Origin: Verrucomicrobiia bacterium
Lineage (GTDB): Bacteria > Verrucomicrobiota > Verrucomicrobiia > Limisphaerales > UBA1319
Direction of reading: 5' to 3'
DNA length: 64,000 nt
Assembly: GCA_963664225.1 (NCBI GenBank)
Contig: OY760937.1
Span: 800,001-864,000 of the forward strand
In this document: one piece after another, positions 1 through 64,000 of the stretch
Numbering within the stretch: position 1 is the first letter of the stretch
Layout of the letters: every line of letters starts with the position of its first letter
Notes under the pieces: model-generated
Seen by the model: only the letters and a program-made list of their open reading frames with translations
Told to the model about the DNA's origin: nothing
The model's database searches: none
Translations under genes and position numbers: made by a program

Positions 1-1148
1 TCGTCGCGTCCCTCGCCCAGGCGATCGAGATCGGCATCAGGCCAACCCATGCGTTGGGCCTGCTGCCGCAATTCGCGCTTGATTTGGCCGCCATCAAACA
101 GAAAAGTGCCGACCCCATCGGGGGACGGCTGTCCCGACCAGAAGGGAAAGTCGGCCAGGGTTGGATTACGGAGAATCTGGGCATCCATGCCGTTGTAGAT
201 GTTATTGCCCAGATGCTCGCAAAACTTGCCGGTGATGAATTTGGGAATGGTGTTGGTTGAGCGTTGCTGAGTGTTGACCACCAGCGAGGCATTGGTTTGG
301 GAATCGGAGGGGCTGACCTTGCGCAGGCTGGTGTTTTGATCCGTTGGATTGTCGGCCTCAGAACCTTCGTATCCCCCGGCTACGTCGTAAACCCTGACGT
401 AATCCACATAACAATAATCCGGCAATGCCGCCTTCTTGATATCGCCGCCCCAGGGGCCGATTTCCTCGGTGAGTTTGAGATATTCGGGCACCTGGGAAAC
501 GCCGCCGGCTGCGGACCGCCACACTTCTTTTCCATCGACGTAAAAAACATATTCCGTCGGGGTCCAATTCAGGGAATAGGTGTGAAAGCCTTCGAGCAAT
601 TCCGGCATTTTCGTTTTTGAACCCGCGCTCTTATGTTCCTTGCCGTAACCATCCCAATGGAGGTTGTAAGTGATCGTGCCGTCGCGCCAGGGCACCTCGA
701 CGATGTCGATTTCCGTGCCATCCCGACCTTCATTTCCGACGGTGTTAACCCCTCCGCACATGAGCCAGAATGCGGGCCAATGCCCGGGTTGTTTGGGCAA
801 TTTTATTCGAGCCACCCAGTATCCAAAGCGATGTTCGAATTTGCCGAGGGTTCTGATCGCCCCGCTGGAATAGCGATCGCCATTTTTGCTGGTGCGCAGG
901 ACACAGAGGCCATGGCCGTCAAGGTAACTGTCCGCCTTGAGCCACCAGGCATCCCGGCGTGGTGAGTCTCCGATGGCCTCCCATTTATTCGTGTCGAGGG
1001 TGGTTCCCTCGAATTCGTCGCTCCAGGCCAGTTTCCATTCCTTGCCCTGGGAGAGCGGGGGCAAATAATCGGTGGATGAATCGATTGCCTGGGCTGCCGG
1101 TGCGGTCAGCAAGGCTCCAAGGAGCAAGGTAAATAATATCGGGCGCAT
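1..1148 (-). CDS. Secreted glycoside hydrolase: GH16 domain followed by a GH51-like N-terminal region (3' end runs off the window)
   Basis: Not in the ORF track because it has no stop in the window. Manual translation from ATG 1148: signal peptide MRPILFTLLLGALLTAPAAQA, WKLAWSDEF, GHWPAFWL, GH16 catalytic EIDIVE, then ITGKFCEHLGNNIYNG. The + strand ORFs 54-965 are its shadow. Confidence 0.85.
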   Translation of the reverse strand, partial: MRPILFTLLLGALLTAPAAQAIDSSTDYLPPLSQGKEWKLAWSDEFEGTTLDTNKWEAIGDSPRRDAWWLKADSYLDGHGLCVLRTSKNGDRYSSGAIRTLGKFEHRFGYWVARIKLPKQPGHWPAFWLMCGGVNTVGNEGRDGTEIDIVEVPWRDGTITYNLHWDGYGKEHKSAGSKTKMPELLEGFHTYSLNWTPTEYVFYVDGKEVWRSAAGGVSQVPEYLKLTEEIGPWGGDIKKAALPDYCYVDYVRVYDVAGGYEGSEADNPTDQNTSLRKVSPSDSQTNASLVVNTQQRSTNTIPKFITGKFCEHLGNNIYNGMDAQILRNPTLADFPFWSGQPSPDGVGTFLFDGGQIKRELRQQAQRMGWPDADLDRLGEGRD

Positions 1149-1643
1149 GGTCGATTTCGTCCAGGGGACATGCCTTGGGACCCAGCATCGTTGAGTTGGG
1201 ACTTGGGGCGGCCTGGATTCAATGATTGAAGTATTACGCCGGTTAAAGAGGTGATGCAAAAATATTCGTCAGGGAGTGTAATCGAGTAGTGCATGACAAG
1301 ACGTCTGGCGAAGAGAATTCTACATGGATATTCAGGATGGACAGGATTTTTAACCACGGAAATGACGGATGGCACGGATAGGGAAATTATTTCCGAGATG
1401 GTATTAAAGGCGGTCGTTCAGAGCGCCGATGGATGGGAAAAGTTTCTGGCTGCCCCTCCCACCAGCTCCCTCCCCGCTCGTGCCTCGCAGGGCGGGAGAG
1501 TGAAATGGCGCGCTCGGATTATTCGGTTGAGTGTGGCCGGTCTCCCCATGCACTTTCGTGGCGTGTAATCAGGTTTTCGAAGATTGGGGCGATGCGCAAT
1601 TTCGATTGTAGGATGATTTTGTCTGGGGCTTACTAGGGCACTC

Positions 1644-2039
1644 ATGGAAGCAATGATTAATTCGCTTTGGTTCAATGGCAATTTTCTGGGGATCGAATGG
1701 AGTGTGTGGAAGATGGTCGGGTGGGCCGGAAACCTGACGTTTTTCTCGCGCTTCATCGTGCAATGGTATGCCACGGAAAAGTCCAAACAGGTGGTTGTGC
1801 CGGTGGCCTTTTGGTGGCTGAGCCTGGGAGGCACGCTGCTGCTGTTTTCATACGCGCTTTTTTATGAGCGGGATTCCGTCTTTATATTTGCGTATGCGTT
1901 TAATTGGATTCCCTATGTGCGCAATCTGATGATTCATAATCGACACATTGCAGCGCAGCATCACTGCACCGTTTGCGGAACGAAATCGTCGGGCAAGGCA
2001 AAATACTGCGCCGAATGCGGCCATCTGTTATCGGAATAA
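1644..2039 (+). CDS. Lipid A biosynthesis N-terminal (LAB_N) domain membrane protein with C-terminal zinc ribbon
   Basis: FFSRFIVQWYATEK..VVPVAFWWLSLGG motif; C-terminal CTVC..CAECG. Confidence 0.8.
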   Translation: MEAMINSLWFNGNFLGIEWSVWKMVGWAGNLTFFSRFIVQWYATEKSKQVVVPVAFWWLSLGGTLLLFSYALFYERDSVFIFAYAFNWIPYVRNLMIHNRHIAAQHHCTVCGTKSSGKAKYCAECGHLLSE

Positions 2040-2075
2040 ATTCGGGGGGAAGCTGGGGGAAAACGGAATAAGAAA

Positions 2076-2101
2076 CCCCGAATCCGGGTTCGGATTCGGG
2101 G
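2076..2101. terminator. Hairpin between convergent genes (possible bidirectional terminator)
   Basis: CCCCGAATCC-gggttc-GGATTCGGGG, perfect 10-bp stem; no clear U-tract. Confidence 0.4.
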
Positions 2102-2138
2102 AGAATGAGATCCAAGGACCGCCTTTAAGAATTGCGTG

Positions 2139-2561
2139 TTATTTGGCGACGGGAGCTTTGGGCGGCATGACAACGCCGGGATTGTTGGTCCAATATTTGG
2201 CCAGGATCACGTTGAAGTCCGGGTTTGCCTTGCCGAAAGCTTTGAGTTTTTCCAGGAAGTCGTTCATCTTGGGAGCGCCGCGGAGCTCGTATTCCTCGAC
2301 CATGGAGTTCATTTCAACCGCCTGTTTGCGCAAGGTCGCGAGCTGCTTCCAGAGGTAAACGTTGACGCTGATATTCAATACCGTGACCATGGCCAATGTG
2401 ACGAATAATTGATATCCAAGAGACCGGTAGCCTTGCTCCAGATTCTTGATGGCAGAGGCTAGATCGGTCTGGTTCGTTTGGTTCTGCTGGCTTTGCTGGC
2501 CCGGCTGGTTCGATTGGTTCTGCGCGGCGTTTTGAGCTGGGGCTGGAGATTCGAAATTCAT
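2139..2561 (-). CDS. Hypothetical single-TM protein
   Basis: ATG 2561 lies directly after the stop of the upstream gene; Q/N-rich linker, one TM helix, then a coiled coil. Confidence 0.65.
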   Translation of the reverse strand: MNFESPAPAQNAAQNQSNQPGQQSQQNQTNQTDLASAIKNLEQGYRSLGYQLFVTLAMVTVLNISVNVYLWKQLATLRKQAVEMNSMVEEYELRGAPKMNDFLEKLKAFGKANPDFNVILAKYWTNNPGVVMPPKAPVAK

Positions 2562-2562
2562 A

Positions 2563-2844
2563 TTAGCGCTTTCCTGTGGGTTGGGCGGGTGCGGCTGTGT
2601 GTGTGGGCTTGAGTCCAATGCTTTGAAGCACGGGTTCGACAGCGGGGTTTCGCTTTGAATACTCCAAGGTATCGTTGACCAGAGAATTAAAGACATTCAA
2701 TTCGCGGTTCATGGCAGCCCGCTGGACCTGCAATGTTTGCAGGGTGCGTATGGACTGCACGTAATTATAAGTCATTAGCGCGGTGAATGCCGCGTTAACA
2801 AAGAGAACCGCCAATAGCAGGCTGGTTATCGGATTGCTTTTCAT
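2563..2844 (-). CDS. Hypothetical membrane-anchored protein
   Basis: N-terminal hydrophobic helix plus coiled coil; architecture like the downstream gene. Confidence 0.65.
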   Translation of the reverse strand: MKSNPITSLLLAVLFVNAAFTALMTYNYVQSIRTLQTLQVQRAAMNRELNVFNSLVNDTLEYSKRNPAVEPVLQSIGLKPTHTAAPAQPTGKR

Positions 2845-2900
2845 CAGGAAGCGAACCCTAACGGCTGGAGGAAATTTGTCGAGTTGGATGTTTCCGGGAC

Positions 2901-3608
2901 CTAATTCCGGGTTTTTAAGGCTCTCGCGGCGTTGGGACTTTCCGAGAGGATGATGGCGGGTGGGTGGAAGAGGAATCGGGCATAGCCGTATGCAATGAAT
3001 TCGCTCAGGACGTCACGGACGCCCGCGCTGCGGAGGTACCAATTGTCCCCATTATAATCCTCTGAATCTTTCGAGAGAATGCCCACTTTTATTTGCGGGC
3101 CGAGGGCCTTTTCAAACAGCAACCGGGTTCTGCGCGCGTGCGCTCCGCCGGATATTATGTTGATGGAGGCAGTTTGCGGCCGGTTTTTTTGAAGCCATTG
3201 TTTTAATGCGAGTCCGCTTTGGTAGGTGCGGTCCGTCATCACCTGATAACCTGGGGCGGCAAAAACGACGTTCTCAGGAAGGCCCATTTTCTTAAGACTC
3301 CGCGCGGCAATCTCGGCAAAGGTCTTGTATTCCAACAAGTAAGAGCCGTGGTCCACCGGCACGCCGACGGTAACGACGCATTGGTATCTGTTTTGATGGA
3401 ATTCCTGGATGCTTTGTTTCAAGACATCGTCGGACGCCCAGCCTTCGACGACGAGAACGTCGCTTGGGACGGGGGCGCGCAGGGCCAGAAAACCGTGGAG
3501 GTGCGAAAAGCAAAACCAACCGAAAAGCAGGAGCGTCGAAAAGATGAGTGCGCAGCCAGGTCCGGTGGGGACCCAAAGGGTGCGCTGGTGAAATAGCTTA
3601 AGTTTCAT
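2901..3608 (-). CDS. YdcF/DUF218 (ElyC/SanA-like) family protein
   Basis: N-terminal TM, DVLVVEGW, T..S motif, HARRT, EFIAY; start taken at MKLKL. Confidence 0.8.
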   Translation of the reverse strand: MKLKLFHQRTLWVPTGPGCALIFSTLLLFGWFCFSHLHGFLALRAPVPSDVLVVEGWASDDVLKQSIQEFHQNRYQCVVTVGVPVDHGSYLLEYKTFAEIAARSLKKMGLPENVVFAAPGYQVMTDRTYQSGLALKQWLQKNRPQTASINIISGGAHARRTRLLFEKALGPQIKVGILSKDSEDYNGDNWYLRSAGVRDVLSEFIAYGYARFLFHPPAIILSESPNAARALKTRN

Positions 3609-3711
3609 GGCAAACTGCAACGCGGCGCATACGACTTGCCGCAATTAAGATTGCGCCGGTGACTGGGTTGAATGTCCGGAAAACCATTTGGTCATGCCAG
3701 CTTTATTTAAA

Positions 3712-3873
3712 CCCGAAGTCGGAAATAGGAACGGCCCATCTGACGCAATCATTCGGCCATCCATGGTTTGAAACCGGCTGTGGAGTATTGATTTGATACA
3801 CCCTCGCCGATTGCAAATCATGGCTGCCTCAAAGCATTGCATCATCCAAGCCCTTCTTATTTCGGATTTCGGG
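3712..3873. mobile_element. 162-bp MITE with IS1380-type inverted repeats (copy 1)
   Basis: Ends CCCGAAGTCGGAAATAG / CTTATTTCGGATTTCGGG; 5-bp TSD TTAAA (3707-3711; right copy = 3874 + 5850-5853, split by the intron); second copy at 28002-31675. Confidence 0.85.
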
Positions 3874-3874
3874 T

Positions 3875-5849
3875 GTGCGCCAGTGAAATTGGTAGCCTCG
3901 TGGGTGAAAGTCCCGCCGGTCGAATTAGACGGTTCACGACCGAAATGCAGCGTCCGGGACGAGGCCGTGAGGCCGAACCACAAGCGGGACGCTGAAAGAA
4001 CTGTCGGGTCGTAACGAAAGTAAACCTCATCAAATGAGCTCCGAAACCGAAATAACCGGTAAGCCGAGCCGCTACCCGAACGGCGAAGGCAGAAACGCGG
4101 CGTCATCAAATCGTCAAATGGGCGCTGTTGATTCCGGCGGAGTCAGCGAGGGCGACACGACAGGAAGGGAAACCAAGGTAAGCTGGGAGATCTCTGGAGG
4201 CGGGGCGATAAAGCCTCAACCGCCGGTGCAAGGAGGAACACCCTCCGAGGCCGCACGGGCAGCCAGAGAAGTCGGAGTCTTCCATAGTAGCGAAGAAGCT
4301 GGGGCGACCAAAACCCCGGCGGAGCCAAGGGAAGGCACTTGGATCGAAGCGAATCAAAACAGCGAGGGACAGGGAGATGGCCTTGAGGGAGTGGAAACAC
4401 TTTTTCAACGGATAACAACCCCGATAAAAGTTCAAAAGCTGCAGCGAGCGCTATATTGCAAAGCCAAGGCTGAGCCGAAGTATCGGTTTTACAGCCTCTA
4501 CGGAGAACTGCTGCGGAAGGACGTGCTGGAAACGGCAATGGCCTCCGTGGCGCACAACAATGGCGCGGCTGGGATCGACGGGCAGACATGCGACGTCTAT
4601 CTTGCCAGCGACGAAGCCTGGGACCAATGGCGGAACCAACTGCTGGAGGAGTTACGCACGAAGAAGTATCGGCCAAGCCCGGTGAAGCGTGTGTATATAC
4701 CAAAAGGAGACGGGAAGCTGCGACCCCTGGGCATCCCGACAGTGAAAGACCGGGTGGTGCAGACAGCGGTGGTGATTGTATTGCTGCCGATTCTGGAAGC
4801 CGATAGTCATCCGAACAGTTACGCCTATCATCCCAAACGCAATGCCCACCAAGCAATGGAGGCGATCAAGAAGGCTACGCTGACAGGACGCGTCGAAGTT
4901 ATAGACGCGGACTTAAGCGGGTATTTTGACAGCATTCCCCACAGGCGTTTGTTGCGCATAGTGGCCAAGCGGGTCAGCGATGGAACAATTCTCAAGCTGA
5001 TCGCAGGATGGCTGCGCGCGCCCGTGAATGAACCGCAAAGCGACACAGGGAAAGGCGGGACAAAGGGGGGGCAAGGTCAGAATCGACGGGGGACTCCGCA
5101 AGGCGGGGTTGTATCGCCGATTTTAGCCAATGCATACCTCAACCAGTTGGATTGGGAAGTCAACGAACGCTGCGAACTCAAACCCGTGATGGTGAGATAC
5201 GCGGATGATTTCGTGATACTCGGACAGCCGGGGCAGGGACGGGAACTGATGGAACGACTGGAACGATGGCTGAAGCAACGCGAGTTAGTGCTCAACGAGA
5301 AGAAGACCCGCTTGGTGGACCTCCGCCAGGATGGCATCAAATTCTTGGGATTCGCGCTAACAATGCGACAGGGGAAGGGGAAATGGAAATATCCGCATGT
5401 GGAACCCCATCCCAAGAGCCAGAAGAAGTTTCGAGACGGGATTCGGGAGAAACTCAACCGAAGCACGCTATGGCGTGATATCGGAGAGGTGATTCCCGAG
5501 CTCAACAAGAAACTCAAAGGTTGGAAGGGTTACTTTCACTACGGGAACAGCACCAAGGTGATGGGCCAGATGAACGAATACGTCAGCAGCAAGTTACAAC
5601 GATGGTTGTGGCGCAAACACGGATGTAGTCGGGCGCAATGGTCCACATACCCCAAGGAGGATCTCTATGAGCGTTATGGTTTATACCAAATGCCGGAATA
5701 TGCGGCATGGAAACGATGACGTCGAAGCGATGCAACGTATGATCCCCGGAGAGCCGGATGCGGGAAAACCGCCTGTCCGGTTCGATGAGGGGCGAAATGC
5801 GACGGTCATTGGCCACGGCCATTCAATCCGTCCATTTCGCCTACTCTAC
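3875..5849 (+). mobile_element. Group II intron, copy 1 (1975 nt)
   Basis: 5' GTGCG; domain V GAGCCGGATGCGGGAAAACCGCCTGTCCGGTTC (5751-5783); domain VI ending CTACTCTAC; boundaries confirmed by divergence from copy 2. Confidence 0.95.
4391..5719 (+). CDS. ltrA: Group II intron reverse transcriptase/maturase, no endonuclease domain
   Basis: RPLGIPTVKDR, DADLSGYFDSIPH, GTPQGGVVSP, RYADDF, FLGF, maturase GWKGYF. Start uncertain: GTG 4391 chosen because ATG 4034 lies in ribozyme domain I. Confidence 0.9.
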   Translation: METLFQRITTPIKVQKLQRALYCKAKAEPKYRFYSLYGELLRKDVLETAMASVAHNNGAAGIDGQTCDVYLASDEAWDQWRNQLLEELRTKKYRPSPVKRVYIPKGDGKLRPLGIPTVKDRVVQTAVVIVLLPILEADSHPNSYAYHPKRNAHQAMEAIKKATLTGRVEVIDADLSGYFDSIPHRRLLRIVAKRVSDGTILKLIAGWLRAPVNEPQSDTGKGGTKGGQGQNRRGTPQGGVVSPILANAYLNQLDWEVNERCELKPVMVRYADDFVILGQPGQGRELMERLERWLKQRELVLNEKKTRLVDLRQDGIKFLGFALTMRQGKGKWKYPHVEPHPKSQKKFRDGIREKLNRSTLWRDIGEVIPELNKKLKGWKGYFHYGNSTKVMGQMNEYVSSKLQRWLWRKHGCSRAQWSTYPKEDLYERYGLYQMPEYAAWKR

Positions 5850-5887
5850 TAAAAACGTTTTGCGGTGCATGGCTGTTCATTCGTAGG

Positions 5888-7111
5888 ATGCCCGGAATGT
5901 CGGGTCGCAATAACACAGAATTGACCTATTTGTATGAGCGGTGGCGGGCGGTAACGGCCGGAATCATTGAGACGGCCGGGGCTACTTTTCTATTGTTGAT
6001 CGCGGTGAAGTGGTTCAAGGCGGAAGCGTTTTCGAAGGGATTGGTGGCTGGGGGCGGCAGCATCGGTTTGCTGTTGACGCCGTGGCTTGTGGTTTTTGTG
6101 GCGCGATCGGGTTTGCCGGCGGCCCGGGTTGCCGGTCACCTGTCGATGCTCGGGGGGCTGGTTTTGCTGGTCATGGCGGTTGCGCCTTCATTGCCGGTGT
6201 TTGTCATGGGGAGCGTTCTTTCAATGGCGACAGCGGCGATGGCTGTGCCGCTGATGACCCAGATTTATCAGGAGAATTACCCGTCGGCGATTCGCGGGCG
6301 GTTGTTTTCGCGCACCATCATGATCCGGATTGCGGCTGCGGCACTGTTTAGCGATCTGGCCGGACGGTTCCTATCGGGAGGGCGGCTGCACTTATTCCAG
6401 TGGCTGCTGGTTTTTTTCGCCTGCGCTTTTATCTTCGCGGCGTTTTGTCTGTATCGCTGCCCGTCGCGTCCGCTGACTGTGGCGGGGGGCACACATCTTT
6501 TGCGGGCGTGGAGTTGTCTGCGGGAGGATCGGGTGTTTTTCAGGACTTTGATTTGCTGGATGCTGATGGGTTTTGCCAATTTGATGATGTTTCCGATGCG
6601 TGTGGAATACCTGGCGAATCCCAAATATGGGTTGGCTTTGAGCATCGCGATGATCGCCCTTTACACGGGTGTCATTCCCAATCTGGCCCGTCTCGTCCTG
6701 AGCCCGGTGTGGGGCTGGCTGTTCGACCACATGAATTTTTTCATGCTGCGGGTGGTTCTGAATATGGGGTTCGCACTGGGGATTTTGACGTTCTTCATGA
6801 GCACGAGCGCCACGGGGCTGGTGTTGGGGGCACTGGTGTTTGGGATTTCGAACGCGGGAGGGGATGTGGCCTGGAATCTATGGGTGACGAAGTTTGCGCC
6901 GCCGGATCGGGTGGCCGATTATATGTCGGTACACACTTTTTTTACGGGTGTTCGAGGCATGCTGGCGCCGCTGGTCGCTTTCCATTTGTTAAATGGGATG
7001 ACCATGGGGCAGTTGGGAATTCTGAGCACGGGGTTGATTGTAGCGGCTTCGATGATGCTGCTGCCGGAAATCCGGTTAAGCATTGCTCAAAAGCTTCATG
7101 CGAGGGGTTGA
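5888..7111 (+). CDS. MFS transporter
   Basis: About 12 hydrophobic helices; YPSAIRGR and WGWLFDH loop motifs; start may be ATG 5897. Confidence 0.85.
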   Translation: MPGMSGRNNTELTYLYERWRAVTAGIIETAGATFLLLIAVKWFKAEAFSKGLVAGGGSIGLLLTPWLVVFVARSGLPAARVAGHLSMLGGLVLLVMAVAPSLPVFVMGSVLSMATAAMAVPLMTQIYQENYPSAIRGRLFSRTIMIRIAAAALFSDLAGRFLSGGRLHLFQWLLVFFACAFIFAAFCLYRCPSRPLTVAGGTHLLRAWSCLREDRVFFRTLICWMLMGFANLMMFPMRVEYLANPKYGLALSIAMIALYTGVIPNLARLVLSPVWGWLFDHMNFFMLRVVLNMGFALGILTFFMSTSATGLVLGALVFGISNAGGDVAWNLWVTKFAPPDRVADYMSVHTFFTGVRGMLAPLVAFHLLNGMTMGQLGILSTGLIVAASMMLLPEIRLSIAQKLHARG

Positions 7112-7156
7112 TTGCGGGGAGCTTCTGCGTTGTCGTGCTGCCGGCTCTTGAAGCGA

Positions 7157-8692
7157 TTATGGTTTGGCTCGTGGCGGTTGGCCGGATTTTCCTGGCGGAA
7201 TGACACGGTTGCTCCGGGATAAGATGAAATTTACGGTGGAAACCGTCCCACGTTTGATCGACACCATGGTTGCGGATTCCATTCTGTTCCATGCGGTCAC
7301 TTTGAGCTGGTAATCCCCAGGGGGCAGATTGACCGCGCCAAAGAATCCCGTGGCATCGCTTTCCAGCATTTTCGTAACCGGACCAGTCAGGGTGACCGCC
7401 GCGCGATCCAATCCGGATTTTAGGAATCCATCCACCACGAAGCCTTTAAGGTGGCCGTTCCGGGGCATTTCCTTCCACGGCATGGCGGGGATGGAGGCGT
7501 CCGTTTCAAATAAAGGCCCGCCTTTGATTTCGCCATCCGCCGGTAAGGTTTGGGATTGGGTCATGGATGTCAGATAATCATTGAGACCACCATTGGCGGA
7601 CATGGCCGCGTAGGAATAGCAGCCAAACCCGTCGAGCCGGTTTCCAAGGCTATTGGTTCCATGGACACCTTGAAGTTGGACCAGATTATTGGATGGCGAG
7701 TTCAAGTAGAACCCCAAGCCAATCACGGCTTGATGGTCGTAACGGTGATCGACGATGAAATTCTGCCATCGGGCGATATCGTTACCGTTGGTTTGCTGGC
7801 GAAAATAGGCCATGGGAATGTTGATGTCCAGGATGCCTTCCTGCATCCATGCGCGCCAATCCTGCAAGACTGATGAGAAGGGGCGGGATTGAGGCCATTG
7901 ATCGTCTTTTTCAATGGATGGCAGCCCGGTGAAAGTTGCGGCCGATATTTTGAGTTTTGGTTTGATGGCCATTGAGGAGAGGTAAATTTTGCGGACCAGA
8001 TCGGTGACCTGATTTCTTCGAAATTGGAGCCATAGGAGATCGTTGGTGGCGGGCAGGCCGGCACGGCCATGCTGCACGTTAAACCGTTTGACGGACAACG
8101 GGTTGTAGCCCCAGTCATTTCCAGGATAGCGGATATGGTCGAGATGGAGGCCGTCGATGTCGTAACGGGACACCAAATCCATGGCTACATTGAAGAGGTG
8201 CCGCTGCACTCCGGGATGGCCAGGGTCAAATTGGCAGGCGTCCTCGCAGGCCTCGCTTCCCTGACGGTTGCGGGTCAGCCATTCGGGATGTCTTGAGAAC
8301 GGGTGATTGGGTTGTGTTGGTTTGGTGTTTGTTAAATTCCAAACCGGGTACATGACGGTCCAGGCGTGAATTTCCAATCGCGGGATGCCGGAATGCGCCT
8401 GGGAGATGATTTCAGCCAATGGATCGAAATCTGGAGGCAGATCGTCGGCCTGGGGTTCAAGGCGGCTTTGATAATAGGCATCGCCGCGCTTGCGGACTTG
8501 GATGAAGAGGGTGTTGAAGTGAGCGGCGCGGGCGTCCTGAAGGAGTTGCGTTATCTGGGCGGAAGATTTGAAGCCCGGGTGGAAGGCATCGACCCAAAGA
8601 GCGCGGACTTCGGCGGTTTGTGCCGCCAAATCGAGTTGAAAAAGGACAAGCGCAGGAAACAGCAGAATAAGGATTTTATGTTTGGTCCACAT
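7157..8692 (-). CDS. Secreted GHL10 (DUF187) glycoside hydrolase-like protein with C-terminal carboxypeptidase-regulatory-like domain
   Basis: Signal peptide; EVRALWV, QVRKRGDAYY, FDPL, IHAW, DPGHP, YDIDGLHLDHIRYP. Confidence 0.85.
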   Translation of the reverse strand: MWTKHKILILLFPALVLFQLDLAAQTAEVRALWVDAFHPGFKSSAQITQLLQDARAAHFNTLFIQVRKRGDAYYQSRLEPQADDLPPDFDPLAEIISQAHSGIPRLEIHAWTVMYPVWNLTNTKPTQPNHPFSRHPEWLTRNRQGSEACEDACQFDPGHPGVQRHLFNVAMDLVSRYDIDGLHLDHIRYPGNDWGYNPLSVKRFNVQHGRAGLPATNDLLWLQFRRNQVTDLVRKIYLSSMAIKPKLKISAATFTGLPSIEKDDQWPQSRPFSSVLQDWRAWMQEGILDINIPMAYFRQQTNGNDIARWQNFIVDHRYDHQAVIGLGFYLNSPSNNLVQLQGVHGTNSLGNRLDGFGCYSYAAMSANGGLNDYLTSMTQSQTLPADGEIKGGPLFETDASIPAMPWKEMPRNGHLKGFVVDGFLKSGLDRAAVTLTGPVTKMLESDATGFFGAVNLPPGDYQLKVTAWNRMESATMVSIKRGTVSTVNFILSRSNRVIPPGKSGQPPRAKP

Positions 8693-8829
8693 GAGGCCGG
8701 TCAGGATTGCTGAAGTTTATTGTTTGCGGCACAGCAAGCAAGACTTCCATGTGTTTTTTCTTTTAGTTCGGCCCGGTTGTATTTAGACTTCATAAACATT
8801 CAGAACTGTCGATATATAGCTAATACGTT

Positions 8830-11800
8830 ATGGATTTGGGCGTTAACAATTATCAAAATATGCGGAATGCACGAGGCGCAAGCCAGCCAGATCTGGAAGG
8901 TAAAAGGCTTGATGCCTTGCGCCAGTACCAGATTTTGGACACCGCTCCAGAGGTGGATTTTGATGATTTAACACGATTGGCCGCAGTATGTTGCAATACG
9001 CCAATCGCCTGTATCTCTTTTGTCGATGAGAAGCGGATTTGGTTTAAAGCCAGGGTGGGGATCGATTGTGTGGAGATGCCGCGGGAAGCCTCGCCATGCG
9101 GTCAATTGAACGAGGACTCGGATGTTTCCTGCATAGAAGATCTTGCGCTGGATCCTCGGTTTTCACAGCATCCCATGGTTTTAAGAGGGGCGCGGTTGCG
9201 CTTCCATGCGAGTATGCCGCTCATTTCATTTGATGGGTATGTGCTGGGTTCGCTGTGCGTGATGGACGACAAACCGAACCAGCTATCAGAGGCCCAACGA
9301 GTTGCATTGCGCATTTTGGCTCGGCAGGTATGCACGCAGTTGGAGTTGCGCAAGCACCAGAATCAATACCTGCAGGCGCGGAGCGACCAATATCAGGCCG
9401 AGAAGGCGCTAAAAGACGCAAACGCTTTCTATTACTCTCTTGTGGAAGGGCTTCCACAGAACATTTTTCGCAAGGACGTTCACGGTCGCTTCACTTTTGC
9501 CAATCAGCGGTTCTGCCAGAATCGGGGCCGGACCCTGGAGGAGATCAAAGGGAAGACGGATTTCGATTTTTTTCCGTCTGAACTGGCCCAAAAATATCAG
9601 CGGGACGATCAACGGATTCTGAGCACGGGTCAGATTCTGGATACGGTGGAGGCGCATCAGAACCCCGATGGGGGTAAAATATATGTTCATGTGGTCAAGA
9701 CCCCCATCACCAATCTGGAGGGGCAGGTCATCGGCATTCAGGGGATTTTCTGGGATGTGACCGCCCGGAAAAAGATCGAAGAGGAGCTGGCCTACGAACG
9801 CGATTTGCTGCGGATGCTTCTGGAGAACATTCCCGATCATATTTATTTCAAGGACTCGCAGTCGCGGTTTATGAAGGTGAGCCGCGGACTGGCCACCTTG
9901 TTCCACTTAAAGACCACGGATGAGGTGATCGGGAAGAGCGATTTCGACTTTTTCACGGAGGATCATGCGCGTGCGGCCTACGAGGATGAGCAAAGGATCA
10001 TGCGCACGGGCCAGCCGGTCATTGCCAAACCGGAGAAGGAGACCTGGCCTGACGGGCGTGAGACGTGGGCGCTGACGACCAAGATGCCGCTTCGCAATAA
10101 GGATGGAGCGATCATAGGAACGTTCGGGATTTCAAAAGACATTACGGCGCTGGAAAAGGCGCAATCCGAATTGCAGGTGGCGCGGGATGCGGCGTTGGAA
10201 TCGACACGGCTGAAGTCTGAGTTCCTGGCGAACATGAGCCATGAAATCCGCACGCCAATGAATGCGATCATTGGGATGACGGGGTTGCTTTTGGAGGACG
10301 AGCTATCGGTCGAGCAGAGGGATTTCGTGGAAACCATACGGGCCAGCGCGGATGCGCTCCTGACCATCATCAACGATATTTTGGATTTTTCCAAGATCGA
10401 GGCTGGAAAAATGGCGTTGGAAACCGTGGGTTTTGACCTGGTGGAGCTGCTGGAAGGCACTGCGGAACTGGTCGTGGCCAAAGCCCACGGCAAGGGGATT
10501 GAATTGGTGTCGTGGATCCGACAGGACGTTCCCTCCCGTCTATTTGGCGATCCGGGTCGATTAAGGCAAATCCTGGCCAACCTGTTGAGCAATGCCGTGA
10601 AATTCACGGATCAAGGCGAAGTGGTGATGCAGGTCGAGAAGGAAAGCGAAACGGAGACGCAAGTTCAATTGCGATTCTCAGTCCGGGATACGGGGATTGG
10701 CATCCCGCCTCAAGTTCAGGAAATGATTTTTCAATCCTTCACGCAGGCGGATGGATCGACCACCCGCAAATACGGAGGCACGGGCCTGGGGCTGGCGATT
10801 TCCAGGCAATTGGTGGAAATCATGCATGGCCGCATTGGCGTGGATAGCGAGCCGGGCAAGGGGTCCTGTTTTTGGTTTGTGATTACTTTGGAGAAACAGC
10901 CTGTGGACGCCCAGGCGCTGGCGGCGCTGCGCAAGGAAAACCTTGTGGGGCTTCGGGTTCTCATCGTGGATGACAACGCCACGAACCGGCAATTATTGGA
11001 GTATCAGTTGGGCTTGTTTCGAATGGTTACGGCGCAGGTAGCCAGCGGGTTTGAAGCGCTGGAGGCGATGCGCAAGGCCGCGACGGCCGGGCATCCCTTT
11101 TCGCTGGTGATTCTGGATCATCAAATGCCCGAAATGGACGGTGTCATGCTGGCCCGCATCATCAAGGGCGATCCCGCGATTGCCCAGACGCGGCTGGTGA
11201 TGCTGACTTCGTTGGGGCACAGGCTGGAACCGGCCCAGATCAAGGAGCTGGCGTTGTCGGCTTATCTGATCAAACCGGTCAAGCAGTCACGCCTGGGCGA
11301 TTGTCTGGCGCAGGTCATGGGCATGGCCGTTGAGCCCGGGGTGGAGTTGATGGCAGCCGCTCCCAATGAAAAGAGGTCCGAACGGATCCAGAATTTTCGC
11401 ATACTCGTGGCCGAGGATAATCCGGTGAATCAAAAGGTGATATTGCGCCAGCTAAAGAAGCTCGGCTGCACGGCAGAGGCCGTGGGCAATGGATTCGAGG
11501 TGGTCGAGGCCTTGAATCGGATCCCCTATGATTTGATTTTGATGGATTGTCAGATGCCTGAAATGGACGGTTACGAAGCCTCCCGCAGGATTCGCGAGAG
11601 GGAAGCGGGTCAAGGCGATGCCCAACCAGGCGCGCCCTGTCATATCATTGCCCTGACGGCCAACGCCCTGGCGGGGGATCGGGAGAAATGTCTGGATGCC
11701 GGGATGGATGATTACATCATCAAGCCGGTTCATCTCAGCGAACTGCAGGCGGCTCTGGAGCGCGCGGCGACGGCGGCATGCGCCGTTCGTCCACAGCAAT

Positions 11801-12186
11801 CGTCCTCCCGGCGGCTCTCCATGGAGGCATGGCGCGATCTGGGTATTGCGGACTCCCTGGAAGCGGTGGCAGAATTATTGGAGCTTTTCCGCAAGGATGG
11901 AACCATGAGAGTGGAACAACTGCTGGCGGCTGCGGACGGGAACAACACCGCCCAATGGTTGTCAGCGGCTCACAGCCTCAAGGGAAGCAGCAGTAATCTG
12001 GGGGCGCGAAACCTTTCCGCGCTGTGCGCCGATGCGGAAAAGGCGGCACGCGAGGATAATGCGGCTCTCATGAAATCCCTGGGCCAGCAAATCAAAGAGG
12101 AATTTAAACAGGTGGTTGCGGCGGTCGAACAAAAGAAGAACGAAATGGAGATCGATGGCAACAGCGGGCGACCTCATTCGTTATGA
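8830..12186 (+). CDS. Hybrid sensor kinase GAF-PAS-PAS-HisKA-HATPase-REC-REC-Hpt
   Basis: [43 protein letters not shown], Hpt AHSLKGSS. Confidence 0.95.
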
Positions 12187-14723
12187 CCCTGAAAACCCCG
12201 CCCATGCTTAACCAAACCGCGCAAATACTGCTGGTGGACGATGCCACCGAGCTGCATTTTTTTCTTTCCGCCAGCCTCCGCGAGGATCCGGTGCAGATTA
12301 CGTCCGTACAGGACGGGTTGGCTGGTCTGGAAAACGCCCGCGCCAAAAAATACGATTTGATTCTTTTGGATTTGAACCTTCCCGGATTGAATGGTTTTGA
12401 GGTTCTCGAAAAACTCAAGGCTGACAATCTCACGCGGCATGTTCCGGTGATCGTTTTGACCGGTTGGGACGACCTGATGGACAAGGTGCGATGTTTTGAA
12501 ATGGGGGCCACGGATTATGTGACCAAGCCATTCGAGGTGGCTGAACTCCGCGCGCGAGTGCGCGCCGCCCTGCGGGCCAAGTTTCTTCAGGACCAGCTTT
12601 CCCTGGCCCATCAGGAATTGATCACGGCCCGCATGGCGTCAGAGGCTGCGGAGGCGAGCACACGCGCCAAGTCGGAATTTCTGGCCAATATGAGCCATGA
12701 GATTCGCACACCAATGAATGGCGTGATTGCCCTGACCGGACTCATGCTGCAAACGGAACTGACACCCGAGCAGCGGGATTTGGCGGACACGATCCGGTCA
12801 AGCGGGGACGCGCTTCTGAATATTTTGGACGGCATCCTGGATTTTTCGAAGGTCGAGTCGGGCAAACTGGAGCTGGAAAACAGTCCATTCGATTTGCGGG
12901 CCTGCATGGAAGGGGCTTTGGATGTCATGGCCAGCAAGGCGGGAGAGAAGAATCTGGACCTTGCCTGCCTGGTGGCCGAAGGCACACCCACGACGGTCAG
13001 CGGGGATGTGACGCGGTTAAGACAGATTCTCGTTAATCTGGTGAGTAATGCGATCAAGTTCACCCATGCGGGAGAAATCTCCATCCAGGTTCAGTTGGCT
13101 GAATTGGCTGAATTGGATCAACTGGCCGCCGGGGAGGCTGCAGGTTCGGGAGCTTCGAATTGGAATTCCACCAATGGCGGGGGCGGACCGCTTCGGCTGC
13201 ATTTTTGTGTGCGCGACACGGGTATTGGCATTCCTCCGGAGAAACAGGATCGGTTGTTCAAGTCGTTCAGCCAGGTGGATGCCTCGACCACACGAAAATT
13301 CGGAGGCACCGGCTTGGGCCTGGCCATCAGCAAGCGGCTGGCCGAATTGATGGGGGGAGAGATCTGGGTCGAAAGCGCCCCAGGCCATGGTTCGGCTTTC
13401 CATTTTACGATCCAAGTCTCCGCGGTGTCGGCGCATAGTCCGATCGTTTCCGCCCATGTGAAGGATAAACTGGCGGGGGTGCGCCTGTTGGTTGTGGACG
13501 ATAGTCCCAGCGTGCGGCGCGGCATGGCGCAATGCTGCCGTCCATGGGGGGTGTCGGTGCTTGAAGCGGAAAGCGCCGTTCAAGCGCTGGCCACGTTCGG
13601 TGAATCGCCCTGCGATCTGGTGGCCGTCGATGTCGGTCTGTCCGATATGAATTTTACGGACTTGATTTCCGAGATTAAAGGGGGCGCTTCCAACCCGGTT
13701 CATTTTTTGTTGCTGCAACCCGTGGGGCATTTGCCACAAACCCAGAAGGCCGGCAACCCGGCGCAGTGGATTTCGACCGCCAAGCCGGTCAAGGCTTCGT
13801 CGCTGCAGTCGGCGATTCTCAGAGCGCTGGATGGCGGCCCGGCCGAAGCCAAACCGATTATTCCCGCGATTTCGAGGAAGGCTGTCCTGGCGGAGCGCCT
13901 GCCGATGCGGTTGCTGGTGGTCGATGACAACCTGATCAACCAAAAGGTCATGTTGAGCCTCCTGCAGCGAATGGGCTACAAAAGCGCGGTTGCCAACAAC
14001 GGCCTGGAGGCGGTGGAGGCGGTGGAGGCGCAAGATTACGAACTTCTGTTCATGGACGTGCAGATGTCAAAGCTCGATGGGATTGAAGCCACCCGACGCA
14101 TTCGCGCGCTGGAACGGGAGCGGAAGGCCGCCAATAAGAAAATCCGGCCGGCGGTCATCATTGCCCTGACCGCGCGCGCCATGGCAGGGGACCGTGAGAA
14201 TTGCCTGGCTGCAGGGATGGACGATTTCCTGACCAAACCCATCCGGGCCGAGGCGTTGGAAAAGGCATTGGAGCATTGGGGGAACACTCTTCATTCGTCC
14301 GGTGAAGGAGAACGATTGGCGCCAAAGCAGGCTGCCATTGTTCCCATGCCGCGACCTGGACCCGCCAACAAGCCGCCGATGTCACCTCCTGTGGATATGG
14401 AGCGATTGCTGGATTTTTCGAATGGAGATTCCAATAAATTGCGCGAGCTGGTCCAGCTGTACCTGACCCAAATGGAGGACCGTCTGGGAAAGATCAACCA
14501 GGCCCTCCAGGTTTCCGACGCGAATGCAACGCAGCATCTGGCTCATGGCAGCGCGGGCGCGAGCTCCACATGCGGCATGGGAACCATCGCCAGTATTTTT
14601 GCGGCGATGGAAAGGTTGTGCATGGCACAGAAGGTAGATGAAGCCAGGGAGCTTTATGAGCCGTTGAAGCTGGAATTGATCCGCATAAGGAATTTTCTGG
14701 ATAATTATCTTCGAAATCATTAG
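12183..14723 (+). CDS. Hybrid kinase REC-HisKA-HATPase-REC(degenerate)-REC-Hpt
   Basis: [40 protein letters not shown] overlap with the upstream gene. Confidence 0.95.
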
Positions 14724-14746
14724 AATTGCGATATTATTAATAATTT

Positions 14747-16057
14747 ATGATGAAAATCCTCATCATCGAAGACGATCCGATCATTGCCAATATTTACCGA
14801 ACCCGGCTGGAGAAGGAAGGATTCCAGGTAGAGATCGCCGCCGACGGGCAGACCGGCTTTTATCGTATTCACGAAAGTCATCCCGACGCGTTGCTGTTGG
14901 ATTTGATGCTGCCGAAGATCGATGGCCTTCAAATACTGCGCAAGATACGCGCCCAAAAGGCCTTTGCAAATCTGCCGGTGATCGTGTTTACCAACGCCTA
15001 TGTGCCCAATATGATCCATGAGGCGAACAAGGCGGGGGCTAATGTGGTATTCAACAAGGCCGCGCTGACTCCACGGCAAATTATCGACGCGCTTAATTCG
15101 ACCCTGTTCCCCAATGCCCCAGTTAACCAGCCCACCGGGCCAGTGACTGCGCCTGCCGCGCCTGTGACTGAGTCTGCCGCGCCCGTGACTGGGCCTGTGG
15201 AGCCAACTGGGCAGATCGATACGGCTCATCCATATTCGAATTCCGGTCATGAAATGCAGGCTGAGGCGAAGAAGCCGTCCTCCTCGGAGCTTGACGCGGC
15301 CTTTCAGAAGGATTTGCTTGGCAGTTTTATCCAGTCGGCGCCGAATACTCTGTCGGCATTGCGAAAACTGCTGCACGAATTTTTGCGCTCGCCCACGGAT
15401 CAGGCCCGGTTGGAGCAGCTCATGGAGATGTATCGGAAGGTCCACTCGATAACAGGCAACGCTGCGGTGGTTGGACTGGATAATATCGCCCAAATGTGTT
15501 CCGCCTTCGAGGCGCTCTTGAAGGAATTGAGCGAAAAGCCCAAGAATATCAGCCCATCGTGCATGCGGACCATCGCGCATGCGGTCGATTTCCTTGGGGT
15601 TCTTTTTGAACGGGGCACAGGTCCATCGGTTTTGGGCCATCCGCCGGTTGAAATTCTGGTGGTTGATGACGAGGTTATTTCGAGGCGCGCGATCATCTAC
15701 GCGCTGGACAAGGCACAACTGAAGTCTGAAGGCCTTGAAGATCCGATGGCCGCCTACAAACTTTTAGGCGAAAAGCGCTTTGATCTGATCATTCTGGATG
15801 TTGACATGCCGGGCATGAATGGTTTTGAGCTATGCACCAAGCTGCGCTCTCTGCCCCTGAGCCAAAGCACGCCGGTTATTTTCGTCACCAGCATGACGGA
15901 TTTTGAAAGCCGGGCCCGCTCGAGTCTGAGCGGTGGCAATGATTTGATCGCCAAGCCATTTTTCTTTATCGAGCTGACTGTCAAGGCTTTCATCTACGTC
16001 CTTAAAGGGCGTATTGCCCCGCCACAAAAGCAGGTCGGCAGCGCGATGGCATTCTGA
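14747..16057 (+). CDS. Response regulator REC-Hpt-REC
   Basis: LLDLMLP; Pro/Thr-rich linker with 21-bp imperfect repeats; VHSITGNA; LDVDMP. Confidence 0.9.
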   Translation: MMKILIIEDDPIIANIYRTRLEKEGFQVEIAADGQTGFYRIHESHPDALLLDLMLPKIDGLQILRKIRAQKAFANLPVIVFTNAYVPNMIHEANKAGANVVFNKAALTPRQIIDALNSTLFPNAPVNQPTGPVTAPAAPVTESAAPVTGPVEPTGQIDTAHPYSNSGHEMQAEAKKPSSSELDAAFQKDLLGSFIQSAPNTLSALRKLLHEFLRSPTDQARLEQLMEMYRKVHSITGNAAVVGLDNIAQMCSAFEALLKELSEKPKNISPSCMRTIAHAVDFLGVLFERGTGPSVLGHPPVEILVVDDEVISRRAIIYALDKAQLKSEGLEDPMAAYKLLGEKRFDLIILDVDMPGMNGFELCTKLRSLPLSQSTPVIFVTSMTDFESRARSSLSGGNDLIAKPFFFIELTVKAFIYVLKGRIAPPQKQVGSAMAF

Positions 16058-16105
16058 TTGCAACGATTTAAACCAGGTCCAGCCGCAAATGTCAGCTTAT
16101 AATTC

Positions 16106-18991
16106 GTGAAAGAATCTCCTGCATTTAATCCAACAATACCGTCTGAACGCCATTGGGTGCCCGAGGCTCGCATGGCGACCCATGCCGAAATTACCGAAGC
16201 GCTAAATGCCATCGTTCGCGGCCACTGCCGCAAGGCATTGACGGCATTGTGCCTGTTTTTCGCAGTCCTCGCGGTGGTGGAATCCTTCCTGGCCGGCCTT
16301 ATTCTGCCACACCCGCCGTTCTTGAACCAGGCACAGCCGGTGACTCCCACCATTTCATTGGCGGCGCTTACCGCCGGCGTCTTGTTGGTGATGCGCGTTC
16401 TTTTCAGCCTGCACCCGATCTCCGGCCGGCTGGCGCATCCGTTTGGGGGATTTATCGCGGGTTTGGTTCTCATCAACTGCTCGATGAGTTTTTATTTGAC
16501 GGCGGATCCCAAACAGACCATCACGCTCATGCTTCTGATAATCGGGGCGGGGTGTTTCTTCCTGTCAGTGCCGTGGTTGTTGGCGGTGGAGGTCTGCACG
16601 CTTGGAACATGGAGTTATTTTGTTTATAATGCGGCCTCTCCCAATGAATGGCTGCAATTTGGCATAGGGCTGGTGATTGCGTCGTTGTTTTCATTTTTCA
16701 TTCACGGCGTGCGGCTCAGCACCTATCGGGAGCAGCAGATCATGGCCATTGAAAAGCGTTCACGGCACGATGCCCTGTCCGAGGCGGTGCAAAAAGCGCA
16801 GCGCAGCGAAGAACGGTTCAAACGGTTGTCCTCCGCATCGTCGGAAGGGGTGGCGGTTCATCAGCGCGGGATGATCGTGGACACGAATGACACGCTGGCG
16901 GCCATGTTCGGCTATGCGGCCCCGGAATTGACCGGGCGCAGCCTGCTCGAGCTTTTCGACAGGGGATCCTGCGCGATGATTTCGGAAAGCCTGATCCTTG
17001 GAAATTACAAGACTTTCGAGGCGATGGGCGTTCGCAAGAACGGGACTCAATTTCCAATTGAATTGCTGAACAAGACGGTGACCGCGGAAGATGGCTCGTT
17101 GTTGATCAGTGCGAGCTTTCGGGATGTTTCGGAGCGCAAGGCCGCGGAGGAAATGCTGCGGATGGAGAAGAAGCTGCTTGAGGATCAGTATAAGCGACAG
17201 GCGGCCATCGCCGGCATCGAATTATCCGTGGGCCGGGCTGATGAACTGACACATTTGCTGCAAAGAATTGTGGAGGCGGCCGCCACATTGCTTCCGGCCA
17301 CGGAGGGAGCCTGCATCGTGCTGCACGACACCAAGGCGGGCGGGCACAGCGTGGCGGCGAGCACGCTGCAGGGGTTGGAGACCAATGCCGCACTGCCTTC
17401 GAGCGTTTCCCAGGCGGGTTCGGTGATTCACTGGATTTTTGAGAATAAGGAATCGCTTTTCATTCCCAATGTTGCCAACGATCCGCTCAACATCCAAAGG
17501 ATTTTTCCCAACCGCAATATTCATGCCTATTCCGCGATTCCAATCATCAGTGACGCGAAAGTTTTGGGCGTGTTTTTTATTCTGGACAGGCACAGCCGCA
17601 AGCATAAACCCGAGGACTATGATTTTATCAACACGCTGGTCAGCCGGGCCGGCTCGGGGATTCTGCAGCTGCAATTGTTTGAACGATTGATGGGGGCCAA
17701 TCAGCTTCTGGAGCGGCAGAGCGCGACGTTAAAGAAGAATCTGGCCGAATTGGCCATAGCCAAGGAGTCGGCCGAGGCGGCGAAATTGGTGTTGGAGAAG
17801 CAACGGCTTGAATTGCAGAAGAAGAATGCCGAGCTGTTGCATGCAAAAGATGCGGCGGACAGCGCCAACAAGACAAAGTCCGAATTTCTGGCCAACGTAA
17901 GTCATGAGTTGCGCACGCCCATGAATGGGATCATGGGCATGGCGAATCTGCTGTTATTAAGCGATTTGAATCTGGAGCAGCGCGATTTTGTCGAGACCTT
18001 GAATACGAGCGCGGAAGGTCTTCTCTCGATCATCGACAATATTCTCGATTATTCGAAGATGGATTCGGGCAAAATGGCGCTGGAGGTTGTCGATTTCGAT
18101 GTCCGGGATGCGATTGAGGAGGCGGTCAATGATTTCGCCGAGGCGGCGCACGCCAAGGGCCTCGATCTCATATGTTATATTCCGCATGATTTGCCATCCT
18201 CAGTTCGGGGTGACTCTGGAAGACTTCTTCAAGTGGTTGGCAACCTTGTTGGCAACGCGATCAAATTCACCGAAAAGGGGGAGGTCATGGTTGGCGTGTC
18301 TCACGAAAGCGACAGCGACAAGGAGGTGACGATTCGTGTTTCAGTTCGTGACACGGGGATGGGTGTTTCGCCCCAGGTTTTGCCGAAGTTGTTTGCACCG
18401 TTCAGCCAGGGGGATGGATCGAATTCGCGCACGCATGGCGGGACGGGACTCGGATTGGCGATCGCCAAGGAGTTGGTTGAAATGATGCATGGTCGGATTG
18501 GCGTGGAAAGCACACTGGGCCAGGGTGCGGATTTTTGGTTTACGGTTTTGCTAGAGAAAGGGAATGAAGGCAGACGCCTGGCGCCTCCAAGGCACCTTGT
18601 CGAAACGAAGCCCAGGATGCTGATCATCGAGGACAGCGCGACTCAGCGCCTGGTTCTGGAGCGGCAGATGGCTCCCTGCAATCTGGTTCTCGAGAGTGTG
18701 GCGAGCGGCGAGGCGGGGATCAATCATTGCCAGCATGCGGCGGTTTCCGGGGAGCCGTTCACTTTGGCGCTGGTGGAGCAGCAGATGGCGGGAATGTCGG
18801 GATTGGAATTTGCGCGGGCATTGAAAGCCGACAAGATGTTGAGGCGCACCCGGGTCATTTTGCTAACGCGCGTGGGCAAGTCCACCAGTCCCGCAGAACT
18901 AAAAGAGGCCGGAGTCACCGCGTCCATCGACAAGCCGGTCAGGCTGGGGCATCTCTGGGACTGTGTGGCGACCGTGGCGATGGCGCATTGA
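16106..18991 (+). CDS. Membrane hybrid sensor kinase TM-PAS-GAF-HisKA-HATPase-pseudoREC
   Basis: Several N-terminal TM helices, [16 protein letters not shown], terminal REC with LVEQQM. Confidence 0.92.
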
Positions 18992-19067
18992 GCCGCGGGC
19001 TTTTAGCTCATGGCTTGTCTGGAATTTGGGTTTTACATTTTGTGCGGATGTTGCCTATAATGCCGAC

Positions 19068-19472
19068 ATGCCTGAAATTGCAGCCTATGTGAAGCGCGGT
19101 GGATCAGCGGTAACACCGCGTGTTGTTTCCACGATCATGCGTCAAATTCCGATGTGGAAAGCTGAATTTACACAGATAAAGTCCCCGGCGCATCCCCATC
19201 TGATCGATCAGCTCGAATTTCTGGCCAACGCGGTGGAGGACTTTGTCGAAGGGTCGGACAAGGATTTGACGTACACGTCGTTTGTGGAGGCGGTATTCGC
19301 GTTGACCTACGCGCACCGGAAGGTCGATATCATTCCTGATTTTGTGCTCAAGCTGGGTCACGCGGACGATTCAAGCATCGTGAGGGCGGCCTTGATTCAG
19401 AATGAGCGGGCATTTGCCCAGTATGCGGCAAGGCACAACATTAATTGGTCGAAGATCACAAGCGAGGCCTGA
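19068..19472 (+). CDS. YkvA/DUF1232 family protein
   Basis: ALTY..DIIPDF..LGHADD motif; TATAAT 6 nt before ATG 19068. Confidence 0.75.
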   Translation: MPEIAAYVKRGGSAVTPRVVSTIMRQIPMWKAEFTQIKSPAHPHLIDQLEFLANAVEDFVEGSDKDLTYTSFVEAVFALTYAHRKVDIIPDFVLKLGHADDSSIVRAALIQNERAFAQYAARHNINWSKITSEA

Positions 19473-19523
19473 AGAGGCCCAAAGCGGATGTGGTTGATGT
19501 TTCGCTGAGGCCAGGAACTCGAA

Positions 19524-20489
19524 TCACGATCTGGCTGGCATGGCGGAATTCAATCGCTGGCCGGGAGCAAGATGGTTTCCAGTCATGAATTGGGCGCAGG
19601 TCATCCGGCGTTTTCCTTCGCGCTGGATGACGGTGAGTTTCAGGGCATCCTGCCCGCAGGCGACGACGATCCCCGAGGCATCCGCCGATATGATCTCGCC
19701 CGGGCTTCGGGGGACTGCTTCCACGGGCACGGCCTCCCAGATTTTAAGCATGGCGGGCGTGGGACTCTCGATGTAGCTGTAGGCCCCAGGCCAGGGCGCG
19801 AAGGCGCGAATCCTGTTCCACAACTGACGCGCGGGGAGGTTCCAATCGATCAATCCATCCTGTTTGGTTATTTTTCTGGCATAACTCGCCTGATCCTGCG
19901 GTTGCGGGCGCGGTTGAATCCGGCCTGAGAGGTATTGGGGAATGGTCTCAAGCAGGAGGCGGGATCCCATTTGGGCGAGACGGTCATGAAGGGTTTGCGC
20001 GTTGTCGGAATCCAGGATGGCGGTTTTCTCCATGGTTAGAATATCCCCGGTATCCAGGCCTGCATCGACGCGCATGATGGTGACGCCGGTTTCTGAATCT
20101 TCGTTGAGGATGGCCCATTGAATGGGGGCCGCGCCGCGGTGTTTGGGCAGCAAAGAGGCGTGAACGTTGAGGCAGCCCCAGCGTGGCAGGTCCAGCAGGG
20201 ATTGGGGGAGAATCTGCCCGTAAGCGGCAACCACGATCAAATCCGGTTTTTTGGAAGCGATGGTTTGCAGGGCTTCATCACGGCGCACTTTTTCGGGTTG
20301 GAAGACCTCCAGACCCAGTTCCAGGGCCGTTGATTTGACCGGCGGCGGGCACAGTTTTAGATCCCTACCCTGAGGGCGGTCTGGCTGGGTGACAACCTGA
20401 ACGACCTGGTAATGGCCATCGGCAGCAAGGGCTTTAAGGCTGGGGCAGGCCAGTTCGGCCGTGCCCATAAAAGTCACTTGAATGCTCAT
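19524..20489 (-). CDS. fmt: Methionyl-tRNA formyltransferase
   Basis: FMGT, VVTQPDRP, VAAYGQILP, NVHASLLP.HRGAAPI, GLDTGD. Confidence 0.97.
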   Translation of the reverse strand: MSIQVTFMGTAELACPSLKALAADGHYQVVQVVTQPDRPQGRDLKLCPPPVKSTALELGLEVFQPEKVRRDEALQTIASKKPDLIVVAAYGQILPQSLLDLPRWGCLNVHASLLPKHRGAAPIQWAILNEDSETGVTIMRVDAGLDTGDILTMEKTAILDSDNAQTLHDRLAQMGSRLLLETIPQYLSGRIQPRPQPQDQASYARKITKQDGLIDWNLPARQLWNRIRAFAPWPGAYSYIESPTPAMLKIWEAVPVEAVPRSPGEIISADASGIVVACGQDALKLTVIQREGKRRMTCAQFMTGNHLAPGQRLNSAMPARS

Positions 20490-20525
20490 GGACTTGGATA
20501 AGGGTTCAATGCAAGACGGGGGATT

Positions 20526-21107
20526 TTAGAGCTTATTCACAATCGATAAAATGTCCTGGAGCACTTTTGCGGGGGCCTGCATGGCATCGATACGATGGAC
20601 AAGATTTTCCCCATAGAAGTCGAGCAGCGGCTTGGTGTCCTTTTCATAGATATCCAGACGCTGCAGGATGACTTCGTAGTTGGCATCGTCGAGCCGGTTT
20701 TCTTTCAAAGCGCGGCGTTGCAGGCGTGAAATTAATTTGGTCCGGTCGGGGCAAGTGAGATAGAACACAGCCTGAACGTCAAGAACCCCGACCAGCATTT
20801 GGGCCTGGGCGACGTTGCGCGGGATGCCGTCCAGCACGACAATGTCGCGCTCGGGGATGAACTGGCCTCCTTTGGTCCGGGATTCGATGAATTGCTGCCA
20901 AAGTCGAATGGTGTATTCATCTGGAACCAATTCGCCACGGCTGGAAAAATCCAAAAAAGTCCGCCCCAAATCGCTTTCAACCGTCAGATTGCGGAAGACA
21001 TCCCCGCAGGCACAATGGAAGAAACTGGGAACGGTTCCCAAAACCTTGCCTTGAGTGCCTTTTCCCGCTCCGGGAGCGCCGAATAGTAAAATGGCTCGCA
21101 GTTTCAT
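20526..21107 (-). CDS. adk: Adenylate kinase (short, LID-less type)
   Basis: GAPGAGKGTQ, GELVPD, LDGIPR, R.DD. Confidence 0.85.
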   Translation of the reverse strand: MKLRAILLFGAPGAGKGTQGKVLGTVPSFFHCACGDVFRNLTVESDLGRTFLDFSSRGELVPDEYTIRLWQQFIESRTKGGQFIPERDIVVLDGIPRNVAQAQMLVGVLDVQAVFYLTCPDRTKLISRLQRRALKENRLDDANYEVILQRLDIYEKDTKPLLDFYGENLVHRIDAMQAPAKVLQDILSIVNKL

Positions 21108-21238
21108 CGCCTTTAACCTTTGCCGGACGACACCGTATAAACGCGGTCCCCTGGAGCCTTGCCCATCGCGGTGGCCCTGGTTGATGCCCGTGCATGAAAC
21201 CGCCGAATCTGTTTGGGCCGTCTGGCGGCCTCACTATA

Positions 21239-22255
21239 TCACTTGGCGTCCTTGTGGCGCAACTGGACTTGTGTGATTTCAGAAAATGAAATGCCCACAT
21301 CGGCATTACCGCCGCGGGCCAGTTGGATATGAACCTCGTTGCCGGTGATGCGTGTAAAGCGACGCGCCTGATACTCGTCCTTGACTGTTTTAATCACGAT
21401 GACCATTTCTTTTTCCGCATCGCCAAGAACCATACGAAAATATCCCGGGAATTTGGTCTCGAAAAACCGGCGGTCGAAGTTGGCATCGTTGCGCGTGTAG
21501 GTTGCAGGCTGCAACGCGGTTGGGGCGGCCTTGCCGCCTTTATTCATGCTCAGAGCGCCACTGCCACCGGGAGGCGGGGGCGCGCCATGCTCCGCGGAAG
21601 TCTCGGCGCTGGGTCGGGCCGGCTCGCCTGAAGCGCCATAGTCATGCAGCGATGGCAGGGATAGAAAAATCAAGGGGCCAACGACGGGCAGCAACGCGGA
21701 TACGCCGCAGACCAGGGGAACGGGACGGCCCCGGAAAAGGGCCACTTCATAAGCTGCGAACAGGTTGGCCAGGCAAAGCAGAGCCAGTATCGCCATGGTC
21801 ACGGGGGCGGTGACGATATCCATGAAATTGCCCTTAGCCGGCGGCAGTTCGATTCTCTCGACCGGCTTGGGGGTGAACGCTTTTTTGACAGGCGCCTTTT
21901 TCGGCTTTAAATCCAAGGGGACATCCAGGAACGGCTCTGCAAATTTCTGGGCCTGGGGATATTTAATCAACTGCTGGAGGGTTTCCTGAGTGAACTTGGT
22001 CCAGGAAACGCGGTCTGAGAATCCGCCGATGTTCAACCGGACCACCAGGCCGTCTTCATTGGCGGAGGCAATTTCTCCTTTGAGAATGTCGCCCGTGGTC
22101 ATGACAAATTCATTTGTAGAGGCATTTGTGGACGCACTTATGGGGGGATTCGCGGGTGTATTTGTGGTGTCCTGGGCGGTAGCATTCCACGCGTTGGGGC
22201 CGACCATTCCTCCCAACAAGCAAACCCAAACAATAATTATGTATGTGCGGAACAT
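21239..22255 (-). CDS. Hypothetical membrane protein with signal peptide
   Basis: 338-aa ORF in the minus-strand gene run; signal peptide and two TM helices. Confidence 0.75.
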   Translation of the reverse strand: MFRTYIIIVWVCLLGGMVGPNAWNATAQDTTNTPANPPISASTNASTNEFVMTTGDILKGEIASANEDGLVVRLNIGGFSDRVSWTKFTQETLQQLIKYPQAQKFAEPFLDVPLDLKPKKAPVKKAFTPKPVERIELPPAKGNFMDIVTAPVTMAILALLCLANLFAAYEVALFRGRPVPLVCGVSALLPVVGPLIFLSLPSLHDYGASGEPARPSAETSAEHGAPPPPGGSGALSMNKGGKAAPTALQPATYTRNDANFDRRFFETKFPGYFRMVLGDAEKEMVIVIKTVKDEYQARRFTRITGNEVHIQLARGGNADVGISFSEITQVQLRHKDAK

Positions 22256-22333
22256 GATGGGACACTCTTTAGCAAAGCGTTTGGGCCAGAGAAAGCAAAA
22301 TCCGAGGGCATTTCGCCGGGGCCGATCCCGGGA

Positions 22334-22945
22334 TCAAATGGTTAATTGAACTGATTTTTCCTGAAGCTGGGATTCCCACCGGGCCAGAAAGCTCAGCGTC
22401 CTGTAAATTTGTTCCAAACGGTCCAATGACAGGGCTTGCGGGCGGGCAGGGGAAGGGGCTTCATCCCAAACGCGGCTAAGTTCTTTTAATTCGTTTTCCA
22501 AGCCGCTGGAAACCCCGTTTAATTTCTTCCGCAGCACCGATATTTGATCGGCCCAATCGAGGCCCTTTTCAAAGAGTTGCACTTTGAGCAAGGGGGAGGT
22601 GACTTGTTTGCGCTCAGTCAAAAAAAGGTCGAGTTGTTTGCATAGCTGCGCGACTTCCATGAAGTATTCCATCGTGCCGGGGGGAATGCGCTGGATGTCG
22701 CGGAGGGGCGCGCCGGATTCGAGCATGATCAGATGGAGAAGGCGCTCCTTTGTGTTGCTCAAGCACTGATAGGCTGCGTTGAGTTCGGCATACCTGGCAT
22801 TGGCCGACTGTCTGGCCTCCGCCCCCTGTTGGTGAACCCGGTCGGGATGGCATTGGGTCGATAGGGAGAGAAATTTATTCTTCAGCCCTTCGGGAGCGAT
22901 CCAAGGCCGACGTGTTTCACCCAAAAGCGCGAAGTAGTCTGTCAT
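22334..22945 (-). CDS. hscB: HscB-like J-domain co-chaperone
   Basis: DYFALLG, HPD, LNAAYQCL; adjacent to an A-type Fe-S carrier. Confidence 0.75.
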   Translation of the reverse strand: MTDYFALLGETRRPWIAPEGLKNKFLSLSTQCHPDRVHQQGAEARQSANARYAELNAAYQCLSNTKERLLHLIMLESGAPLRDIQRIPPGTMEYFMEVAQLCKQLDLFLTERKQVTSPLLKVQLFEKGLDWADQISVLRKKLNGVSSGLENELKELSRVWDEAPSPARPQALSLDRLEQIYRTLSFLARWESQLQEKSVQLTI

Positions 22946-22947
22946 GG

Positions 22948-23337
22948 TCAGGCGCTAAAGCTTTCGCCGCAGGAGCAGGTATTTGTGGCGTTGGGATTGT
23001 TGACCTTAAAACCGCCGCCCATCAAGGCGTCCACAAAATCGAGTTCCGATCCGGTCACATAGAGGGCGCTTTTGGGGTCCACCACGACTTTGACTCCGCG
23101 CGCAACGACCAGAAAATCCCGGTCTGCGGGGCCATCCTGAAGGTCCATTTTGTATTGCAACCCTGAGCACCCGCCTCCCACCACTGCGATCCGCAATACG
23201 CCGTTGGGACGACCTTGTTTTTGAAGCAAGGCCAGGATTTTCTCCGCGGCAGCCGGAGAAATGCGTATTAAACGCTCATCACCAGTGCGATAGTTCGGGG
23301 CCGGGTTGCCCCCGTTTTGTGCTGTGTCCGGTGTCAT
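22948..23337 (-). CDS. A-type Fe-S cluster carrier (IscA/ErpA/HesB family)
   Basis: GGGCSGLQY and NPNA..CSCGESF. Confidence 0.95.
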   Translation of the reverse strand: MTPDTAQNGGNPAPNYRTGDERLIRISPAAAEKILALLQKQGRPNGVLRIAVVGGGCSGLQYKMDLQDGPADRDFLVVARGVKVVVDPKSALYVTGSELDFVDALMGGGFKVNNPNATNTCSCGESFSA

Positions 23338-23373
23338 CGGAATGTTTGAACCTATTATTGCTGAAGAACCTGG

Positions 23374-24837
23374 TTAACGCGCCTGAACCGGTTTGCTGCC
23401 GTTGGGTTTGGGCATGAACATGTCCTCCGAGGTCAGACCGCACTCGCGGATCATTTGAAAGCAATAATCCAGGCGTCCAATATCATTGTCCCCGTTATTG
23501 GTGCCAAACGAAAATTTGGCGCCGGCTTTTTTGGCCATTTTGATGAAGGCCGGGCTGGGCAGTTTGTAGCGGGCGTTGATTTCAATGGCCACTCCGTGGT
23601 TAACCGCAGCGTCGATGACTTTGCTCATGCGCTCCGGGGTCCACAAAGCGTCATATTCTGCGGCGATTTCATCGGGCAAGAACGTGGGATTGACGTAAAT
23701 GTCGATGGGTTCGTTGCTCAGAATGCCGACCGCGCGTTTGACCAGCATTTCCATGAATTCCTGTTTGTCTCCGACTTCCACTTCGTCCTTGATCCACAGG
23801 CGCATCCTCCTTCCCTTGTCATTGGAGAAGGTCATGGAGTCGGTGAACACGTAGTCAAATTTGGCGATCGCTTCCTTCGAGAACATTTTGACCCATTCAC
23901 GGCCTTCGGCCTGCATTCCGATAAAGACGGGTTGACCGCGCATTTTTGCGAGGAAGTCGTCGATGCCAGCGTCATTGGTAATGGAGAAGCCGACGCCGCA
24001 ATTCATGGCGACTCCGTAGAAAATGCCGGACTTATGGGATTGCGCCAGTGCCTGATCCATTGTCAGGCCGCCTTTAAGATGGGCGTGAAAATTGACCAAT
24101 GGGAAATTGTCGTGGCTTAATTGAATGACCTGTTTGTAATAATCATCCACGACAGGAGTTTCATCGGTGCCAGATTCTGCGGTGTCGGGCAGTGCGCGAA
24201 CCCGCAGGTTCTTAAAGAGGGCCTTGCTGTTTTGATCATGGCATTGAAGGGCGAAGGTGCCGTGGGATAAGCGCTTTGCTGGGCTGGTCGCGTCAGCGGC
24301 CTCCACGTAATCGACTACCAGAATATCATTAAGACGGACCTGCACACGGTGTCCCGTCACCTTGATATTCATGTTGAACCATTCATCATCCCGCACGATG
24401 GATTTATAGGTATTGCGAATTCCGTAAAGGCTCCCGGTCTTTTTAAATTCGTAATAATTCCCTTGTTTGGGCTGGGTGTTGTTGATTTGAACTTCAAAGC
24501 CCGCCCTGGGCCATCCGGCGTTGTCGAATGCGGTGTGGAAATAAATGCCGGAGTTGGCCCCAGCATGGGTCATGACATCCGCGCTGAATTCAAAATTCTT
24601 AAAGTCCGCAGCGCCATCCTTGCCCATATAAAAGAGATGGGCGCGATCTCCATCCGCGGCAATGCAGCCATCGGACACTTTAAACGAAGACTGGCGCTCG
24701 CCAGCCTTCCATCCGTCGAGACTTTTTCCATCGAACAACGGCGTCCAAACTGGCTCGGCGCCAGCCGTTTCCGCCTGGGCAACGCAAAGGATTGTGCAAC
24801 ACAAACCTGCCGCAACCATCAATAGACGTTTCAACAT
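23374..24837 (-). CDS. Secreted DUF1080 domain protein fused to a PHP-like domain
   Basis: LFDGKSLDGW, ANSGIYFH, FALQCHD, FKNLRVR; C-terminal HAH, AIEINARY, FSFGTN. Confidence 0.8.
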   Translation of the reverse strand: MLKRLLMVAAGLCCTILCVAQAETAGAEPVWTPLFDGKSLDGWKAGERQSSFKVSDGCIAADGDRAHLFYMGKDGAADFKNFEFSADVMTHAGANSGIYFHTAFDNAGWPRAGFEVQINNTQPKQGNYYEFKKTGSLYGIRNTYKSIVRDDEWFNMNIKVTGHRVQVRLNDILVVDYVEAADATSPAKRLSHGTFALQCHDQNSKALFKNLRVRALPDTAESGTDETPVVDDYYKQVIQLSHDNFPLVNFHAHLKGGLTMDQALAQSHKSGIFYGVAMNCGVGFSITNDAGIDDFLAKMRGQPVFIGMQAEGREWVKMFSKEAIAKFDYVFTDSMTFSNDKGRRMRLWIKDEVEVGDKQEFMEMLVKRAVGILSNEPIDIYVNPTFLPDEIAAEYDALWTPERMSKVIDAAVNHGVAIEINARYKLPSPAFIKMAKKAGAKFSFGTNNGDNDIGRLDYCFQMIRECGLTSEDMFMPKPNGSKPVQAR

Positions 24838-25052
24838 AAATTATTTTGCGTTCAGAATTTCTGAATGAGCTTCAAATACGCTTTCATGGATGGACTACGG
24901 TGGCAAGCGCGGAATTCGAAGCGCCGCGAATGACGATGGATGAGAGTGTCAAACGAAATGGAGGTCCCCCTGAAATGAACAAAAAAAGTATAATCCGTCG
25001 TTTTTTCGCGTGACAATAAAAACAGGTCACTTATATTTGGCCTCCCTTTAGC

Positions 25053-25127
25053 GACCCTATGGTCTAGCGGTTAGGACACCACCCTTTCACGGTGGTAGCT
25101 CGGGTTCGATTCCCGATAGGGTCGCCA
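25053..25127 (+). tRNA. tRNA-Glu(TTC)
   Basis: Acceptor stem GACCCTA/TAGGGTC, anticodon arm CCACC-CTTTCAC-GGTGG, GTTCGATT, encoded CCA. Confidence 0.97.
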
Positions 25128-25469
25128 TTTTTGCTCTGAGTCGATCAGTTAAAACTTCATAAGCGGCATGGAGCCATTCTTAGAAAACCAGTCGTAAAGG
25201 CAATTCCCGCAATTCATTATGAGGCTCTTCGGGGTTGACTGGGGTTTTAGCCGGGAAGATTTGGAACAAAGGAGGGGACCAAAAGAATGTGCGCGGAGTA
25301 TTGCCTTTAAGCCCGGTTCTGGCACAATAGCTTTTGAACGGAAGACTGATCGACGGCCAATCAAGTCCTGGGTTTGGTCAAAATTACCGGCTTGAGGCTT
25401 CAGCACTGAGTTCGAGTGCGCGAGGTGGTTTGAGGGGCGCGGGAGGATTGGTCTGGCCGGATTGTTTGA

Positions 25470-25546
25470 GCGCTCGTAGCTCAGTTGGATAGAGCAACGG
25501 ATTTCTAATCCGTTGGTCGTGGGTTCGAATCCCGCCGGGCGCACCA
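25470..25546 (+). tRNA. tRNA-Arg(TCT)
   Basis: GCGCTCG/CGGGCGC stem, ACGGA-TTTCTAA-TCCGT, GTTCGAATC, encoded CCA. Confidence 0.97.
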
Positions 25547-25604
25547 ACTTTTGGAAACTTCAAAAACTTCTGCCAGAAAATACTCGAGTCAGGTGTTAAC
25601 GAAG

Positions 25605-26117
25605 CTAGGGCAGCGCTTTGGCGGCGCTTAGGGAGGGCGGGGGTTCTGACGCGTGGTGACCAAAAAGTCGTTTTCTATTATGGAACAGGTAATAGCAAAT
25701 GAACATGTTGATCACGAGGATGCAGCCCACGATGATTGTAAACGCATGACTGAGGTTGAAGACTTCGATGGGGATGAAGAATGCGGATTCTCCGATTGCG
25801 AGCCAGCCAGCCCAACTGATGCGCAAGAGCAAGCCTGTTCCCTCGATTAAAGAGAACAGGCTGTAAATAAAAGTTCCCACCGCCACCCAATAGACATTGG
25901 TGGGCGTGACCTGGGCGAGTTTTGCCGCCAGGTGGCTGAAGAAAACGCTTTCAGGGTCCAAGTGAACGGCGCGAAGCGTCTGGTCCAGAGCGGCATGCAA
26001 GTCTTCGCCGGCCAGGCAATAAATGCCAATGGCCAGCGATAACAGCAGCAGGCCTTTGGCCAGTTTGAATGCAATGATGCCGTAAAAACCGGCAAGCCGC
26101 TTTGACGGACTGGACAT
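25605..26117 (-). CDS. DUF2127 family membrane protein
   Basis: IIAFKLAKG, EGTGL..W, FIPIEV; start overlaps the glyQS stop. Confidence 0.8.
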   Translation of the reverse strand: MSSPSKRLAGFYGIIAFKLAKGLLLLSLAIGIYCLAGEDLHAALDQTLRAVHLDPESVFFSHLAAKLAQVTPTNVYWVAVGTFIYSLFSLIEGTGLLLRISWAGWLAIGESAFFIPIEVFNLSHAFTIIVGCILVINMFICYYLFHNRKRLFGHHASEPPPSLSAAKALP

Positions 26118-27733
26118 CAACGAATCTTTTCCAACAGCATCGGCACCAGTTCGCTGATTTTGACCCGGGTTTGCTGCATTGAATCACGATCACGCAGGGT
26201 GACGGTGTCCAATAACTCTGGTTTTTCGCCGAGGGTGTCGAAGTCGATGGTGACGCCGAAAGGTGTTCCCGCCTCATCCTGTCGGCGGTAGCGACGGCCA
26301 ATGGCCCCGGCTTCGTCGTAGAAAACGGTCATGTGGGGCCGCAGTAAATCACGGACCTCCATGGCTTTTTTGACAATTTCAGGCCTGTTTTTGAGCAACG
26401 GAAACACGCCCACTTTGATGGGGGCCACGCGGGGATGAAATTTCATCACGACGCGGGTCTCGGATTTGCCTTTGTCGTCGGTGACGGTTTCTTCGTTATA
26501 CGCATGGCAGATCAGAGCGAGGACCAGACGATCGACTCCCGCGCTGGGTTCGATGACGTGCGGCAGGTAGCGGCTCTTGTCTTCTTCATCGAAGTATTCC
26601 ATCGATTTGCCGCTGAATTTCTGGTGCTGCGTGAGATCGAAGTTGCCGCGAGCGGCAATGCCTTCCAATTCCTGGGTGCCAAAGGGGAATTTGTAGAGAA
26701 TATCGACCGTGGCTTTTGCGTAATGGGCGAGTTCCTCTTTTTTCTGCCAATAAAAGTCGAGGCAATCCTGGTCCAGACCGATGCTTGCATACCATTTGAT
26801 GCGCTCATCGACCCAGTATTTGTGCCATTCCGACCAACCCCAATTGGGTTGCGGCTGGCCCGGTGTTACATCGGCTTCCGGGGCGGATTTAACGGCAATC
26901 TCGTCGGGCTTGATAAAGAATTCGAGCTCCATTTGCTCGAATTCACGCGAACGAAATGTGAAATTGCGGGGATTGATTTCGTTGCGGAACGCCTTGCCAA
27001 TCTGGCAGATGCCGAATGGAACCTTTTGACGAGAAACGTCGAGAACGTTCTTGAACTGGGCAAAAATAGCCTGGGCCGTTTCTGGCCGCAAAAAGGCGGT
27101 GTTGTCCGCGCTTTCAACGGGACCCACGAAGGTCTTGAACATGAGGTTAAACGGACGGGCCTCGGTCAGGAGACTGCCGTTTTCCGGGTTGAACCGGGTT
27201 GAATTGACCTCTTCCTCGGTTCGCTCCCCGAGAAGTTCCGGCGCAGTCAGACCCCGACCCAAATAGAATTGTTTGGCGATCTTACGTGCGTGTTCCGGGT
27301 GTTTTCCTGTGGCCACCAATACGGAGTAGGCTTCGGAACTGGCCTTGCCATTGCCTTCGTCTTTTGCGCCTGTAAAATGGTAAATGGTGCCGGATTGCGG
27401 TTCGATCTGGTCGGCGCGAAAGCGTTTTTTGGTGAGCAGGCAATCGACCATGGGATCGCTGAAGGTGGCGGTGTGACCACTGGCCTCCCAGATTTTGGGG
27501 TGCATGATAATGCTGGCGTCCAGACCCACAACGTCATCGCGCTGCTGGGTCATGCTGCGCCACCAACGATCTTTAACGTTGCGTTTTAGTTCGGCGCCGA
27601 GTGGGCCGTAATCCCAAAACCCGTTGATACCGCCGTAAATCTCCGACGATTGAAAAACAAAGCCCCGCCGTTTGCAGAGGGAAACGATTTTCTCCATCTG
27701 CTCATTCACTTTTGGCTCCTGCGCTTCAGACAT
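26117..27733 (-). CDS. glyQS: Glycine--tRNA ligase (alpha2 type)
   Basis: KRRGFVFQSSEIYGG..DYGPLG, LRPETAQ, GKAFRNEI, REFEQME, VIEPSAG, IGRRYRRQDE. Confidence 0.97.
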   Translation of the reverse strand: MSEAQEPKVNEQMEKIVSLCKRRGFVFQSSEIYGGINGFWDYGPLGAELKRNVKDRWWRSMTQQRDDVVGLDASIIMHPKIWEASGHTATFSDPMVDCLLTKKRFRADQIEPQSGTIYHFTGAKDEGNGKASSEAYSVLVATGKHPEHARKIAKQFYLGRGLTAPELLGERTEEEVNSTRFNPENGSLLTEARPFNLMFKTFVGPVESADNTAFLRPETAQAIFAQFKNVLDVSRQKVPFGICQIGKAFRNEINPRNFTFRSREFEQMELEFFIKPDEIAVKSAPEADVTPGQPQPNWGWSEWHKYWVDERIKWYASIGLDQDCLDFYWQKKEELAHYAKATVDILYKFPFGTQELEGIAARGNFDLTQHQKFSGKSMEYFDEEDKSRYLPHVIEPSAGVDRLVLALICHAYNEETVTDDKGKSETRVVMKFHPRVAPIKVGVFPLLKNRPEIVKKAMEVRDLLRPHMTVFYDEAGAIGRRYRRQDEAGTPFGVTIDFDTLGEKPELLDTVTLRDRDSMQQTRVKISELVPMLLEKIR

Positions 27734-28086
27734 AAGGGGATAGTTTTAGGGAAGCGACCGTTCATGTCAATAAGACACGGAAAAAATGGGAAGTGAAGGT
27801 TATAAACATGGATGGAAAGGATGGGGAAATGGGGAGAATGGATAAGGGCAGAATGGATAATGGACAACCGGGGTCCCGTCCTAAAATAGGTTGTCACTAA
27901 TGAGACAACAAAACAGTGTTCGAAGGGTGGGGATACGGTACAGTGAGTCGTTTAAAATGGCCGTGGTTCGGGAGCTGGAAGAGGGCGAAATGTCCTTTGA
28001 GCCCGAAATCCGAAATAGGAACGGCCCATCTGACGCAATCATTTGGCCATCCATGGTTTGAAACCGGCTGTGGAGTATTGATTTAA

Positions 28087-29618
28087 CCCGAACTCCGAAG
28101 TTAGGTCGGTTTTTTTAGGGAACCGCTAACCCCTCCGGTCATATTCCGCCCCCTCCGAAAGCTTGCCGGGCTTCCGGTGGCACCAACTTCGGCGACGCGC
28201 TTTTCAACCAGTTCAACGTGGTTTCTATCAACGGCTTGTGTTTAGCCAGTCCACCCCAGGCCGCCGAGAGCCTCACCACCACATCACGCCCCATCGTTCC
28301 CAAGAGGGCTCCCGCCAGAAAAACCGTCGTCCGCAATGTTCCTGGCTGGCGGTATGGCTGGGTTGGAGTGGTCTGATGCTGGTAAAGACTCAGCAGGTTG
28401 AATGTGAAGAGCACCGCCAGAAACGCCGACTCGGTGGCGAAAAACGATTTCAGGCAAAAACCGTTGGCAGCCAGATCATTCTTCAGCTCCTCGATCCGCT
28501 GCTCGATGGTGGCCCTTCCGTTGTAGTCCCTCCACAGTTCCAGCGCGCCTTCACTTCGGTTGGTGACGCACACTCGAAAGGTGTAACCGGGCACATCAAT
28601 GAGCTTGCGACCCAGAGCCTCCTTGTCTTCCCTGATCCGCTCCCGCAGCACCACGAATCGCCGGGCAGTGGACCAGCCAAAGAGTTGGGCTCTAAACTCC
28701 CCCACGGCATGATTTTCATCGATGGCTTTCCAGTTCTGGATTCCCACGCAATGGTATTTGATCGTGGAGGTCATGCGCGCCACCACAATGTAGGTTAATT
28801 TGCGCATTTCCAAAAACGTCACTAACGCCTCATCGAAGAACCCGCTGTCGGCACGCACGCACCGAATCCACGTTCCCTCGGGCAACAGGGCCAATGCCTC
28901 CTGCAAAAACGGCACCACCCCGCGCGCGGCTCCGGTGTTGCCGCTGCGCAACCATCCATGCAGGATAAACGGCGCTTCGGCCAGCACCGCCAGGAGCGGA
29001 TGATGGCTCTTGCGCCCCTTGCGGCGTGGATTGTACCCCTTGGCAGCCCCCTCCTGCGAACCCTCCCGGCAGAACACGGTCGAATCCAGATCCAACGAGA
29101 AGCCTGCCTTGGGGCAGGCCAGCAGATTGAGCAGCCATCGCCAGAGCGGTCGCCAGAACGCTTCGATGTGGCCCTGGCCAAAGTGCAGGAAGAAGTTGCG
29201 GATGGTGTCATCGCCCGGGAAACGTTCCATCCCCAGCATGGCGTGCAGAACATGATCGGCACGCAGCCACTGACAGTGGGCAAAGCGGCGTGCTCCCGCC
29301 ACCACAGATACGATAAAACTGGTCAGCGTATGGGCTAGAGGAATGGCATTAGGTGAAGTGGGCGCGGCAAACGGCAAGCACCGCTGCACCGCCTGCGCAT
29401 AGCCGATCTGACCCAAAAAGGTTATGAATGAAGCCAGACCGCCGAAGGGGGTTATGGCCTTGGGAGTCTCATCCAGATAGAGCTTGGCTTGGCCGAAAAG
29501 AGCGCTAATTTCGACTGGGGTCGTTTTGTGCGAGTCTGAAGCGGGCTTGTTTAGCATCAAACCCTATTGCCTCAGAAGGTTGCGCATTGCGACCTCTTTT
29601 TCTATCTCGGAGTTCGGG
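28087..29618 (-). mobile_element. IS1380-family insertion sequence
   Basis: IR CCCGAACTCCGA at both ends; TSD TTTAA (28082-28086; right copy 29619 + 31595-31598). Confidence 0.92.
28139..29557 (-). CDS. IS1380-family DDE transposase
   Basis: TPFGGL, LDLDST, GYNP, HHPL, LRSGN, VRADSGFF, YNGRATIEQRIEELK. Confidence 0.92.
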   Translation of the reverse strand: MLNKPASDSHKTTPVEISALFGQAKLYLDETPKAITPFGGLASFITFLGQIGYAQAVQRCLPFAAPTSPNAIPLAHTLTSFIVSVVAGARRFAHCQWLRADHVLHAMLGMERFPGDDTIRNFFLHFGQGHIEAFWRPLWRWLLNLLACPKAGFSLDLDSTVFCREGSQEGAAKGYNPRRKGRKSHHPLLAVLAEAPFILHGWLRSGNTGAARGVVPFLQEALALLPEGTWIRCVRADSGFFDEALVTFLEMRKLTYIVVARMTSTIKYHCVGIQNWKAIDENHAVGEFRAQLFGWSTARRFVVLRERIREDKEALGRKLIDVPGYTFRVCVTNRSEGALELWRDYNGRATIEQRIEELKNDLAANGFCLKSFFATESAFLAVLFTFNLLSLYQHQTTPTQPYRQPGTLRTTVFLAGALLGTMGRDVVVRLSAAWGGLAKHKPLIETTLNWLKSASPKLVPPEARQAFGGGGI

Positions 29619-29619
29619 T

Positions 29620-31594
29620 GTGCGCCAGTGAAATTGGTAGCCTCGTGGGTGAAAGTCCCGCCGGTCGAATTAGACGGTTCACGACCGAAATGCAGCGTCC
29701 GGGACGAGGCCGTGAGGCCGAACCACAAGCGGGACGCTGAAAGAACTGTCGGGTCGTAACGAAAGTAAACCTCATCAAATGAGCTCCGAAACCGAAATAA
29801 CCGGTAAGCCGAGCCGCTACCCGAACGGCGAAGGCAGAAACGCGGCGTCATCAAATCGTCAAATGGGCGCTGTTGATTCCGGCGGAGTCAGCGAGGGCGA
29901 CACGACAGGAAGGGAAACCAAGGTAAGCTGGGAGATCTCTGGAGGCGGGGCGATAAAGCCTCAACCGCCGGTGCAAGGAGGAACACCCTCCGAGGCCGCA
30001 CGGGCAGCCAGAGAAGTCGGAGTCTTCCATAGTAGCGAAGAAGCTGGGGCGACCAAAACCCCGGCGGAGCCAAGGGAAGGCACTTGGATCGAAGCGAATC
30101 AAAACAGCGAGGGACAGGGAGATGGCCTTGAGGGAGTGGAAACACTTTTTCAACGGATAACAACCCCGATAAAAGTTCAAAAGCTGCAGCGAGCGCTATA
30201 TTGCAAAGCCAAGGCTGAGCCGAAGTATCGGTTTTACAGCCTCTACGGAGAACTGCTGCGGAAGGACGTGCTGGAAACGGCAATGGCCTCCGTGGCGCAC
30301 AACAATGGCGCGGCTGGGATCGACGGGCAGACATGCGACGTCTATCTTGCCAGCGACGAAGCCTGGGACCAATGGCGGAACCAACTGCTGGAGGAGTTAC
30401 GCACGAAGAAGTATCGGCCAAGCCCGGTGAAGCGTGTGTATATACCAAAAGGAGACGGGAAGCTGCGACCCCTGGGCATCCCGACAGTGAAAGACCGGGT
30501 GGTGCAGACAGCGGTGGTGATTGTATTGCTGCCGATTCTGGAAGCCGATAGTCATCCGAACAGTTACGCCTATCATCCCAAACGCAATGCCCACCAAGCA
30601 ATGGAGGCGATCAAGAAGGCTACGCTGACAGGACGCGTCGAAGTTATAGACGCGGACTTAAGCGGGTATTTTGACAGCATTCCCCACAGGCGTTTGTTGC
30701 GCATAGTGGCCAAGCGGGTCAGCGATGGAACAATTCTCAAGCTGATCGCAGGATGGCTGCGCGCGCCCGTGAATGAACCGCAAAGCGACACAGGGAAAGG
30801 CGGGACAAAGGGGGGGCAAGGTCAGAATCGACGGGGGACTCCGCAAGGCGGGGTTGTATCGCCGATTTTAGCCAATGCATACCTCAACCAGTTGGATTGG
30901 GAAGTCAACGAACGCTGCGAACTCAAACCCGTGATGGTGAGATACGCGGATGATTTCGTGATACTCGGACAGCCGGGGCAGGGACGGGAACTGATGGAAC
31001 GACTGGAACGATGGCTGAAGCAACGCGAGTTAGTGCTCAACGAGAAGAAGACCCGCTTGGTGGACCTCCGCCAGGATGGCATCAAATTCTTGGGATTCGC
31101 GCTAACAATGCGACAGGGGAAGGGGAAATGGAAATATCCGCATGTGGAACCCCATCCCAAGAGCCAGAAGAAGTTTCGAGACGGGATTCGGGAGAAACTC
31201 AACCGAAGCACGCTATGGCGTGATATCGGAGAGGTGATTCCCGAGCTCAACAAGAAACTCAAAGGTTGGAAGGGTTACTTTCACTACGGGAACAGCACCA
31301 AGGTGATGGGCCAGATGAACGAATACGTCAGCAGCAAGTTACAACGATGGTTGTGGCGCAAACACGGATGTAGTCGGGCGCAATGGTCCACATACCCCAA
31401 GGAGGATCTCTATGAGCGTTATGGTTTATACCAAATGCCGGAATATGCGGCATGGAAACGATGACGTCGAAGCGATGCAACGTATGATCCCCGGAGAGCC
31501 GGATGCGGGAAAACCGCCTGTCCGGTTCGATGAGGGGCGAAATGCGACGGTCATTGGCCACGGCCATTCAATCCGTCCATTTCGCCTACTCTAC
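29620..31594 (+). mobile_element. Group II intron, copy 2
   Basis: Same length and ends as copy 1 (offset 25745); all translated internal ORFs identical. Confidence 0.95.
30136..31464 (+). CDS. ltrA: Group II intron reverse transcriptase/maturase
   Basis: Protein identical to copy 1 (YADD); start uncertain. Confidence 0.9.
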   Translation: METLFQRITTPIKVQKLQRALYCKAKAEPKYRFYSLYGELLRKDVLETAMASVAHNNGAAGIDGQTCDVYLASDEAWDQWRNQLLEELRTKKYRPSPVKRVYIPKGDGKLRPLGIPTVKDRVVQTAVVIVLLPILEADSHPNSYAYHPKRNAHQAMEAIKKATLTGRVEVIDADLSGYFDSIPHRRLLRIVAKRVSDGTILKLIAGWLRAPVNEPQSDTGKGGTKGGQGQNRRGTPQGGVVSPILANAYLNQLDWEVNERCELKPVMVRYADDFVILGQPGQGRELMERLERWLKQRELVLNEKKTRLVDLRQDGIKFLGFALTMRQGKGKWKYPHVEPHPKSQKKFRDGIREKLNRSTLWRDIGEVIPELNKKLKGWKGYFHYGNSTKVMGQMNEYVSSKLQRWLWRKHGCSRAQWSTYPKEDLYERYGLYQMPEYAAWKR

Positions 31595-32030
31595 TTAATA
31601 CACCTTCGCCGATTGCAAATCATGGCTGTCTCAAAGCATTGCATCGTCTTGACCATTCTTATTTCGGATTTCGGGTTGAGGCGATGCGGCGAAAGTACGG
31701 CATAAAGGGCACGGGCACCGTCCAAAAGTGGGCTCGCAAGTACGGCAGGGGCGATTTAGGAAAGGTCATACGCGTGGAAACACCTAAAGAATTCAATGAA
31801 CGGGATCAAATGAAGAAGCGAATCAAGGCTTTGGAGAAAGCGTTGGCCGATGCGCACATCGATCTGGCGATCGAGCGTGCCACCATCCAAGTGGCCTGCG
31901 AACGGGCGGGGATTAAGGATGTGGCGGAGTTCAAAAAAAAAGTGGCTGGGAAATAGCCCATTGTGCGGTCAGGGGAGGTTCGGCGGATCAGGAGGTGCCG
32001 GTCAAAGGGGTGTGTCGCCGACTGGGGATG

Positions 32031-33467
32031 GGGGCTGTAAAAATAATTGTGTAAGTGGCCTGAGAGAGATGAAAGGATTAACGACATGGCCATTACCGAT
32101 GAAGTGCTAAACGAACTGCTTAAAGATTATCAGAAGCCCGAAGATTTATTGGGCAAGGATGGGATCTTCAAGCAACTGCAGAAGCGGCTGCTGGAGAAGG
32201 CAATGGGAGCGGAGTTGACGGTGCATTTGGGTTACGACAAGCATGACCCGGCGGGCCGCAACTCGGGCAACTCGCGCAACGGCACCAGTCCCAAGACCCT
32301 CAAGGGAGAGTTTGGTCACCTGGAGCTGGCGACGCCCCGGGATCGCAATGGAACCTTTGAGCCGCTGATCGTGGCCAAGGGGCAACGCCGGTTCGAGGGA
32401 TTTGACCAAGCGATCCTCAGTCTGTATTCGCGTGGCATGACGACGCGGGAGATTGAAGGGCACCTGTTGGACATATACGGGGTGGAGGTGTCGCCGACTC
32501 TGGTCTCGCAAGTGACCGAGGCGGTGTGCGCCGATGTGAAGGTCTGGCAGGACCGACCACTGGAGGAAGTTTACCCCATTGTCTATTTTGATGCGCTCTG
32601 GGGCAAGGTGCGGCAGGACGGTCAGGTGGCCAAGGTGGCGGTGTATCTGGCGCTGGGGATCACGATGACCGGGCAGAAGGAGGTTCTGGGCATGTGGGCG
32701 GCTCACAGTGAGGGGGCCAAGTTTTGGCTGCATGTGCTGACGGAGCTTAAAAACCGGGGAGTAAAGGACATCTTTATTGGCTGCGTGGATGGGATTAAAG
32801 GCTTCCCTGAAGCGATGGAAACGGTCTTTCCGGCGACCCAGGTGCAGCTCTGCCTGGTGCACATGGTGCGTAATTCGCTCAGCTACGTGGGATGGAAGGA
32901 GCGCAAAGCGGTGGCCGCCGATTTGAAGGCGATTTATCGGGCGGCGACGGTGGCCCAGGCCGAGCAGGCGCTGGAGGCTTTTGCCCAAAAGTGGGACAAA
33001 AAATACCCATCGATCAGCAAGAGTTGGCGGGCGCACTGGCCGGAACTGATCACGTTTTTGAAGTATCCTGAAGAGATCCGCAAAGCCATTTATACGACCA
33101 ATGCGATTGAGTCGGTGAACCGATCGCTGCGTAAAATCACCAAGAATCGGGGCGTTTTTCCAAACGAGGAATCCCTGCTCAAACTCTATTATCTGGCGCT
33201 GGAACGGGCGGCCAAAAAGTGGACCATGCCCATCCACAATTGGGGCCAGGCGCTGAACCGATTTGCCATTGAATTTGGGGACCGGATGCCCCAGTTGGCT
33301 TGAGCCGCCATGAAAACTGGATACGCAAGCCCATTTAACCGCAGGGGGCGCGAGCTAAGGCTCAAAGCTCGCCCCCTGCTGGTTCTATCTCGCTGCGAAA
33401 ACGCAGGGAGTCATAACAACAAAAAACAAAACTAAAAAATCACTTACACAGTTTTCTTTACAAAACC
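32031..33467 (+). mobile_element. IS256-family insertion sequence
   Basis: Imperfect 27-bp IRs GG....GTAAA..AA.TGTGTAAGTG; 8-bp TSD TGGGGATG (32023-32030, 33468-33475). Confidence 0.95.
32086..33303 (+). CDS. IS256 (Mutator-type) transposase
   Basis: NSRNG, PRDRNGTFEP, YFDA, VDG.KGF, QLCLVH, IYTTNAIES. Confidence 0.95.
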   Translation: MAITDEVLNELLKDYQKPEDLLGKDGIFKQLQKRLLEKAMGAELTVHLGYDKHDPAGRNSGNSRNGTSPKTLKGEFGHLELATPRDRNGTFEPLIVAKGQRRFEGFDQAILSLYSRGMTTREIEGHLLDIYGVEVSPTLVSQVTEAVCADVKVWQDRPLEEVYPIVYFDALWGKVRQDGQVAKVAVYLALGITMTGQKEVLGMWAAHSEGAKFWLHVLTELKNRGVKDIFIGCVDGIKGFPEAMETVFPATQVQLCLVHMVRNSLSYVGWKERKAVAADLKAIYRAATVAQAEQALEAFAQKWDKKYPSISKSWRAHWPELITFLKYPEEIRKAIYTTNAIESVNRSLRKITKNRGVFPNEESLLKLYYLALERAAKKWTMPIHNWGQALNRFAIEFGDRMPQLA

Positions 33468-34489
33468 TGGGGATGAGCCGCCAGAACTTCTATGCGGGGC
33501 GCACGCGGCGGATGCGCAAGAAAGTGGAGGGCGACCTTGTGGCCGATTTAGTGCGTCAGGAGCGCAGGAAGCATCCGCGGATCGGGGCGCGAAAGCTCCA
33601 CAGGACGATCAAGCCAGCCCTGGAAAAGGCCGGAGTAAAAATGGGGCGGGACCGCCTGTTTGAAGAGTTGCGAGAGCGGGATTTGCTGGTGCCGCCGCTG
33701 CCCCGGCAATGACCCCAGACAACCCATTACAATCCCAGTTTGCCGGTGTTTCACAATGAGATCAAGGAACGGGAGGTGAAGCGGGCCAATGAGGTTTGGG
33801 TGGCGGATATGACCTATGTGCGGACCGACGAGGGTTTTTTATATGTGTCGCTGATCACGGATAAGTATTCGCGCAAGATCGTGGGTTTCCATGCCGATGA
33901 GACGCTGGAAACCAGGGGGACGCTTGAGGCGTTGGAGATGGCGCTGGCGGCACTGCCCAGGGGATTCAATCCGATCCATCATTCGGATCGTGGCTGTCAG
34001 TATGCCAGTCATGAGTATGTGGATCGGTTGAAGTTGGGCGGCCTGTCCATCAGCATGACGGAGGAGGATCATTGCGCGGAGAATGCGATGGCCGAACGGG
34101 TCAACGGCATCCTAAAGCAGGAGTATGGCATAGGGTATGGATTTAAGACCAAGGCGCTGGCGCGCAAAGTAATCAGTCAGGCTGTCAATCTCTACAATAC
34201 GCGCCGATTGCATACGGCATTGAATTACCAGGTGCCCGAGGCCGTTCACATCCGGGGAACCGTCGAGTATAACTAAGAAGCCATACCGGCCTGAGAGGGG
34301 AGGGTCCGCGCCACAGTGCCCCTTCGGGTCCACTACGGCATTGGCACTTCGTGCCAAAGCCTCCGTTCCCCCGAAGGGGCACTGCTCTCCTCCTGAAGGT
34401 GTGGGACAGTAGGAAGATTCCCTCCGACCGGAAACCGAAAGAAATAAGACTCAGGAAAAAGTGACAAATTTAAACCAGGACTTGACCGG

Positions 34490-36790
34490 AGATTTCGGGA
34501 GTCGCGGGAGGAATTGGGTGGTTTGGAAGTTGGATAAACATGGCGCTCCGCTGGAGCTGGGAGGAAATTGACAATGGGAAATCGGTTGGGTTTGGGGGTG
34601 CCGTTTGCTATAAACATGTCGCCCCGCTGGGGCTAGAAAACGCAGGTGAGGACAAGAATCTACGACCCCTGCCGGGGTCGGGTTCGAATGCGTGGGGATT
34701 CCGGGGGTGTCGGTCGCGGACGACCTCAACCACCCGGCTAATCGCTTGTATCCCTCCGGGATGGCTTTGATAAACATTTCGCCCCGCTGGGGCTAAGAAA
34801 CGCACGTGAGTACAGGACCGCCAAATGGACTGACTGGACTGACAATTGGCTGTGGATTTCAGGGCGTTTGGCTTTGATTCAACCCTTTCAGGGTAGGGGA
34901 TTCCTGGGGGGGCGATTACCCCGGGTAGGCCTCGGCGGTCAACCCGGGGCTGAGTGATTGCATCCCGTTCCGGGTTGCCGGTCAGGACGTTTTAGTAGGA
35001 GTGGCCGGCATAATGGTTCGCCCATGGTGGTTCGGTGTTGGACTCAGATGGACCATGAAAAGGGTGGGGGAATGCGGACATGGGTCTGTGAATATTAAAT
35101 GTTTCAATCAAGGCAGGGGAGTGTCTGAAATGGTTCTCGCCTCGTTTGTGTCCATTCAGGTTCTGCTGCGAAAGAGAAGACATGCGTCATTTGGCATCTA
35201 TAAACATGACGCTCCGATGGAGCTTGGGAATTGGTCGTGGGGGTGGCGATTGCTATAAACATGTCGCCCCGCTGGGGCTAAGAAACGCAGGTGAGGACAA
35301 GAATCTGCGACCCCTGCCGGGGTCGGGTTCGAATGCGTGGGGATTCCGGGGGTGTCGGTCGCGGACGACCTCAACCACCCGGCTAATCGCTTGTATCCCT
35401 CCGGGATGGCTTTGATAAACATGTCGTCCCGCTGGGGCTACGAAACGCAGGTGAGGACAGGACCGCCAAATGGACTGACTGGACTGACCATTGGCTGTGG
35501 ATTGCAGGGCGTATGGTTTTGATTCAACCCTTTCAGGGTAGGGAATTCCTGGGGGTCGATTACCCCGGGTAGGCCTTGGCGGCCAACCCGGGGCTGAGTG
35601 ATTGCAACCCGTTCCGGGTTGCCGGTGAGGAGGTTTTGGCAGGAGTGGCCGGCAAAAGGGTTCGCCCATAGTGGTTCGGTGTTGGACTCACGTGGACCAT
35701 GAAAAGGGTGGGTGAATGCGGACATGGGTCTGTGAATATTAAATGTTTCAATCAAGGCAGGGGAGTGTCTGAAATGGTTCTCGCCTCGTTTGTGTCCATT
35801 CAGGTTCTGCTGCGAAAGAGAAGACATGCGTCATTTGGCATCTATAAACATGACGCTCCGATGGAGCTTGGGAATTGGTCGTGGGGGTGGCGATTGCTAT
35901 AAACATGTCGCCCGCGCTGGGGCTGGGAGGAAATGGAAAATGGGGCGAAGGGGTTGGTCTGGGGGTTGGAATTGGTAGTGGGGGTGGCGTTTGCTATAAA
36001 CGTGGCGCTCCGCTGGGGTAAAGAAACGCAGGTGAGGACAAGAATCTGCGACCCCTGCCGGGGTCGGGTTCGATTGCGTGGGGATTCCGGGGGTGTCGGT
36101 CGCGGACGACCTCAACCACCCGGCTAATCGCTTGTATCCCTCCGGGATGGCGATGAGAAACATGGCGCTCCGCTGGGGCTGGGAGGAAATGGAAAATGGG
36201 GCGAAGGGGTTGGTCTGGGGGTGCCGCTTGCTATAAACATGTCGTCCCGCTGGGGCTAGAAAACGCAGGTGAGGACAAGAATCTACGACCCCTGCCGGGG
36301 TCGGATTCGAATGCGTGGGGATTCCGGGGGTGTCGGTCGCGGACGACCTCAACCACCCGGCTAATCGCTTGTATCCCTCCGGGATGGCGATGAGAAACAT
36401 GGCGCCCCGCTGGAGTTGGGAGGAAATGGAAAATGGTCAATTGACCGGAAGATCGCGGGAAGAATTGGGCGGTTTGGAAATTGGATAAACATGGTGCTCC
36501 GCTGGAGCTGGGAATTGGTCAGGGGGTGGCGCTTGCTATAAACATGTCGCCCCGCTGGGGCTTGGGTTTTGTCGTTGTTCGATTTCTATAAAAATGTCGC
36601 CCCGCTGGGGTAAAGAAACGCAGGTGAGGACAAGAATCTACGACCCCTGCCGGGGTCGGGTTCGATTGCGTGGGGATTCCGGGGGTGTCGGTCGCGGACG
36701 ACCTCAACCACCCGGCTAATCGCTTGTATCCCTCCGGGATGGCTTTGATAAACATGTCGCCTCGCTGGGACTGGGAGGAAATGGAAAATG
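34490..36790. repeat. Non-coding REP-like palindrome array
   Basis: About 16 same-orientation copies of ATAAACATGTCGCCCCGCTGGGGCT-like units; five ~160-bp modules with CGACCCCTGCCGGGGTCG and ATCCCTCCGGGAT; ~645-bp tandem duplication. Confidence 0.9.
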
Positions 36791-36968
36791 GACATCTGGG
36801 GAAGAGCAATTTACATGGATGGGAAGGATGAACAGGATTTTTGACCGCGGATAGGACGGCGTTTTAAAGGGGTTTTCAGTTTGGGGAAGTTTCTGTCCTG
36901 AATCCACGAATCCGGGCGGTTGCAGGAAACGCTTGCGGAGTGGTGCGGGCTGGGGAATAGTCGCGGGC

Positions 36969-37556
36969 ATGACCAAGTTGCGCCTTTTGATGTTGATTTT
37001 GGTGGTGGCCGCCGCGGGCATTTTGGGCGTGGTGGCGGGTTTGGTGGGCGCCCGGATGTTCTTCCCGTCCAGCACGGTTCGGGCCTACAACAGCAGTCTT
37101 TTGCTCAAGCAGATTCAGGCGGTCAACCAGTTGGTGACGGTGAAGTATGTGTTGGAGAAGGTGGTGGTTCTGGAGGACGTGAAGTGGTATGGGCAGAGCC
37201 GGGTGTTGATGCTCGCCCATGGAGTGGTGAAGGCTGGGGTGGATTTAAAGCAGGTGAAAGCGGGGGATGTGAGTGTCTCGGGGGGCAAGATAGCGATTCA
37301 ATTGCCGCGGCCAGTGATCACGGATGTCTATCTGGATGAGCGAAAGACGCAGGTGATCGAGCGTTCAACGGGTTTGTTGATGCCCTTTGACAAGGATCTG
37401 GAGCAGAACGCGCGCAGGATTGCCGTGGATGAGATGAAGGCGGCGGCGCGATCCAGCGATATTTTAAACGACGCGCAGGAACGCGCGTTGCAGCAAGTCA
37501 AGGCGCTGTGCAGTCAGTTGGGCTTTTCGGACGCCGAGGTGACTGTGGGACGATGA
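36969..37556 (+). CDS. DUF4230 family protein
   Basis: N-terminal TM; G.VKAGVDL, LP.P.I, ILNDA. Confidence 0.85.
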   Translation: MTKLRLLMLILVVAAAGILGVVAGLVGARMFFPSSTVRAYNSSLLLKQIQAVNQLVTVKYVLEKVVVLEDVKWYGQSRVLMLAHGVVKAGVDLKQVKAGDVSVSGGKIAIQLPRPVITDVYLDERKTQVIERSTGLLMPFDKDLEQNARRIAVDEMKAAARSSDILNDAQERALQQVKALCSQLGFSDAEVTVGR

Positions 37557-38244
37557 TGTTCCAAGCGCCCAAAGAAACGGCTCCAGCGGCTTTCGGAGAG
37601 TCGCAGACGCAGTTTGACCAGGTAGAGGCCTTCGCCTGTCTGCCCGGGAATTCTCGCGCTTATTGAGGCGAGCTTTGTGGTGCGGCTGCCCTGGTAGAGG
37701 AGGGAGATGCGCCCATATCCAACCCGATATTCCGAGGTGGGGGTTTCCGCCGCATCCGGGCTGGAATAAAGCATTTCCCGGCGTTTCCTGTGAAGGAACT
37801 GCCATTGCCGTATTTCCTTATTTTGGCTGAGCGATTGCATAATGACCGATTGACCCATCTTAAGAATTAAGCGGTGCCAGGCTTGCCACGCCGCAGTGCA
37901 CCGATTCAATACGACAGGTGAAGCAAAAATAAGGCCACGTAACGTTTTTATGGGCAGTTTGTATGATTTTTTGCCCGTAAACCGACTGGATCGTTGAAGA
38001 TTCCGCTTCTGACCGGCTTTAAACAACCTTTGAAATGGATGAAACGAGTGGTTTTGCGCGTTGGAGAGTGATTCTGCCGCAGGGAGGCTGATCCGGGATT
38101 GTCTTGTTTTGGCACAGGTTCTCCATTCGTGAATTCTGGCACCTGTTTTGCCAACCCCTGATTTTTTTCGATTCTTTGGCACGTTTTCCACAGGAAATCA
38201 CGCTTGGCAGGGGGCTGGAATTTTGGTTAGCTATCGCTGCTTAA

Positions 38245-40428
38245 ATGAAATACTTACGCCCCATGGGTCTGGCCGGCATGATGCTGGGCGCGGTCGTGAA
38301 CGTTCACGGCGCCCCGGAACAGTCGGTTTGGGAGGTTGAGTCCCTGAATGCGGACAGTCCGTTTGAGTTCGATCTCCAGCGGCAAACGCTGGTGGCGACC
38401 AACGGCGCTGTGGTGACGTATCACGATGTGAAGCGCGGGGACATTGTGCTGACCGCGCAGCACATCCAGGTCAATCAGGTTTCCGGCGACGCGGTGGCGG
38501 AAGGGGCGGTGAATCTGCGATCGGACAATCAATTGTGGATTGGCCAGCGGCTGCAGTATAATTTCATCACCAAGCAAATTCAGGGGGACGATTTTCGCAC
38601 GGGCCTGGCTCCGTTTTATGTGAAAGGCCAGAACCTTACGATGAGTCTGACGAATCAGACTTATTCGGCCACCAATGCGGTGATCACGACTGACGATGTG
38701 GCGGAGCCCGGGTTTCAGGTGCGCGCCCGGAAGATTACGATCATTCCCGGCAAATCCGTGAGCGCGCGGAATGCGGTTCTCTATGCGGGGAACACGCCGA
38801 TCATGTATTATCCGTACTACGAGCGGAAATTGCATGCGCATCCGAATAACTGGGTGCTGGAGCCGGGCTATCGAAGCCTCTACGGGCCGTATTTGCTGGC
38901 GAAGTATAATTTTTATCTGCTGGATCATTTCACGACCGGCATCAATGTCGATTACCGCATGGACCGTGGTTTTGGCTACGGACCCGATTTTTCGTATGAC
39001 CTGGGCAAGGTGGGGAAGGGGGATTTCCGGTTCTATTTCACACACGATAAAAAGCCGGATAACGATCCGAATGGGAAGCCGATCAAGGATGACCGGCAAC
39101 GGGTCAGCTTTAATCATCTGGTGGAAGTGGGCACCAATTTCACGGCGAAGATCGTTCTGCGCGAGCAAAGCGACGCCTACATCATCCGCGATTTTTACGA
39201 GGACGAGTACCGCAAAAACATCCAGCCGTCATCGTATGTCGAGGCGACGCAGTTGTGGAGGAATTGGAGTCTGGATATTCTGGCGCAACCGCAGGTCAAC
39301 AGTTATAATGAGACCGTCGAGCGGCTGCCTGATGTCAAATTGACAGGGATTCGGCAGCAATTGGGTGTTTCTCCGTTTTATTACGAGAGCGATAGTTCGG
39401 CGGGTTATTTTCGATACAAATTTGCGGACGATTATCTGCCTGAATATTCGGCGGCGCGGGCGGATACCTACCACCAAATCGTGTTGCCGAAAAATTTCTT
39501 TGGCTGGCTCAATGTCACCCCGCGCGTGGGCGGGCGGTTCACTTACTACAGCGAAGCGGATGGGCAGAACACGAAAACCGACGAGCAGTATCGGACGGTG
39601 TTCAATACGGGCGTGGAGTTTTCAACCAAGATGTCCAAGGTTTTTCACGAACCGCGCAACCGGTTTTTCGACATCACGGAGTTGCGGCACATCATGGAAC
39701 CGTCGGTCAATTATGTGTATGTGCCCGATCCAAGTGCCGCGCCCAGGGAGCTGCCCCAATTTGACAGCGAACTGCCCAGCTACCGTTTAATGCCGATCGA
39801 GTATCCGGATTACAACAGCATCGATTCGATCGACAGCCAGAACGTGATTCGTTTCGGTTTGAGGAACAAGCTTCAAACCAAGCGCAAAGACAAGATCGAT
39901 AATGTGGTGAACTGGGCGCTCTACACGGATTGGCGGGTGCGGCCGCGCAGCGATCAATCGACCTTTGCGGACATTTATTCGGACCTCGATCTCAAGCCCC
40001 GGCAGTGGATGACGCTGACCTCTGAGACCCGTTACGATGTGCAAAACGAGCACTGGCGGATGGCGAATCATTATCTGACCCTGCAGCCCGCCAACGATTG
40101 GAGTTGGTCGGTGGGGCATCGTTATTACCGCACGGATCCCACGTTCGCCGGTTACAATCTGATCATGAGCCGGTTCTATTACCGGCTGAACGAGAATTGG
40201 GGCGTGCGTGTATCGCATCATTTCGAGGCGCAGGACGGTGTCATGGAAGAGCAATACTACAGCGTGTATCGCGATCTCAGGAGCTGGACGGCGGCGCTGA
40301 CTTTCCGGGTGCGGGACAACCGCGGTGGATCGGACGATTACATGGTTGGGCTGACCCTGTCGCTGAAGGCGTTCCCGCGCTTTGGAATGGGATCGGACAG
40401 CGACATTCCCTGGACCCTGTTGGACTAG
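38245..40428 (+). CDS. lptD: LPS-assembly protein LptD
   Basis: Signal peptide, OstA-like beta-jellyroll N-terminus, ERLPD, LRHIMEP..Y.YVP, beta-barrel pattern. Confidence 0.8.
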   Translation: MKYLRPMGLAGMMLGAVVNVHGAPEQSVWEVESLNADSPFEFDLQRQTLVATNGAVVTYHDVKRGDIVLTAQHIQVNQVSGDAVAEGAVNLRSDNQLWIGQRLQYNFITKQIQGDDFRTGLAPFYVKGQNLTMSLTNQTYSATNAVITTDDVAEPGFQVRARKITIIPGKSVSARNAVLYAGNTPIMYYPYYERKLHAHPNNWVLEPGYRSLYGPYLLAKYNFYLLDHFTTGINVDYRMDRGFGYGPDFSYDLGKVGKGDFRFYFTHDKKPDNDPNGKPIKDDRQRVSFNHLVEVGTNFTAKIVLREQSDAYIIRDFYEDEYRKNIQPSSYVEATQLWRNWSLDILAQPQVNSYNETVERLPDVKLTGIRQQLGVSPFYYESDSSAGYFRYKFADDYLPEYSAARADTYHQIVLPKNFFGWLNVTPRVGGRFTYYSEADGQNTKTDEQYRTVFNTGVEFSTKMSKVFHEPRNRFFDITELRHIMEPSVNYVYVPDPSAAPRELPQFDSELPSYRLMPIEYPDYNSIDSIDSQNVIRFGLRNKLQTKRKDKIDNVVNWALYTDWRVRPRSDQSTFADIYSDLDLKPRQWMTLTSETRYDVQNEHWRMANHYLTLQPANDWSWSVGHRYYRTDPTFAGYNLIMSRFYYRLNENWGVRVSHHFEAQDGVMEEQYYSVYRDLRSWTAALTFRVRDNRGGSDDYMVGLTLSLKAFPRFGMGSDSDIPWTLLD

Positions 40429-40499
40429 TTGGACTAGCCGAGGCGGCTGAACGGGTGAAAGCCCCGGCTTCAAAGGCGAAAATGGGTTAGATTGCGCCA

Positions 40500-41375
40500 G
40501 TGGAAAACGAGCAAAAAATTGATAACCGACTGGCCGCCGTGCTAAATCATTCACGCGTCTTCAACGAGTCGCTCTACGTCTATCCCGTGATTTCACGCCG
40601 GTCCCGCGGCTTGTCCGTGGGGGTCAATCTCAATCCGGACAAGGTGTGCAATTTCAATTGCGTCTATTGCGAGGTGGACCGAGTGACGCCGCCCCGCATC
40701 CGGCATGTGGATCTTAAGATCCTGCGCGAGGAGTTGATCCGCCTGGTGCGATTCATCAAGGACGGGGAGCTGGCGCGGGCGCCGAGGTTTGCGGACGCGC
40801 CGGAACTGGCCATGGACATTCGCGATTTCGCGTTCAGCGGGGATGGCGAGCCGACCATGGTGATGAATTTCGACGAGTGTGTTCAGTTGGTGGTGGACAT
40901 CAAACAGGCGGAGAATCTGCCTCAGGCCAAAATCGTGTTGATCACGGATGCGGCCGGCCTGGACAAGGCATCGGTGCAGCGTGGTCTGGTCCTCATGCAG
41001 GCGCACCAGGGCGAAATCTGGGCCAAGCTCGATGCGGGCACGGAGGAGTATTATCGCCTGGTGAATCGCTCGCACATTCAATTCTCGCGCATCCTGAACA
41101 ACATTCAGACGACGGCCCGCACGCGGCCCATTGTGATCCAAACCCTGTTTTTGAAGATCCGTGATGCCATGATGCCCCGGGAGGAGCTTGATGCTTACTG
41201 CGGAAGATTGCGCAATATTGTCGAGCAGGGCGGGGTGATTCGCGAGGTGCAGGCTTATACGGTCGCGCGACCCACGCCTGAGGCCTTCGCGACCAAACTC
41301 GACTTGGCGGAGTTGGAGGAAATCGCCCGGATCGTTCGGGAACAAACCGGATTGACCGTTCTCACCTATCCGTGA
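40500..41375 (+). CDS. Radical SAM protein
   Basis: CNFNCVYC, FSGDGEPT, YPVISRRSRGLSVGVNL. Confidence 0.9.
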   Translation: MENEQKIDNRLAAVLNHSRVFNESLYVYPVISRRSRGLSVGVNLNPDKVCNFNCVYCEVDRVTPPRIRHVDLKILREELIRLVRFIKDGELARAPRFADAPELAMDIRDFAFSGDGEPTMVMNFDECVQLVVDIKQAENLPQAKIVLITDAAGLDKASVQRGLVLMQAHQGEIWAKLDAGTEEYYRLVNRSHIQFSRILNNIQTTARTRPIVIQTLFLKIRDAMMPREELDAYCGRLRNIVEQGGVIREVQAYTVARPTPEAFATKLDLAELEEIARIVREQTGLTVLTYP

Positions 41376-41419
41376 AAAACGGACGGGAATAGGGTCGGCG
41401 CATCAGGAAAGCGAACATC

Positions 41420-41725
41420 ATGAATAAGCCCAATGATTCGGATCATCCGATTTATTTGAAAGACCGCCGGCTGTTGATGCTTGCGGTCATCACGCTCGTC
41501 GCGTCCGTCACGTTTCCCATTGGCATCGTGTTTCATGGCTCGCCGTTGCTTGGCCTTTTTGGGGTTTTTGGGCTGTTTGCGGGTCCGACTTATCTGTTTC
41601 TGGCGCTGTGGGAGTATTTTCGATACAGGAAAACCTGGAAAATTCTTGCGGCTGCTTTTCTGCTGGCGCTGGCCACGGTGGTCGCCTGGGGGACCGCCAT
41701 CCTGTATCTTTTTAGAAGGATTTAA
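41420..41725 (+). CDS. Small three-TM hypothetical protein
   Basis: Three hydrophobic helices; AGGA upstream. Confidence 0.6.
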   Translation: MNKPNDSDHPIYLKDRRLLMLAVITLVASVTFPIGIVFHGSPLLGLFGVFGLFAGPTYLFLALWEYFRYRKTWKILAAAFLLALATVVAWGTAILYLFRRI

Positions 41726-42043
41726 TACGGGCGAGAAAATGGAAGAAAAGAGTTAACCACAAAAGTATCAGAGCACAGAGGTCGGCGAATTGAACATGGA
41801 CGGACAGGATGGGGGAGGAAAAGAATTACTTGGATGAGAGCCAGAGCGCATGACAAAATGCTTTCGCAATTCTCTCCGGATCCACGCTCGTGCCAATTCA
41901 CGTTTGGGGCGAGAGAGAAGAATTGCGCGTTCAGATCTTCGGGTGGACTGTGTTCATTCGCCCCATATACTTCCATGTCGTTTTAGAGGCTAATTCGGCT
42001 CTTTGAAGAATTTTGTCCTGCAACCAACTTCCGCCATGGAGGA

Positions 42044-43606
42044 TTGAAAGCTGGCTTGCATCGGCGAACGCCTTGGATCAAAATGTTTGCCAATATGAAC
42101 CCACTCGTCCGCTGGATTGCCAGGTTATCGTGTGTGGGTCTGTGCTGTTTCGCCAGCCAGGCTCAAGCGCAAACAATCGATCTTGGTATGTTTGAAGGGC
42201 AAAAGGACATTGGAGACAACCGCAAACCGGGTTTTGCCGAGTATCATTCTGACAGCCAAAGTTACCTGGTGGGAGGTGGCGGCGAGAACATGTGGTTCAC
42301 CAATGACGCGTTCCATTTCGTGTGGAAGAAGATGGATGGGGATTTTGCGTTTGAGTCCAAGGTCAGTTGGGTGGGAGAAGGCGGGAATGCGCATCGCAAG
42401 GGATGTCTGATGATCCGGCAGACGTTGGATTCGGATTCTCCCTATATCGATGCCGCGCTGCATGGCGATGGATTGACTTCACTGCAATACCGCGAGGTTC
42501 GAGGTGGGATGACGCGTGAAATCCAGTCGAATGTGACCAAGCCTGCCAAGCTTCGCATCGTGCGACAGGGGGACGCGTTTACCTTGTGGCTCGCGGGCGA
42601 GGATGGGGCCATGGTTTCATCCGGTTGCGCGCATCGTCTGACCTTCAGCGGGCCCGTGTATGTGGGATTGGCCGTGTGCGCGCATGACAACAGCACACTT
42701 GAAAAGGCGCGCTTTTCGGAAATCTCCATTCAACCCAGGCTTAAAGCCGCTGCGGAAAAGCAGGTGCTTCAATCCACTCTGGAAACGATGGCCATTGCTT
42801 CGAAGGACCGCAAAACAGTTTATCATTCACTCGATCCCTTTGAAGCGCCCAACTGGTCGCGGGACGGGCGTTATCTTCTTTATAACGGCCAGGGCAAAAT
42901 GTGGCGGATGCCGCTGGGTGGTCGCCAACCGGAGCCGGTGGATACGGGGTTTGCGATTCACTGCAACAACGATCATGGAATTTCATTCGATGGCAAGACG
43001 CTGGCCATCAGCGACCAAACCAAGGGCGGCAAATCGTTGATTTATACGCTGCCGGTGGAGGGTGGAATCCCACGCCAAATCACGGCCACCGGTCCTTCGT
43101 ATTGGCATGGATGGTCGCCGGATGGCAAATCTCTTGTTTATTGCGGGGAACGCGGTGGGGAGTTCGATGTTTACAAGATTTCGACGGAGGGCGGCTCCGA
43201 GACGCGCCTGACGACGGCGAGTGGTTTGGACGACGGTCCTGAATATACCGCGGACGGGAAATGGATTTATTTCAATTCGGACCGGACGGGGAGCATGCAA
43301 ATCTGGCGCATGGCCCCGGACGGAAGTGGGCAGGAACAAGTGACCAGGGATTCCTTTAATAATTGGTTTGCGCATCCATCCCCGGATGGCCGTTGGATTG
43401 TATTTCTCTCTTATGAAGCGGATATAAAAGGGCATCCCGCCAATAAACCTGTCATGCTGCGGCTCATGCCGCTGGGTGGCGGACCGATCGATACTTTGGC
43501 GACCTTATTTGGCGGGCAAGGCACCATCAATGTGCCCTCCTGGTCTCCGGACAGCCGCAATATTGCCTTTGTCAGTTATGAATTCGTCACGGTAAATGGA
43601 AAATAG
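42044..43606 (+). CDS. TolB-like PD40 beta-propeller protein with N-terminal beta-sandwich domain
   Basis: [27 protein letters not shown] repeats; real start probably ATG 42083 or 42095. Confidence 0.85.
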
Positions 43607-43945
43607 GAGGGCGGAGGGCGGAGGAAATGGATAATTGACAATCGAAAATGGACAATGAAGCCAACTTCGAATTAGGCAATCCGTGGGAGAAGAGAATTAT
43701 ACATGGATAATCAGGATGGGCAGGATTTTTAACCACGGATATGACGGATGGCACGCAAGAAGGCGAGCGCTGACTGAGCGGCACCTCTCCACGCCGCGCG
43801 GTGACTTCCTGCCGCTCCAAGGGGCGACTGGATGGCTGGAATAAGCGCATAAATCGCAAAATGGAGTTTCTGCAGCGCCGCAACACGCTAATTTCATGCG
43901 GTTTACACATTTTGGAGAGCCTCAAGAACCACGCAGATGAGGGTA

Positions 43946-43973
43946 TTGACATTATTCCTGTGAGGAATATCTT
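43946..43973 (+). promoter_or_regulatory. Sigma70-type promoter with overlapping palindromic operator
   Basis: TTGACA-16nt-TATCTT; TATTCCT-gtg-AGGAATA inverted repeat at 43953-43969. Confidence 0.6.
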
Positions 43974-44339
43974 ATGGAGCCGATGTGGCACTTTGAGCCG
44001 ACAACTCAGTGGCGGAAAGATGTCCGCTTCTATGAAAAGAAGCACCCGAACGAGCTGGCGGCTGTCCTGCGAAATTTGGAACGATACGAAAAACAATTGA
44101 ATATTACCGCGAATTCCCGGTCAATTGCGGCCGGTTATCTGCATGCTGAACCACTGGGCATTCTTGCAATTGACCAGAAGGGAGGCGGTGGCAACCTTCA
44201 AGAGACACGGCTTTACACGTATGCGGATGATGTTAAAAAAGTCGTTTATCTTATTACAATAGGGAATAAAGACAGCCAGGCAGGTGACATTGCGGTCAGT
44301 AAAGAATTTGTCGAAACCTTACGCCAAAAAGCGGAATAG
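43974..44339 (+). CDS. Putative RelE/HigB-like toxin
   Basis: 121 aa, RLY..VYLITIGNK..Q..DI pattern, directly upstream of an HTH gene. Confidence 0.6.
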   Translation: MEPMWHFEPTTQWRKDVRFYEKKHPNELAAVLRNLERYEKQLNITANSRSIAAGYLHAEPLGILAIDQKGGGGNLQETRLYTYADDVKKVVYLITIGNKDSQAGDIAVSKEFVETLRQKAE

Positions 44340-44348
44340 GAATTTACC

Positions 44349-44948
44349 ATGAATACAGAGCTTGAAAAGAAAGGCGCTGCCCGGCCCACGGGCAAACGCT
44401 ATGCCTCCGTTCAGGATCTTCTCCAGGGAGAGAAAATCACACCGGACGTGCACTCGAAGATCAACGAATTGAGGAAAGAGACCCGCCTGGCGGAAATCCT
44501 GGCCGAATTGCGTGTGAAGGCTGGATTTACCCAGGAGCAGGTGGCCCAACGATTTGGCGTCACCCAGAGCGCCATCTCGAAATTGGAAAGCGGGCGGGAT
44601 GAAGACCTGACTCTGGGGGAAATCCGCAAATACGCGGAACTTACAGGCCAGCGGATCGGACTGTTGTTGGGAAAACCACTGACCCATGTGGAAGCAGTGA
44701 AGGTCCACGCATTGGAAATTAAGAGCCGCTTAACCGCCCTGGCCAAACTTGCGCACAAAGACGAGGAGATTGAGCAAGCCATCCAGGGTTTCTTCGGCGA
44801 GGCATTTTTCAATATTCTCGATATTTTGTCGAAATGCCATCAGCAGATGCCCCACAGTTCCGGTTTTCAACTGAAAGTGGAACTCATCGGGACACCGTCA
44901 TCCAAGCCCGCCGCCACACTGGCTGAGCCTTCAGACAGAGGGGAGTGA
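44349..44948 (+). CDS. XRE-family HTH protein (putative antitoxin) with C-terminal extension
   Basis: LRVKAGFTQEQVAQRFGVTQSAISKLESG. Confidence 0.8.
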   Translation: MNTELEKKGAARPTGKRYASVQDLLQGEKITPDVHSKINELRKETRLAEILAELRVKAGFTQEQVAQRFGVTQSAISKLESGRDEDLTLGEIRKYAELTGQRIGLLLGKPLTHVEAVKVHALEIKSRLTALAKLAHKDEEIEQAIQGFFGEAFFNILDILSKCHQQMPHSSGFQLKVELIGTPSSKPAATLAEPSDRGE

Positions 44949-44974
44949 AAATCAGGCGGCTGAAAAAAAAGAAC

Positions 44975-45137
44975 TGCCTGGCCGGCATTGAAGCGCGATC
45001 CGAATCGGCCCGAGGACGTGCTGAAGGTGGAAGTGGATGAAGACGGCAACGGCGGCGACGATATGGCCGATGCGCTGCGATATCTGATCGCGAGCAAGGG
45101 AAGGACGGTGGCGGTCAGGTAATTGGTGGAGGTGTGA
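44975..45137 (+). pseudogene. Remnant resembling the C-terminus of a phage terminase large subunit
   Basis: Start-less frame PALKRDPNRPEDVLKVEVDEDGNGGDDMADALRYL with D..DALRY motif; in-frame stop at 45120-45122. Confidence 0.55.
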
Positions 45138-45232
45138 GCAACGATCACAGATTAGCGATCCCGCACCAGTGAAGCCCGATATTCAACTGAGACGCGCCCC
45201 GCCCGCCTCCGCTGAAGTGATCTCGTTAGGCT
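45136..45232 (-). other. attC-like site 1 (degenerate)
   Basis: Minus strand GCCTAAC (contains the gene stop)...GATCACTTCAGCG...CGCTAATCTGTGATC GTT. Confidence 0.65.
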
Positions 45233-45534
45233 GTCTGGTCCACTTCATAGACGAACGCCTTCCCCCGTGAGGACGGTTCCCAGCCAGCAGCCAGTGCCGC
45301 GCGAATCGAATCGGTAAGCCGTCGCTCCGATACCGATGGACGCGGACGCTTTAGTGACGAAACGCTAGTGGTCAATTCCGGCCGGAACTCCAATAGGAGT
45401 TTGCGCGCCGGAAATTCAACGGGCTGAACAGCAAGTGCGAGCCCCTTCCAGCCCTCGCCGCTACACCAAGTCGGGCGGCGGTGACTACACCACTCGAACC
45501 TAACACCGTCAACAGTGACGTTTGATGCTTTCAC
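45226..45534 (-). CDS. Cassette-borne hypothetical protein
   Basis: GTG start 8 nt after GTTGGCC core; stop inside the next GCCTAAC. Confidence 0.65.
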   Translation of the reverse strand: MKASNVTVDGVRFEWCSHRRPTWCSGEGWKGLALAVQPVEFPARKLLLEFRPELTTSVSSLKRPRPSVSERRLTDSIRAALAAGWEPSSRGKAFVYEVDQTA

Positions 45535-45542
45535 TCGATCTT

Positions 45543-45642
45543 GGCCAACAATTGAACTCACACAAGCCGGACCAAACGATGCTGCCCGCGAAGCGGAACT
45601 GCGACGGCCATCCCGCGTTGTGCTTGCGGCGATTTATTAGTC
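45543..45642 (-). other. attC-like site 2
   Basis: Minus strand GACTAAT...GCAAGCACAA...TTGTGTGAGTTCAATT GTTGGCC; 100 bp. Confidence 0.7.
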
Positions 45643-45657
45643 CACCGCGACTGTAAA

Positions 45658-46113
45658 TCAAGTGTCATACTCTCCGCTGTCCCAAGGTTCATGAAACGCC
45701 ATATAATTCCCAGGCAGCAACTTAACCCACCAATCGTCATCATCCTCTTCTGGCGGGCGTGCCACCAAACCGAATGTCGTGCCATACCGCTCAACCTCAA
45801 ACGGCTGAACCTCGATGCGATCATGCTCGACCGGACCAAGTTCCGCGAGCCGCTGCTCGAACATTTTGCGTGCTCGCTGCTCATCAAGCTCGGCTCGTGT
45901 GCCCATATCATCGATGCGAGCTTCGAGAAATACTCCGCGCTTGTCGAAAATATACACTGCAATAAACTCCCGTCCGGCACTTCCATCAATAGCTGGGACG
46001 AAGGGCGACGTCACGAAAAACTGGCGACCATCCGGGAGACGACCAATGTGACTTGCGTGATAGTCATCATGGTCAATTGCAATGAGTGTTGGCTTGCTCA
46101 TGGCCTCGTGCAT
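45658..46113 (-). CDS. Cassette-borne hypothetical protein
   Basis: ATG 5 nt after a GTTAGCC core (46119-46125); acidic protein of about 150 aa. Confidence 0.75.
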   Translation of the reverse strand: MHEAMSKPTLIAIDHDDYHASHIGRLPDGRQFFVTSPFVPAIDGSAGREFIAVYIFDKRGVFLEARIDDMGTRAELDEQRARKMFEQRLAELGPVEHDRIEVQPFEVERYGTTFGLVARPPEEDDDDWWVKLLPGNYMAFHEPWDSGEYDT

Positions 46114-46184
46114 TGGTGGGCTAACTTTGATAATGCGACCAGCAGTCCGTATCTTGGACCGGTAAGAAAATATTCTTGATTCGT

Positions 46185-46511
46185 CGCATGTACGGGATTT
46201 AAACCCTTTTCCACTGCCGGTCAACATCAGAGGTTCGGCCTACGCCGCTGGCTGGGCGGTTTGGGCGCGTGAGAAAAGGCGGAGGGCGCAGGGCGCAGGG
46301 CGGAGAGCGGAGGGCAGAGGTCAGGCCACTGATCCAACTCCTACAGAGTTGGTGGCGCGTGGGTATGTGTAACCCGGGGTAGCTCGTTCCTCGCAACCCC
46401 GGTCTGAATGATTTAATCCCTTCGGGATAATGAGATGGAAATCCCGTGCGGCAGTGGTTGAATGGAGATTAAGCGGCCAGCACGTCTGCCAGACCGGAAC
46501 AGGTCGCGCCA
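46185..46511 (-). repeat. Duplicated REP/promoter module, copy A
   Basis: Similar to 47758-48145; palindromes CCAACTCCTACAGAGTTGG, CCGGGGT..ACCCCGG, ATCCCTTCGGGAT. Confidence 0.85.
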
Positions 46512-46543
46512 TCCGCCATCCGCTGGAGTGATCCTCGTTAGGC
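46512..46543 (-). other. Truncated attC (left half)
   Basis: GCCTAAC GAGGATCACTCCAGCGGATGGCGG right after the stop; nearly the same as the start of attC 1, then fused to the repeat module. Confidence 0.55.
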
Positions 46544-47149
46544 TCACCGGTTTTCATGTTCAATAGAATTTAAAAACTTTTCATGCTCTGCGACGATCAT
46601 TCGCCAGTTCGGACGCTCATTAGTGCGAATGAAATTAAGGGTTCCTCTTAATCGCTTACGGAACTCGTCCTGCGAGACTCGCTCGCTGCACTCACCTAGC
46701 TGTCCCGTGTGCGGGCGGAAGTCCGATCCGCTGCCAAAATCAACGGGAATGATAATCCAAGCCTTCTCTTTGAATCTGGTGGGTGGAGGGCCATGCCAAT
46801 TCCAGCGTGTTGGACGGTTAAAATACAAGAGGATCAAATCTGGAGCGTCGTCTTCGCGGAGGCCGGGAACGTAGTTGTAATCATTGGTCCACGCCATATA
46901 ACCGCTCAAATTGTCACCAATTATTGCGAGTGAATCTTGGCTCGAGCCTTTAACATTGGGAAAAGGCTCCCGGGCATTTGTGATGTCTCCGCCAGACGGA
47001 TGCATCACGGCCGAAAAGCCCAGCATAATCGTCTTGTGACAGGTCGGCCTTCCATCCCAATCCAAAATGAGGCAGAAGTACCCGAATATCAGTCCGACAA
47101 GGGCGGCAGATATTCCCGCAACCCAGAAAACTACTATTTTCGTCCGCAT
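46544..47149 (-). CDS. Cassette-borne hypothetical membrane-anchored protein
   Basis: Between GTTGAAC core and GCCTAAC; N-terminal TM. Confidence 0.75.
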   Translation of the reverse strand: MRTKIVVFWVAGISAALVGLIFGYFCLILDWDGRPTCHKTIMLGFSAVMHPSGGDITNAREPFPNVKGSSQDSLAIIGDNLSGYMAWTNDYNYVPGLREDDAPDLILLYFNRPTRWNWHGPPPTRFKEKAWIIIPVDFGSGSDFRPHTGQLGECSERVSQDEFRKRLRGTLNFIRTNERPNWRMIVAEHEKFLNSIEHENR

Positions 47150-47163
47150 GGCACGTAGGATTT

Positions 47164-47264
47164 GTTCAACTCAAAGGTCAGTGATGAGAGCCAGCCGCCT
47201 GAGACGTTCGATTTGTCTCTGAGGGAATCGGCTGGCTCCCGGTCGCTGGGCCGGCCTGTTGATC
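47164..47264 (-). other. attC-like site 4
   Basis: Minus strand GATCAAC...CAGCGACCGGGAGCCAGCCG...CGGCTGGCTCTCATCACTGACCTTTGA GTTGAAC; 101 bp. Confidence 0.75.
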
Positions 47265-47762
47265 GGTCTTGTTAGACTTGGGATAAATCCGCCAAAGCCC
47301 GACCGACTGATCACCCGGATTCCAGCCATACACGCGCCCCCACATCTCACTACCATCGATCAGGCCGACGTATTTTGGGTCTGCCTCGTAGCCCGCGCCC
47401 TCCTGAGTCCAGGAGACAACAATTCCTGTAACCACAAGCGTTTGTGAGCCACCGCTGCGGTTGAAGGTGTGGGGAGCGGGAACAGTGATCTGCCCATTCT
47501 CGCAGTGAAGGATAATCTCACGGGGCGCAAGATGAGACCCTGGAAACCACACATCCATCAAATACGCGCCGGAGGTGATGACGTTACTCCGCGTTTGAAA
47601 ACTTGGGAGCACGCTCCTATCCAAGTCAGCAAATTTATCGTAGCGCCTCATCTCATCCTCCATCAATTCTACCTCTGCGCTCGTGCTGCCCCACCAACGG
47701 CCGATGAAAAATGACACCACCACCGCTCCGACTCCGATAGAGGCTAGGATAAGCTTACGCAT
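47178..47762 (-). CDS. Cassette-borne hypothetical exported protein (reads into its attC)
   Basis: N-terminal hydrophobic helix; last ~28 codons are attC sequence. Confidence 0.7.
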   Translation of the reverse strand: MRKLILASIGVGAVVVSFFIGRWWGSTSAEVELMEDEMRRYDKFADLDRSVLPSFQTRSNVITSGAYLMDVWFPGSHLAPREIILHCENGQITVPAPHTFNRSGGSQTLVVTGIVVSWTQEGAGYEADPKYVGLIDGSEMWGRVYGWNPGDQSVGLWRIYPKSNKTDQQAGPATGSQPIPSETNRTSQAAGSHH

Positions 47763-48145
47763 GTACGGGGTTTAGACCCTTTTCCAATGTTGGTCAATAT
47801 CGGAGGTTCTGTCCACGCCGTTGGCTGGCCGGTTTCGGCGCGAGAGAAAAGGCGGAGGGCGGAGGGCAAACCAGAAGGCGGAGGGCCACAGATTAACACA
47901 GACCGACACAGATCAGGATGGAAAATATGCGGACGGAGGTCAGGCCACGGATCCAACTCCTACAGAGTTGGTGGTGTGGAGGGGGATGCGCAACCCGGGG
48001 TAGCTCGTTCCTCGCAACCCCGGTCTGAATGATTTAATCCCTTCGGGATAATGAGATGGAAATCCGGTGCCGCAGTGGTTGAATGGAGATTAAGCGGCCA
48101 GCACGTCTTGCCAGCACGTCTGCCAGACCGGAACAGGACGCGCCA
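47758..48145 (-). repeat. Duplicated REP/promoter module, copy B
   Basis: Similar to 46185-46511, with an extra CACAGA-periodic insert. Confidence 0.85.
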
Positions 48146-48169
48146 CTCGGGGTACACGGATTAAGCAAG

Positions 48170-49465
48170 TCAGCCGGTATGGTTGGGCGCTAATGTCCGA
48201 ATCAATGCCCTGGTCGCCTGGCGGGTTTTCCAGGTGGCGATGTCCAGGCCGCGATTGCACGCGACGAGCACGGCAAAGTCAATTTCGGGCGCGATGGACA
48301 CAACGCTGTGCGATAATCCGTTGCTTCCGCCGTGCCAGAGACGGCGGCCGGTGTCTCCGGGCCGGATTCCTTTTGCCCAACCGGCTGGGCTGATAAACCA
48401 TCCGGCATTGTAAGTCACGGCGGGTGTGTCATCACCCGTTGCCAGGGAGATTGCCCCGCGCAAGACCCGTCCCCCCTTGAAATAAGTTGTGGCGGGTGAG
48501 GCTGCGTGCATTTCCGCAAATGCATCCGGCTTGAGCAGCGCGGCCTGGCCATGGGGATTGGCCGGATCACCGCACAAATGGAGCCCGATGAATTTGGCCC
48601 AATCTGTAATGGTCATGTGTGCCGTGCCGGCCGGGCCGTAGTACATTGGGAATTGCGCGGCGGGGCTGCCTGGGTCAATCGGTTTGCCAACGAACGAGGA
48701 GTGGCCCCAGGGTTGATCGGTTTTACCAGCGGCGCCCGGCTGCCCGAACCCGCCCGTGCTGATGCCCAGTGGCTGGAAGAGTCGTTCGCGCATCAGGTCT
48801 TCCCACGCACGCCCGGTGAGGTGTTCCAGCACGGCCCCCGCGAGAACGTAGCCCTCATTGGAATAGACGAATTTGGTGCCCGGAGGGTTTGTTGGCGCGC
48901 GCGAAAGGGCCTGCCTGGCGATTTCCAGGCGCTGCTGCGGCAAGGTTCCCAGCCGTGATCGCGGGGGCTGCATCAACCCGGGGCCGCTGCGCAAGTTGGC
49001 GAAAGGTGCGCGAAGAAGGTTAAACACCCGGCCCAGGCCGTCCGGGTCAATGCGCAAGCCGGCGCGGTGCGCGAGGACCTGCCGCAAGGTGACTTTCTCC
49101 CACGCCGGGTGCATGGGCTTCACCGTGTCGGCAAAAAGTTCACCCAACGTGGTGGTCCAATTCACCCTGCCATGCTCGACGAGCATCGCGACGAGCGTCG
49201 CGGTCATGGCTTTGCCGCAGGAATTAAGGAGAAATCGATCGTCGAGTGTGATGCGATCCGCGGCCCCTCTCTTGCGGACTCCTGCGACGCCTTGAGCGAC
49301 GATGCAGTTGCCCTGCAGAACGACAGCGGCCATGCCGAAAGATTCGGCCCACCGACCAAGGATCGATTGCAGGATGGCATCAACATTGGCCGGCACGTTG
49401 TCCTCCATCTTCCCGTGGGACAAACTCGCGGGTCTCAATGGATCGGATTTTGGCGCTTCGCTCAT
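48170..49465 (-). CDS. Serine hydrolase (beta-lactamase-related family)
   Basis: SCGK (SxxK), LAHRAGL, PGTKFVYSNEGY (YxN), WHGGS. Confidence 0.9.
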   Translation of the reverse strand: MSEAPKSDPLRPASLSHGKMEDNVPANVDAILQSILGRWAESFGMAAVVLQGNCIVAQGVAGVRKRGAADRITLDDRFLLNSCGKAMTATLVAMLVEHGRVNWTTTLGELFADTVKPMHPAWEKVTLRQVLAHRAGLRIDPDGLGRVFNLLRAPFANLRSGPGLMQPPRSRLGTLPQQRLEIARQALSRAPTNPPGTKFVYSNEGYVLAGAVLEHLTGRAWEDLMRERLFQPLGISTGGFGQPGAAGKTDQPWGHSSFVGKPIDPGSPAAQFPMYYGPAGTAHMTITDWAKFIGLHLCGDPANPHGQAALLKPDAFAEMHAASPATTYFKGGRVLRGAISLATGDDTPAVTYNAGWFISPAGWAKGIRPGDTGRRLWHGGSNGLSHSVVSIAPEIDFAVLVACNRGLDIATWKTRQATRALIRTLAPNHTG

Positions 49466-50100
49466 GTTATTAACTTCCAGCAGGAGAATGGGTCAATGCA
49501 CCAGTCTGCCAATGACCCGAACGTCCGGTTTCATGTTGCCGGTTATCAGGCCGTGGTGCAATAAGACAGTGACCTGGCCCACGAAACCGGGTGTGAGACA
49601 AAATTCTCCGGCAGGCGAAAAAAGCGACAAAAAGGGCATGTGAGTATATACGAAACAAATATTGCAAGGGTTTCGGGAATGGCCGCGCGCCGATTGAGGG
49701 TCCGGCAAAAGTCAGATCTGAATGGACGACCGCCCTCCCGGCCTTCCCCCAGGGGGGTATTGGGAGATATCGGTGTATTTGAACGGTTTGAGAGCTGCCA
49801 TCGCGTGGGGTTTAAGTGCGAGGGGAATGAAACTGATCATAAATTCGGATGGGATTTAGCCGCATTTGGAAAGGAAAAGGAGAGCCTCACCCCGTCCCTC
49901 CATCTGGCGACGGAGAGGGAGGAGTATTGGGCGGTTCCGGACGATTGGGTGGTTTGGGAGGTTGCAGCCGCGTGGGTTTTGCGCAAAGGTAATAACCACA
50001 CAGTAAAAGTGACAGAGGGCGGGAAAGGGCGGAGAATTTAACCGCAGTTCCTCGACGGGTGCCAATCAAAGTTCGGGGCGAGGCGGTGAAACGGGTACGT

Positions 50101-50134
50101 AAAAAATCCCCTCCGGTTTAGCGAAGGGGATTTT
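50101..50134 (-). terminator. Intrinsic terminator
   Basis: AAAATCCCCT..AGGGGATTTT stem with minus-strand T-run, 30 nt after the stop at 50165. Confidence 0.7.
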
Positions 50135-50164
50135 GAAAGTTGAATTAAATCAAGCAGGGCGATC

Positions 50165-51043
50165 TTATTTCGAGGATGTCCGCTGAGACAGCCAGTACCA
50201 GTCGCGCCGCTCCTGTTGTGAATTAAGAGTTAATTGCCCGTTATTACCCGTCCTCATTTTGGTGGAGCTTACGAGCCACTTATGGATTTCAGAGTGACCA
50301 TCGGCGAAGGACAAGCCGACCGCCATATTATGGTAGGTGGCGGGCCAATCGATCCATTTCGCCTGATCGCAACTAACGCCAAAGCCGGCGTCATTGATGC
50401 TGCCCTCGTCTTCCTCAATAAAAACCCATGTCATCGAGGGTTTGAGAAAATCCGTGTTTTTTCCAAAAGTCCTCCAAGGACTATTGCGCTTGTGAGTGTG
50501 ATTGCCATCCAACCAGGGTCCATTGACAGATAGGGTGGGGATGCCACTGTGGTTACCGCCTGCATCAAATCCAGGATCCACGGTGCCCACCGCCTGGCTC
50601 ATGGCAAAGCTGCGAACGGTCGGGCGACCGCCAACCATTCTTTTATCGGCGGGGCATTTGTAAATACCGATGTTGTTACCCGTGTATTTCGCCAACACGT
50701 TGTATCTGGCCTCGCGGATATACATGGGGTTTGTGGCTTGCAGGTTGTCGGCCATGTTTCCCGAGCACCAATTGTAACCAGGCACTGTATTCGCGTCATC
50801 AGGATTAGGCGGCAACAGCTCCATATTGTCCGCAGCATACAACTGCAACGCGAGGATCATTTGCTTGCCGTTGTTCATGCAAGTAATGCCTTGGGCCTTG
50901 GTTTTGGCCTTGGCCAGAGAGGGCAGGAGCATGCCGGCCAGAATGGCGATGATTGCAATAACCACTAACAGCTCGATGAGTGTAAAACCGGAAATTCGGG
51001 CTTCGCGCCTTCCACTGCGGCTTATTGGAGTTGAGATACGCAT
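50165..51043 (-). CDS. Prepilin-type N-terminal cleavage/methylation protein with H-X9-DG motif
   Basis: [43 protein letters not shown]. Confidence 0.92.
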
Positions 51044-51330
51044 AATAAATTGCATTAAGAATGTCTTCAGTTTCGGCCAGCATCCTAATGGGGCTGTCTG
51101 AACGTGTCAAAATTAAAGCAAAGGAGGGAAACAGACAACTGTGCGTTTTGCGGCACAGTGAAAAGAACGATCCGGGCCGGGATTCGAGAAGGGTGCATGG
51201 AATCAGACGTCCAGACTGCATGTTGCTGTATGTGTATTATCATAAGGAAGATGCGAAACAATTGGATGCGATTCTTTGTGTTGCCGACCATGCAGACCCG
51301 CGCTACAATCCATGAAGCAACTCTGCATTT

Positions 51331-52464
51331 ATGACAATAAAACAATCGCGTCGGCTGATTTATGGGACGGTTTTGTTCATCGTGTTTTCCATTGGCGGGG
51401 CATTTGAGCTTTGCGCGAGCGATGTTGTTCAGAGCACAAATACTAACGATAACGCCTCCGCCAGCCCGGCATGGACTGAGATTCTAAACGCGATGCAGCG
51501 GCTTGAGACTCCGCGCGAATGGGCCACGAACCGGCCCGCGCCTGAAGCTCTGGCGAAATTTCGGCAGAAACAGGCGGACGCAGCCGTGGAAGTGGCCGCC
51601 AGGGCGCAGGAGTTTTACCGTCGGTTTCCCAACGATCCACGGGCATCGGAAGCCAGACTCAAAGAGCGGGAGATCCTTGGACAGGCTGAGCGTTTTGGCA
51701 ACGATAAAGCCCGCGCGCGACTGGCGGAACTTGATGCGGCCAGACTCAAGGACGAGTCCACCAGCGAGGATGAGCGGTTTGAAATCGGGCTTTCGCGCCT
51801 GCAGCGGGAAACCCGGCAGCAGATGACGAATGCCGCCGGGATGGATGCCGCGCTGGAGGTGTATGCAAATGGAGCACGGCAATTGTTGAAGGATTTTCCA
51901 AAACGTGAGGAACCTTGGGAGATGCTGCTGGCTGTGGCGATGAAGGCTCCGGAAGCGAAGGCGCGGATTCTGGCCCGGGAAATTGTCGAGGGGACGGCAT
52001 CAGAGGCGGTCAAGACGCAGGCGCGCGCGGTTTTGAATAAACTGGAACTGTTGGGCAAACCGTTTCAACTGAAGTTCACGGCCCTGGATGGCCGGGAGGT
52101 GGATTTGTCGAAAATGAGGGGAAGGGTGGTGTTGGTCGATTTTTGGGCCACATGGTCCGGACCGTATGTAGCCCAATGGCCGCAGTTCAAGACGGCATGT
52201 CAGATCTGGCAAAACATGGGTTGTGAGGTCGTGGGGATCAGTTTCGACACGGACAAGGAGACATTGAAGACGTTCCTGGCCGGGGAAAAAGTGGAATGGC
52301 CGCAGTATTTCGACGGGCAGGGCTGGAAGAATAAGATCGGTCTGGAGAACGACATTAAGAGCCTGCCCGCCTTGTGGCTGATCGATAAGAAGGGGATTTT
52401 GCGCGATCAGAATGCGAGGGACAATTTTGAGCAGAAGGTGAAGAAGTATCTGGCGGAGAAATGA
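51331..52464 (-). other. Antisense ORFs 51484-52503 are shadows of the plus-strand TlpA-like CDS; no minus-strand gene called
   Basis: No family motifs in the minus-strand translations; they lie opposite the 377-aa plus-strand ORF. Confidence 0.3.
51331..52464 (+). CDS. TlpA-like thioredoxin-fold protein lacking CxxC
   Basis: Signal/TM, helical domain, GRVVLVDFWATWSGPY, VVGISFD, LIDKKG. Confidence 0.85.
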   Translation: MTIKQSRRLIYGTVLFIVFSIGGAFELCASDVVQSTNTNDNASASPAWTEILNAMQRLETPREWATNRPAPEALAKFRQKQADAAVEVAARAQEFYRRFPNDPRASEARLKEREILGQAERFGNDKARARLAELDAARLKDESTSEDERFEIGLSRLQRETRQQMTNAAGMDAALEVYANGARQLLKDFPKREEPWEMLLAVAMKAPEAKARILAREIVEGTASEAVKTQARAVLNKLELLGKPFQLKFTALDGREVDLSKMRGRVVLVDFWATWSGPYVAQWPQFKTACQIWQNMGCEVVGISFDTDKETLKTFLAGEKVEWPQYFDGQGWKNKIGLENDIKSLPALWLIDKKGILRDQNARDNFEQKVKKYLAEK

Positions 52465-52534
52465 GAAGAGGGCGGAGGAAAATTGATAATGGATAATTGA
52501 CAATTGGGTCCCGTCCTAAAATAGGTTGTCCCTA

Positions 52535-52912
52535 ATGAGACAACAAAACAGTGTTCGAAGGGTGGGGATACGGTACAGTGAGTCGTTTAAAATGGCTGTG
52601 GTTCGGGAGCTGGAAGAGGGCGAAATGTCCTTTGAGGCGATGCGGCGAAAGTACGGCATAAAGGGCACGGGCACCGTCCAAAAGTGGGCTCGCAAGTACG
52701 GCAGGGGCGATTTAGGAAAGGTCATACGCGTGGAAACACCTAAAGAATTCAATGAACGGGATCAAATGAAGAAGCGAATCAAGGCTTTGGAGAAAGCGTT
52801 GGCCGATGCGCACATCGATCTGGCGATCGAGCGTGCCACCATCCAAGTGGCCTGCGAACGGGCGGGGATTAAGGATGTGGCGGAGTTCAAAAAAAAAGTG
52901 GCTGGGAAATAG
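52535..52912 (+). CDS. IS3 transposase OrfA (HTH)
   Basis: RYSESFKMAVV..YGI..TVQKW. Confidence 0.9.
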   Translation: MRQQNSVRRVGIRYSESFKMAVVRELEEGEMSFEAMRRKYGIKGTGTVQKWARKYGRGDLGKVIRVETPKEFNERDQMKKRIKALEKALADAHIDLAIERATIQVACERAGIKDVAEFKKKVAGK

Positions 52913-52914
52913 CC
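52889..52914 (+). promoter_or_regulatory. Putative -1 programmed frameshift signal
   Basis: A9G run followed by GGCTG-GGAAA-TAGCC hairpin; the -1 frame is open into orfB. Confidence 0.7.
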
Positions 52915-52950
52915 CATTGTGCGGTCAGGGGAGGTTCGGCGGATCAGGAG

Positions 52951-53787
52951 GTGCCGGTCAAAGGGGTGTGTCGCCGACTGGGGATGAGCCGCCAGAACTT
53001 CTATGCGGGGCGCACGCGGCGGATGCGCAAGAAAGTGGAGGGCGACCTTGTGGCGGATTTAGTGCGTCAGGAGCGCAGGAAGCATCCGCGGATCGGGGCG
53101 CGAAAGCTCCACAGGACGATCAAGCCAGCCCTGGAAAAGGCCGGAGTAAAAATGGGGCGGGACCGCCTGTTTGAAGAGTTGCGAGAGCGGGATTTGCTGG
53201 TGCCGCCGCTGCCCCGGCAATGGCCCCAGACAACCCATTACAATCCCAGTTTGCCGGTGTTTCACAATGAGATCAAGGAACGGGAGGTGAAGCGGGCCAA
53301 TGAGGTTTGGGTGGCGGATATGACCTATGTGCGGACCGACGAGGGTTTTTTATATGTGTCGCTGATCACGGATAAGTATTCGCGCAAGATCGTGGGTTTC
53401 CATGCCGATGAGACGCTGGAAACCAGGGGGACGCTTGAGGCGTTGGAGATGGCGCTGGCGGCACTGCCCAGGGGATTCAATCCGATCCATCATTCGGATC
53501 GTGGCTGTCAGTATGCCAGTCATGAGTATGTGGATCGGTTGAAGTTGGGCGGCCTGTCCATCAGCATGACGGAGGAGGATCATTGCGCGGAGAATGCGAT
53601 GGCCGAACGGGTCAACGGCATCCTAAAGCAGGAGTATGGCATAGGGTATGGATTTAAGACCAAGGCGCTGGCGCGCAAAGTAATCAGTCAGGCTGTCAAT
53701 CTCTACAATACGCGCCGATTGCATACGGCATTGAATTACCAGGTGCCCGAGGCCGTTCACATCCGGGGAACCGTCGAGTATAACTAA
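52951..53787 (+). CDS. IS3 transposase OrfB (DDE/rve)
   Basis: WVADMTY, HHSDRGCQY, NAMAERVNGILKQE. Confidence 0.93.
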   Translation: MPVKGVCRRLGMSRQNFYAGRTRRMRKKVEGDLVADLVRQERRKHPRIGARKLHRTIKPALEKAGVKMGRDRLFEELRERDLLVPPLPRQWPQTTHYNPSLPVFHNEIKEREVKRANEVWVADMTYVRTDEGFLYVSLITDKYSRKIVGFHADETLETRGTLEALEMALAALPRGFNPIHHSDRGCQYASHEYVDRLKLGGLSISMTEEDHCAENAMAERVNGILKQEYGIGYGFKTKALARKVISQAVNLYNTRRLHTALNYQVPEAVHIRGTVEYN

Positions 53788-54000
53788 GAAGCCATACCGG
53801 CCTGAGAGGGGAGGGTCCGCGCCACAGTGCCCCTTCGGGTCCACTACGGCATTGGCACTTCGTGCCAAAGCCTCCGTTCCCCCGAAGGGGCACTGCTCTC
53901 CTCCTGAAGGTGTGGGACAGTAGGAAGATTCCCTCCGACCGGAAACCGAAAGAAATAAGACTCAGGAAAAAGTGACAAATTTAAACCAGGACTTGACCGG

Positions 54001-54550
54001 GTGCAGGGCGGAGGGGAGAGGAAAAACGAACATCCAACAGCGAACATTCAACAATGAACCTCAAACTTGGCAAGGGCGGGGAAGCCACAGATTGGCACAG
54101 ATAAACACAGATTTGGGAAGGGCAGGATGGGAGAACGGCCCAGCGAAAAAGAGACCAATTCAAGCCAGGACTTGAACGGACCCGTGGCGAAATGAGATCA
54201 ACATGGATGGGCAGGATGGACAGGATTTTTAACCACGGATTTCACGGACGGCAGGGATGGGGAAAAAAGATTTAACCACATAGAGCTCATAGATCTCAAA
54301 GAAATAGGCGGGTGAAAACGGGGTTTTTAACCACGGATATCACGGATGGCACGGATATGGGAAAAAAGGATTTAACCGCATAGAACTCATAGAACACATA
54401 GAAAAGAAGGGGGAAGAAGACAGGATTTTTAACCACGGAAAGGGAGATTAATTTCGAGGCCGTAAGAAGGACGGGGTTTGGGCGGAGGGCAGAGGGCGGG
54501 GAAGCCACAGATTGGCACAGATAAACACAGATTTGGGAAGGGCAGGATGG
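54001..54550. repeat. Mosaic of short periodic repeats bounded by a 57-bp direct repeat
   Basis: GGGCGGGGAAGCCACAGATTGGCACAGATAAACACAGATTTGGGAAGGGCAGGATGG at 54074-54130 and 54494-54550; several TTTAACCAC units inside. Confidence 0.8.
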
Positions 54551-54658
54551 CAAAGTGGAGTCGTTTTTACGAATGCTTCGGGGTTGACGGGATGCACGAG
54601 TTGGGCTTTGCTAAAGGGCAATCAAAATTCAGCACAAAACCAAAAACGAAACGATCCT

Positions 54659-55534
54659 ATGGCCAATCAAGTTTCACGCAGAACCGCGATCAGGACTTTT
54701 GCAGGAAGCGCGGCATTTTTGGGCGCAATGAGCGCCACGCCGACTTCCCTCCTGGCGCAAGACGAGGCGCAGCTCAAGGGGAACATCAATCATTCGGTTT
54801 CCCGCTGGTGTTATGGGGGCATCAGCCTGGACGATCTTTGTGTCGCCGCAAAGAAAATGGGAATCAAGTCCATTGAACTGCTCGGCCCGGACGAATGGGC
54901 CACGGTTCAAAAGCACGGATTGAGTTGCGCGATGTGCAATGGGCCGGACAGCATTGGCTACGGCTTCAATCGTGTGGAACATCACGATAAGTTGGTGGCG
55001 GGCTTCGAGAAGATGATTCCTGAAGTGGCGAAATATGGATTTCCCAACATCATTTGCTTCTCGGGTAACCGCGGCGGGATGGATGACGCCGAGGGGCTCA
55101 AGAATTGCGTGACCGGGTTGAAACGGGTGATGAAGCTGGCTGAGGACAACAAAGTGACGGTTGTGCTGGAGCTTCTGAACAGCAAGGTGGACCACAAGGA
55201 TTACATGGCGGATCATTCGGCCTGGGGTGTGGAGTTGTGCAAGGCGGTGGGTTCCGAGCGGCTCAAACTGCTCTTCGATATTTATCACATGCAAATCATG
55301 GAGGGGGATATCATACGCTCGATCCGGCAGAATCATCAGTATTTCGGGCATTATCACACGGGTGGAAATCCCGGCCGCAACGAGATCGACGAGACGCAGG
55401 AGCTGAATTACTCCGCGATCATGAAGGCCATCGTTGAGGTGGGATACAAGGGCTTTGTGGGGCAGGAATTCATTCCCAAGCAAAAAGACGCGCTCAAATC
55501 CCTGGCTCAAGCCATCCGGATTTGCGACGTGTGA
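54659..55534 (+). CDS. Hydroxypyruvate isomerase-like TIM-barrel protein, Tat signal
   Basis: SRRTAI, ELLNSKVDH, LLFDIYHMQ, HYHTGGNPGRNE, VGQEF. Confidence 0.9.
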   Translation: MANQVSRRTAIRTFAGSAAFLGAMSATPTSLLAQDEAQLKGNINHSVSRWCYGGISLDDLCVAAKKMGIKSIELLGPDEWATVQKHGLSCAMCNGPDSIGYGFNRVEHHDKLVAGFEKMIPEVAKYGFPNIICFSGNRGGMDDAEGLKNCVTGLKRVMKLAEDNKVTVVLELLNSKVDHKDYMADHSAWGVELCKAVGSERLKLLFDIYHMQIMEGDIIRSIRQNHQYFGHYHTGGNPGRNEIDETQELNYSAIMKAIVEVGYKGFVGQEFIPKQKDALKSLAQAIRICDV

Positions 55535-55564
55535 TCGGGTGCAAGGTTCGTTGCAGTAAAGTTG

Positions 55565-55595
55565 AAGGGCGTGGTCAAAGGCCGCGCCCTTTTTT
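55565..55595 (+). terminator. Intrinsic terminator
   Basis: AAGGGCGTGGTC-AAA-GGCCGCGCCCTT followed by a T-run. Confidence 0.8.
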
Positions 55596-56219
55596 CGTGC
55601 GGGTCCGGCAATGGTCAGATCTCAAATGACGACCGCCCTCCCCATGAACCCAAAGCGGGATGTCTTCCATTACAAGTTACATGGAAAGAAGTGGGTGAAG
55701 ATATATCAACATGGATAAGCAGGATGAGCAGGATTTTTAACCACTGACATCACGGATGGCACGGATGAGGAAATGGATAATTGAGAAATCGACCGGCAGC
55801 GAATTACAGAAAAGGGTTGACGTACGCCCTCATCCCGGCCTTCTCCCCCAGGAGAAGGAGGAGTATTGCGAGCCCTGGGTTTATTGCACGGTTTGGAGGA
55901 TGCCGCCGCGTGGGGTTTGTTCATGAAGAAAACTTCAATTGGAGGGGGAATTAAGGAACGCCCTCATCCCCGCCTTCCCCGAGAAGGGGGAGTATTGCGA
56001 GTCCTGGATTTATTGCACGGTTTGGACGATGCCGCCGTGCCGGACTTAATGCCCCACACCGACGACTGGCGTCCTGGCCGGGTTCGTACGGTTTAGGCTT
56101 TTACCAGCTTCCTGAATTGTGTCATGCACACTTTGTGAGGTTTGGTGCGTATGATGGATTGACGCATGGGGGATTAATTTGACAGGTTGGCGGTTGCAAA
56201 TTCAAAGAAAGAATACGCG

Positions 56220-57065
56220 GTGGAAATTAAAAAGGCGATCATCACGGCGGCGGGCAGGAATCAGCACACACTACCTTTGCAAACATTGGTGGACCGAGAC
56301 GGCACGCCGAAGGCGGCCTTGCGGATCATCATCGAGGAGGCGTTGCGGGCGGGGGTGGATTCGATTTGTCTGGTGGTGAATCCGGGAAGCCAGGCGGCTT
56401 ACGCGGCGGCGGCGGGAGAACATGCCGACCGGCTGGTATTTGTGGAGCAGGCCCAGCCATTGGGTTACGGCCACGCGGTGTGGTGCGCGAGGGAGTTTGC
56501 CGGGAACGCGCCCTTTTTGCTGCTGGTGGGCGATCATCTTTATGTGAGCCGCGGGCCGAAGACCTGCGCGCAGCAGCTTGTTGAAGTGGCGCGGTCCGAA
56601 TCGTGCAGCGTTTCGGCTGTTCAATCCACCCATGAGAGCAAGCTGCCATTTTATGGGACCATTGGAGGGCGCCTGCTGGCCGGAAGACAGCGGCTTTATC
56701 AGGTTGAGAATGTGGTGGAAAAACCGGCGCCGACACAGGCGGAGCAGGAGCTGATCGTGCCGGGATTGCGCGCGGGGCATTACCTGTGCTTTTTCGGCAT
56801 GCATGTCCTGACGCCTGCAGTGATGGATATTCTCGGAAAGATGGTGAAAACAGCAGGACCCGCGGGCGGATTGCATTTGTCCGCAGCGCTGGCGACGCTG
56901 GCGCATCAGGAAAAATATCTGGCCTACGAGGCGCGGGGCTGGCGTTACGACATCGGTTTAAAATACGGATTGCTCACGGCCCAGTTGGCGCTCGCATTGG
57001 ACGGCCAGGATCGCGAGGAAGTGCTCGCGGGTCTGGTGGAGTTGCTGGCCTTGCGCGCGGAATAA
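56220..57065 (+). CDS. GalU-like sugar-phosphate nucleotidyltransferase
   Basis: [32 protein letters not shown]; the GxGTR motif is degenerate. Confidence 0.85.
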
Positions 57066-57104
57066 GCGGGTCATTCCAAAAAACAAAGACATCCACGCTC
57101 AATC

Positions 57105-60100
57105 ATGTCCAGTCATTTAATCAGCATCATCACGGCCACGGATCCCGCCCTGAGAAACCAGCCGCTGGACGCCTTTTGCCATGCGGCGTCGATGCGGGAT
57201 CTGCTCCAGGAGTGCGCCGCGCTGGATGAGTTTCGCCGAAACCGCGACAATCTTTACGAGCGGGTCCGGGCGCTGTTTTTTCTTTATTCCATTCACCGCT
57301 TTCATCTGCCGACGAAAGAGGGAGTGCAAGGCCGTGGGAAGGTGTCTTTCGCCGGTTATGCTCATTTGCTTCAACGCCGGTTTGAGGAGGCGATCGACGT
57401 TTTCCTGGCCTGCCAAAAAACCGAGGGACCGAGCGATGCCACGTCGAGCGCATTGGCGCAGGCCTATCACAGCCTCGGGTTCCAAACTTTGGCAAACCAG
57501 GTGCGACGCAGCGTGCGCTCCGTGCGGGGCAACCAGTGGATGTTTCGCATGGGGCATCCGGCCGATCAGCCTCTGCGCATCCGGCCTGAATTGCTGAAGC
57601 GCTCCAGTGTCAGAGGGCCGTTCCCCATTTTGTGCGAGCGAACGCCGGTGCGCATGGATTTGTCGCACAGCGCGTGGAGCGACATTTTCTTTTTGGGGAT
57701 GGATTATCCCGAGGGCGCGCAGGTGCTCAATGTGTCCATCGATCTGGGAATACACGGACGGGACGCGGCGCCCAAACCGCCGGTGGAGGCTTATTTGCGG
57801 GTGATCGACGAGCCGGTGCTGCGGCTGACGAGTGTCGATTTGGGGGCGACGACCGATCTCTCGACGTTGAGCGAGGTGTTCGATTTTGCAAAGGATTACC
57901 TGGGATTGCTCAAGGCGGCGGTCATTGCGGCGGGCATCGTGCCTCCAGGAATCGAAGGCGCGGGGGAGGGATTGGCGGAGCTGCTGGCGCGGATGGTGGG
58001 GCCAGGGTGTGGATTGGAGCTGGTCAGCAACGTCAACAACATCCCGAAGGGGTCCCGCCTGGCGGTATCCACGAACCTGCTGGCGGCGTTGATCGGGGTG
58101 TGCATGCGCGCGACGGGGCAGGCCAAATCGCTGACGGGGCAACTCACGGAAAGCGAACGCCGGCTGGTGGCGGCGCGGGCCATTCTGGGGGAATGGCTGG
58201 GCGGGTCCGGAGGGGGATGGCAGGATTCGGGGGGCGTATGGCCGGGACTCAAGCTCATCAAGGGCGAGCAGGCGCGCGAGGGGGATCCCGAATGGGGGAT
58301 CAGCCGCGGGCGATTGCTGCCCGGGCATCGCATTCTGGGTGTCGAAGATGTTCCCCTTGCGACGCGGGAATCGCTGCAAAAGAGCCTGGTGCTGGTTCAC
58401 GGCGGCATGGCCCAAAACGTGGGGCCGATACTCGAGATGGTGACCGAGAAATACCTGCTGCGGTCGGAATCTGAATGGAAGGGACGCCAGGAAGCGGTTG
58501 GCCTGATGGGGGATGTTTTGGCAGCGTTAAAGAATAATGACATTCATGCCCTGGGTGGGATCACCACGCGGAATTTCTCAGGGCCGATTCAAACGATTAT
58601 TCCATGGGCCAGCAATTTATACACGGAGACGCTGATCGCGAGAGTGCAGAGCGAGTTCGGAGACGCTTTCTGGGGCTTCTGGATGCTGGGCGGCATGTCG
58701 GGCGGAGGCATGGGTTTCATGTTCGCGCCTGAGAAAAAGCAGGAGGCGCAGGAACGGTTGCTGGAAATCATGACGCGCACGAAAAAGGAGCTGGAGTGCG
58801 CGCTGCCGTTTGCGATGAACCCGGTTGTTTATGATTTTGCCATCAATGAGCAAGGAACGGTGGCGGGCCTGATGGAGGGGGACGAAGCGTTGCTGCCGGG
58901 AGGGTATTACGCGCTGCATGTGCCGCGGCTGCTTCGACTGGAGTCCCAGCAATTGACCTGGCAGAGGCGCGCGGAGTTGGATCGTTTCGGAGCGGCGTGT
59001 CGCACGAAACCCGAGTTGAAGGGAATGGTGCAGACGCTGTTTGAACGACTCTTTCCCCATCTCAACATGGAGGGATCTGGGCGCACAAACCTGAGCGGAT
59101 TGCTCGAGAGTTTTGGTTTTGATTCCGCGCAACACGAGCAGATTCGGGCCGACCTGAAGAATGGGCGCATTGGCCTGGCACAAAACCGCCTGCCTGCGAG
59201 CACAACTGTCCGCGATGTGCTTCCCGAGGATGTCTGCGATGCCACGGAGGGATTGCCGGAGGCGATGCGCAGCGTGGGACTGCGTGCTTTGAAAGAGGGC
59301 AGGGTGGCGGTGATGACACTGGCGGCGGGCGCTGGAAGCCGGTGGACACAAGGGGCCGGAGTGGCCAAGGCGCTGCATCCTTTCTGCAAATTGGGCGGGA
59401 AACATCGCACCTTTCTTGAGGTTCACCTGGCCAAGAGCCGACGCATCGGACGCATGGTGGACGCGTGGCTGCCGCATATCATCTCCACGAGTCATTTGAC
59501 GCATACGGCGATCGAGACGTTTCTGGCGCGGCAGCAGAATTATGAATATGCCGGAAAAGTGATGCTTTCACCGGGGCGTTCCGTGGGCTTGAGGATGATT
59601 CCCATGGTGCGGGATTTGCGTTTTGCCTGGGAAGAGATGCCGCAGCAAATGCTCGATGAGCAGGCCCAAAAAGTCCGTGAAAGCCTCCATTCCGCGCTCA
59701 TCGACTGGGCAACGCGCGCGGGGGAGGGCAACGATTACACGGACAACATTCCCACGCAATGCCTGCATCCGGTGGGGCATTGGTTCGAAGTGCCGAACCT
59801 TTTGAGGAATGGCGTGCTGCTCGAATTGCTGCGGACGCATCCCAAGCTGAATCATGTGATGCTGCACAACATCGACACGGTGGGCGCGGATGTCGATCCG
59901 GCCATTTTGGGACAGCACATGGAGAGTGGGGCTTGTCTGACATTCGAGATGATCACCCGGCGCATCGACGACCGTGGCGGCGGTCTGGCGCGGATTAATA
60001 ACAGGCCACGTCTGGTCGAGGGACTGGCCATGCCGCGCGAAGCTGACGAATTTGAGCTGAGCTACTACAACTCGATGACCACCTGGATCAACGTGGATCG

Positions 60101-60428
60101 TTTCCTGGAAACGCTGCAGCTCACGCGCGGAGAGTTGGACAATGAGACTCGGGTTGCCGAGGCCATTCGCCGTCTCAGCATGCGCATGCCCACTTACATA
60201 ACACTCAAGGACGTGAAGAAACGGTGGGGTCATGGGCAGGAGGATATTTTCCCCGTGGCGCAGTTCGAAAAACTGTGGAGCGACATGACCACACTGCCGG
60301 ACGTCCATTGCCAGTTTATCGTGGTACCCCGCAAGCGCGGGCAGCAGCTAAAGGACCAGGCGCAACTGGACGGCTGGTTGCGTGACGGTTCGGCCGCATA
60401 CGTGGACGGCCTCTGCGAGTGGGCGTAG
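57105..60428 (+). CDS. GHMP-kinase-like / UDPGP-family nucleotidyltransferase fusion
   Basis: PVRMD, IPKGSRLAVS, GGGWQD, GGMSGGG; then LAAGAGSRW, HPVGH, HNIDT, QFEK. Confidence 0.8.
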   Translation: MSSHLISIITATDPALRNQPLDAFCHAASMRDLLQECAALDEFRRNRDNLYERVRALFFLYSIHRFHLPTKEGVQGRGKVSFAGYAHLLQRRFEEAIDVFLACQKTEGPSDATSSALAQAYHSLGFQTLANQVRRSVRSVRGNQWMFRMGHPADQPLRIRPELLKRSSVRGPFPILCERTPVRMDLSHSAWSDIFFLGMDYPEGAQVLNVSIDLGIHGRDAAPKPPVEAYLRVIDEPVLRLTSVDLGATTDLSTLSEVFDFAKDYLGLLKAAVIAAGIVPPGIEGAGEGLAELLARMVGPGCGLELVSNVNNIPKGSRLAVSTNLLAALIGVCMRATGQAKSLTGQLTESERRLVAARAILGEWLGGSGGGWQDSGGVWPGLKLIKGEQAREGDPEWGISRGRLLPGHRILGVEDVPLATRESLQKSLVLVHGGMAQNVGPILEMVTEKYLLRSESEWKGRQEAVGLMGDVLAALKNNDIHALGGITTRNFSGPIQTIIPWASNLYTETLIARVQSEFGDAFWGFWMLGGMSGGGMGFMFAPEKKQEAQERLLEIMTRTKKELECALPFAMNPVVYDFAINEQGTVAGLMEGDEALLPGGYYALHVPRLLRLESQQLTWQRRAELDRFGAACRTKPELKGMVQTLFERLFPHLNMEGSGRTNLSGLLESFGFDSAQHEQIRADLKNGRIGLAQNRLPASTTVRDVLPEDVCDATEGLPEAMRSVGLRALKEGRVAVMTLAAGAGSRWTQGAGVAKALHPFCKLGGKHRTFLEVHLAKSRRIGRMVDAWLPHIISTSHLTHTAIETFLARQQNYEYAGKVMLSPGRSVGLRMIPMVRDLRFAWEEMPQQMLDEQAQKVRESLHSALIDWATRAGEGNDYTDNIPTQCLHPVGHWFEVPNLLRNGVLLELLRTHPKLNHVMLHNIDTVGADVDPAILGQHMESGACLTFEMITRRIDDRGGGLARINNRPRLVEGLAMPREADEFELSYYNSMTTWINVDRFLETLQLTRGELDNETRVAEAIRRLSMRMPTYITLKDVKKRWGHGQEDIFPVAQFEKLWSDMTTLPDVHCQFIVVPRKRGQQLKDQAQLDGWLRDGSAAYVDGLCEWA

Positions 60429-60719
60429 AATGCGGGAGCGCGGGCGGCGGCAGGGAATGGGCGCATGACAAAATTCTTCGGTGAAAGAGCAAGGATTCTT
60501 AATGAAGCCCCTCTCTCCGGCTCTCTCCCCGTTCGTGCCTCACGGGGCGAGAGAGAAGAATCGCGTGATCGGTTCTTTGGATCGGCTGTGTTCATTCACC
60601 CCATATTGTTCCATGTTGTTTTAAAGCCTTTTTCGGCTTTCTGAAGAAATTTATCCTGCACCCGTTCGGAATGATCGAGCTGGATTGACCTGGGAACCGG
60701 GTGCCGCTATGGTTTGCGC

Positions 60720-61613
60720 ATGAAATCCAATCGCAGGCAATTCCTGAAAGCCGCTGTCGCGGGACTTGGTGCTGTTCCATTCATCAACGGGACCAGTTTC
60801 GCCGCGGAACCACCATCAAATCCAAGCTTCGTTCTCAAAAAGCCGCAGATGCATTTGGGGATGGTGACCTATGAGATTGGAAAAGATTGGGATGTGCCCA
60901 CCATCATAAAGAATTGCACGGCGGCGAAGTTCGAGGGGGTGGAATTGCGAACAACTCATAAACACGGTGTGGAAGTGAGTTTGAGCAAGGAACAGCGGGC
61001 CGGGGTGCGCAAGCAGTTCGCCGATTCGGGGGTGGAATTGATGGGATTGGGCAGCGCGTTCGATTATCACACACCGGACCAGGCTCAGTTGCGCAAGGAT
61101 ATCGAAGCCACCAAGGCCTACATTTTGCTGGCCCACGACGTCGGCGCGCCCGGAGTCAAGGTGCGTCCCAATGCCTTTCCGAAAGAAGTTTCCAAGGAAA
61201 AAACCATCGAGCAGATTGGTCATTCCCTGCGCGAGCTGGGGGAATTCGGGGCGCAATATGGGATACAAATCCGCCTGGAAGTTCACGGATCAGAAACGAA
61301 TTATGTGCCCAACGCAAAGAAGATACTCGACGCAGCGGATCATAAGAACGTGGGCGCCTGCTGGAACTCCAATGACAGTGACCTGGCGGGCGAGGGATTC
61401 GATTTCAATTTCAACCTACTCAAAGACAGGATTTTCTCCGTCCACATGCGCGATTTGTACTTGGAGAATTACCCGTTTCGCAAATTGCTGACGCGACTCA
61501 ACGAGATCGGGTTCAAAGGATATTGCCTTGCGGAAATATCTTCGAGCGAAGATCCCGTACGCGTGATGAAATATTATCGCGCCCTGTGGCTGTCCTACCA
61601 GGGCGCGCTGTAA
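60720..61613 (+). CDS. Sugar phosphate isomerase/epimerase (TIM barrel), Tat signal
   Basis: NRRQFLK, GVELR, RLEVHG, VHMRD, LAE. Confidence 0.88.
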   Translation: MKSNRRQFLKAAVAGLGAVPFINGTSFAAEPPSNPSFVLKKPQMHLGMVTYEIGKDWDVPTIIKNCTAAKFEGVELRTTHKHGVEVSLSKEQRAGVRKQFADSGVELMGLGSAFDYHTPDQAQLRKDIEATKAYILLAHDVGAPGVKVRPNAFPKEVSKEKTIEQIGHSLRELGEFGAQYGIQIRLEVHGSETNYVPNAKKILDAADHKNVGACWNSNDSDLAGEGFDFNFNLLKDRIFSVHMRDLYLENYPFRKLLTRLNEIGFKGYCLAEISSSEDPVRVMKYYRALWLSYQGAL

Positions 61614-61640
61614 GCAATTTAGATCGAATCGAAACCGGTC

Positions 61641-64000
61641 TCAGCGTTCGCTGAATAGAATCCAGGCGGATCCCGGTCTGTCCTGGATGTTGACCAGAAC
61701 GCCATGGTCCATGAGTTCCCTGCCGGACAACTCGTCCGTGTGGTCTGAGTCCAGGTTGCGGACCTTGTAGGTCTTATTCGCGTCCAACCCGACGAGCTTG
61801 AACCGGGCGGATTCATAAACGCAATCCTGACGGCGATAGGCCTGGATGATTCCGCGGCCCAATTCCGGACGGCTGAATTGCCAGGCAATCCACGAATCGG
61901 TGGTGATGCTGTAGGGCGTCAGAGGATTGTAGTCGCCGTAAAACTCCGGCGAGGCCTCGCGCCACTGCGCAAACAAACGCCGGAGCAGGTTGTAATCGAG
62001 TGTTTTATCGCGCAAATCCCAGCAGCCAATGATGGCGGAACACATGCAACTGCGAATGGTGTAGGTGTCCAGGGCCCTGGTTCCCGTGCCAAAAAACGGG
62101 AGCCAAAAGGCGAATCCATAAGTGTGACCCTGCTGGCCGACAGGTTCGAAAATGTAGTCGCTTCGCAGTAATGGCACGGCGCGGCGCATGGTTTCCAGAT
62201 CGTTGCGGTGACCGCCCGAAGCGCAGGAATCGATCAGCAGGCCCGGATTGCGTCGTATTAATTCATCCCAGTAATTGAGATAGCCGGTGACATACTTGAT
62301 TTCCGTAATGCCCTGTCGATCTTCCGTGTCGGTATTTCGCCAGAAGGCGATGGGGCCGATGTTATAATCCTGGCGATAAAGATCGATGCCCTGGGATTTG
62401 ATGAGCGAGTCCATGTGATCCACGAGCCATGTGTAGGCTTTGGGATTGCCCAAATCGAGCAGATGGTCCTGTTCCTGGGGTTGGTTGGGGGAGGACTTTA
62501 ACAGCCACTCCGGGTGATTGGTGGAGATCCATGTGTTTGGCGCGACGCGTTCCGGCTCAAACCAGACGATGGTTTTGACCTGTTTTCCATGAGCATGGTC
62601 GCTGACGGCCCGCAAGCCGCGCGGAAACCGTTTGTCGTCCACTTCCCAAGTGCCGGTCTTTGGCCAACTCCCATCGCATTTGTACCAACCCGCATCCATC
62701 CACCAATAATCAGGCTTCAAGCCTTCTTCGATATAACGATCAATAAACAGTTTTTGACTGGCTTCGTCCGCCTGTGTCATTTCCGAATATTGATGCGAAC
62801 TGCAAGGGGAGAAAAATGCCGTCGGCAGATTACCGCCAGGGCGGGGGACGTTATGCGTAATCATCCAGCGTCGCCAGATGTTCTGGGCGCGAATCCAATC
62901 CCCGGTGTAAAACTGAACCACCATCAAGGGGGTGCGAACCGCCTCCTGTGGGTGCAGCTTGAAATGCGTCAGGTCCTGCCCCGCGCTGATGTTCAATCCC
63001 AGCGCCTGATCGCGGGCGAAATCCGCAGACCATTGACCCGGCCAGCCGACCGCCATGATGACGCCTCCCCGGCCCGTGTTCAGGTTGAAATAAGGAAACG
63101 TGGTGCTGCAAGGCCTGCCGTCGGTTGACCCAAGGTGGAGATTTGAGGAAGGTTTAAGGACCGTTTCCAGAGGCTCAAGATCGCTGGCTGTAACCAACGT
63201 GCCCCTGAAATGATGGAGCAGGTATTCCCCGGAGCGGCTTCGTTGGTATTGAATATCCAAGGGGCGAAGATTTTCGATGATGGGGGTATCGGTTGAGCCG
63301 CTATTCGTCAAATGCAGAGTCCATTCCACGGTCGGAAAATTCAGATATTCCACACCGACGCACCGAATGATCAACCCGGTGGCAGAATCGGAATAGGAAA
63401 CGGTGTGCTCCGTGCGGGCATTATCCAAGGACCTGGAAGCTCTCGTGATCTGCCATTTAGCGATAAAGTCCGTCGAGGGTTTGCCGTCATATTTAAAGGA
63501 AAACGGCGGGGCATCGGAAAATCCCTGCTCCGTCTCATCTGCAAAGGGTAAATCGCCGAGCCAGACTTCACTGCCATCCGCCAGGGTCACGCGCGCGTCA
63601 GCCCAGTCTGATTGATCGCAGGAAATGCCGTCGCCTCCATCGCCGATCTCAAGGACAAATTCGGAAGCGTCTGCCAGCGGGATTTCAACGGCTTGCGCAG
63701 GCATCCCCTCGCGAAGCACCTCGGATTTATAAACGGATTTTCCGCCAACGCTCACTGAAAAATTCACGCTTCCCCTGGCGCCAGAGGTGTTTGAATTGGA
63801 GTCCACGCCAACCAGGGCTTGAAACTTTTTAGCCGGGCCGGCGAGTCGAACGACGATTTTACTGACTGCGTGGCAGTAAAGACCACGGTTGAAGGACTGT
63901 CCCGCAATGACCATGGGCTTTCCATTGCGCGCATTGCGTTGCACTGGATCGTTGTTCTCCACAACCAAAAGCTCGGCGCGTCGATTTTCCTTTGCGACCG
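61641..64000 (-). CDS. Alpha-galactosidase (GH36) with NPCBM domain; 5' end outside the window
   Basis: RGLYCHA..DWAD (NPCBM); WMDAGWY, RFPRGL, WFEPE, RQDYN, CASGG. Confidence 0.9.
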   Translation of the reverse strand, partial: VAKENRRAELLVVENNDPVQRNARNGKPMVIAGQSFNRGLYCHAVSKIVVRLAGPAKKFQALVGVDSNSNTSGARGSVNFSVSVGGKSVYKSEVLREGMPAQAVEIPLADASEFVLEIGDGGDGISCDQSDWADARVTLADGSEVWLGDLPFADETEQGFSDAPPFSFKYDGKPSTDFIAKWQITRASRSLDNARTEHTVSYSDSATGLIIRCVGVEYLNFPTVEWTLHLTNSGSTDTPIIENLRPLDIQYQRSRSGEYLLHHFRGTLVTASDLEPLETVLKPSSNLHLGSTDGRPCSTTFPYFNLNTGRGGVIMAVGWPGQWSADFARDQALGLNISAGQDLTHFKLHPQEAVRTPLMVVQFYTGDWIRAQNIWRRWMITHNVPRPGGNLPTAFFSPCSSHQYSEMTQADEASQKLFIDRYIEEGLKPDYWWMDAGWYKCDGSWPKTGTWEVDDKRFPRGLRAVSDHAHGKQVKTIVWFEPERVAPNTWISTNHPEWLLKSSPNQPQEQDHLLDLGNPKAYTWLVDHMDSLIKSQGIDLYRQDYNIGPIAFWRNTDTEDRQGITEIKYVTGYLNYWDELIRRNPGLLIDSCASGGHRNDLETMRRAVPLLRSDYIFEPVGQQGHTYGFAFWLPFFGTGTRALDTYTIRSCMCSAIIGCWDLRDKTLDYNLLRRLFAQWREASPEFYGDYNPLTPYSITTDSWIAWQFSRPELGRGIIQAYRRQDCVYESARFKLVGLDANKTYKVRNLDSDHTDELSGRELMDHGVLVNIQDRPGSAWILFSER

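Follow-up and report, generated by a model that had tools for sequence, protein, structure and literature searches.

We examined a 64,000-nucleotide stretch of a Verrucomicrobiia genome, hereafter the window, that holds two copies of a group II intron, one beside a MITE and one beside an autonomous IS1380-family element (Table 1). The intron begins with GTGCG (3875 in the first copy) and finishes with CTAC (5849), fitting the 5' GUGYG and 3' AY boundaries, and six relatives have the same ends. Both window copies match the Rfam models group-II-D1D4-6 (RF02005; 54.9 bits, cut-off 49) and Intron_gpII for domains V/VI (RF00029; 49.3 bits, cut-off 40), and an RNAalifold consensus of seven relatives contains 77 pairs, with compensatory changes in 12. 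The element is a bacterial group II intron with an IIB-like RNA. Its encoded protein matches TIGR04416 at 357 bits (cut-off 300), with PF00078 (RVT_1) at residues 107-326 and PF08388 (GIIM) at residues 349-421, counted in a 446-aa translation that starts from 4379. The Pfam scan of this protein found no endonuclease family, and the chain stops 25 residues past GIIM. The GTG start at 4391 was placed by comparison with relatives and is uncertain, the frame being open from 4034.

Table 1. Features of the two intron insertions and their host elements (window coordinates)
Feature	Position	Strand	Remarks
Left TSD copy of MITE, TTAAA	3707..3711	.	Matches T3874 + TAAA at 5850-5853
IS1380-type MITE, 162 bp	3712..3873	.	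Terminal IRs CCCGAAGTCGGAAATAGG...CTTATTTCGGATTTCGGG
IBS2, TTATTTCGG, positions -18 to -10	3857..3865	+	Inside MITE IR; 9-bp EBS2 complement
IBS1, TTCGGGT, positions -7 to -1	3868..3874	+	Last 6 IR bases + first TSD base; identical in 19/19 copies
Group II intron copy 1	3875..5849	+	1975 nt, GTGCG...CTAC; Rfam RF02005 + RF00029
Candidate EBS3, A	3995	+	Unpaired column 123 of alignment A1; would pair with +1 T
EBS2, CCGAAAUAA	4047..4055	+	Hypervariable internal loop of domain I
EBS1, ACCCGAA	4074..4080	+	Terminal loop of domain I hairpin; perfect IBS1 complement
Intron-encoded protein ORF	4391..5719	+	RT + X (maturase) domains; without endonuclease domain
Domains V + VI, intron 3' end	5749..5849	+	RF00029, 49.3 bits
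3' exon TAAA	5850..5853	+	Last 4 bases of split TSD; 5850 T = IBS3
Second MITE copy, left part, split by IS1380	28002..28086	.	From sequence comparison
Autonomous IS1380-family element, 1532 bp	28087..29618	-	TSD TTTAA; left flank 28082-28086
Group II intron copy 2	29620..31594	+	T29619 separates intron from IS1380 IR tip
Split second MITE, right part	31595..31675	.	Own end 31675/31676, flank T-TGAG, empty favoured-strand site

The MITE preceding intron copy 1 ends on the right with ...TTATTTCGGATTTCGGG and is one of many: a blastn search of the genome recovers 18 full-length copies (161-162 bp, 92-100% identity) as well as split and partial ones, the window copy being 92.6% identical to the reference MITE. 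The IS1380 element preceding intron copy 2, whose right end reads ...CTATCTCGGAGTTCGGG, carries a transposase frame on the minus strand from 29560 down to 28140, which matches the IS1380 transposase family NF033539 (227 bits, cut-off 180) and also PF13701. Five 100%-identical copies of this element are present in the genome. Members of the IS1380 family, as described in ISfinder, have terminal IRs that begin with CC and produce a 4-5-bp duplication, and the window element fits these traits with its CCCGAAC...GTTCGGG IRs and its 5-bp TSD, whose consensus is TTWAA. By hand count, the MITE and IS1380 IRs have 17 of 23 bases in common, and the MITE is probably mobilised by the IS1380 transposase. 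We also considered as a second intron candidate the sequence behind the end of one further MITE (genome position 264554, T-GTGATG) and rejected it; the 1858-bp insert within this MITE is another IS.

In both window copies, the intron stands one base past the terminal IR, inside the 5-bp TSD. T3874 lies between the MITE and copy 1, which is followed by TAAA, the TSD TTAAA being cut after its first base, while the T at 29619 and the TTAA behind copy 2 make up the split TSD TTTAA. The original prediction had described exactly this arrangement for the two copies, and it can be read directly from the letters. It had also proposed that the flanks of every copy be compared across the genome. We found 19 copies, all full-length and 100% identical to each other, and every one of them has the same insertion point and the 5' flank ...TCGGA(T/G)TTCGGG-T, followed on the 3' side by TAAA (10 copies) or TTAA (9 copies). 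The hosts are the 162-bp MITE in 13 cases (8 on arm R, 5 on arm L), the 1532-bp IS1380 element in 4 (3 at the transposase-proximal end, 1 at the distal end) and a solo IR remnant, with no partner IR within 4 kb, in 2. Excising the intron in silico restores the TSD in 16 of the 17 two-ended hosts, which bears out the predicted landing site beyond the element; the host keeps its transposase gene and its two IRs intact. At a MITE with the TSD TTTAT, the base at -1 is supplied by the target and not by the element.

This flank pattern is far beyond chance. The genome contains 263 TTCGGGT^T sites, and those with TCGGAK upstream are occupied in 19 of 50 cases, against 0 of 213 for those without it (Fisher p = 8e-16). 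Of the 24 favoured-strand sites that match in full, 19 are filled; the five empty ones lie at genome positions 266580, 623754, 2988328, 3232797 and 3982650. No element in the genome carries an intron at both ends. Since the introns are 100% identical and their host MITEs only 92-100%, the intron came later than the MITEs. The 19 identical copies and the intact domains suggest an intron that is active or was so very recently.

We interrogated the pairing between intron and exon in order to understand how the site would be recognised. ACCCGAA, which the original prediction had named as the EBS1 loop, does fall within the terminal loop of a hairpin both in the Rfam alignment and in the RNAalifold consensus of the seven relatives. 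Comparison among homologues, also proposed at the outset, shows that EBS1 and IBS1 change together: 7 of 7 positions pair in each of the six genome-derived relatives, which have six different sequences, and six or more of the seven do so in 36 of 42 distinct pairs, with a mean of 6.19 for an intron's own exon versus 4.24 for cross pairs (0 of 2000 permutations). The predicted homing to the IR tip and first TSD bases by EBS-IBS pairing is borne out by all 19 copies.

The second predicted pairing, which covered 4039-4055, stands in one part only. The stretch 4047-4055, CCGAAATAA, falls in an internal loop and complements TTATTTCGG (3857-3865), as proposed; CUCCGA (4039-4044), which was to pair with TCGGAG, is mostly taken up by a conserved helix (columns 167-171 with 266-270) and is therefore no free exon-binding site. 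The EBS2 helix measures 9 bp at MITE arm R, a length reached by 3 of 2000 shuffles, and 8 bp at MITE arm L. The other sites give 4 to 7 bp, and both the transposase-proximal IS end and one solo site have the minimum of 4 bp (CCGA:TCGG). Across the clade, EBS2 covariation is weak but significant (mean helix 3.90 for own pairs versus 3.39 for cross pairs; 0 of 2000 permutations). No significant complementarity was found in the EBS2 loops of the genome-derived relatives L001, L003, L004 (three target variants), L005 and L100, nor in that of a sister intron in genome G004 at 16 junctions. Specificity upstream of -8 may be partly owed to the protein. For EBS3, the candidate column changes with the first base of the 3' exon, being A where that base is T (six relatives) and U where it is A (L005); this single covariation event marks the A at 3995 as a candidate EBS3.

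The copies follow a strict strand pattern. dnaA lies at 2.99 Mb and the GC skew changes sign at about 1.45 Mb, and the fraction of ORFs on the plus strand is below 0.5 in every interval from 1.2 to 3.2 Mb. From 1.66 to 2.19 Mb all six copies occupy the minus strand, and outside 1.45-2.99 Mb all 12 occupy the plus strand; the strand assignment leaves out one copy, which lies 3.8 kb from dnaA. Because the GC skew is flat from 1.8 to 3.7 Mb, five of the minus copies (2.03-2.19 Mb) were assigned through the gene-strand bias and because they fall in the interval from the skew switch to dnaA. With the origin at dnaA and the terminus at the skew switch, which implies very unequal replichores of about 1.5 and 4.2 Mb, a lagging-template orientation fits 18 of the 19 copies, a label that depends on a replication direction inferred and not measured. 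Occupancy at assignable T/T-flanked sites is 18 of 24 for the lagging-strand template and 0 of 22 for the opposite strand (p = 5e-8). Owing to the palindromic TSD consensus TTWAA, the two ends of each new insertion both offer a target, in keeping with the earlier idea that every insertion at a TT-starting site creates a fresh target. cDNA synthesis is probably primed by Okazaki fragments.

Related introns were examined in other genomes and in metagenomic loci. Genome G004 contains at least 16 copies of a sister intron on another palindromic repeat, at the edge of 57-89-bp repeats, and most of these intron junctions fall at contig ends. The relative genome G008 contains an IS of 86% identity whose tips are likewise TCGGAGTTCGGG; a search for the intron there found none. 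At metagenomic junctions, where the upstream view reaches at most 270 nt and the element family is unassignable for most of the 58, a partner IR lies within 270 nt at 12 of 53, versus 3 of 371 control offsets; the geometry of IR tip plus one base is seen again at MITE-like hosts. Among the genome-derived relatives, the copies in L003 and L100 have no partner IR. A tblastn search of the metagenomic loci with the window transposase gave one match (L223, 2.7e-8), and NCBIfam models applied to 249 stop-free fragments detected IS1380 in two loci, L223 (E = 0.0083) and L246 (6.5e-18); in L246 the transposase gene itself is interrupted by the intron. The other NCBIfam matches were to IS6 (L221), IS110 (L194), weakly to IS3 and IS1634, and to ordinary genes (lysA, Lrp, NapH-like). 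With other IS families and ordinary genes near the junctions, the clade is not shown to be confined to IS1380. The IR pattern CCYGAANNCGGCAGTT has 29 matches in 201 genomes of the phylum versus 11 for the reversed control, and none of these 29 adjoins an IS1380 transposase; this search thus gives no independent support for AACTGCCGNNTTCRGG as an IS1380 IR, and the 5'-exon consensus AACTGCCGNNTTCRGG may merely reflect conserved EBS sequences.

We consider it very probable that the window intron, which lacks an endonuclease, homes by EBS pairing to the IR tip and the TSD and is primed by the lagging strand. In the proposed mechanism, the RNP would locate a DNA target by binding of EBS1 (ACCCGAA) to the six end bases of the IR and the first TSD base (TTCGGG-T). 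After a two-base linker, EBS2 (CCGAAAUAA) would bind 4 to 9 inner IR bases with an invariant TCGG core, and the single A of EBS3 would bind the second TSD base. Reverse splicing between TSD bases 1 and 2 would leave the transposon whole. Lacking an endonuclease, the intron would use nascent lagging-strand DNA at replication forks to prime its cDNA, and only the element end on the lagging-strand template would be colonised. Each palindromic TTWAA duplication made by the IS1380 transposase would then provide one suitable site per insertion, in either orientation. That the intron splices and retrohomes is likely, judging from its sequence.

Class C introns such as B.h.I1 and GsI-IIC have no EBS2 and insert after terminators or attC hairpins, with the upstream DNA hairpin as their target. 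The window intron could likewise recognise DNA shape, inserting at the 3' base of the stem formed by single-stranded MITE DNA, with complementarity secondary. Aligned with its own reverse complement, the MITE agrees at about 73%; its 162 nt are predicted to fold into a long DNA hairpin (-34.1 kcal/mol, z = -3.5), and the intron enters one base beyond this stem. As in class C, the intron stands outside genes, directly beyond the 3' side of a DNA palindrome, and its protein has no endonuclease; the GsI-IIC RT is among the best solved-structure matches of that protein (E = 9e-48). The sister intron at the edge of palindromic repeats in G004 and the partner IRs near metagenomic junctions point in the same direction. 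Recognition by shape is nevertheless very unlikely. No partner repeat lies near 6 of the 19 occupied sites, namely 4 IS ends, each 1.5 kb from the other IR, and 2 solo remnants, and none was seen at L003 and L100; the hairpin stem would bury both IBS1 and IBS2; EBS1 covaries with the exon; and, unlike class C introns, the window intron possesses an EBS2 loop, and its EBS1 pairs over 7 bp with the stem sequence itself. We rejected class C (IIC) membership because of this EBS2 loop, with its 9-bp pairing, and the partnerless sites. We regard as a shade less likely again an invasion of transposition intermediates, in which a 5-nt gap would bare the TSD as a single strand and a target 3'-OH a few bases downstream would act as the primer that an intron without endonuclease lacks. 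The insertion point would suit this, falling within the TSD on the strand that would bear the transposon 3' end, and the same geometry recurs in metagenomic MITE-like hosts. Yet both ends should then be used equally, and the other strand is occupied at none of its 22 sites; identical introns are found next to old, diverged MITEs, that of the window included, and solo IR remnants serve as sites as well.

Some members of the IS1380 family are able to mobilise the DNA next to them, among them ISEcp1, which uses an alternative downstream end. The intron might be a passenger without homing of its own, carried along by IS1380 or MITE transposition, for example in that way. An IS or MITE end does adjoin the intron in every case, but the 5-bp duplication encloses the IS or MITE alone and is split by the intron, and no IS-plus-intron unit carries a duplication of its own. 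The same intron also occurs on four different end types, identical introns lie beside MITEs that diverge by up to 7% and the strand bias is absolute, and we hold such passage to be less probable than either shape recognition or invasion of intermediates. It is scarcely conceivable that the assembly placed one repeat many times, although 19 identical copies in a single-contig assembly might suggest it: unique flanks and host-element variants differ copy by copy, related introns have the same habit in unrelated assemblies, and contigs of the public runs X1 and X2 hold the intron whole, with separate unique contigs joining it from both sides. In X1 and X2 the depth of the intron contig is about 20x that of the flanking contigs, a depth that does not equal copy number, and none of the contigs that make up the four public runs joins 3874 to 5850 or shows an empty-site allele.

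Homing by EBS pairing to the IR tip, the reading that we prefer, has a precedent. The original prediction put the strategy forward as possibly undescribed, but RmInt2 of Sinorhizobium meliloti GR4 homes into both IRs of ISRm17 (Martinez-Rodriguez et al. 2014, PMC4615759; also PMC5894124), where it is argued that one IR always lies on the lagging-strand template (PMC4615759). The strategy is thus not new in kind. The window intron resembles RmInt2 in its protein without endonuclease, the identity of all copies, the lagging-template bias and the use of both IRs as targets, here MITE arms 8 + 5 and IS ends 3 + 1 (PMC4615759). The succession of IBS1, a 2-nt linker and IBS2 from -10 is also shared, a layout set by experiment in RmInt2, as is the tolerance of as few as 4 EBS2 pairs (PMC4615759). 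In contrast, RmInt2 inserts within the IR and the window intron one base outside it, in the TSD; RmInt2 has 7 copies versus the 19 here (PMC4615759). The hosts differ as well, ISRm17 being of the ISNCY family (PMC10194956) and those here IS1380 and MITEs. RmInt1 shares the lack of endonuclease, an IIB-type RNA with EBS1, EBS2 and EBS3, the nascent lagging strand as primer (inferred for the window intron) and a high copy number in an insertion sequence; it differs by inserting in ISRm2011-2 and blocking its spread, whereas the window intron spares transposase and IRs (PMC4615759, PMC5894124).

RmInt2 belongs to class D, and its protein family carries the C-terminal motif LX3AX3PXLF[V/A]HW (PMC4615759). 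Written as a regular expression, this motif matches the RmInt1 protein from pSymA and has no match in the window intron protein P0001 (ending ...LYERYGLYQMPEYAAWKR), which is 36% identical to the RmInt1 protein. We rejected class D (IIB3) membership because the C-terminal motif is missing. In our search of the literature that is free of subscription, RmInt2 in ISRm17 was the sole precedent of homing to an IR, and neither insertion in a TSD beside an IR nor homes at MITE ends were found. What is new is the insertion outside the IR, the use of MITEs, the near-saturation of the sites and the recurrence across the clade.

The relatives raise the possibility, which we hold tentatively and place a little short of probable, of a clade of endonuclease-less introns that live at the outer edge of transposon and MITE IRs. 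EBS1 would be retuned for each repeat family and the geometry of IR tip plus one flanking base kept, leaving the host transposon undamaged and the copy number capped by transposon activity. We draw this reading because of the near-filled sites of the window genome (19 of 24), the G004 copies (at least 16) and the metagenomic junctions at the tips of IR elements (12 of 53).

The genome provides a natural test, on its own scale, of the lagging-strand-template model, with two equivalent targets per element on opposite strands of which a single strand is used. It also exemplifies a non-disruptive nesting, in which the intron reads the transposon end and enters the TSD, both elements stay functional and the transposon goes on supplying the intron with fresh sites. 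With a well-defined 17-nt target, well-defined EBS loops to match it and several relatives already retargeted in nature, the lineage is a possible system for studying how specificity changes without an endonuclease. For annotation the intron is a hazard, since it causes short-read assemblies to break at MITE ends. If the clade-wide reading is true, these introns would be hyperparasites that are harmless to their host transposon.

Rfam recognises each intron copy through two models, one for domains I to IV (RF02005, 54.9 bits, cut-off 49) and one for domains V and VI (RF00029, 49.3 bits, cut-off 40). The domain IV reading frame encodes a group II reverse transcriptase/maturase (TIGR04416, 357 bits, cut-off 300), with PF00078 at residues 107-326 and PF08388 at residues 349-421 of the 446 residues translated. 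The protein stops 25 residues past the maturase domain, and a family-model search found no endonuclease family in it. Our best guess for its putative start codon is the GTG at 4391; near this position relatives start with ATG, TTG or CTG, and the ATG at 4377, although conserved, lies in another frame. The element adjoining copy 2 encodes an IS1380 family transposase (NF033539, 227 bits vs a cut-off of 180; also PF13701). Its terminal inverted repeats (IRs) have 17 of 23 bases in common with those of the miniature element (MITE) adjoining copy 1, as counted by hand, and both kinds of element make 5-bp target-site duplications (TSDs). The genome, one contig of 5.78 Mb, holds five IS copies that are 100% identical and 18 full-length MITEs (161-162 bp, 92-100% identity), plus a few further split or partial copies.

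Coordinates of the introns, their host elements and a dispersed repeat in the window
Feature	Position	Strand	Description
Group II intron copy 1, complete	3875-5849	+	1975 nt, GTGCG...CTAC
Group II intron copy 2	29620-31594	+	identical to copy 1
MITE adjoining intron copy 1	3712-3873		162 bp
IS1380 element adjoining intron copy 2	28087-29618		1532 bp
Family D3 repeat	1306-1386, 36797-36877, 43685-43765, 54185-54363, 55693-55773		

Using blastn, we found 19 full-length intron copies in the genome, all 100% identical. As the original prediction held, every one lies beside an IS1380-type IR tip, with the 5' flank ...CGGA(T/G)TTCGGG-T at 19 of 19; the 3' flank is TAAA in ten and TTAA in nine. Eight copies adjoin arm R of a MITE and five arm L, three the transposase-proximal and one the transposase-distal end of the IS, and two lie at solo remnants that keep 12-15 nt of the IR tip and have no partner repeat within 4 kb. 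Removing the intron brings back a perfect 5-bp direct repeat in 16 of the 17 two-ended hosts and four of five bases in the remaining one. At one intron-free MITE the duplication is TTTAT and A flanks the other end, showing that the base at -1 is part of the target, not of the element. The restored repeats and this MITE thus bear out the proposal that the intron sits one base outside the transposon, within a split TSD. The heptamer TTCGGGT (IBS1: the last six IR bases and the first TSD base) followed by T occurs at 263 genomic sites; the intron occupies 19 of the 50 that have TCGGA(T/G) at -13 to -8, vs none of the 213 that do not (Fisher p = 8e-16).

Seven relatives folded together with RNAalifold gave a consensus of 77 pairs, 12 of which show compensatory changes. 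This consensus and the Rfam alignment both place ACCCGAA (4074-4080) in the terminal loop of a hairpin within domain I, where it pairs with TTCGGGT at 7/7 positions, supporting its predicted role as exon-binding site 1 (EBS1). Six relatives have a known flank; all of them also pair at 7/7, through six different sequences. In a set of 42 distinct intron/exon pairs that includes metagenomic ones, at least 6/7 positions pair in 36 and 7/7 in 21; the mean is 6.19 for own partners vs 4.24 for mismatched ones, and none of 2000 permutations reaches the own mean, so that the covariation expected among homologous introns is present. EBS2 (CCGAAAUAA, 4047-4055) is assigned by both structures to an internal loop that is hypervariable across relatives. 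Its helix is 9 bp at MITE arm R, a length reached by 3 of 2000 shuffles. At arm L it is 8 bp, and two other kinds of site allow 7 bp and 5 bp; the rest show only the invariant CCGA:TCGG. Across the clade the signal is weak yet significant (mean helix 3.90 for own partners vs 3.39 for mismatched ones, reached in 0 of 2000 permutations), and significant complementarity is absent in every genome-derived relative taken singly. The other predicted pairing, between CUCCGA and TCGGAG, does not hold: a conserved helix takes up those bases. The unpaired A at 3995 is likely EBS3, judging from its alignment column: A when the 3' exon begins with T, and U in the sole relative whose exon begins with A, a single event. 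In PMC4615759, selection experiments on RmInt2 give IBS1, a two-base linker and IBS2 from -10, which is the layout here too.

Related introns, about 77% identical, occur at five loci in the genome collection. Genome G039 carries a 697-nt derivative of the lineage (locus L100) that keeps domains I-III and V-VI and has lost the ORF; its EBS1, GCCGTAA, matches its own 5' exon TTACGGC. The sister intron in genome G004 targets the edge of a 57-89-bp palindromic repeat, using both arms, with 5' junctions after ...ATCCGTGNNATCCGTGG in 16/16 and 3' flanks starting with T in 17/17; its EBS1, CCACGGA, matches the target perfectly, and the repeat end motif occurs 170 times vs 0 for the control. In the window, the dispersed family D3 repeat contains ...TTTTTAACCACGGA(N)3TGACGGATGGCACGGAT and resembles the CCACGGAT...ATCCGTGG palindromic repeat of G004; none of its copies in the present genome carries an intron. 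Separately, 34500-36900 holds dense imperfect direct repeats of 48-300 nt with irregular spacing and a common core CTATAAACATGTCGCCCCGCTGGGGCT (families D1, D2, D7-D9), a cluster that is not CRISPR-like.

A metagenome scan with a conserved domain I 21-mer returned 80 loci. Fifty-three distinct junctions have 200 nt or more upstream; in 12 of these an inverted partner of the tip 16-mer lies within 270 nt, vs 3 of 371 control offsets; these elements span 37-200 bp and again show the geometry of an IR tip plus one base. One junction (locus L223) adjoins an IS1380 transposase start, further junctions fall within or next to IS6, IS110 or ordinary genes, and one is inside an IS1380 transposase gene. 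The 5'-exon consensus is AACTGCCGNNTTCRGG-T, with at least 10/17 anchored identities to our IS tip in 32 of 58 junctions vs 2 of 348 controls. Inheritance of the EBS sequences may explain this as well as homology of the IRs would; the consensus was found beside no IS1380 gene in 201 genomes of the phylum. On one metagenome contig, two related introns (L230 and L231) stand head to tail, the second's 5' exon being the first's 3' end, resembling tandem insertions reported for RmInt2.

Intron copies at 0.045-0.95 Mb and at 2.99-5.61 Mb are all plus-strand, and those at 1.66-2.19 Mb are minus-strand. dnaA is at 2.990 Mb, GC skew changes sign near 1.45 Mb, and long ORFs are mostly on the minus strand in all 200-kb windows from 1.2 to 3.2 Mb. 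When we infer replication direction by taking dnaA as origin and the skew switch as terminus, 18 of 19 introns lie in the lagging-strand template; the nineteenth, 3.8 kb from dnaA, was left out of the assignment. This assignment is tempered by a skew that is flat from 1.8 to 3.7 Mb and by the very unequal replichores it implies. Among assignable sites with T at -1 and +1, 18 of 24 are occupied on the lagging-template strand vs 0 of 22 on the opposite one (p = 5e-8), and no element has introns at both ends. Full T^TWAA sites on the favoured strand are filled in 19 of 24 cases, so that its niche is nearly saturated. Cumulative skew along the genome does not come back to zero, ~73% of the length has a G-rich plus strand, and the positions of dnaA and the skew switch point to very unequal replichores or recent large rearrangements. 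Outside the window are 14 more domain V/VI matches from four or more other families of group II introns (e.g. 1480328, 1795801, 1678396, 1303855); one family has two plus-strand copies in what is taken to be the left replichore, so the strand rule does not extend to them.

The order of events can be read from a four-level nest at 27871-31975, in which a MITE entered an outer repeat at 28002 (duplication TTGAG), an IS1380 element entered the MITE centre (duplication TTTAA) and the intron landed last, at the IS end. The outer repeat, of which an intact copy lies at 52506-52931, starts with a small ORF resembling a transposase helix-turn-helix protein. Another 1858-bp IS with six genomic copies also lies inside a MITE centre (264642-266499, outside the window), in the AT-rich stretch (TTTAATAC) that the IS1380 element has hit twice, which makes this centre an insertion hot spot. 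Genome G008, of the same family, carries an IS that is 86% identical and shares the TCGGAGTTCGGG tips, and the intron was not found in its assembly (93% complete).

The introns are identical whereas their host MITEs diverge by up to 7%. This, together with the splitting of TSDs by the intron, contradicts the idea that the intron is a passenger of the transposon. For an intron without an endonuclease, entry into the gaps left by fresh transposition would be attractive, but the absolute strand bias contradicts it, as do the introns adjoining old MITE copies. Recognition of a hairpin, in the style of class C introns, agrees with the geometry at MITEs; it does not fit the copies at four IS ends or at the two solo remnants, and is at odds with the EBS1-exon covariation, for which base pairing with the IR tip and first TSD base accounts. 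Transcription of the intron could come from within the MITE, where a promoter-like site (3793-3821; TTGATA, 17-nt spacer, AATCAT) faces it; one such site was found vs 0.2 expected in shuffles.

The nearest known case is RmInt2 of S. meliloti GR4, for which PMC4615759 and PMC5894124 describe seven identical copies inside both IRs, left and right, of ISRm17, together with a lagging-template bias; according to the authors, two IRs guarantee a lagging-strand site. The present intron probably works in the same way. RmInt2's host is an ISNCY element (PMC10194956), and here the hosts are IS1380 and its MITEs. We verified that the RmInt1 protein from pSymA carries the class D C-terminal motif; our intron's protein lacks it and is 36% identical to the RmInt1 one, placing the intron outside RmInt2's class. 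The original prediction suggested that the IR-tip strategy might be undescribed: homing to IRs is known from RmInt2 (PMC4615759), and the part that stands is insertion in the TSD outside the IR. The element is real and well defined, and its mechanism is well supported. New, with no description found in a literature search that had subscription journals outside its coverage, are this insertion site, MITEs as the main home, near-saturation, and recurrence in relatives with a retuned EBS1.

Follow-up and report, generated by a model that had tools for sequence, protein, structure and literature searches.

Five nested mobile elements beside glyQS in a Verrucomicrobiia genome, with a site- and strand-specific group II intron

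Five mobile elements are indeed inserted one within another at 27872-34487 (6616 bp), adjoining the glycine--tRNA ligase gene glyQS. Coordinates of this size are positions in the window, i.e. the whole stretch of 64,000 nt which was analyzed, and those given in Mb or with seven digits refer to the whole genome. The nest was very probably built by target preference, with a site-directed intron and an IS1380 element placed at the centre of a MITE; an IS256 element arrived independently. It is fairly ordinary in the sense that the intron and probably one transposon too are site-directed, and a similar stack is present elsewhere in the genome.

Anatomy of the nest

The elements and junctions named in the original prediction were all recovered by self-BLAST of the window, by the junction sequences and by BLAST against the whole genome, and the family assignments of IS3, IS1380, IS256 and the intron all passed curated cut-offs. 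The parts are IS3 (1492 bp), MITE (162), IS1380 (1532), group II intron (1975), IS256 (1437) and target site duplications (TSDs) of 5, 5 and 8 bp, and the length balances exactly (1492+5+162+5+1532+1975+8+1437 = 6616 = 34487-27872+1).

The outermost element is IS3, which lies in three pieces on the plus strand. Its left part (27872..28001, IS3 nt 1-130, 98.5% identical to the reference copy) has the left inverted repeat and the start of orfA, and its final 5 nt (27997-28001) are the left copy of the MITE TSD, TTGAG. The middle part (31676..32030, nt 126-480, 100% over 355 nt) is bounded by the right TTGAG (31676-31680) and the left copy of the IS256 TSD TGGGGATG (32023-32030), and the right part (33468..34487, nt 473-1492, 99.8%), which opens with the right TGGGGATG copy (33468-33475), includes the part of orfB that encodes the rve integrase core as well as the right inverted repeat. 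An intact IS3 had been predicted in the same window as an empty-site control and is indeed present at 52507..53998 (plus strand), with orfA at 52526-52912 and orfB at 52951-53787. The orfB matches NF033516 with 222 bits (cut-off 160) and orfA matches its N-terminal part; orfB (from 52951) is in the -1 frame relative to orfA (from 52526), giving the two-frame transposase of the family (orfA with HTH, orfB with DDE/rve core), and the inverted repeats GGTCCCGTCC... and ...GGACTTGACC were found. IS3 elements make short TSDs of 3-5 bp; none was recognisable at any of the 5 IS3 loci, and the insertion of IS3 itself has neither a TSD nor an empty site in its support.

The MITE is inserted in orfA of IS3. 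Its left half (28002..28086, 85 nt, plus strand) has the end CCCGAAATCCGAAAT, which resembles the IS1380 end, and its right half (31599..31675, plus strand) is preceded by TTAA (31595-31598), the remainder of an IS1380 TSD copy. When IS1380, the intron and one TSD copy were removed in silico, the restored MITE matched 3 of the 18 intact MITEs of the genome with 100% identity along its full 162 nt; 3 split copies and fragments are present as well. An exact 5-bp TSD was observed in 17/21 MITEs, and 15 of those 17 are TTAAA or TTTAA, against which the TTGAG of the nest copy is atypical. The motif CCCGAA.TC.GAA is common to the MITE and IS1380 ends, and 17/23 terminal bases are alike by manual count. 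As the MITE is short and ORF-less, with similar ends, TSDs of the same length and target and many copies, it has the features of an IS1380-type derivative, and IS1380 is likely its autonomous partner, judging from the similarity of the ends.

The IS1380 element (28087..29618, minus strand; ends CCCGAACTCCGA.../...TCGGAGTTCGGG) encodes a transposase at 28139-29560 (minus strand; NF033539, 227 bits, cut-off 180), and a 5-bp TSD (TTAAA or TTTAA), within the 4-5 bp usual for its family, flanks 5/5 copies in the genome. In the nest the TSD is TTTAA, and its left copy is intact at 28082-28086. The right copy consists of 29619 and 31595-31598, as the intron was inserted between its first T and TTAA, which bears out the earlier claim that the intron splits this duplication; the single T at 29619 is thereby also the final base of the intron 5′ exon (IBS1).

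The intron (29620..31594, plus strand, 1975 bp, GTGCG...CTAC) is one of 19 copies in the genome and has the features of a mobile bacterial group II intron, i.e. GUGYG/AY ends, RNA domains (RF02005, 54.9 bits, cut-off 49; RF00029, 49.3 bits, cut-off 40), an ORF for a reverse transcriptase/maturase and an EBS1-IBS1 pairing. The intron-encoded protein (IEP), within the ORF 29779-31464, matches TIGR04416 with 357 bits (cut-off 300) and has only the RVT_1 and GIIM domains, with no endonuclease domain and the ORF ending 25 aa past GIIM. In this it resembles the introns of the RmInt1/RmInt2 type (class D, IIB3), which depend on the replication fork, and it is a candidate member of that class.

The IS256 element (32031..33467, plus strand), with an ORF for a Mutator-type transposase at 32047-33303 (NF033543, 426 bits, cut-off 150; PF00872, E = 5.6e-123), is inserted in orfB of IS3. 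The genome has four copies, and an 8-bp TSD, in line with the 8-9 bp characteristic of the family, was found in 4/4.

It is extremely improbable that the assembly was misjoined through its identical repeats, i.e. the 19 intron and 5 IS1380 copies, and that the nest is not one molecule. A false join of this kind would not recreate matching TSDs at four levels or give back a MITE of exactly 162 nt and an IS3 of exactly 1492 nt, and the assembly is a single contig of 5.78 Mb free of N. On the side of such an artefact, contigs assembled from the short reads of 4 runs are interrupted wherever a repeat begins or ends and, among the pieces listed, none spans the nest; the single contig over 27871/27872 extends only 29 nt into IS3 (threshold 31 nt), and the three single-base differences between the nest IS3 and other copies (27962, 33544 and 33712) are absent from these contigs, which drop rare variants.

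Flanking regions

The glyQS gene (26117..27733, minus strand) encodes a dimeric glycine--tRNA ligase of 538 aa (NF003211, 616 bits, cut-off 312) and is transcribed away from the nest. It has one match in its own genome, i.e. it is single-copy, and the glyQ alpha-subunit family (PF02091) was absent from the genome search; an essential role is plausible. The nest had been placed about 140 bp upstream, and the exact gap to the start codon (27733) is 138 bp. This spacer (27734..27871) is purine-rich with GGATAA/GGACAA repeats and belongs to a dispersed repeat landscape; a promoter scan of it gave no consensus site. To the right of the nest lies an ORF-poor repeat array (34488..36950), whose repeat family is present at 41 genome loci.

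Order and age of the insertions

The order IS3 > MITE > IS1380 > intron was confirmed, since the sequence duplicated on either side of each inner element occurs just once in the intact outer element. The intron must come after IS1380 because its target, the IS1380 end plus the first TSD base, exists only once IS1380 has been inserted. The order was however not fully resolvable as had been claimed, since IS256 can be placed only after IS3 and stays unordered with respect to the MITE, IS1380 and the intron. The description of all insertions as recent agrees with the identities: 100% among 5/5 IS1380 and 19/19 intron copies, 99.1-99.8% between the nest IS256 and the other 3 copies, 98.5-100% for the IS3 pieces and 100% between the excised MITE and the 3 intact copies mentioned above. 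The second MITE (3712-3873, TSD TTAAA), which had been proposed as an empty control, does lie in the same window, but it diverges more than any other copy, with 92-94% identity to the remaining intact MITEs. Its IS1380 site reads TTTGA, and it carries its own intron at 3875-5849, 1 nt beyond its right end (whole composite 3712..5849, plus strand).

Containment order would differ from the order of events at the locus if pre-nested composites had moved as units, for instance a MITE::IS1380 which was formed elsewhere and used its MITE ends to enter IS3, or the complete IS3 nest, brought to its place beside glyQS by a transposase acting in trans. One transposase could serve either pair of ends, as the MITE and IS1380 ends are so alike, five other IS3 copies are a possible transposase source, and cut-and-paste transposition would leave a donor site without a copy. 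Against this, the IS3::MITE junction was found in 0/5 other IS3 copies, and the MITE in the sole other MITE::IS1380 belongs to another subfamily: it shares 97.5% identity with the nest MITE, and each of the two is 100% identical to its own intact relatives. The intron, which splits the TSD in 4/4 IS1380-associated cases, was never carried along. We therefore consider movement as composites highly unlikely and infer that every insertion event took place at the nest locus.

Target site and strand of the intron

The intron is strictly site- and strand-specific. In 19/19 copies the 5′ exon is ...TCGGA[G/T]TTCGGGT and the 3′ exon begins with TAAA or TTAA; 13 copies adjoin a MITE and 4 an IS1380, at one or the other end of the latter, and 2 lie in unique DNA that contains this 13-mer, from which it follows that neither a hairpin nor the whole element is required. 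As insertion is 1 nt beyond the IS1380 or MITE end TCGGA[G/T]TTCGGG, the target duplication is always split. The recognition sequence EBS1 (ACCCGAA, intron nt 200-206) is complementary to the final 7 nt of the 5′ exon, and it covaries: four related introns (about 77% nucleotide identity) have other 5′ exons, and in each of them the corresponding alignment columns show exact complementarity to its own exon, so that EBS1 pairs with its own 5′ exon in 5/5 introns. The same comparison gave no confirmation of an EBS2 partner.

The 13-mer occurs at 51 sites in the genome, 46 of them with a T[TA]AA 3′ exon. If 1.3 Mb is taken as the terminus and 2.984 Mb as the origin, the latter chosen after the data were seen, 19/24 sites on the favourable strand are occupied and 0/22 on the other (Fisher p ~1e-8); with dnaA as the origin instead, one copy (2.986 Mb) falls on the unfavourable strand, giving 18/24 and 1/22. 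Origin and terminus were located solely by dnaA and GC skew, and a search for E. coli-type DnaA boxes yielded no origin. Sites with another 3′ exon are filled in 0/5 cases; the right end of the nest MITE has a 3′ exon of this unfilled type (TGAG), which explains why the intron is at the IS1380 end. No case of introns at both ends of one element was found. Five favourable consensus sites are empty, hence the site is necessary for the intron and not sufficient.

On the circular genome the intron orientations form two blocks, plus at 2.99-5.61 and 0.05-0.95 Mb and minus at 1.66-2.19 Mb, with a probability of 6.6e-4 for two or fewer blocks by chance; one switch is close to the turn of the GC skew (1.3-1.4 Mb) and the other to dnaA (2.990-2.991 Mb). 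These blocks and the strand counts fit an insertion bias to the lagging-strand template.

Position of IS1380 and formation of the nest

IS1380 lies at the exact central TTTAA of a MITE in 2/5 copies, and these MITEs are of two different subfamilies. The chance of this is about 9e-5 by our estimate (7029 TTWAA sites and 21 MITEs in the genome), a count based on 2 events, and we infer that IS1380 truly favours the centre of the MITE. No extended target motif which accounts for it was found. In a third MITE, a different element of 1858 bp sits 7 bp from the central site. The other MITE::IS1380 is part of a second nest of like architecture (IS3-like remnant::MITE::IS1380 with intron) at 2984573-2988394 (2.98 Mb).

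The locus had been described as a mobile-element sink, in which the disrupted IS3 is a harmless landing pad and elements accumulated by chance, as insertions were free of cost, with no target preference. The nest does lie within an ORF-poor 2.5-kb repeat tract, its MITE TSD is off-consensus, the four 8-bp TSDs of IS256 all differ, giving this element no recognisable site preference, and survival bias surely adds to the observed pattern. A sink however predicts scattered positions and those observed are base-identical: the intron is at a defined 13-mer in all copies and on only one strand in each genome sector, IS1380 is in the identical 5-bp site of two MITEs of different subfamilies, and the three-level architecture is repeated at 2.98 Mb. 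Accumulation by chance is thus unlikely and a weaker account than target preference.

In the most probable reading, an IS3 copy in the tract of ORF-poor repeats, 138 bp upstream of glyQS, received in its orfA a 162-bp MITE with IS1380-type ends. IS1380 then entered the TTTAA at the MITE centre, creating the sequence 'IS1380 end + T|TTAA', the homing site of the endonuclease-less intron. The EBS1 of the intron RNA pairs with the final six transposon bases and the first base of the target duplication, and reverse splicing probably takes place into single-stranded DNA of the replication fork. The insertion of IS256 into orfB was an independent event. It is possible, with slightly more doubt than confidence on our part, that these steps form a chain in which each insertion creates the next landing site, the palindromic MITE centre being preferred by the autonomous partner IS1380 and the transposition of IS1380 or MITE into TTWAA completing two intron homing sites just beyond the transposon end. 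As such sites lie outside the element, the intron could track the transposon family without inactivating its members.

Relation to known systems and value of the finding

Nested insertion sequences, i.e. one IS inside another with intact TSDs and an order readable from containment, are known in bacterial genomes; here the intron step is determined by sequence, the IS1380 step probably so, and the architecture occurs twice in one genome.

The closest precedent, going by the extracts of PMC4615759, is RmInt2 of Sinorhizobium meliloti GR4, whose copies home into the inverted repeats of ISRm17 with a bias to the lagging-strand template. Both systems have an IEP without endonuclease, identical copies, a terminal inverted repeat of an IS as target, and probably a tolerated weak EBS2/IBS2 pairing; in both, the target in terminal inverted repeats gives two opposite-strand sites per element. 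A like strand bias is probable for the present intron, with origin and terminus placed by dnaA and GC skew. Unlike in RmInt2, insertion here is 1 nt outside the element and within the target duplication, so that a full homing site arises only when the element transposes into TTWAA, and the end of the transposon is left unbroken; the targets are mostly non-autonomous MITEs (13/19), and no IEP in the plasmid collection is more than 42% identical to that of the present intron. RmInt1, in the excerpted accounts of PMC1802570 and PMC8914252, homes into ISRm2011-2 without an endonuclease domain and reverse-splices into single-stranded DNA of the replication fork. It likewise colonises an insertion sequence and lacks the endonuclease domain, fork reverse splicing being probable for the present intron, but its target is an internal IS site and not an IS or MITE end. 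The principle of intron homing to transposon ends is already published for RmInt2 and ISRm17 (PMC4615759).

A nest of several levels, however striking, can arise otherwise than by chance accumulation in a protected place: simple target rules can yield such nests repeatedly. The intron is a clean natural case of homing to a transposon end guided by base pairing with a strict strand rule, and one site per strand in each element provides within-element controls for this rule. The genome is a convenient system for the study of replication-coupled retrohoming outside rhizobia. Its replichores are very unequal, and the intron orientations could be used as an independent marker of replication direction.

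Structure of the nest

The predicted nest of five elements between 27872 and 34487 was recovered in full, as window self-comparison, direct reading of the junctions and whole-genome BLAST of each element all agree, and all five family assignments passed their curated cut-offs. The IS3 lies in three pieces (27872-28001, 31676-32030 and 33468-34487). The first two are separated by a MITE of 162 nt (28002-28086 and 31599-31675; duplicated target site, TSD, TTGAG), which holds an IS1380 of 1532 bp (28087-29618; TSD TTTAA) and a group II intron of 1975 bp (29620-31594), and the last two by an IS256 of 1437 bp (32031-33467; TSD TGGGGATG). The splitting of the IS1380 TSD by the intron, also predicted, was read directly, as the right TSD copy consists of the T at 29619 and the TTAA at 31595-31598 on either side of the intron. 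The summed lengths of elements and TSDs come to 6616 bp, which is exactly the interval.

The window lies within a single contig of 5.78 Mb without N. A wrong join of repeats in the assembly is a rival explanation of the nest, but the mutual consistency of four pairs of matching TSDs and two reconstitutions that are exact argues strongly against it. The read data were Logan short-read contigs of four runs (two coded organisms), which end at every repeat edge; they neither support nor contradict the assembly. The joints 27996 to 31676, 28082 to 31595 and 32021 to 33467 occur in these contigs, but they are what the IS3 and MITE copies that are intact elsewhere in this genome would yield, and so are not intermediate alleles.

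Insertion order and age

Every inner element is flanked by a duplicate of a sequence which is single-copy in the intact outer element. When IS1380, the intron and one copy of the TSD are taken out in silico, the restored MITE matches 3 of the 18 intact MITEs at 100% identity over 162 nt. As the inner elements are TSD-bracketed and the intron target requires IS1380 to be present, the containment order is IS3, MITE, IS1380 and intron. The order had been called fully resolvable; this holds for these four, but IS256 can be placed only after IS3, so the order is mostly readable.

The expected recency of all elements was borne out by their identity or near-identity to the other copies in the genome. 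In the genome-wide comparison all five copies of IS1380 and all 19 copies of the intron are identical, the nest copy of IS256 has 99.1-99.8% identity to three other copies, the IS3 pieces have 98.5-100% identity to the reference copy, and the nest MITE after excision is 100% identical to three intact copies. The nest is real and recent. The sequence at 3712-3873, proposed as the empty-site control for the MITE, is indeed a MITE copy, but it is the most divergent one, has TTTGA at the IS1380 site and is followed by an intron of its own at 3875-5849.

The three relatives searched offer no comparable empty site, because their glyQS is just 73-76% identical in DNA and synteny upstream of glyQS is absent. 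The relatives are represented by draft genomes, which often fail to assemble repeats. Among them, no intron was detected in the same-genus genome, 11 of 40 relatives had it only as fragments or distant matches, a relative of IS1380 (85% identical) was present in 1 of 20, and the MITE in 0 of 20.

Genomic surroundings

Between the start of the glyQS gene (26117-27733, minus strand) and the IS3 end lie 138 bp, in agreement with the predicted distance of about 140 bp. The gene is single-copy, a search of the genome for a glyQ-type alpha subunit gave none, and it may reasonably be taken as essential. Upstream of glyQS, Rfam gave no T-box or other leader at the gathering threshold or at E <= 1, and the promoter scan of 27500-28200 returned 0 sites; a TTGACA-N16-TAAAAC noted on visual inspection some 12 nt before the ATG failed the criteria of the scan. 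Two tRNA genes lie downstream of glyQS (25053-25124 and 25470-25543).

The regions 34488-36950 and 27780-27871 form an ORF-poor tract of repeat units, which contain boxes like ATAAACATG.CGC.CCGCTGG.GC together with a GGTTCGAAT-like motif; this repeat family occupies 41 loci of the genome, some as arrays of 2-4 kb, and an Rfam search of the tract gave no match. Repeats of GGACAAT, TGACAAT or GGATAAT stand directly left of every IS3 locus (27842-27871 and 52477-52506 in the window; 4120202-4120231, 5017476-5017505 and 5531813-5531842 on G000:C1, the contig of this genome), and no TSD was recognisable at any of these five, which suggests a targeted or unusual mode of insertion. A head-to-tail IS3 dimer was also seen at G000:C1:4120232-4123201, in which the right end of copy 1 adjoins nt 15 of copy 2.

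Target rule of the intron

A 5′ exon ending in TCGGA[G/T]TTCGGGT and a 3′ exon starting with TAAA or TTAA were present at all 19 intron copies, of which 13 lie past a MITE end and 4 past an IS1380 end (either end in both cases), and the other two in unique DNA having the same 13-mer. The 5-bp TSD begins with the final T of the intron 5′ exon, and the TSD is TTAAA or TTTAA in 20 of the 22 IS1380 and MITE sites with exact TSDs. Splitting of the TSD by the intron is therefore a rule and not an accident. Recognition of a hairpin in the manner of class IIC was rejected in view of the four copies at IS1380 ends and the two in unique DNA.

The last seven exon bases are complementary to intron nt 200-206 (ACCCGAA), and in four related introns (~77% nucleotide identity, from MAGs of other phyla), whose 5′ exons are quite unlike, the corresponding columns of the alignment complement each intron's own exon exactly; as this holds in 5/5 introns, nt 200-206 were assigned as EBS1, a stretch pairing with the 5′ exon. 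Two candidates for EBS2, the second such stretch, were considered: CTCCGAAA (about nt 164-171) keeps its sequence in introns whose exons differ and so is probably structural, and CCGAAAT (nt 173-179) lies in a variable stretch, but no pairing could be obtained for it in the related introns. Covariation of EBS2 with the exons, sought in the related introns as for EBS1, was not confirmed. The contigs L001-L005, which bear introns of about 77% DNA identity, belong to MAGs labelled Rhodocyclaceae, Planctomycetales, Hyphomicrobiaceae, Akkermansia and Verrucomicrobia; in each intron EBS1 is retargeted to another 5′ exon, which points to wide horizontal spread.

Strand preference and replication

The 13-mer occurs at 51 sites in the genome, and at 46 of these it is followed by a T[TA]AA 3′ exon. 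When the terminus is set at the turn of GC skew (~1.3 Mb) and the origin slightly to the left of 2.984 Mb, a position chosen after the data were seen, introns occupy 19 of 24 sites on the favourable strand and 0 of 22 on the other. Sites with another 3′ exon are empty (0/5), and the right end of the nest MITE itself (TGAG) is one of these five, which explains why the end of IS1380 rather than that of the MITE received the intron. In the genome-wide search of 13-mer sites, introns were never present at both ends of one element.

On the circular genome, the orientations of the 19 copies fall into two blocks (chance 6.6e-4). The dnaA gene is at 2990059-2991450, and an origin placed at dnaA leaves one intron copy (2.986 Mb) on the 'wrong' strand; the origin could not be placed by a search for E. 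coli-type DnaA boxes. Positive GC skew extends from about 3.6 Mb across the contig ends to roughly 1.3 Mb; over the rest of the genome, where dnaA lies at 2.99 Mb, the skew is flat to slightly negative, and the intron orientations track the same sectors. The replichores appear very unequal. Since the intron-encoded protein (IEP) has no endonuclease domain, the intron, by analogy with other endonuclease-less introns, likely reverse-splices into the lagging-strand template at the replication fork.

Comparison with known introns

Identical copies of RmInt2 of S. meliloti GR4 lie within the inverted repeats of ISRm17, so that each IS offers two sites, one on each replication strand, and RmInt2 has a bias to the lagging-strand template (PMC4615759). 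The intron studied here matches this behaviour, and RmInt1/ISRm2011-2 is similar (PMC1802570 and PMC8914252). In contrast, the present intron inserts 1 nt outside the element and within the TSD, its main targets are MITEs, and its IEP is distant, with at most 42% identity to any IEP in the plasmid collection. By title and abstract, no literature linking a group II intron with IS1380 was judged relevant, nor was any on group II intron, MITE and retrohoming among the matches listed.

Recurrent architecture and target preference

The central TTTAA of a MITE is the site of two of the five IS1380 copies (chance about 9e-5, estimated for 21 MITEs in a genome with 7029 TTWAA sites). The two split MITEs are members of different subfamilies: each shares 100% identity with its own intact relatives, but they share only 97.5% with one another, so the two insertions were independent and not a composite which moved. 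No target motif extending beyond TTWAA, which might account for these two hits, was found across the 22 IS1380 and MITE sites. Another element of 1858 bp (6 copies) interrupts the centre of a third MITE (264554/266580). This element (G000:C1:264642-266499) has GCACTTTACCCC ends, its copies are 99.8-100% identical, and it splits the MITE 7 bp from the IS1380 site.

A second nest of matching architecture is present outside the window at G000:C1:2984573-2988394, about 2 kb from dnaA, where an IS3-like 5′ remnant (~145 nt, 84-88% to IS3) is split at TTTAA by a MITE, IS1380 in turn interrupts the central TTTAA of this MITE, and the intron lies 1 nt past the IS1380 end. The nest had been regarded as a mobile-element sink; it is better explained by the target preferences of its elements.
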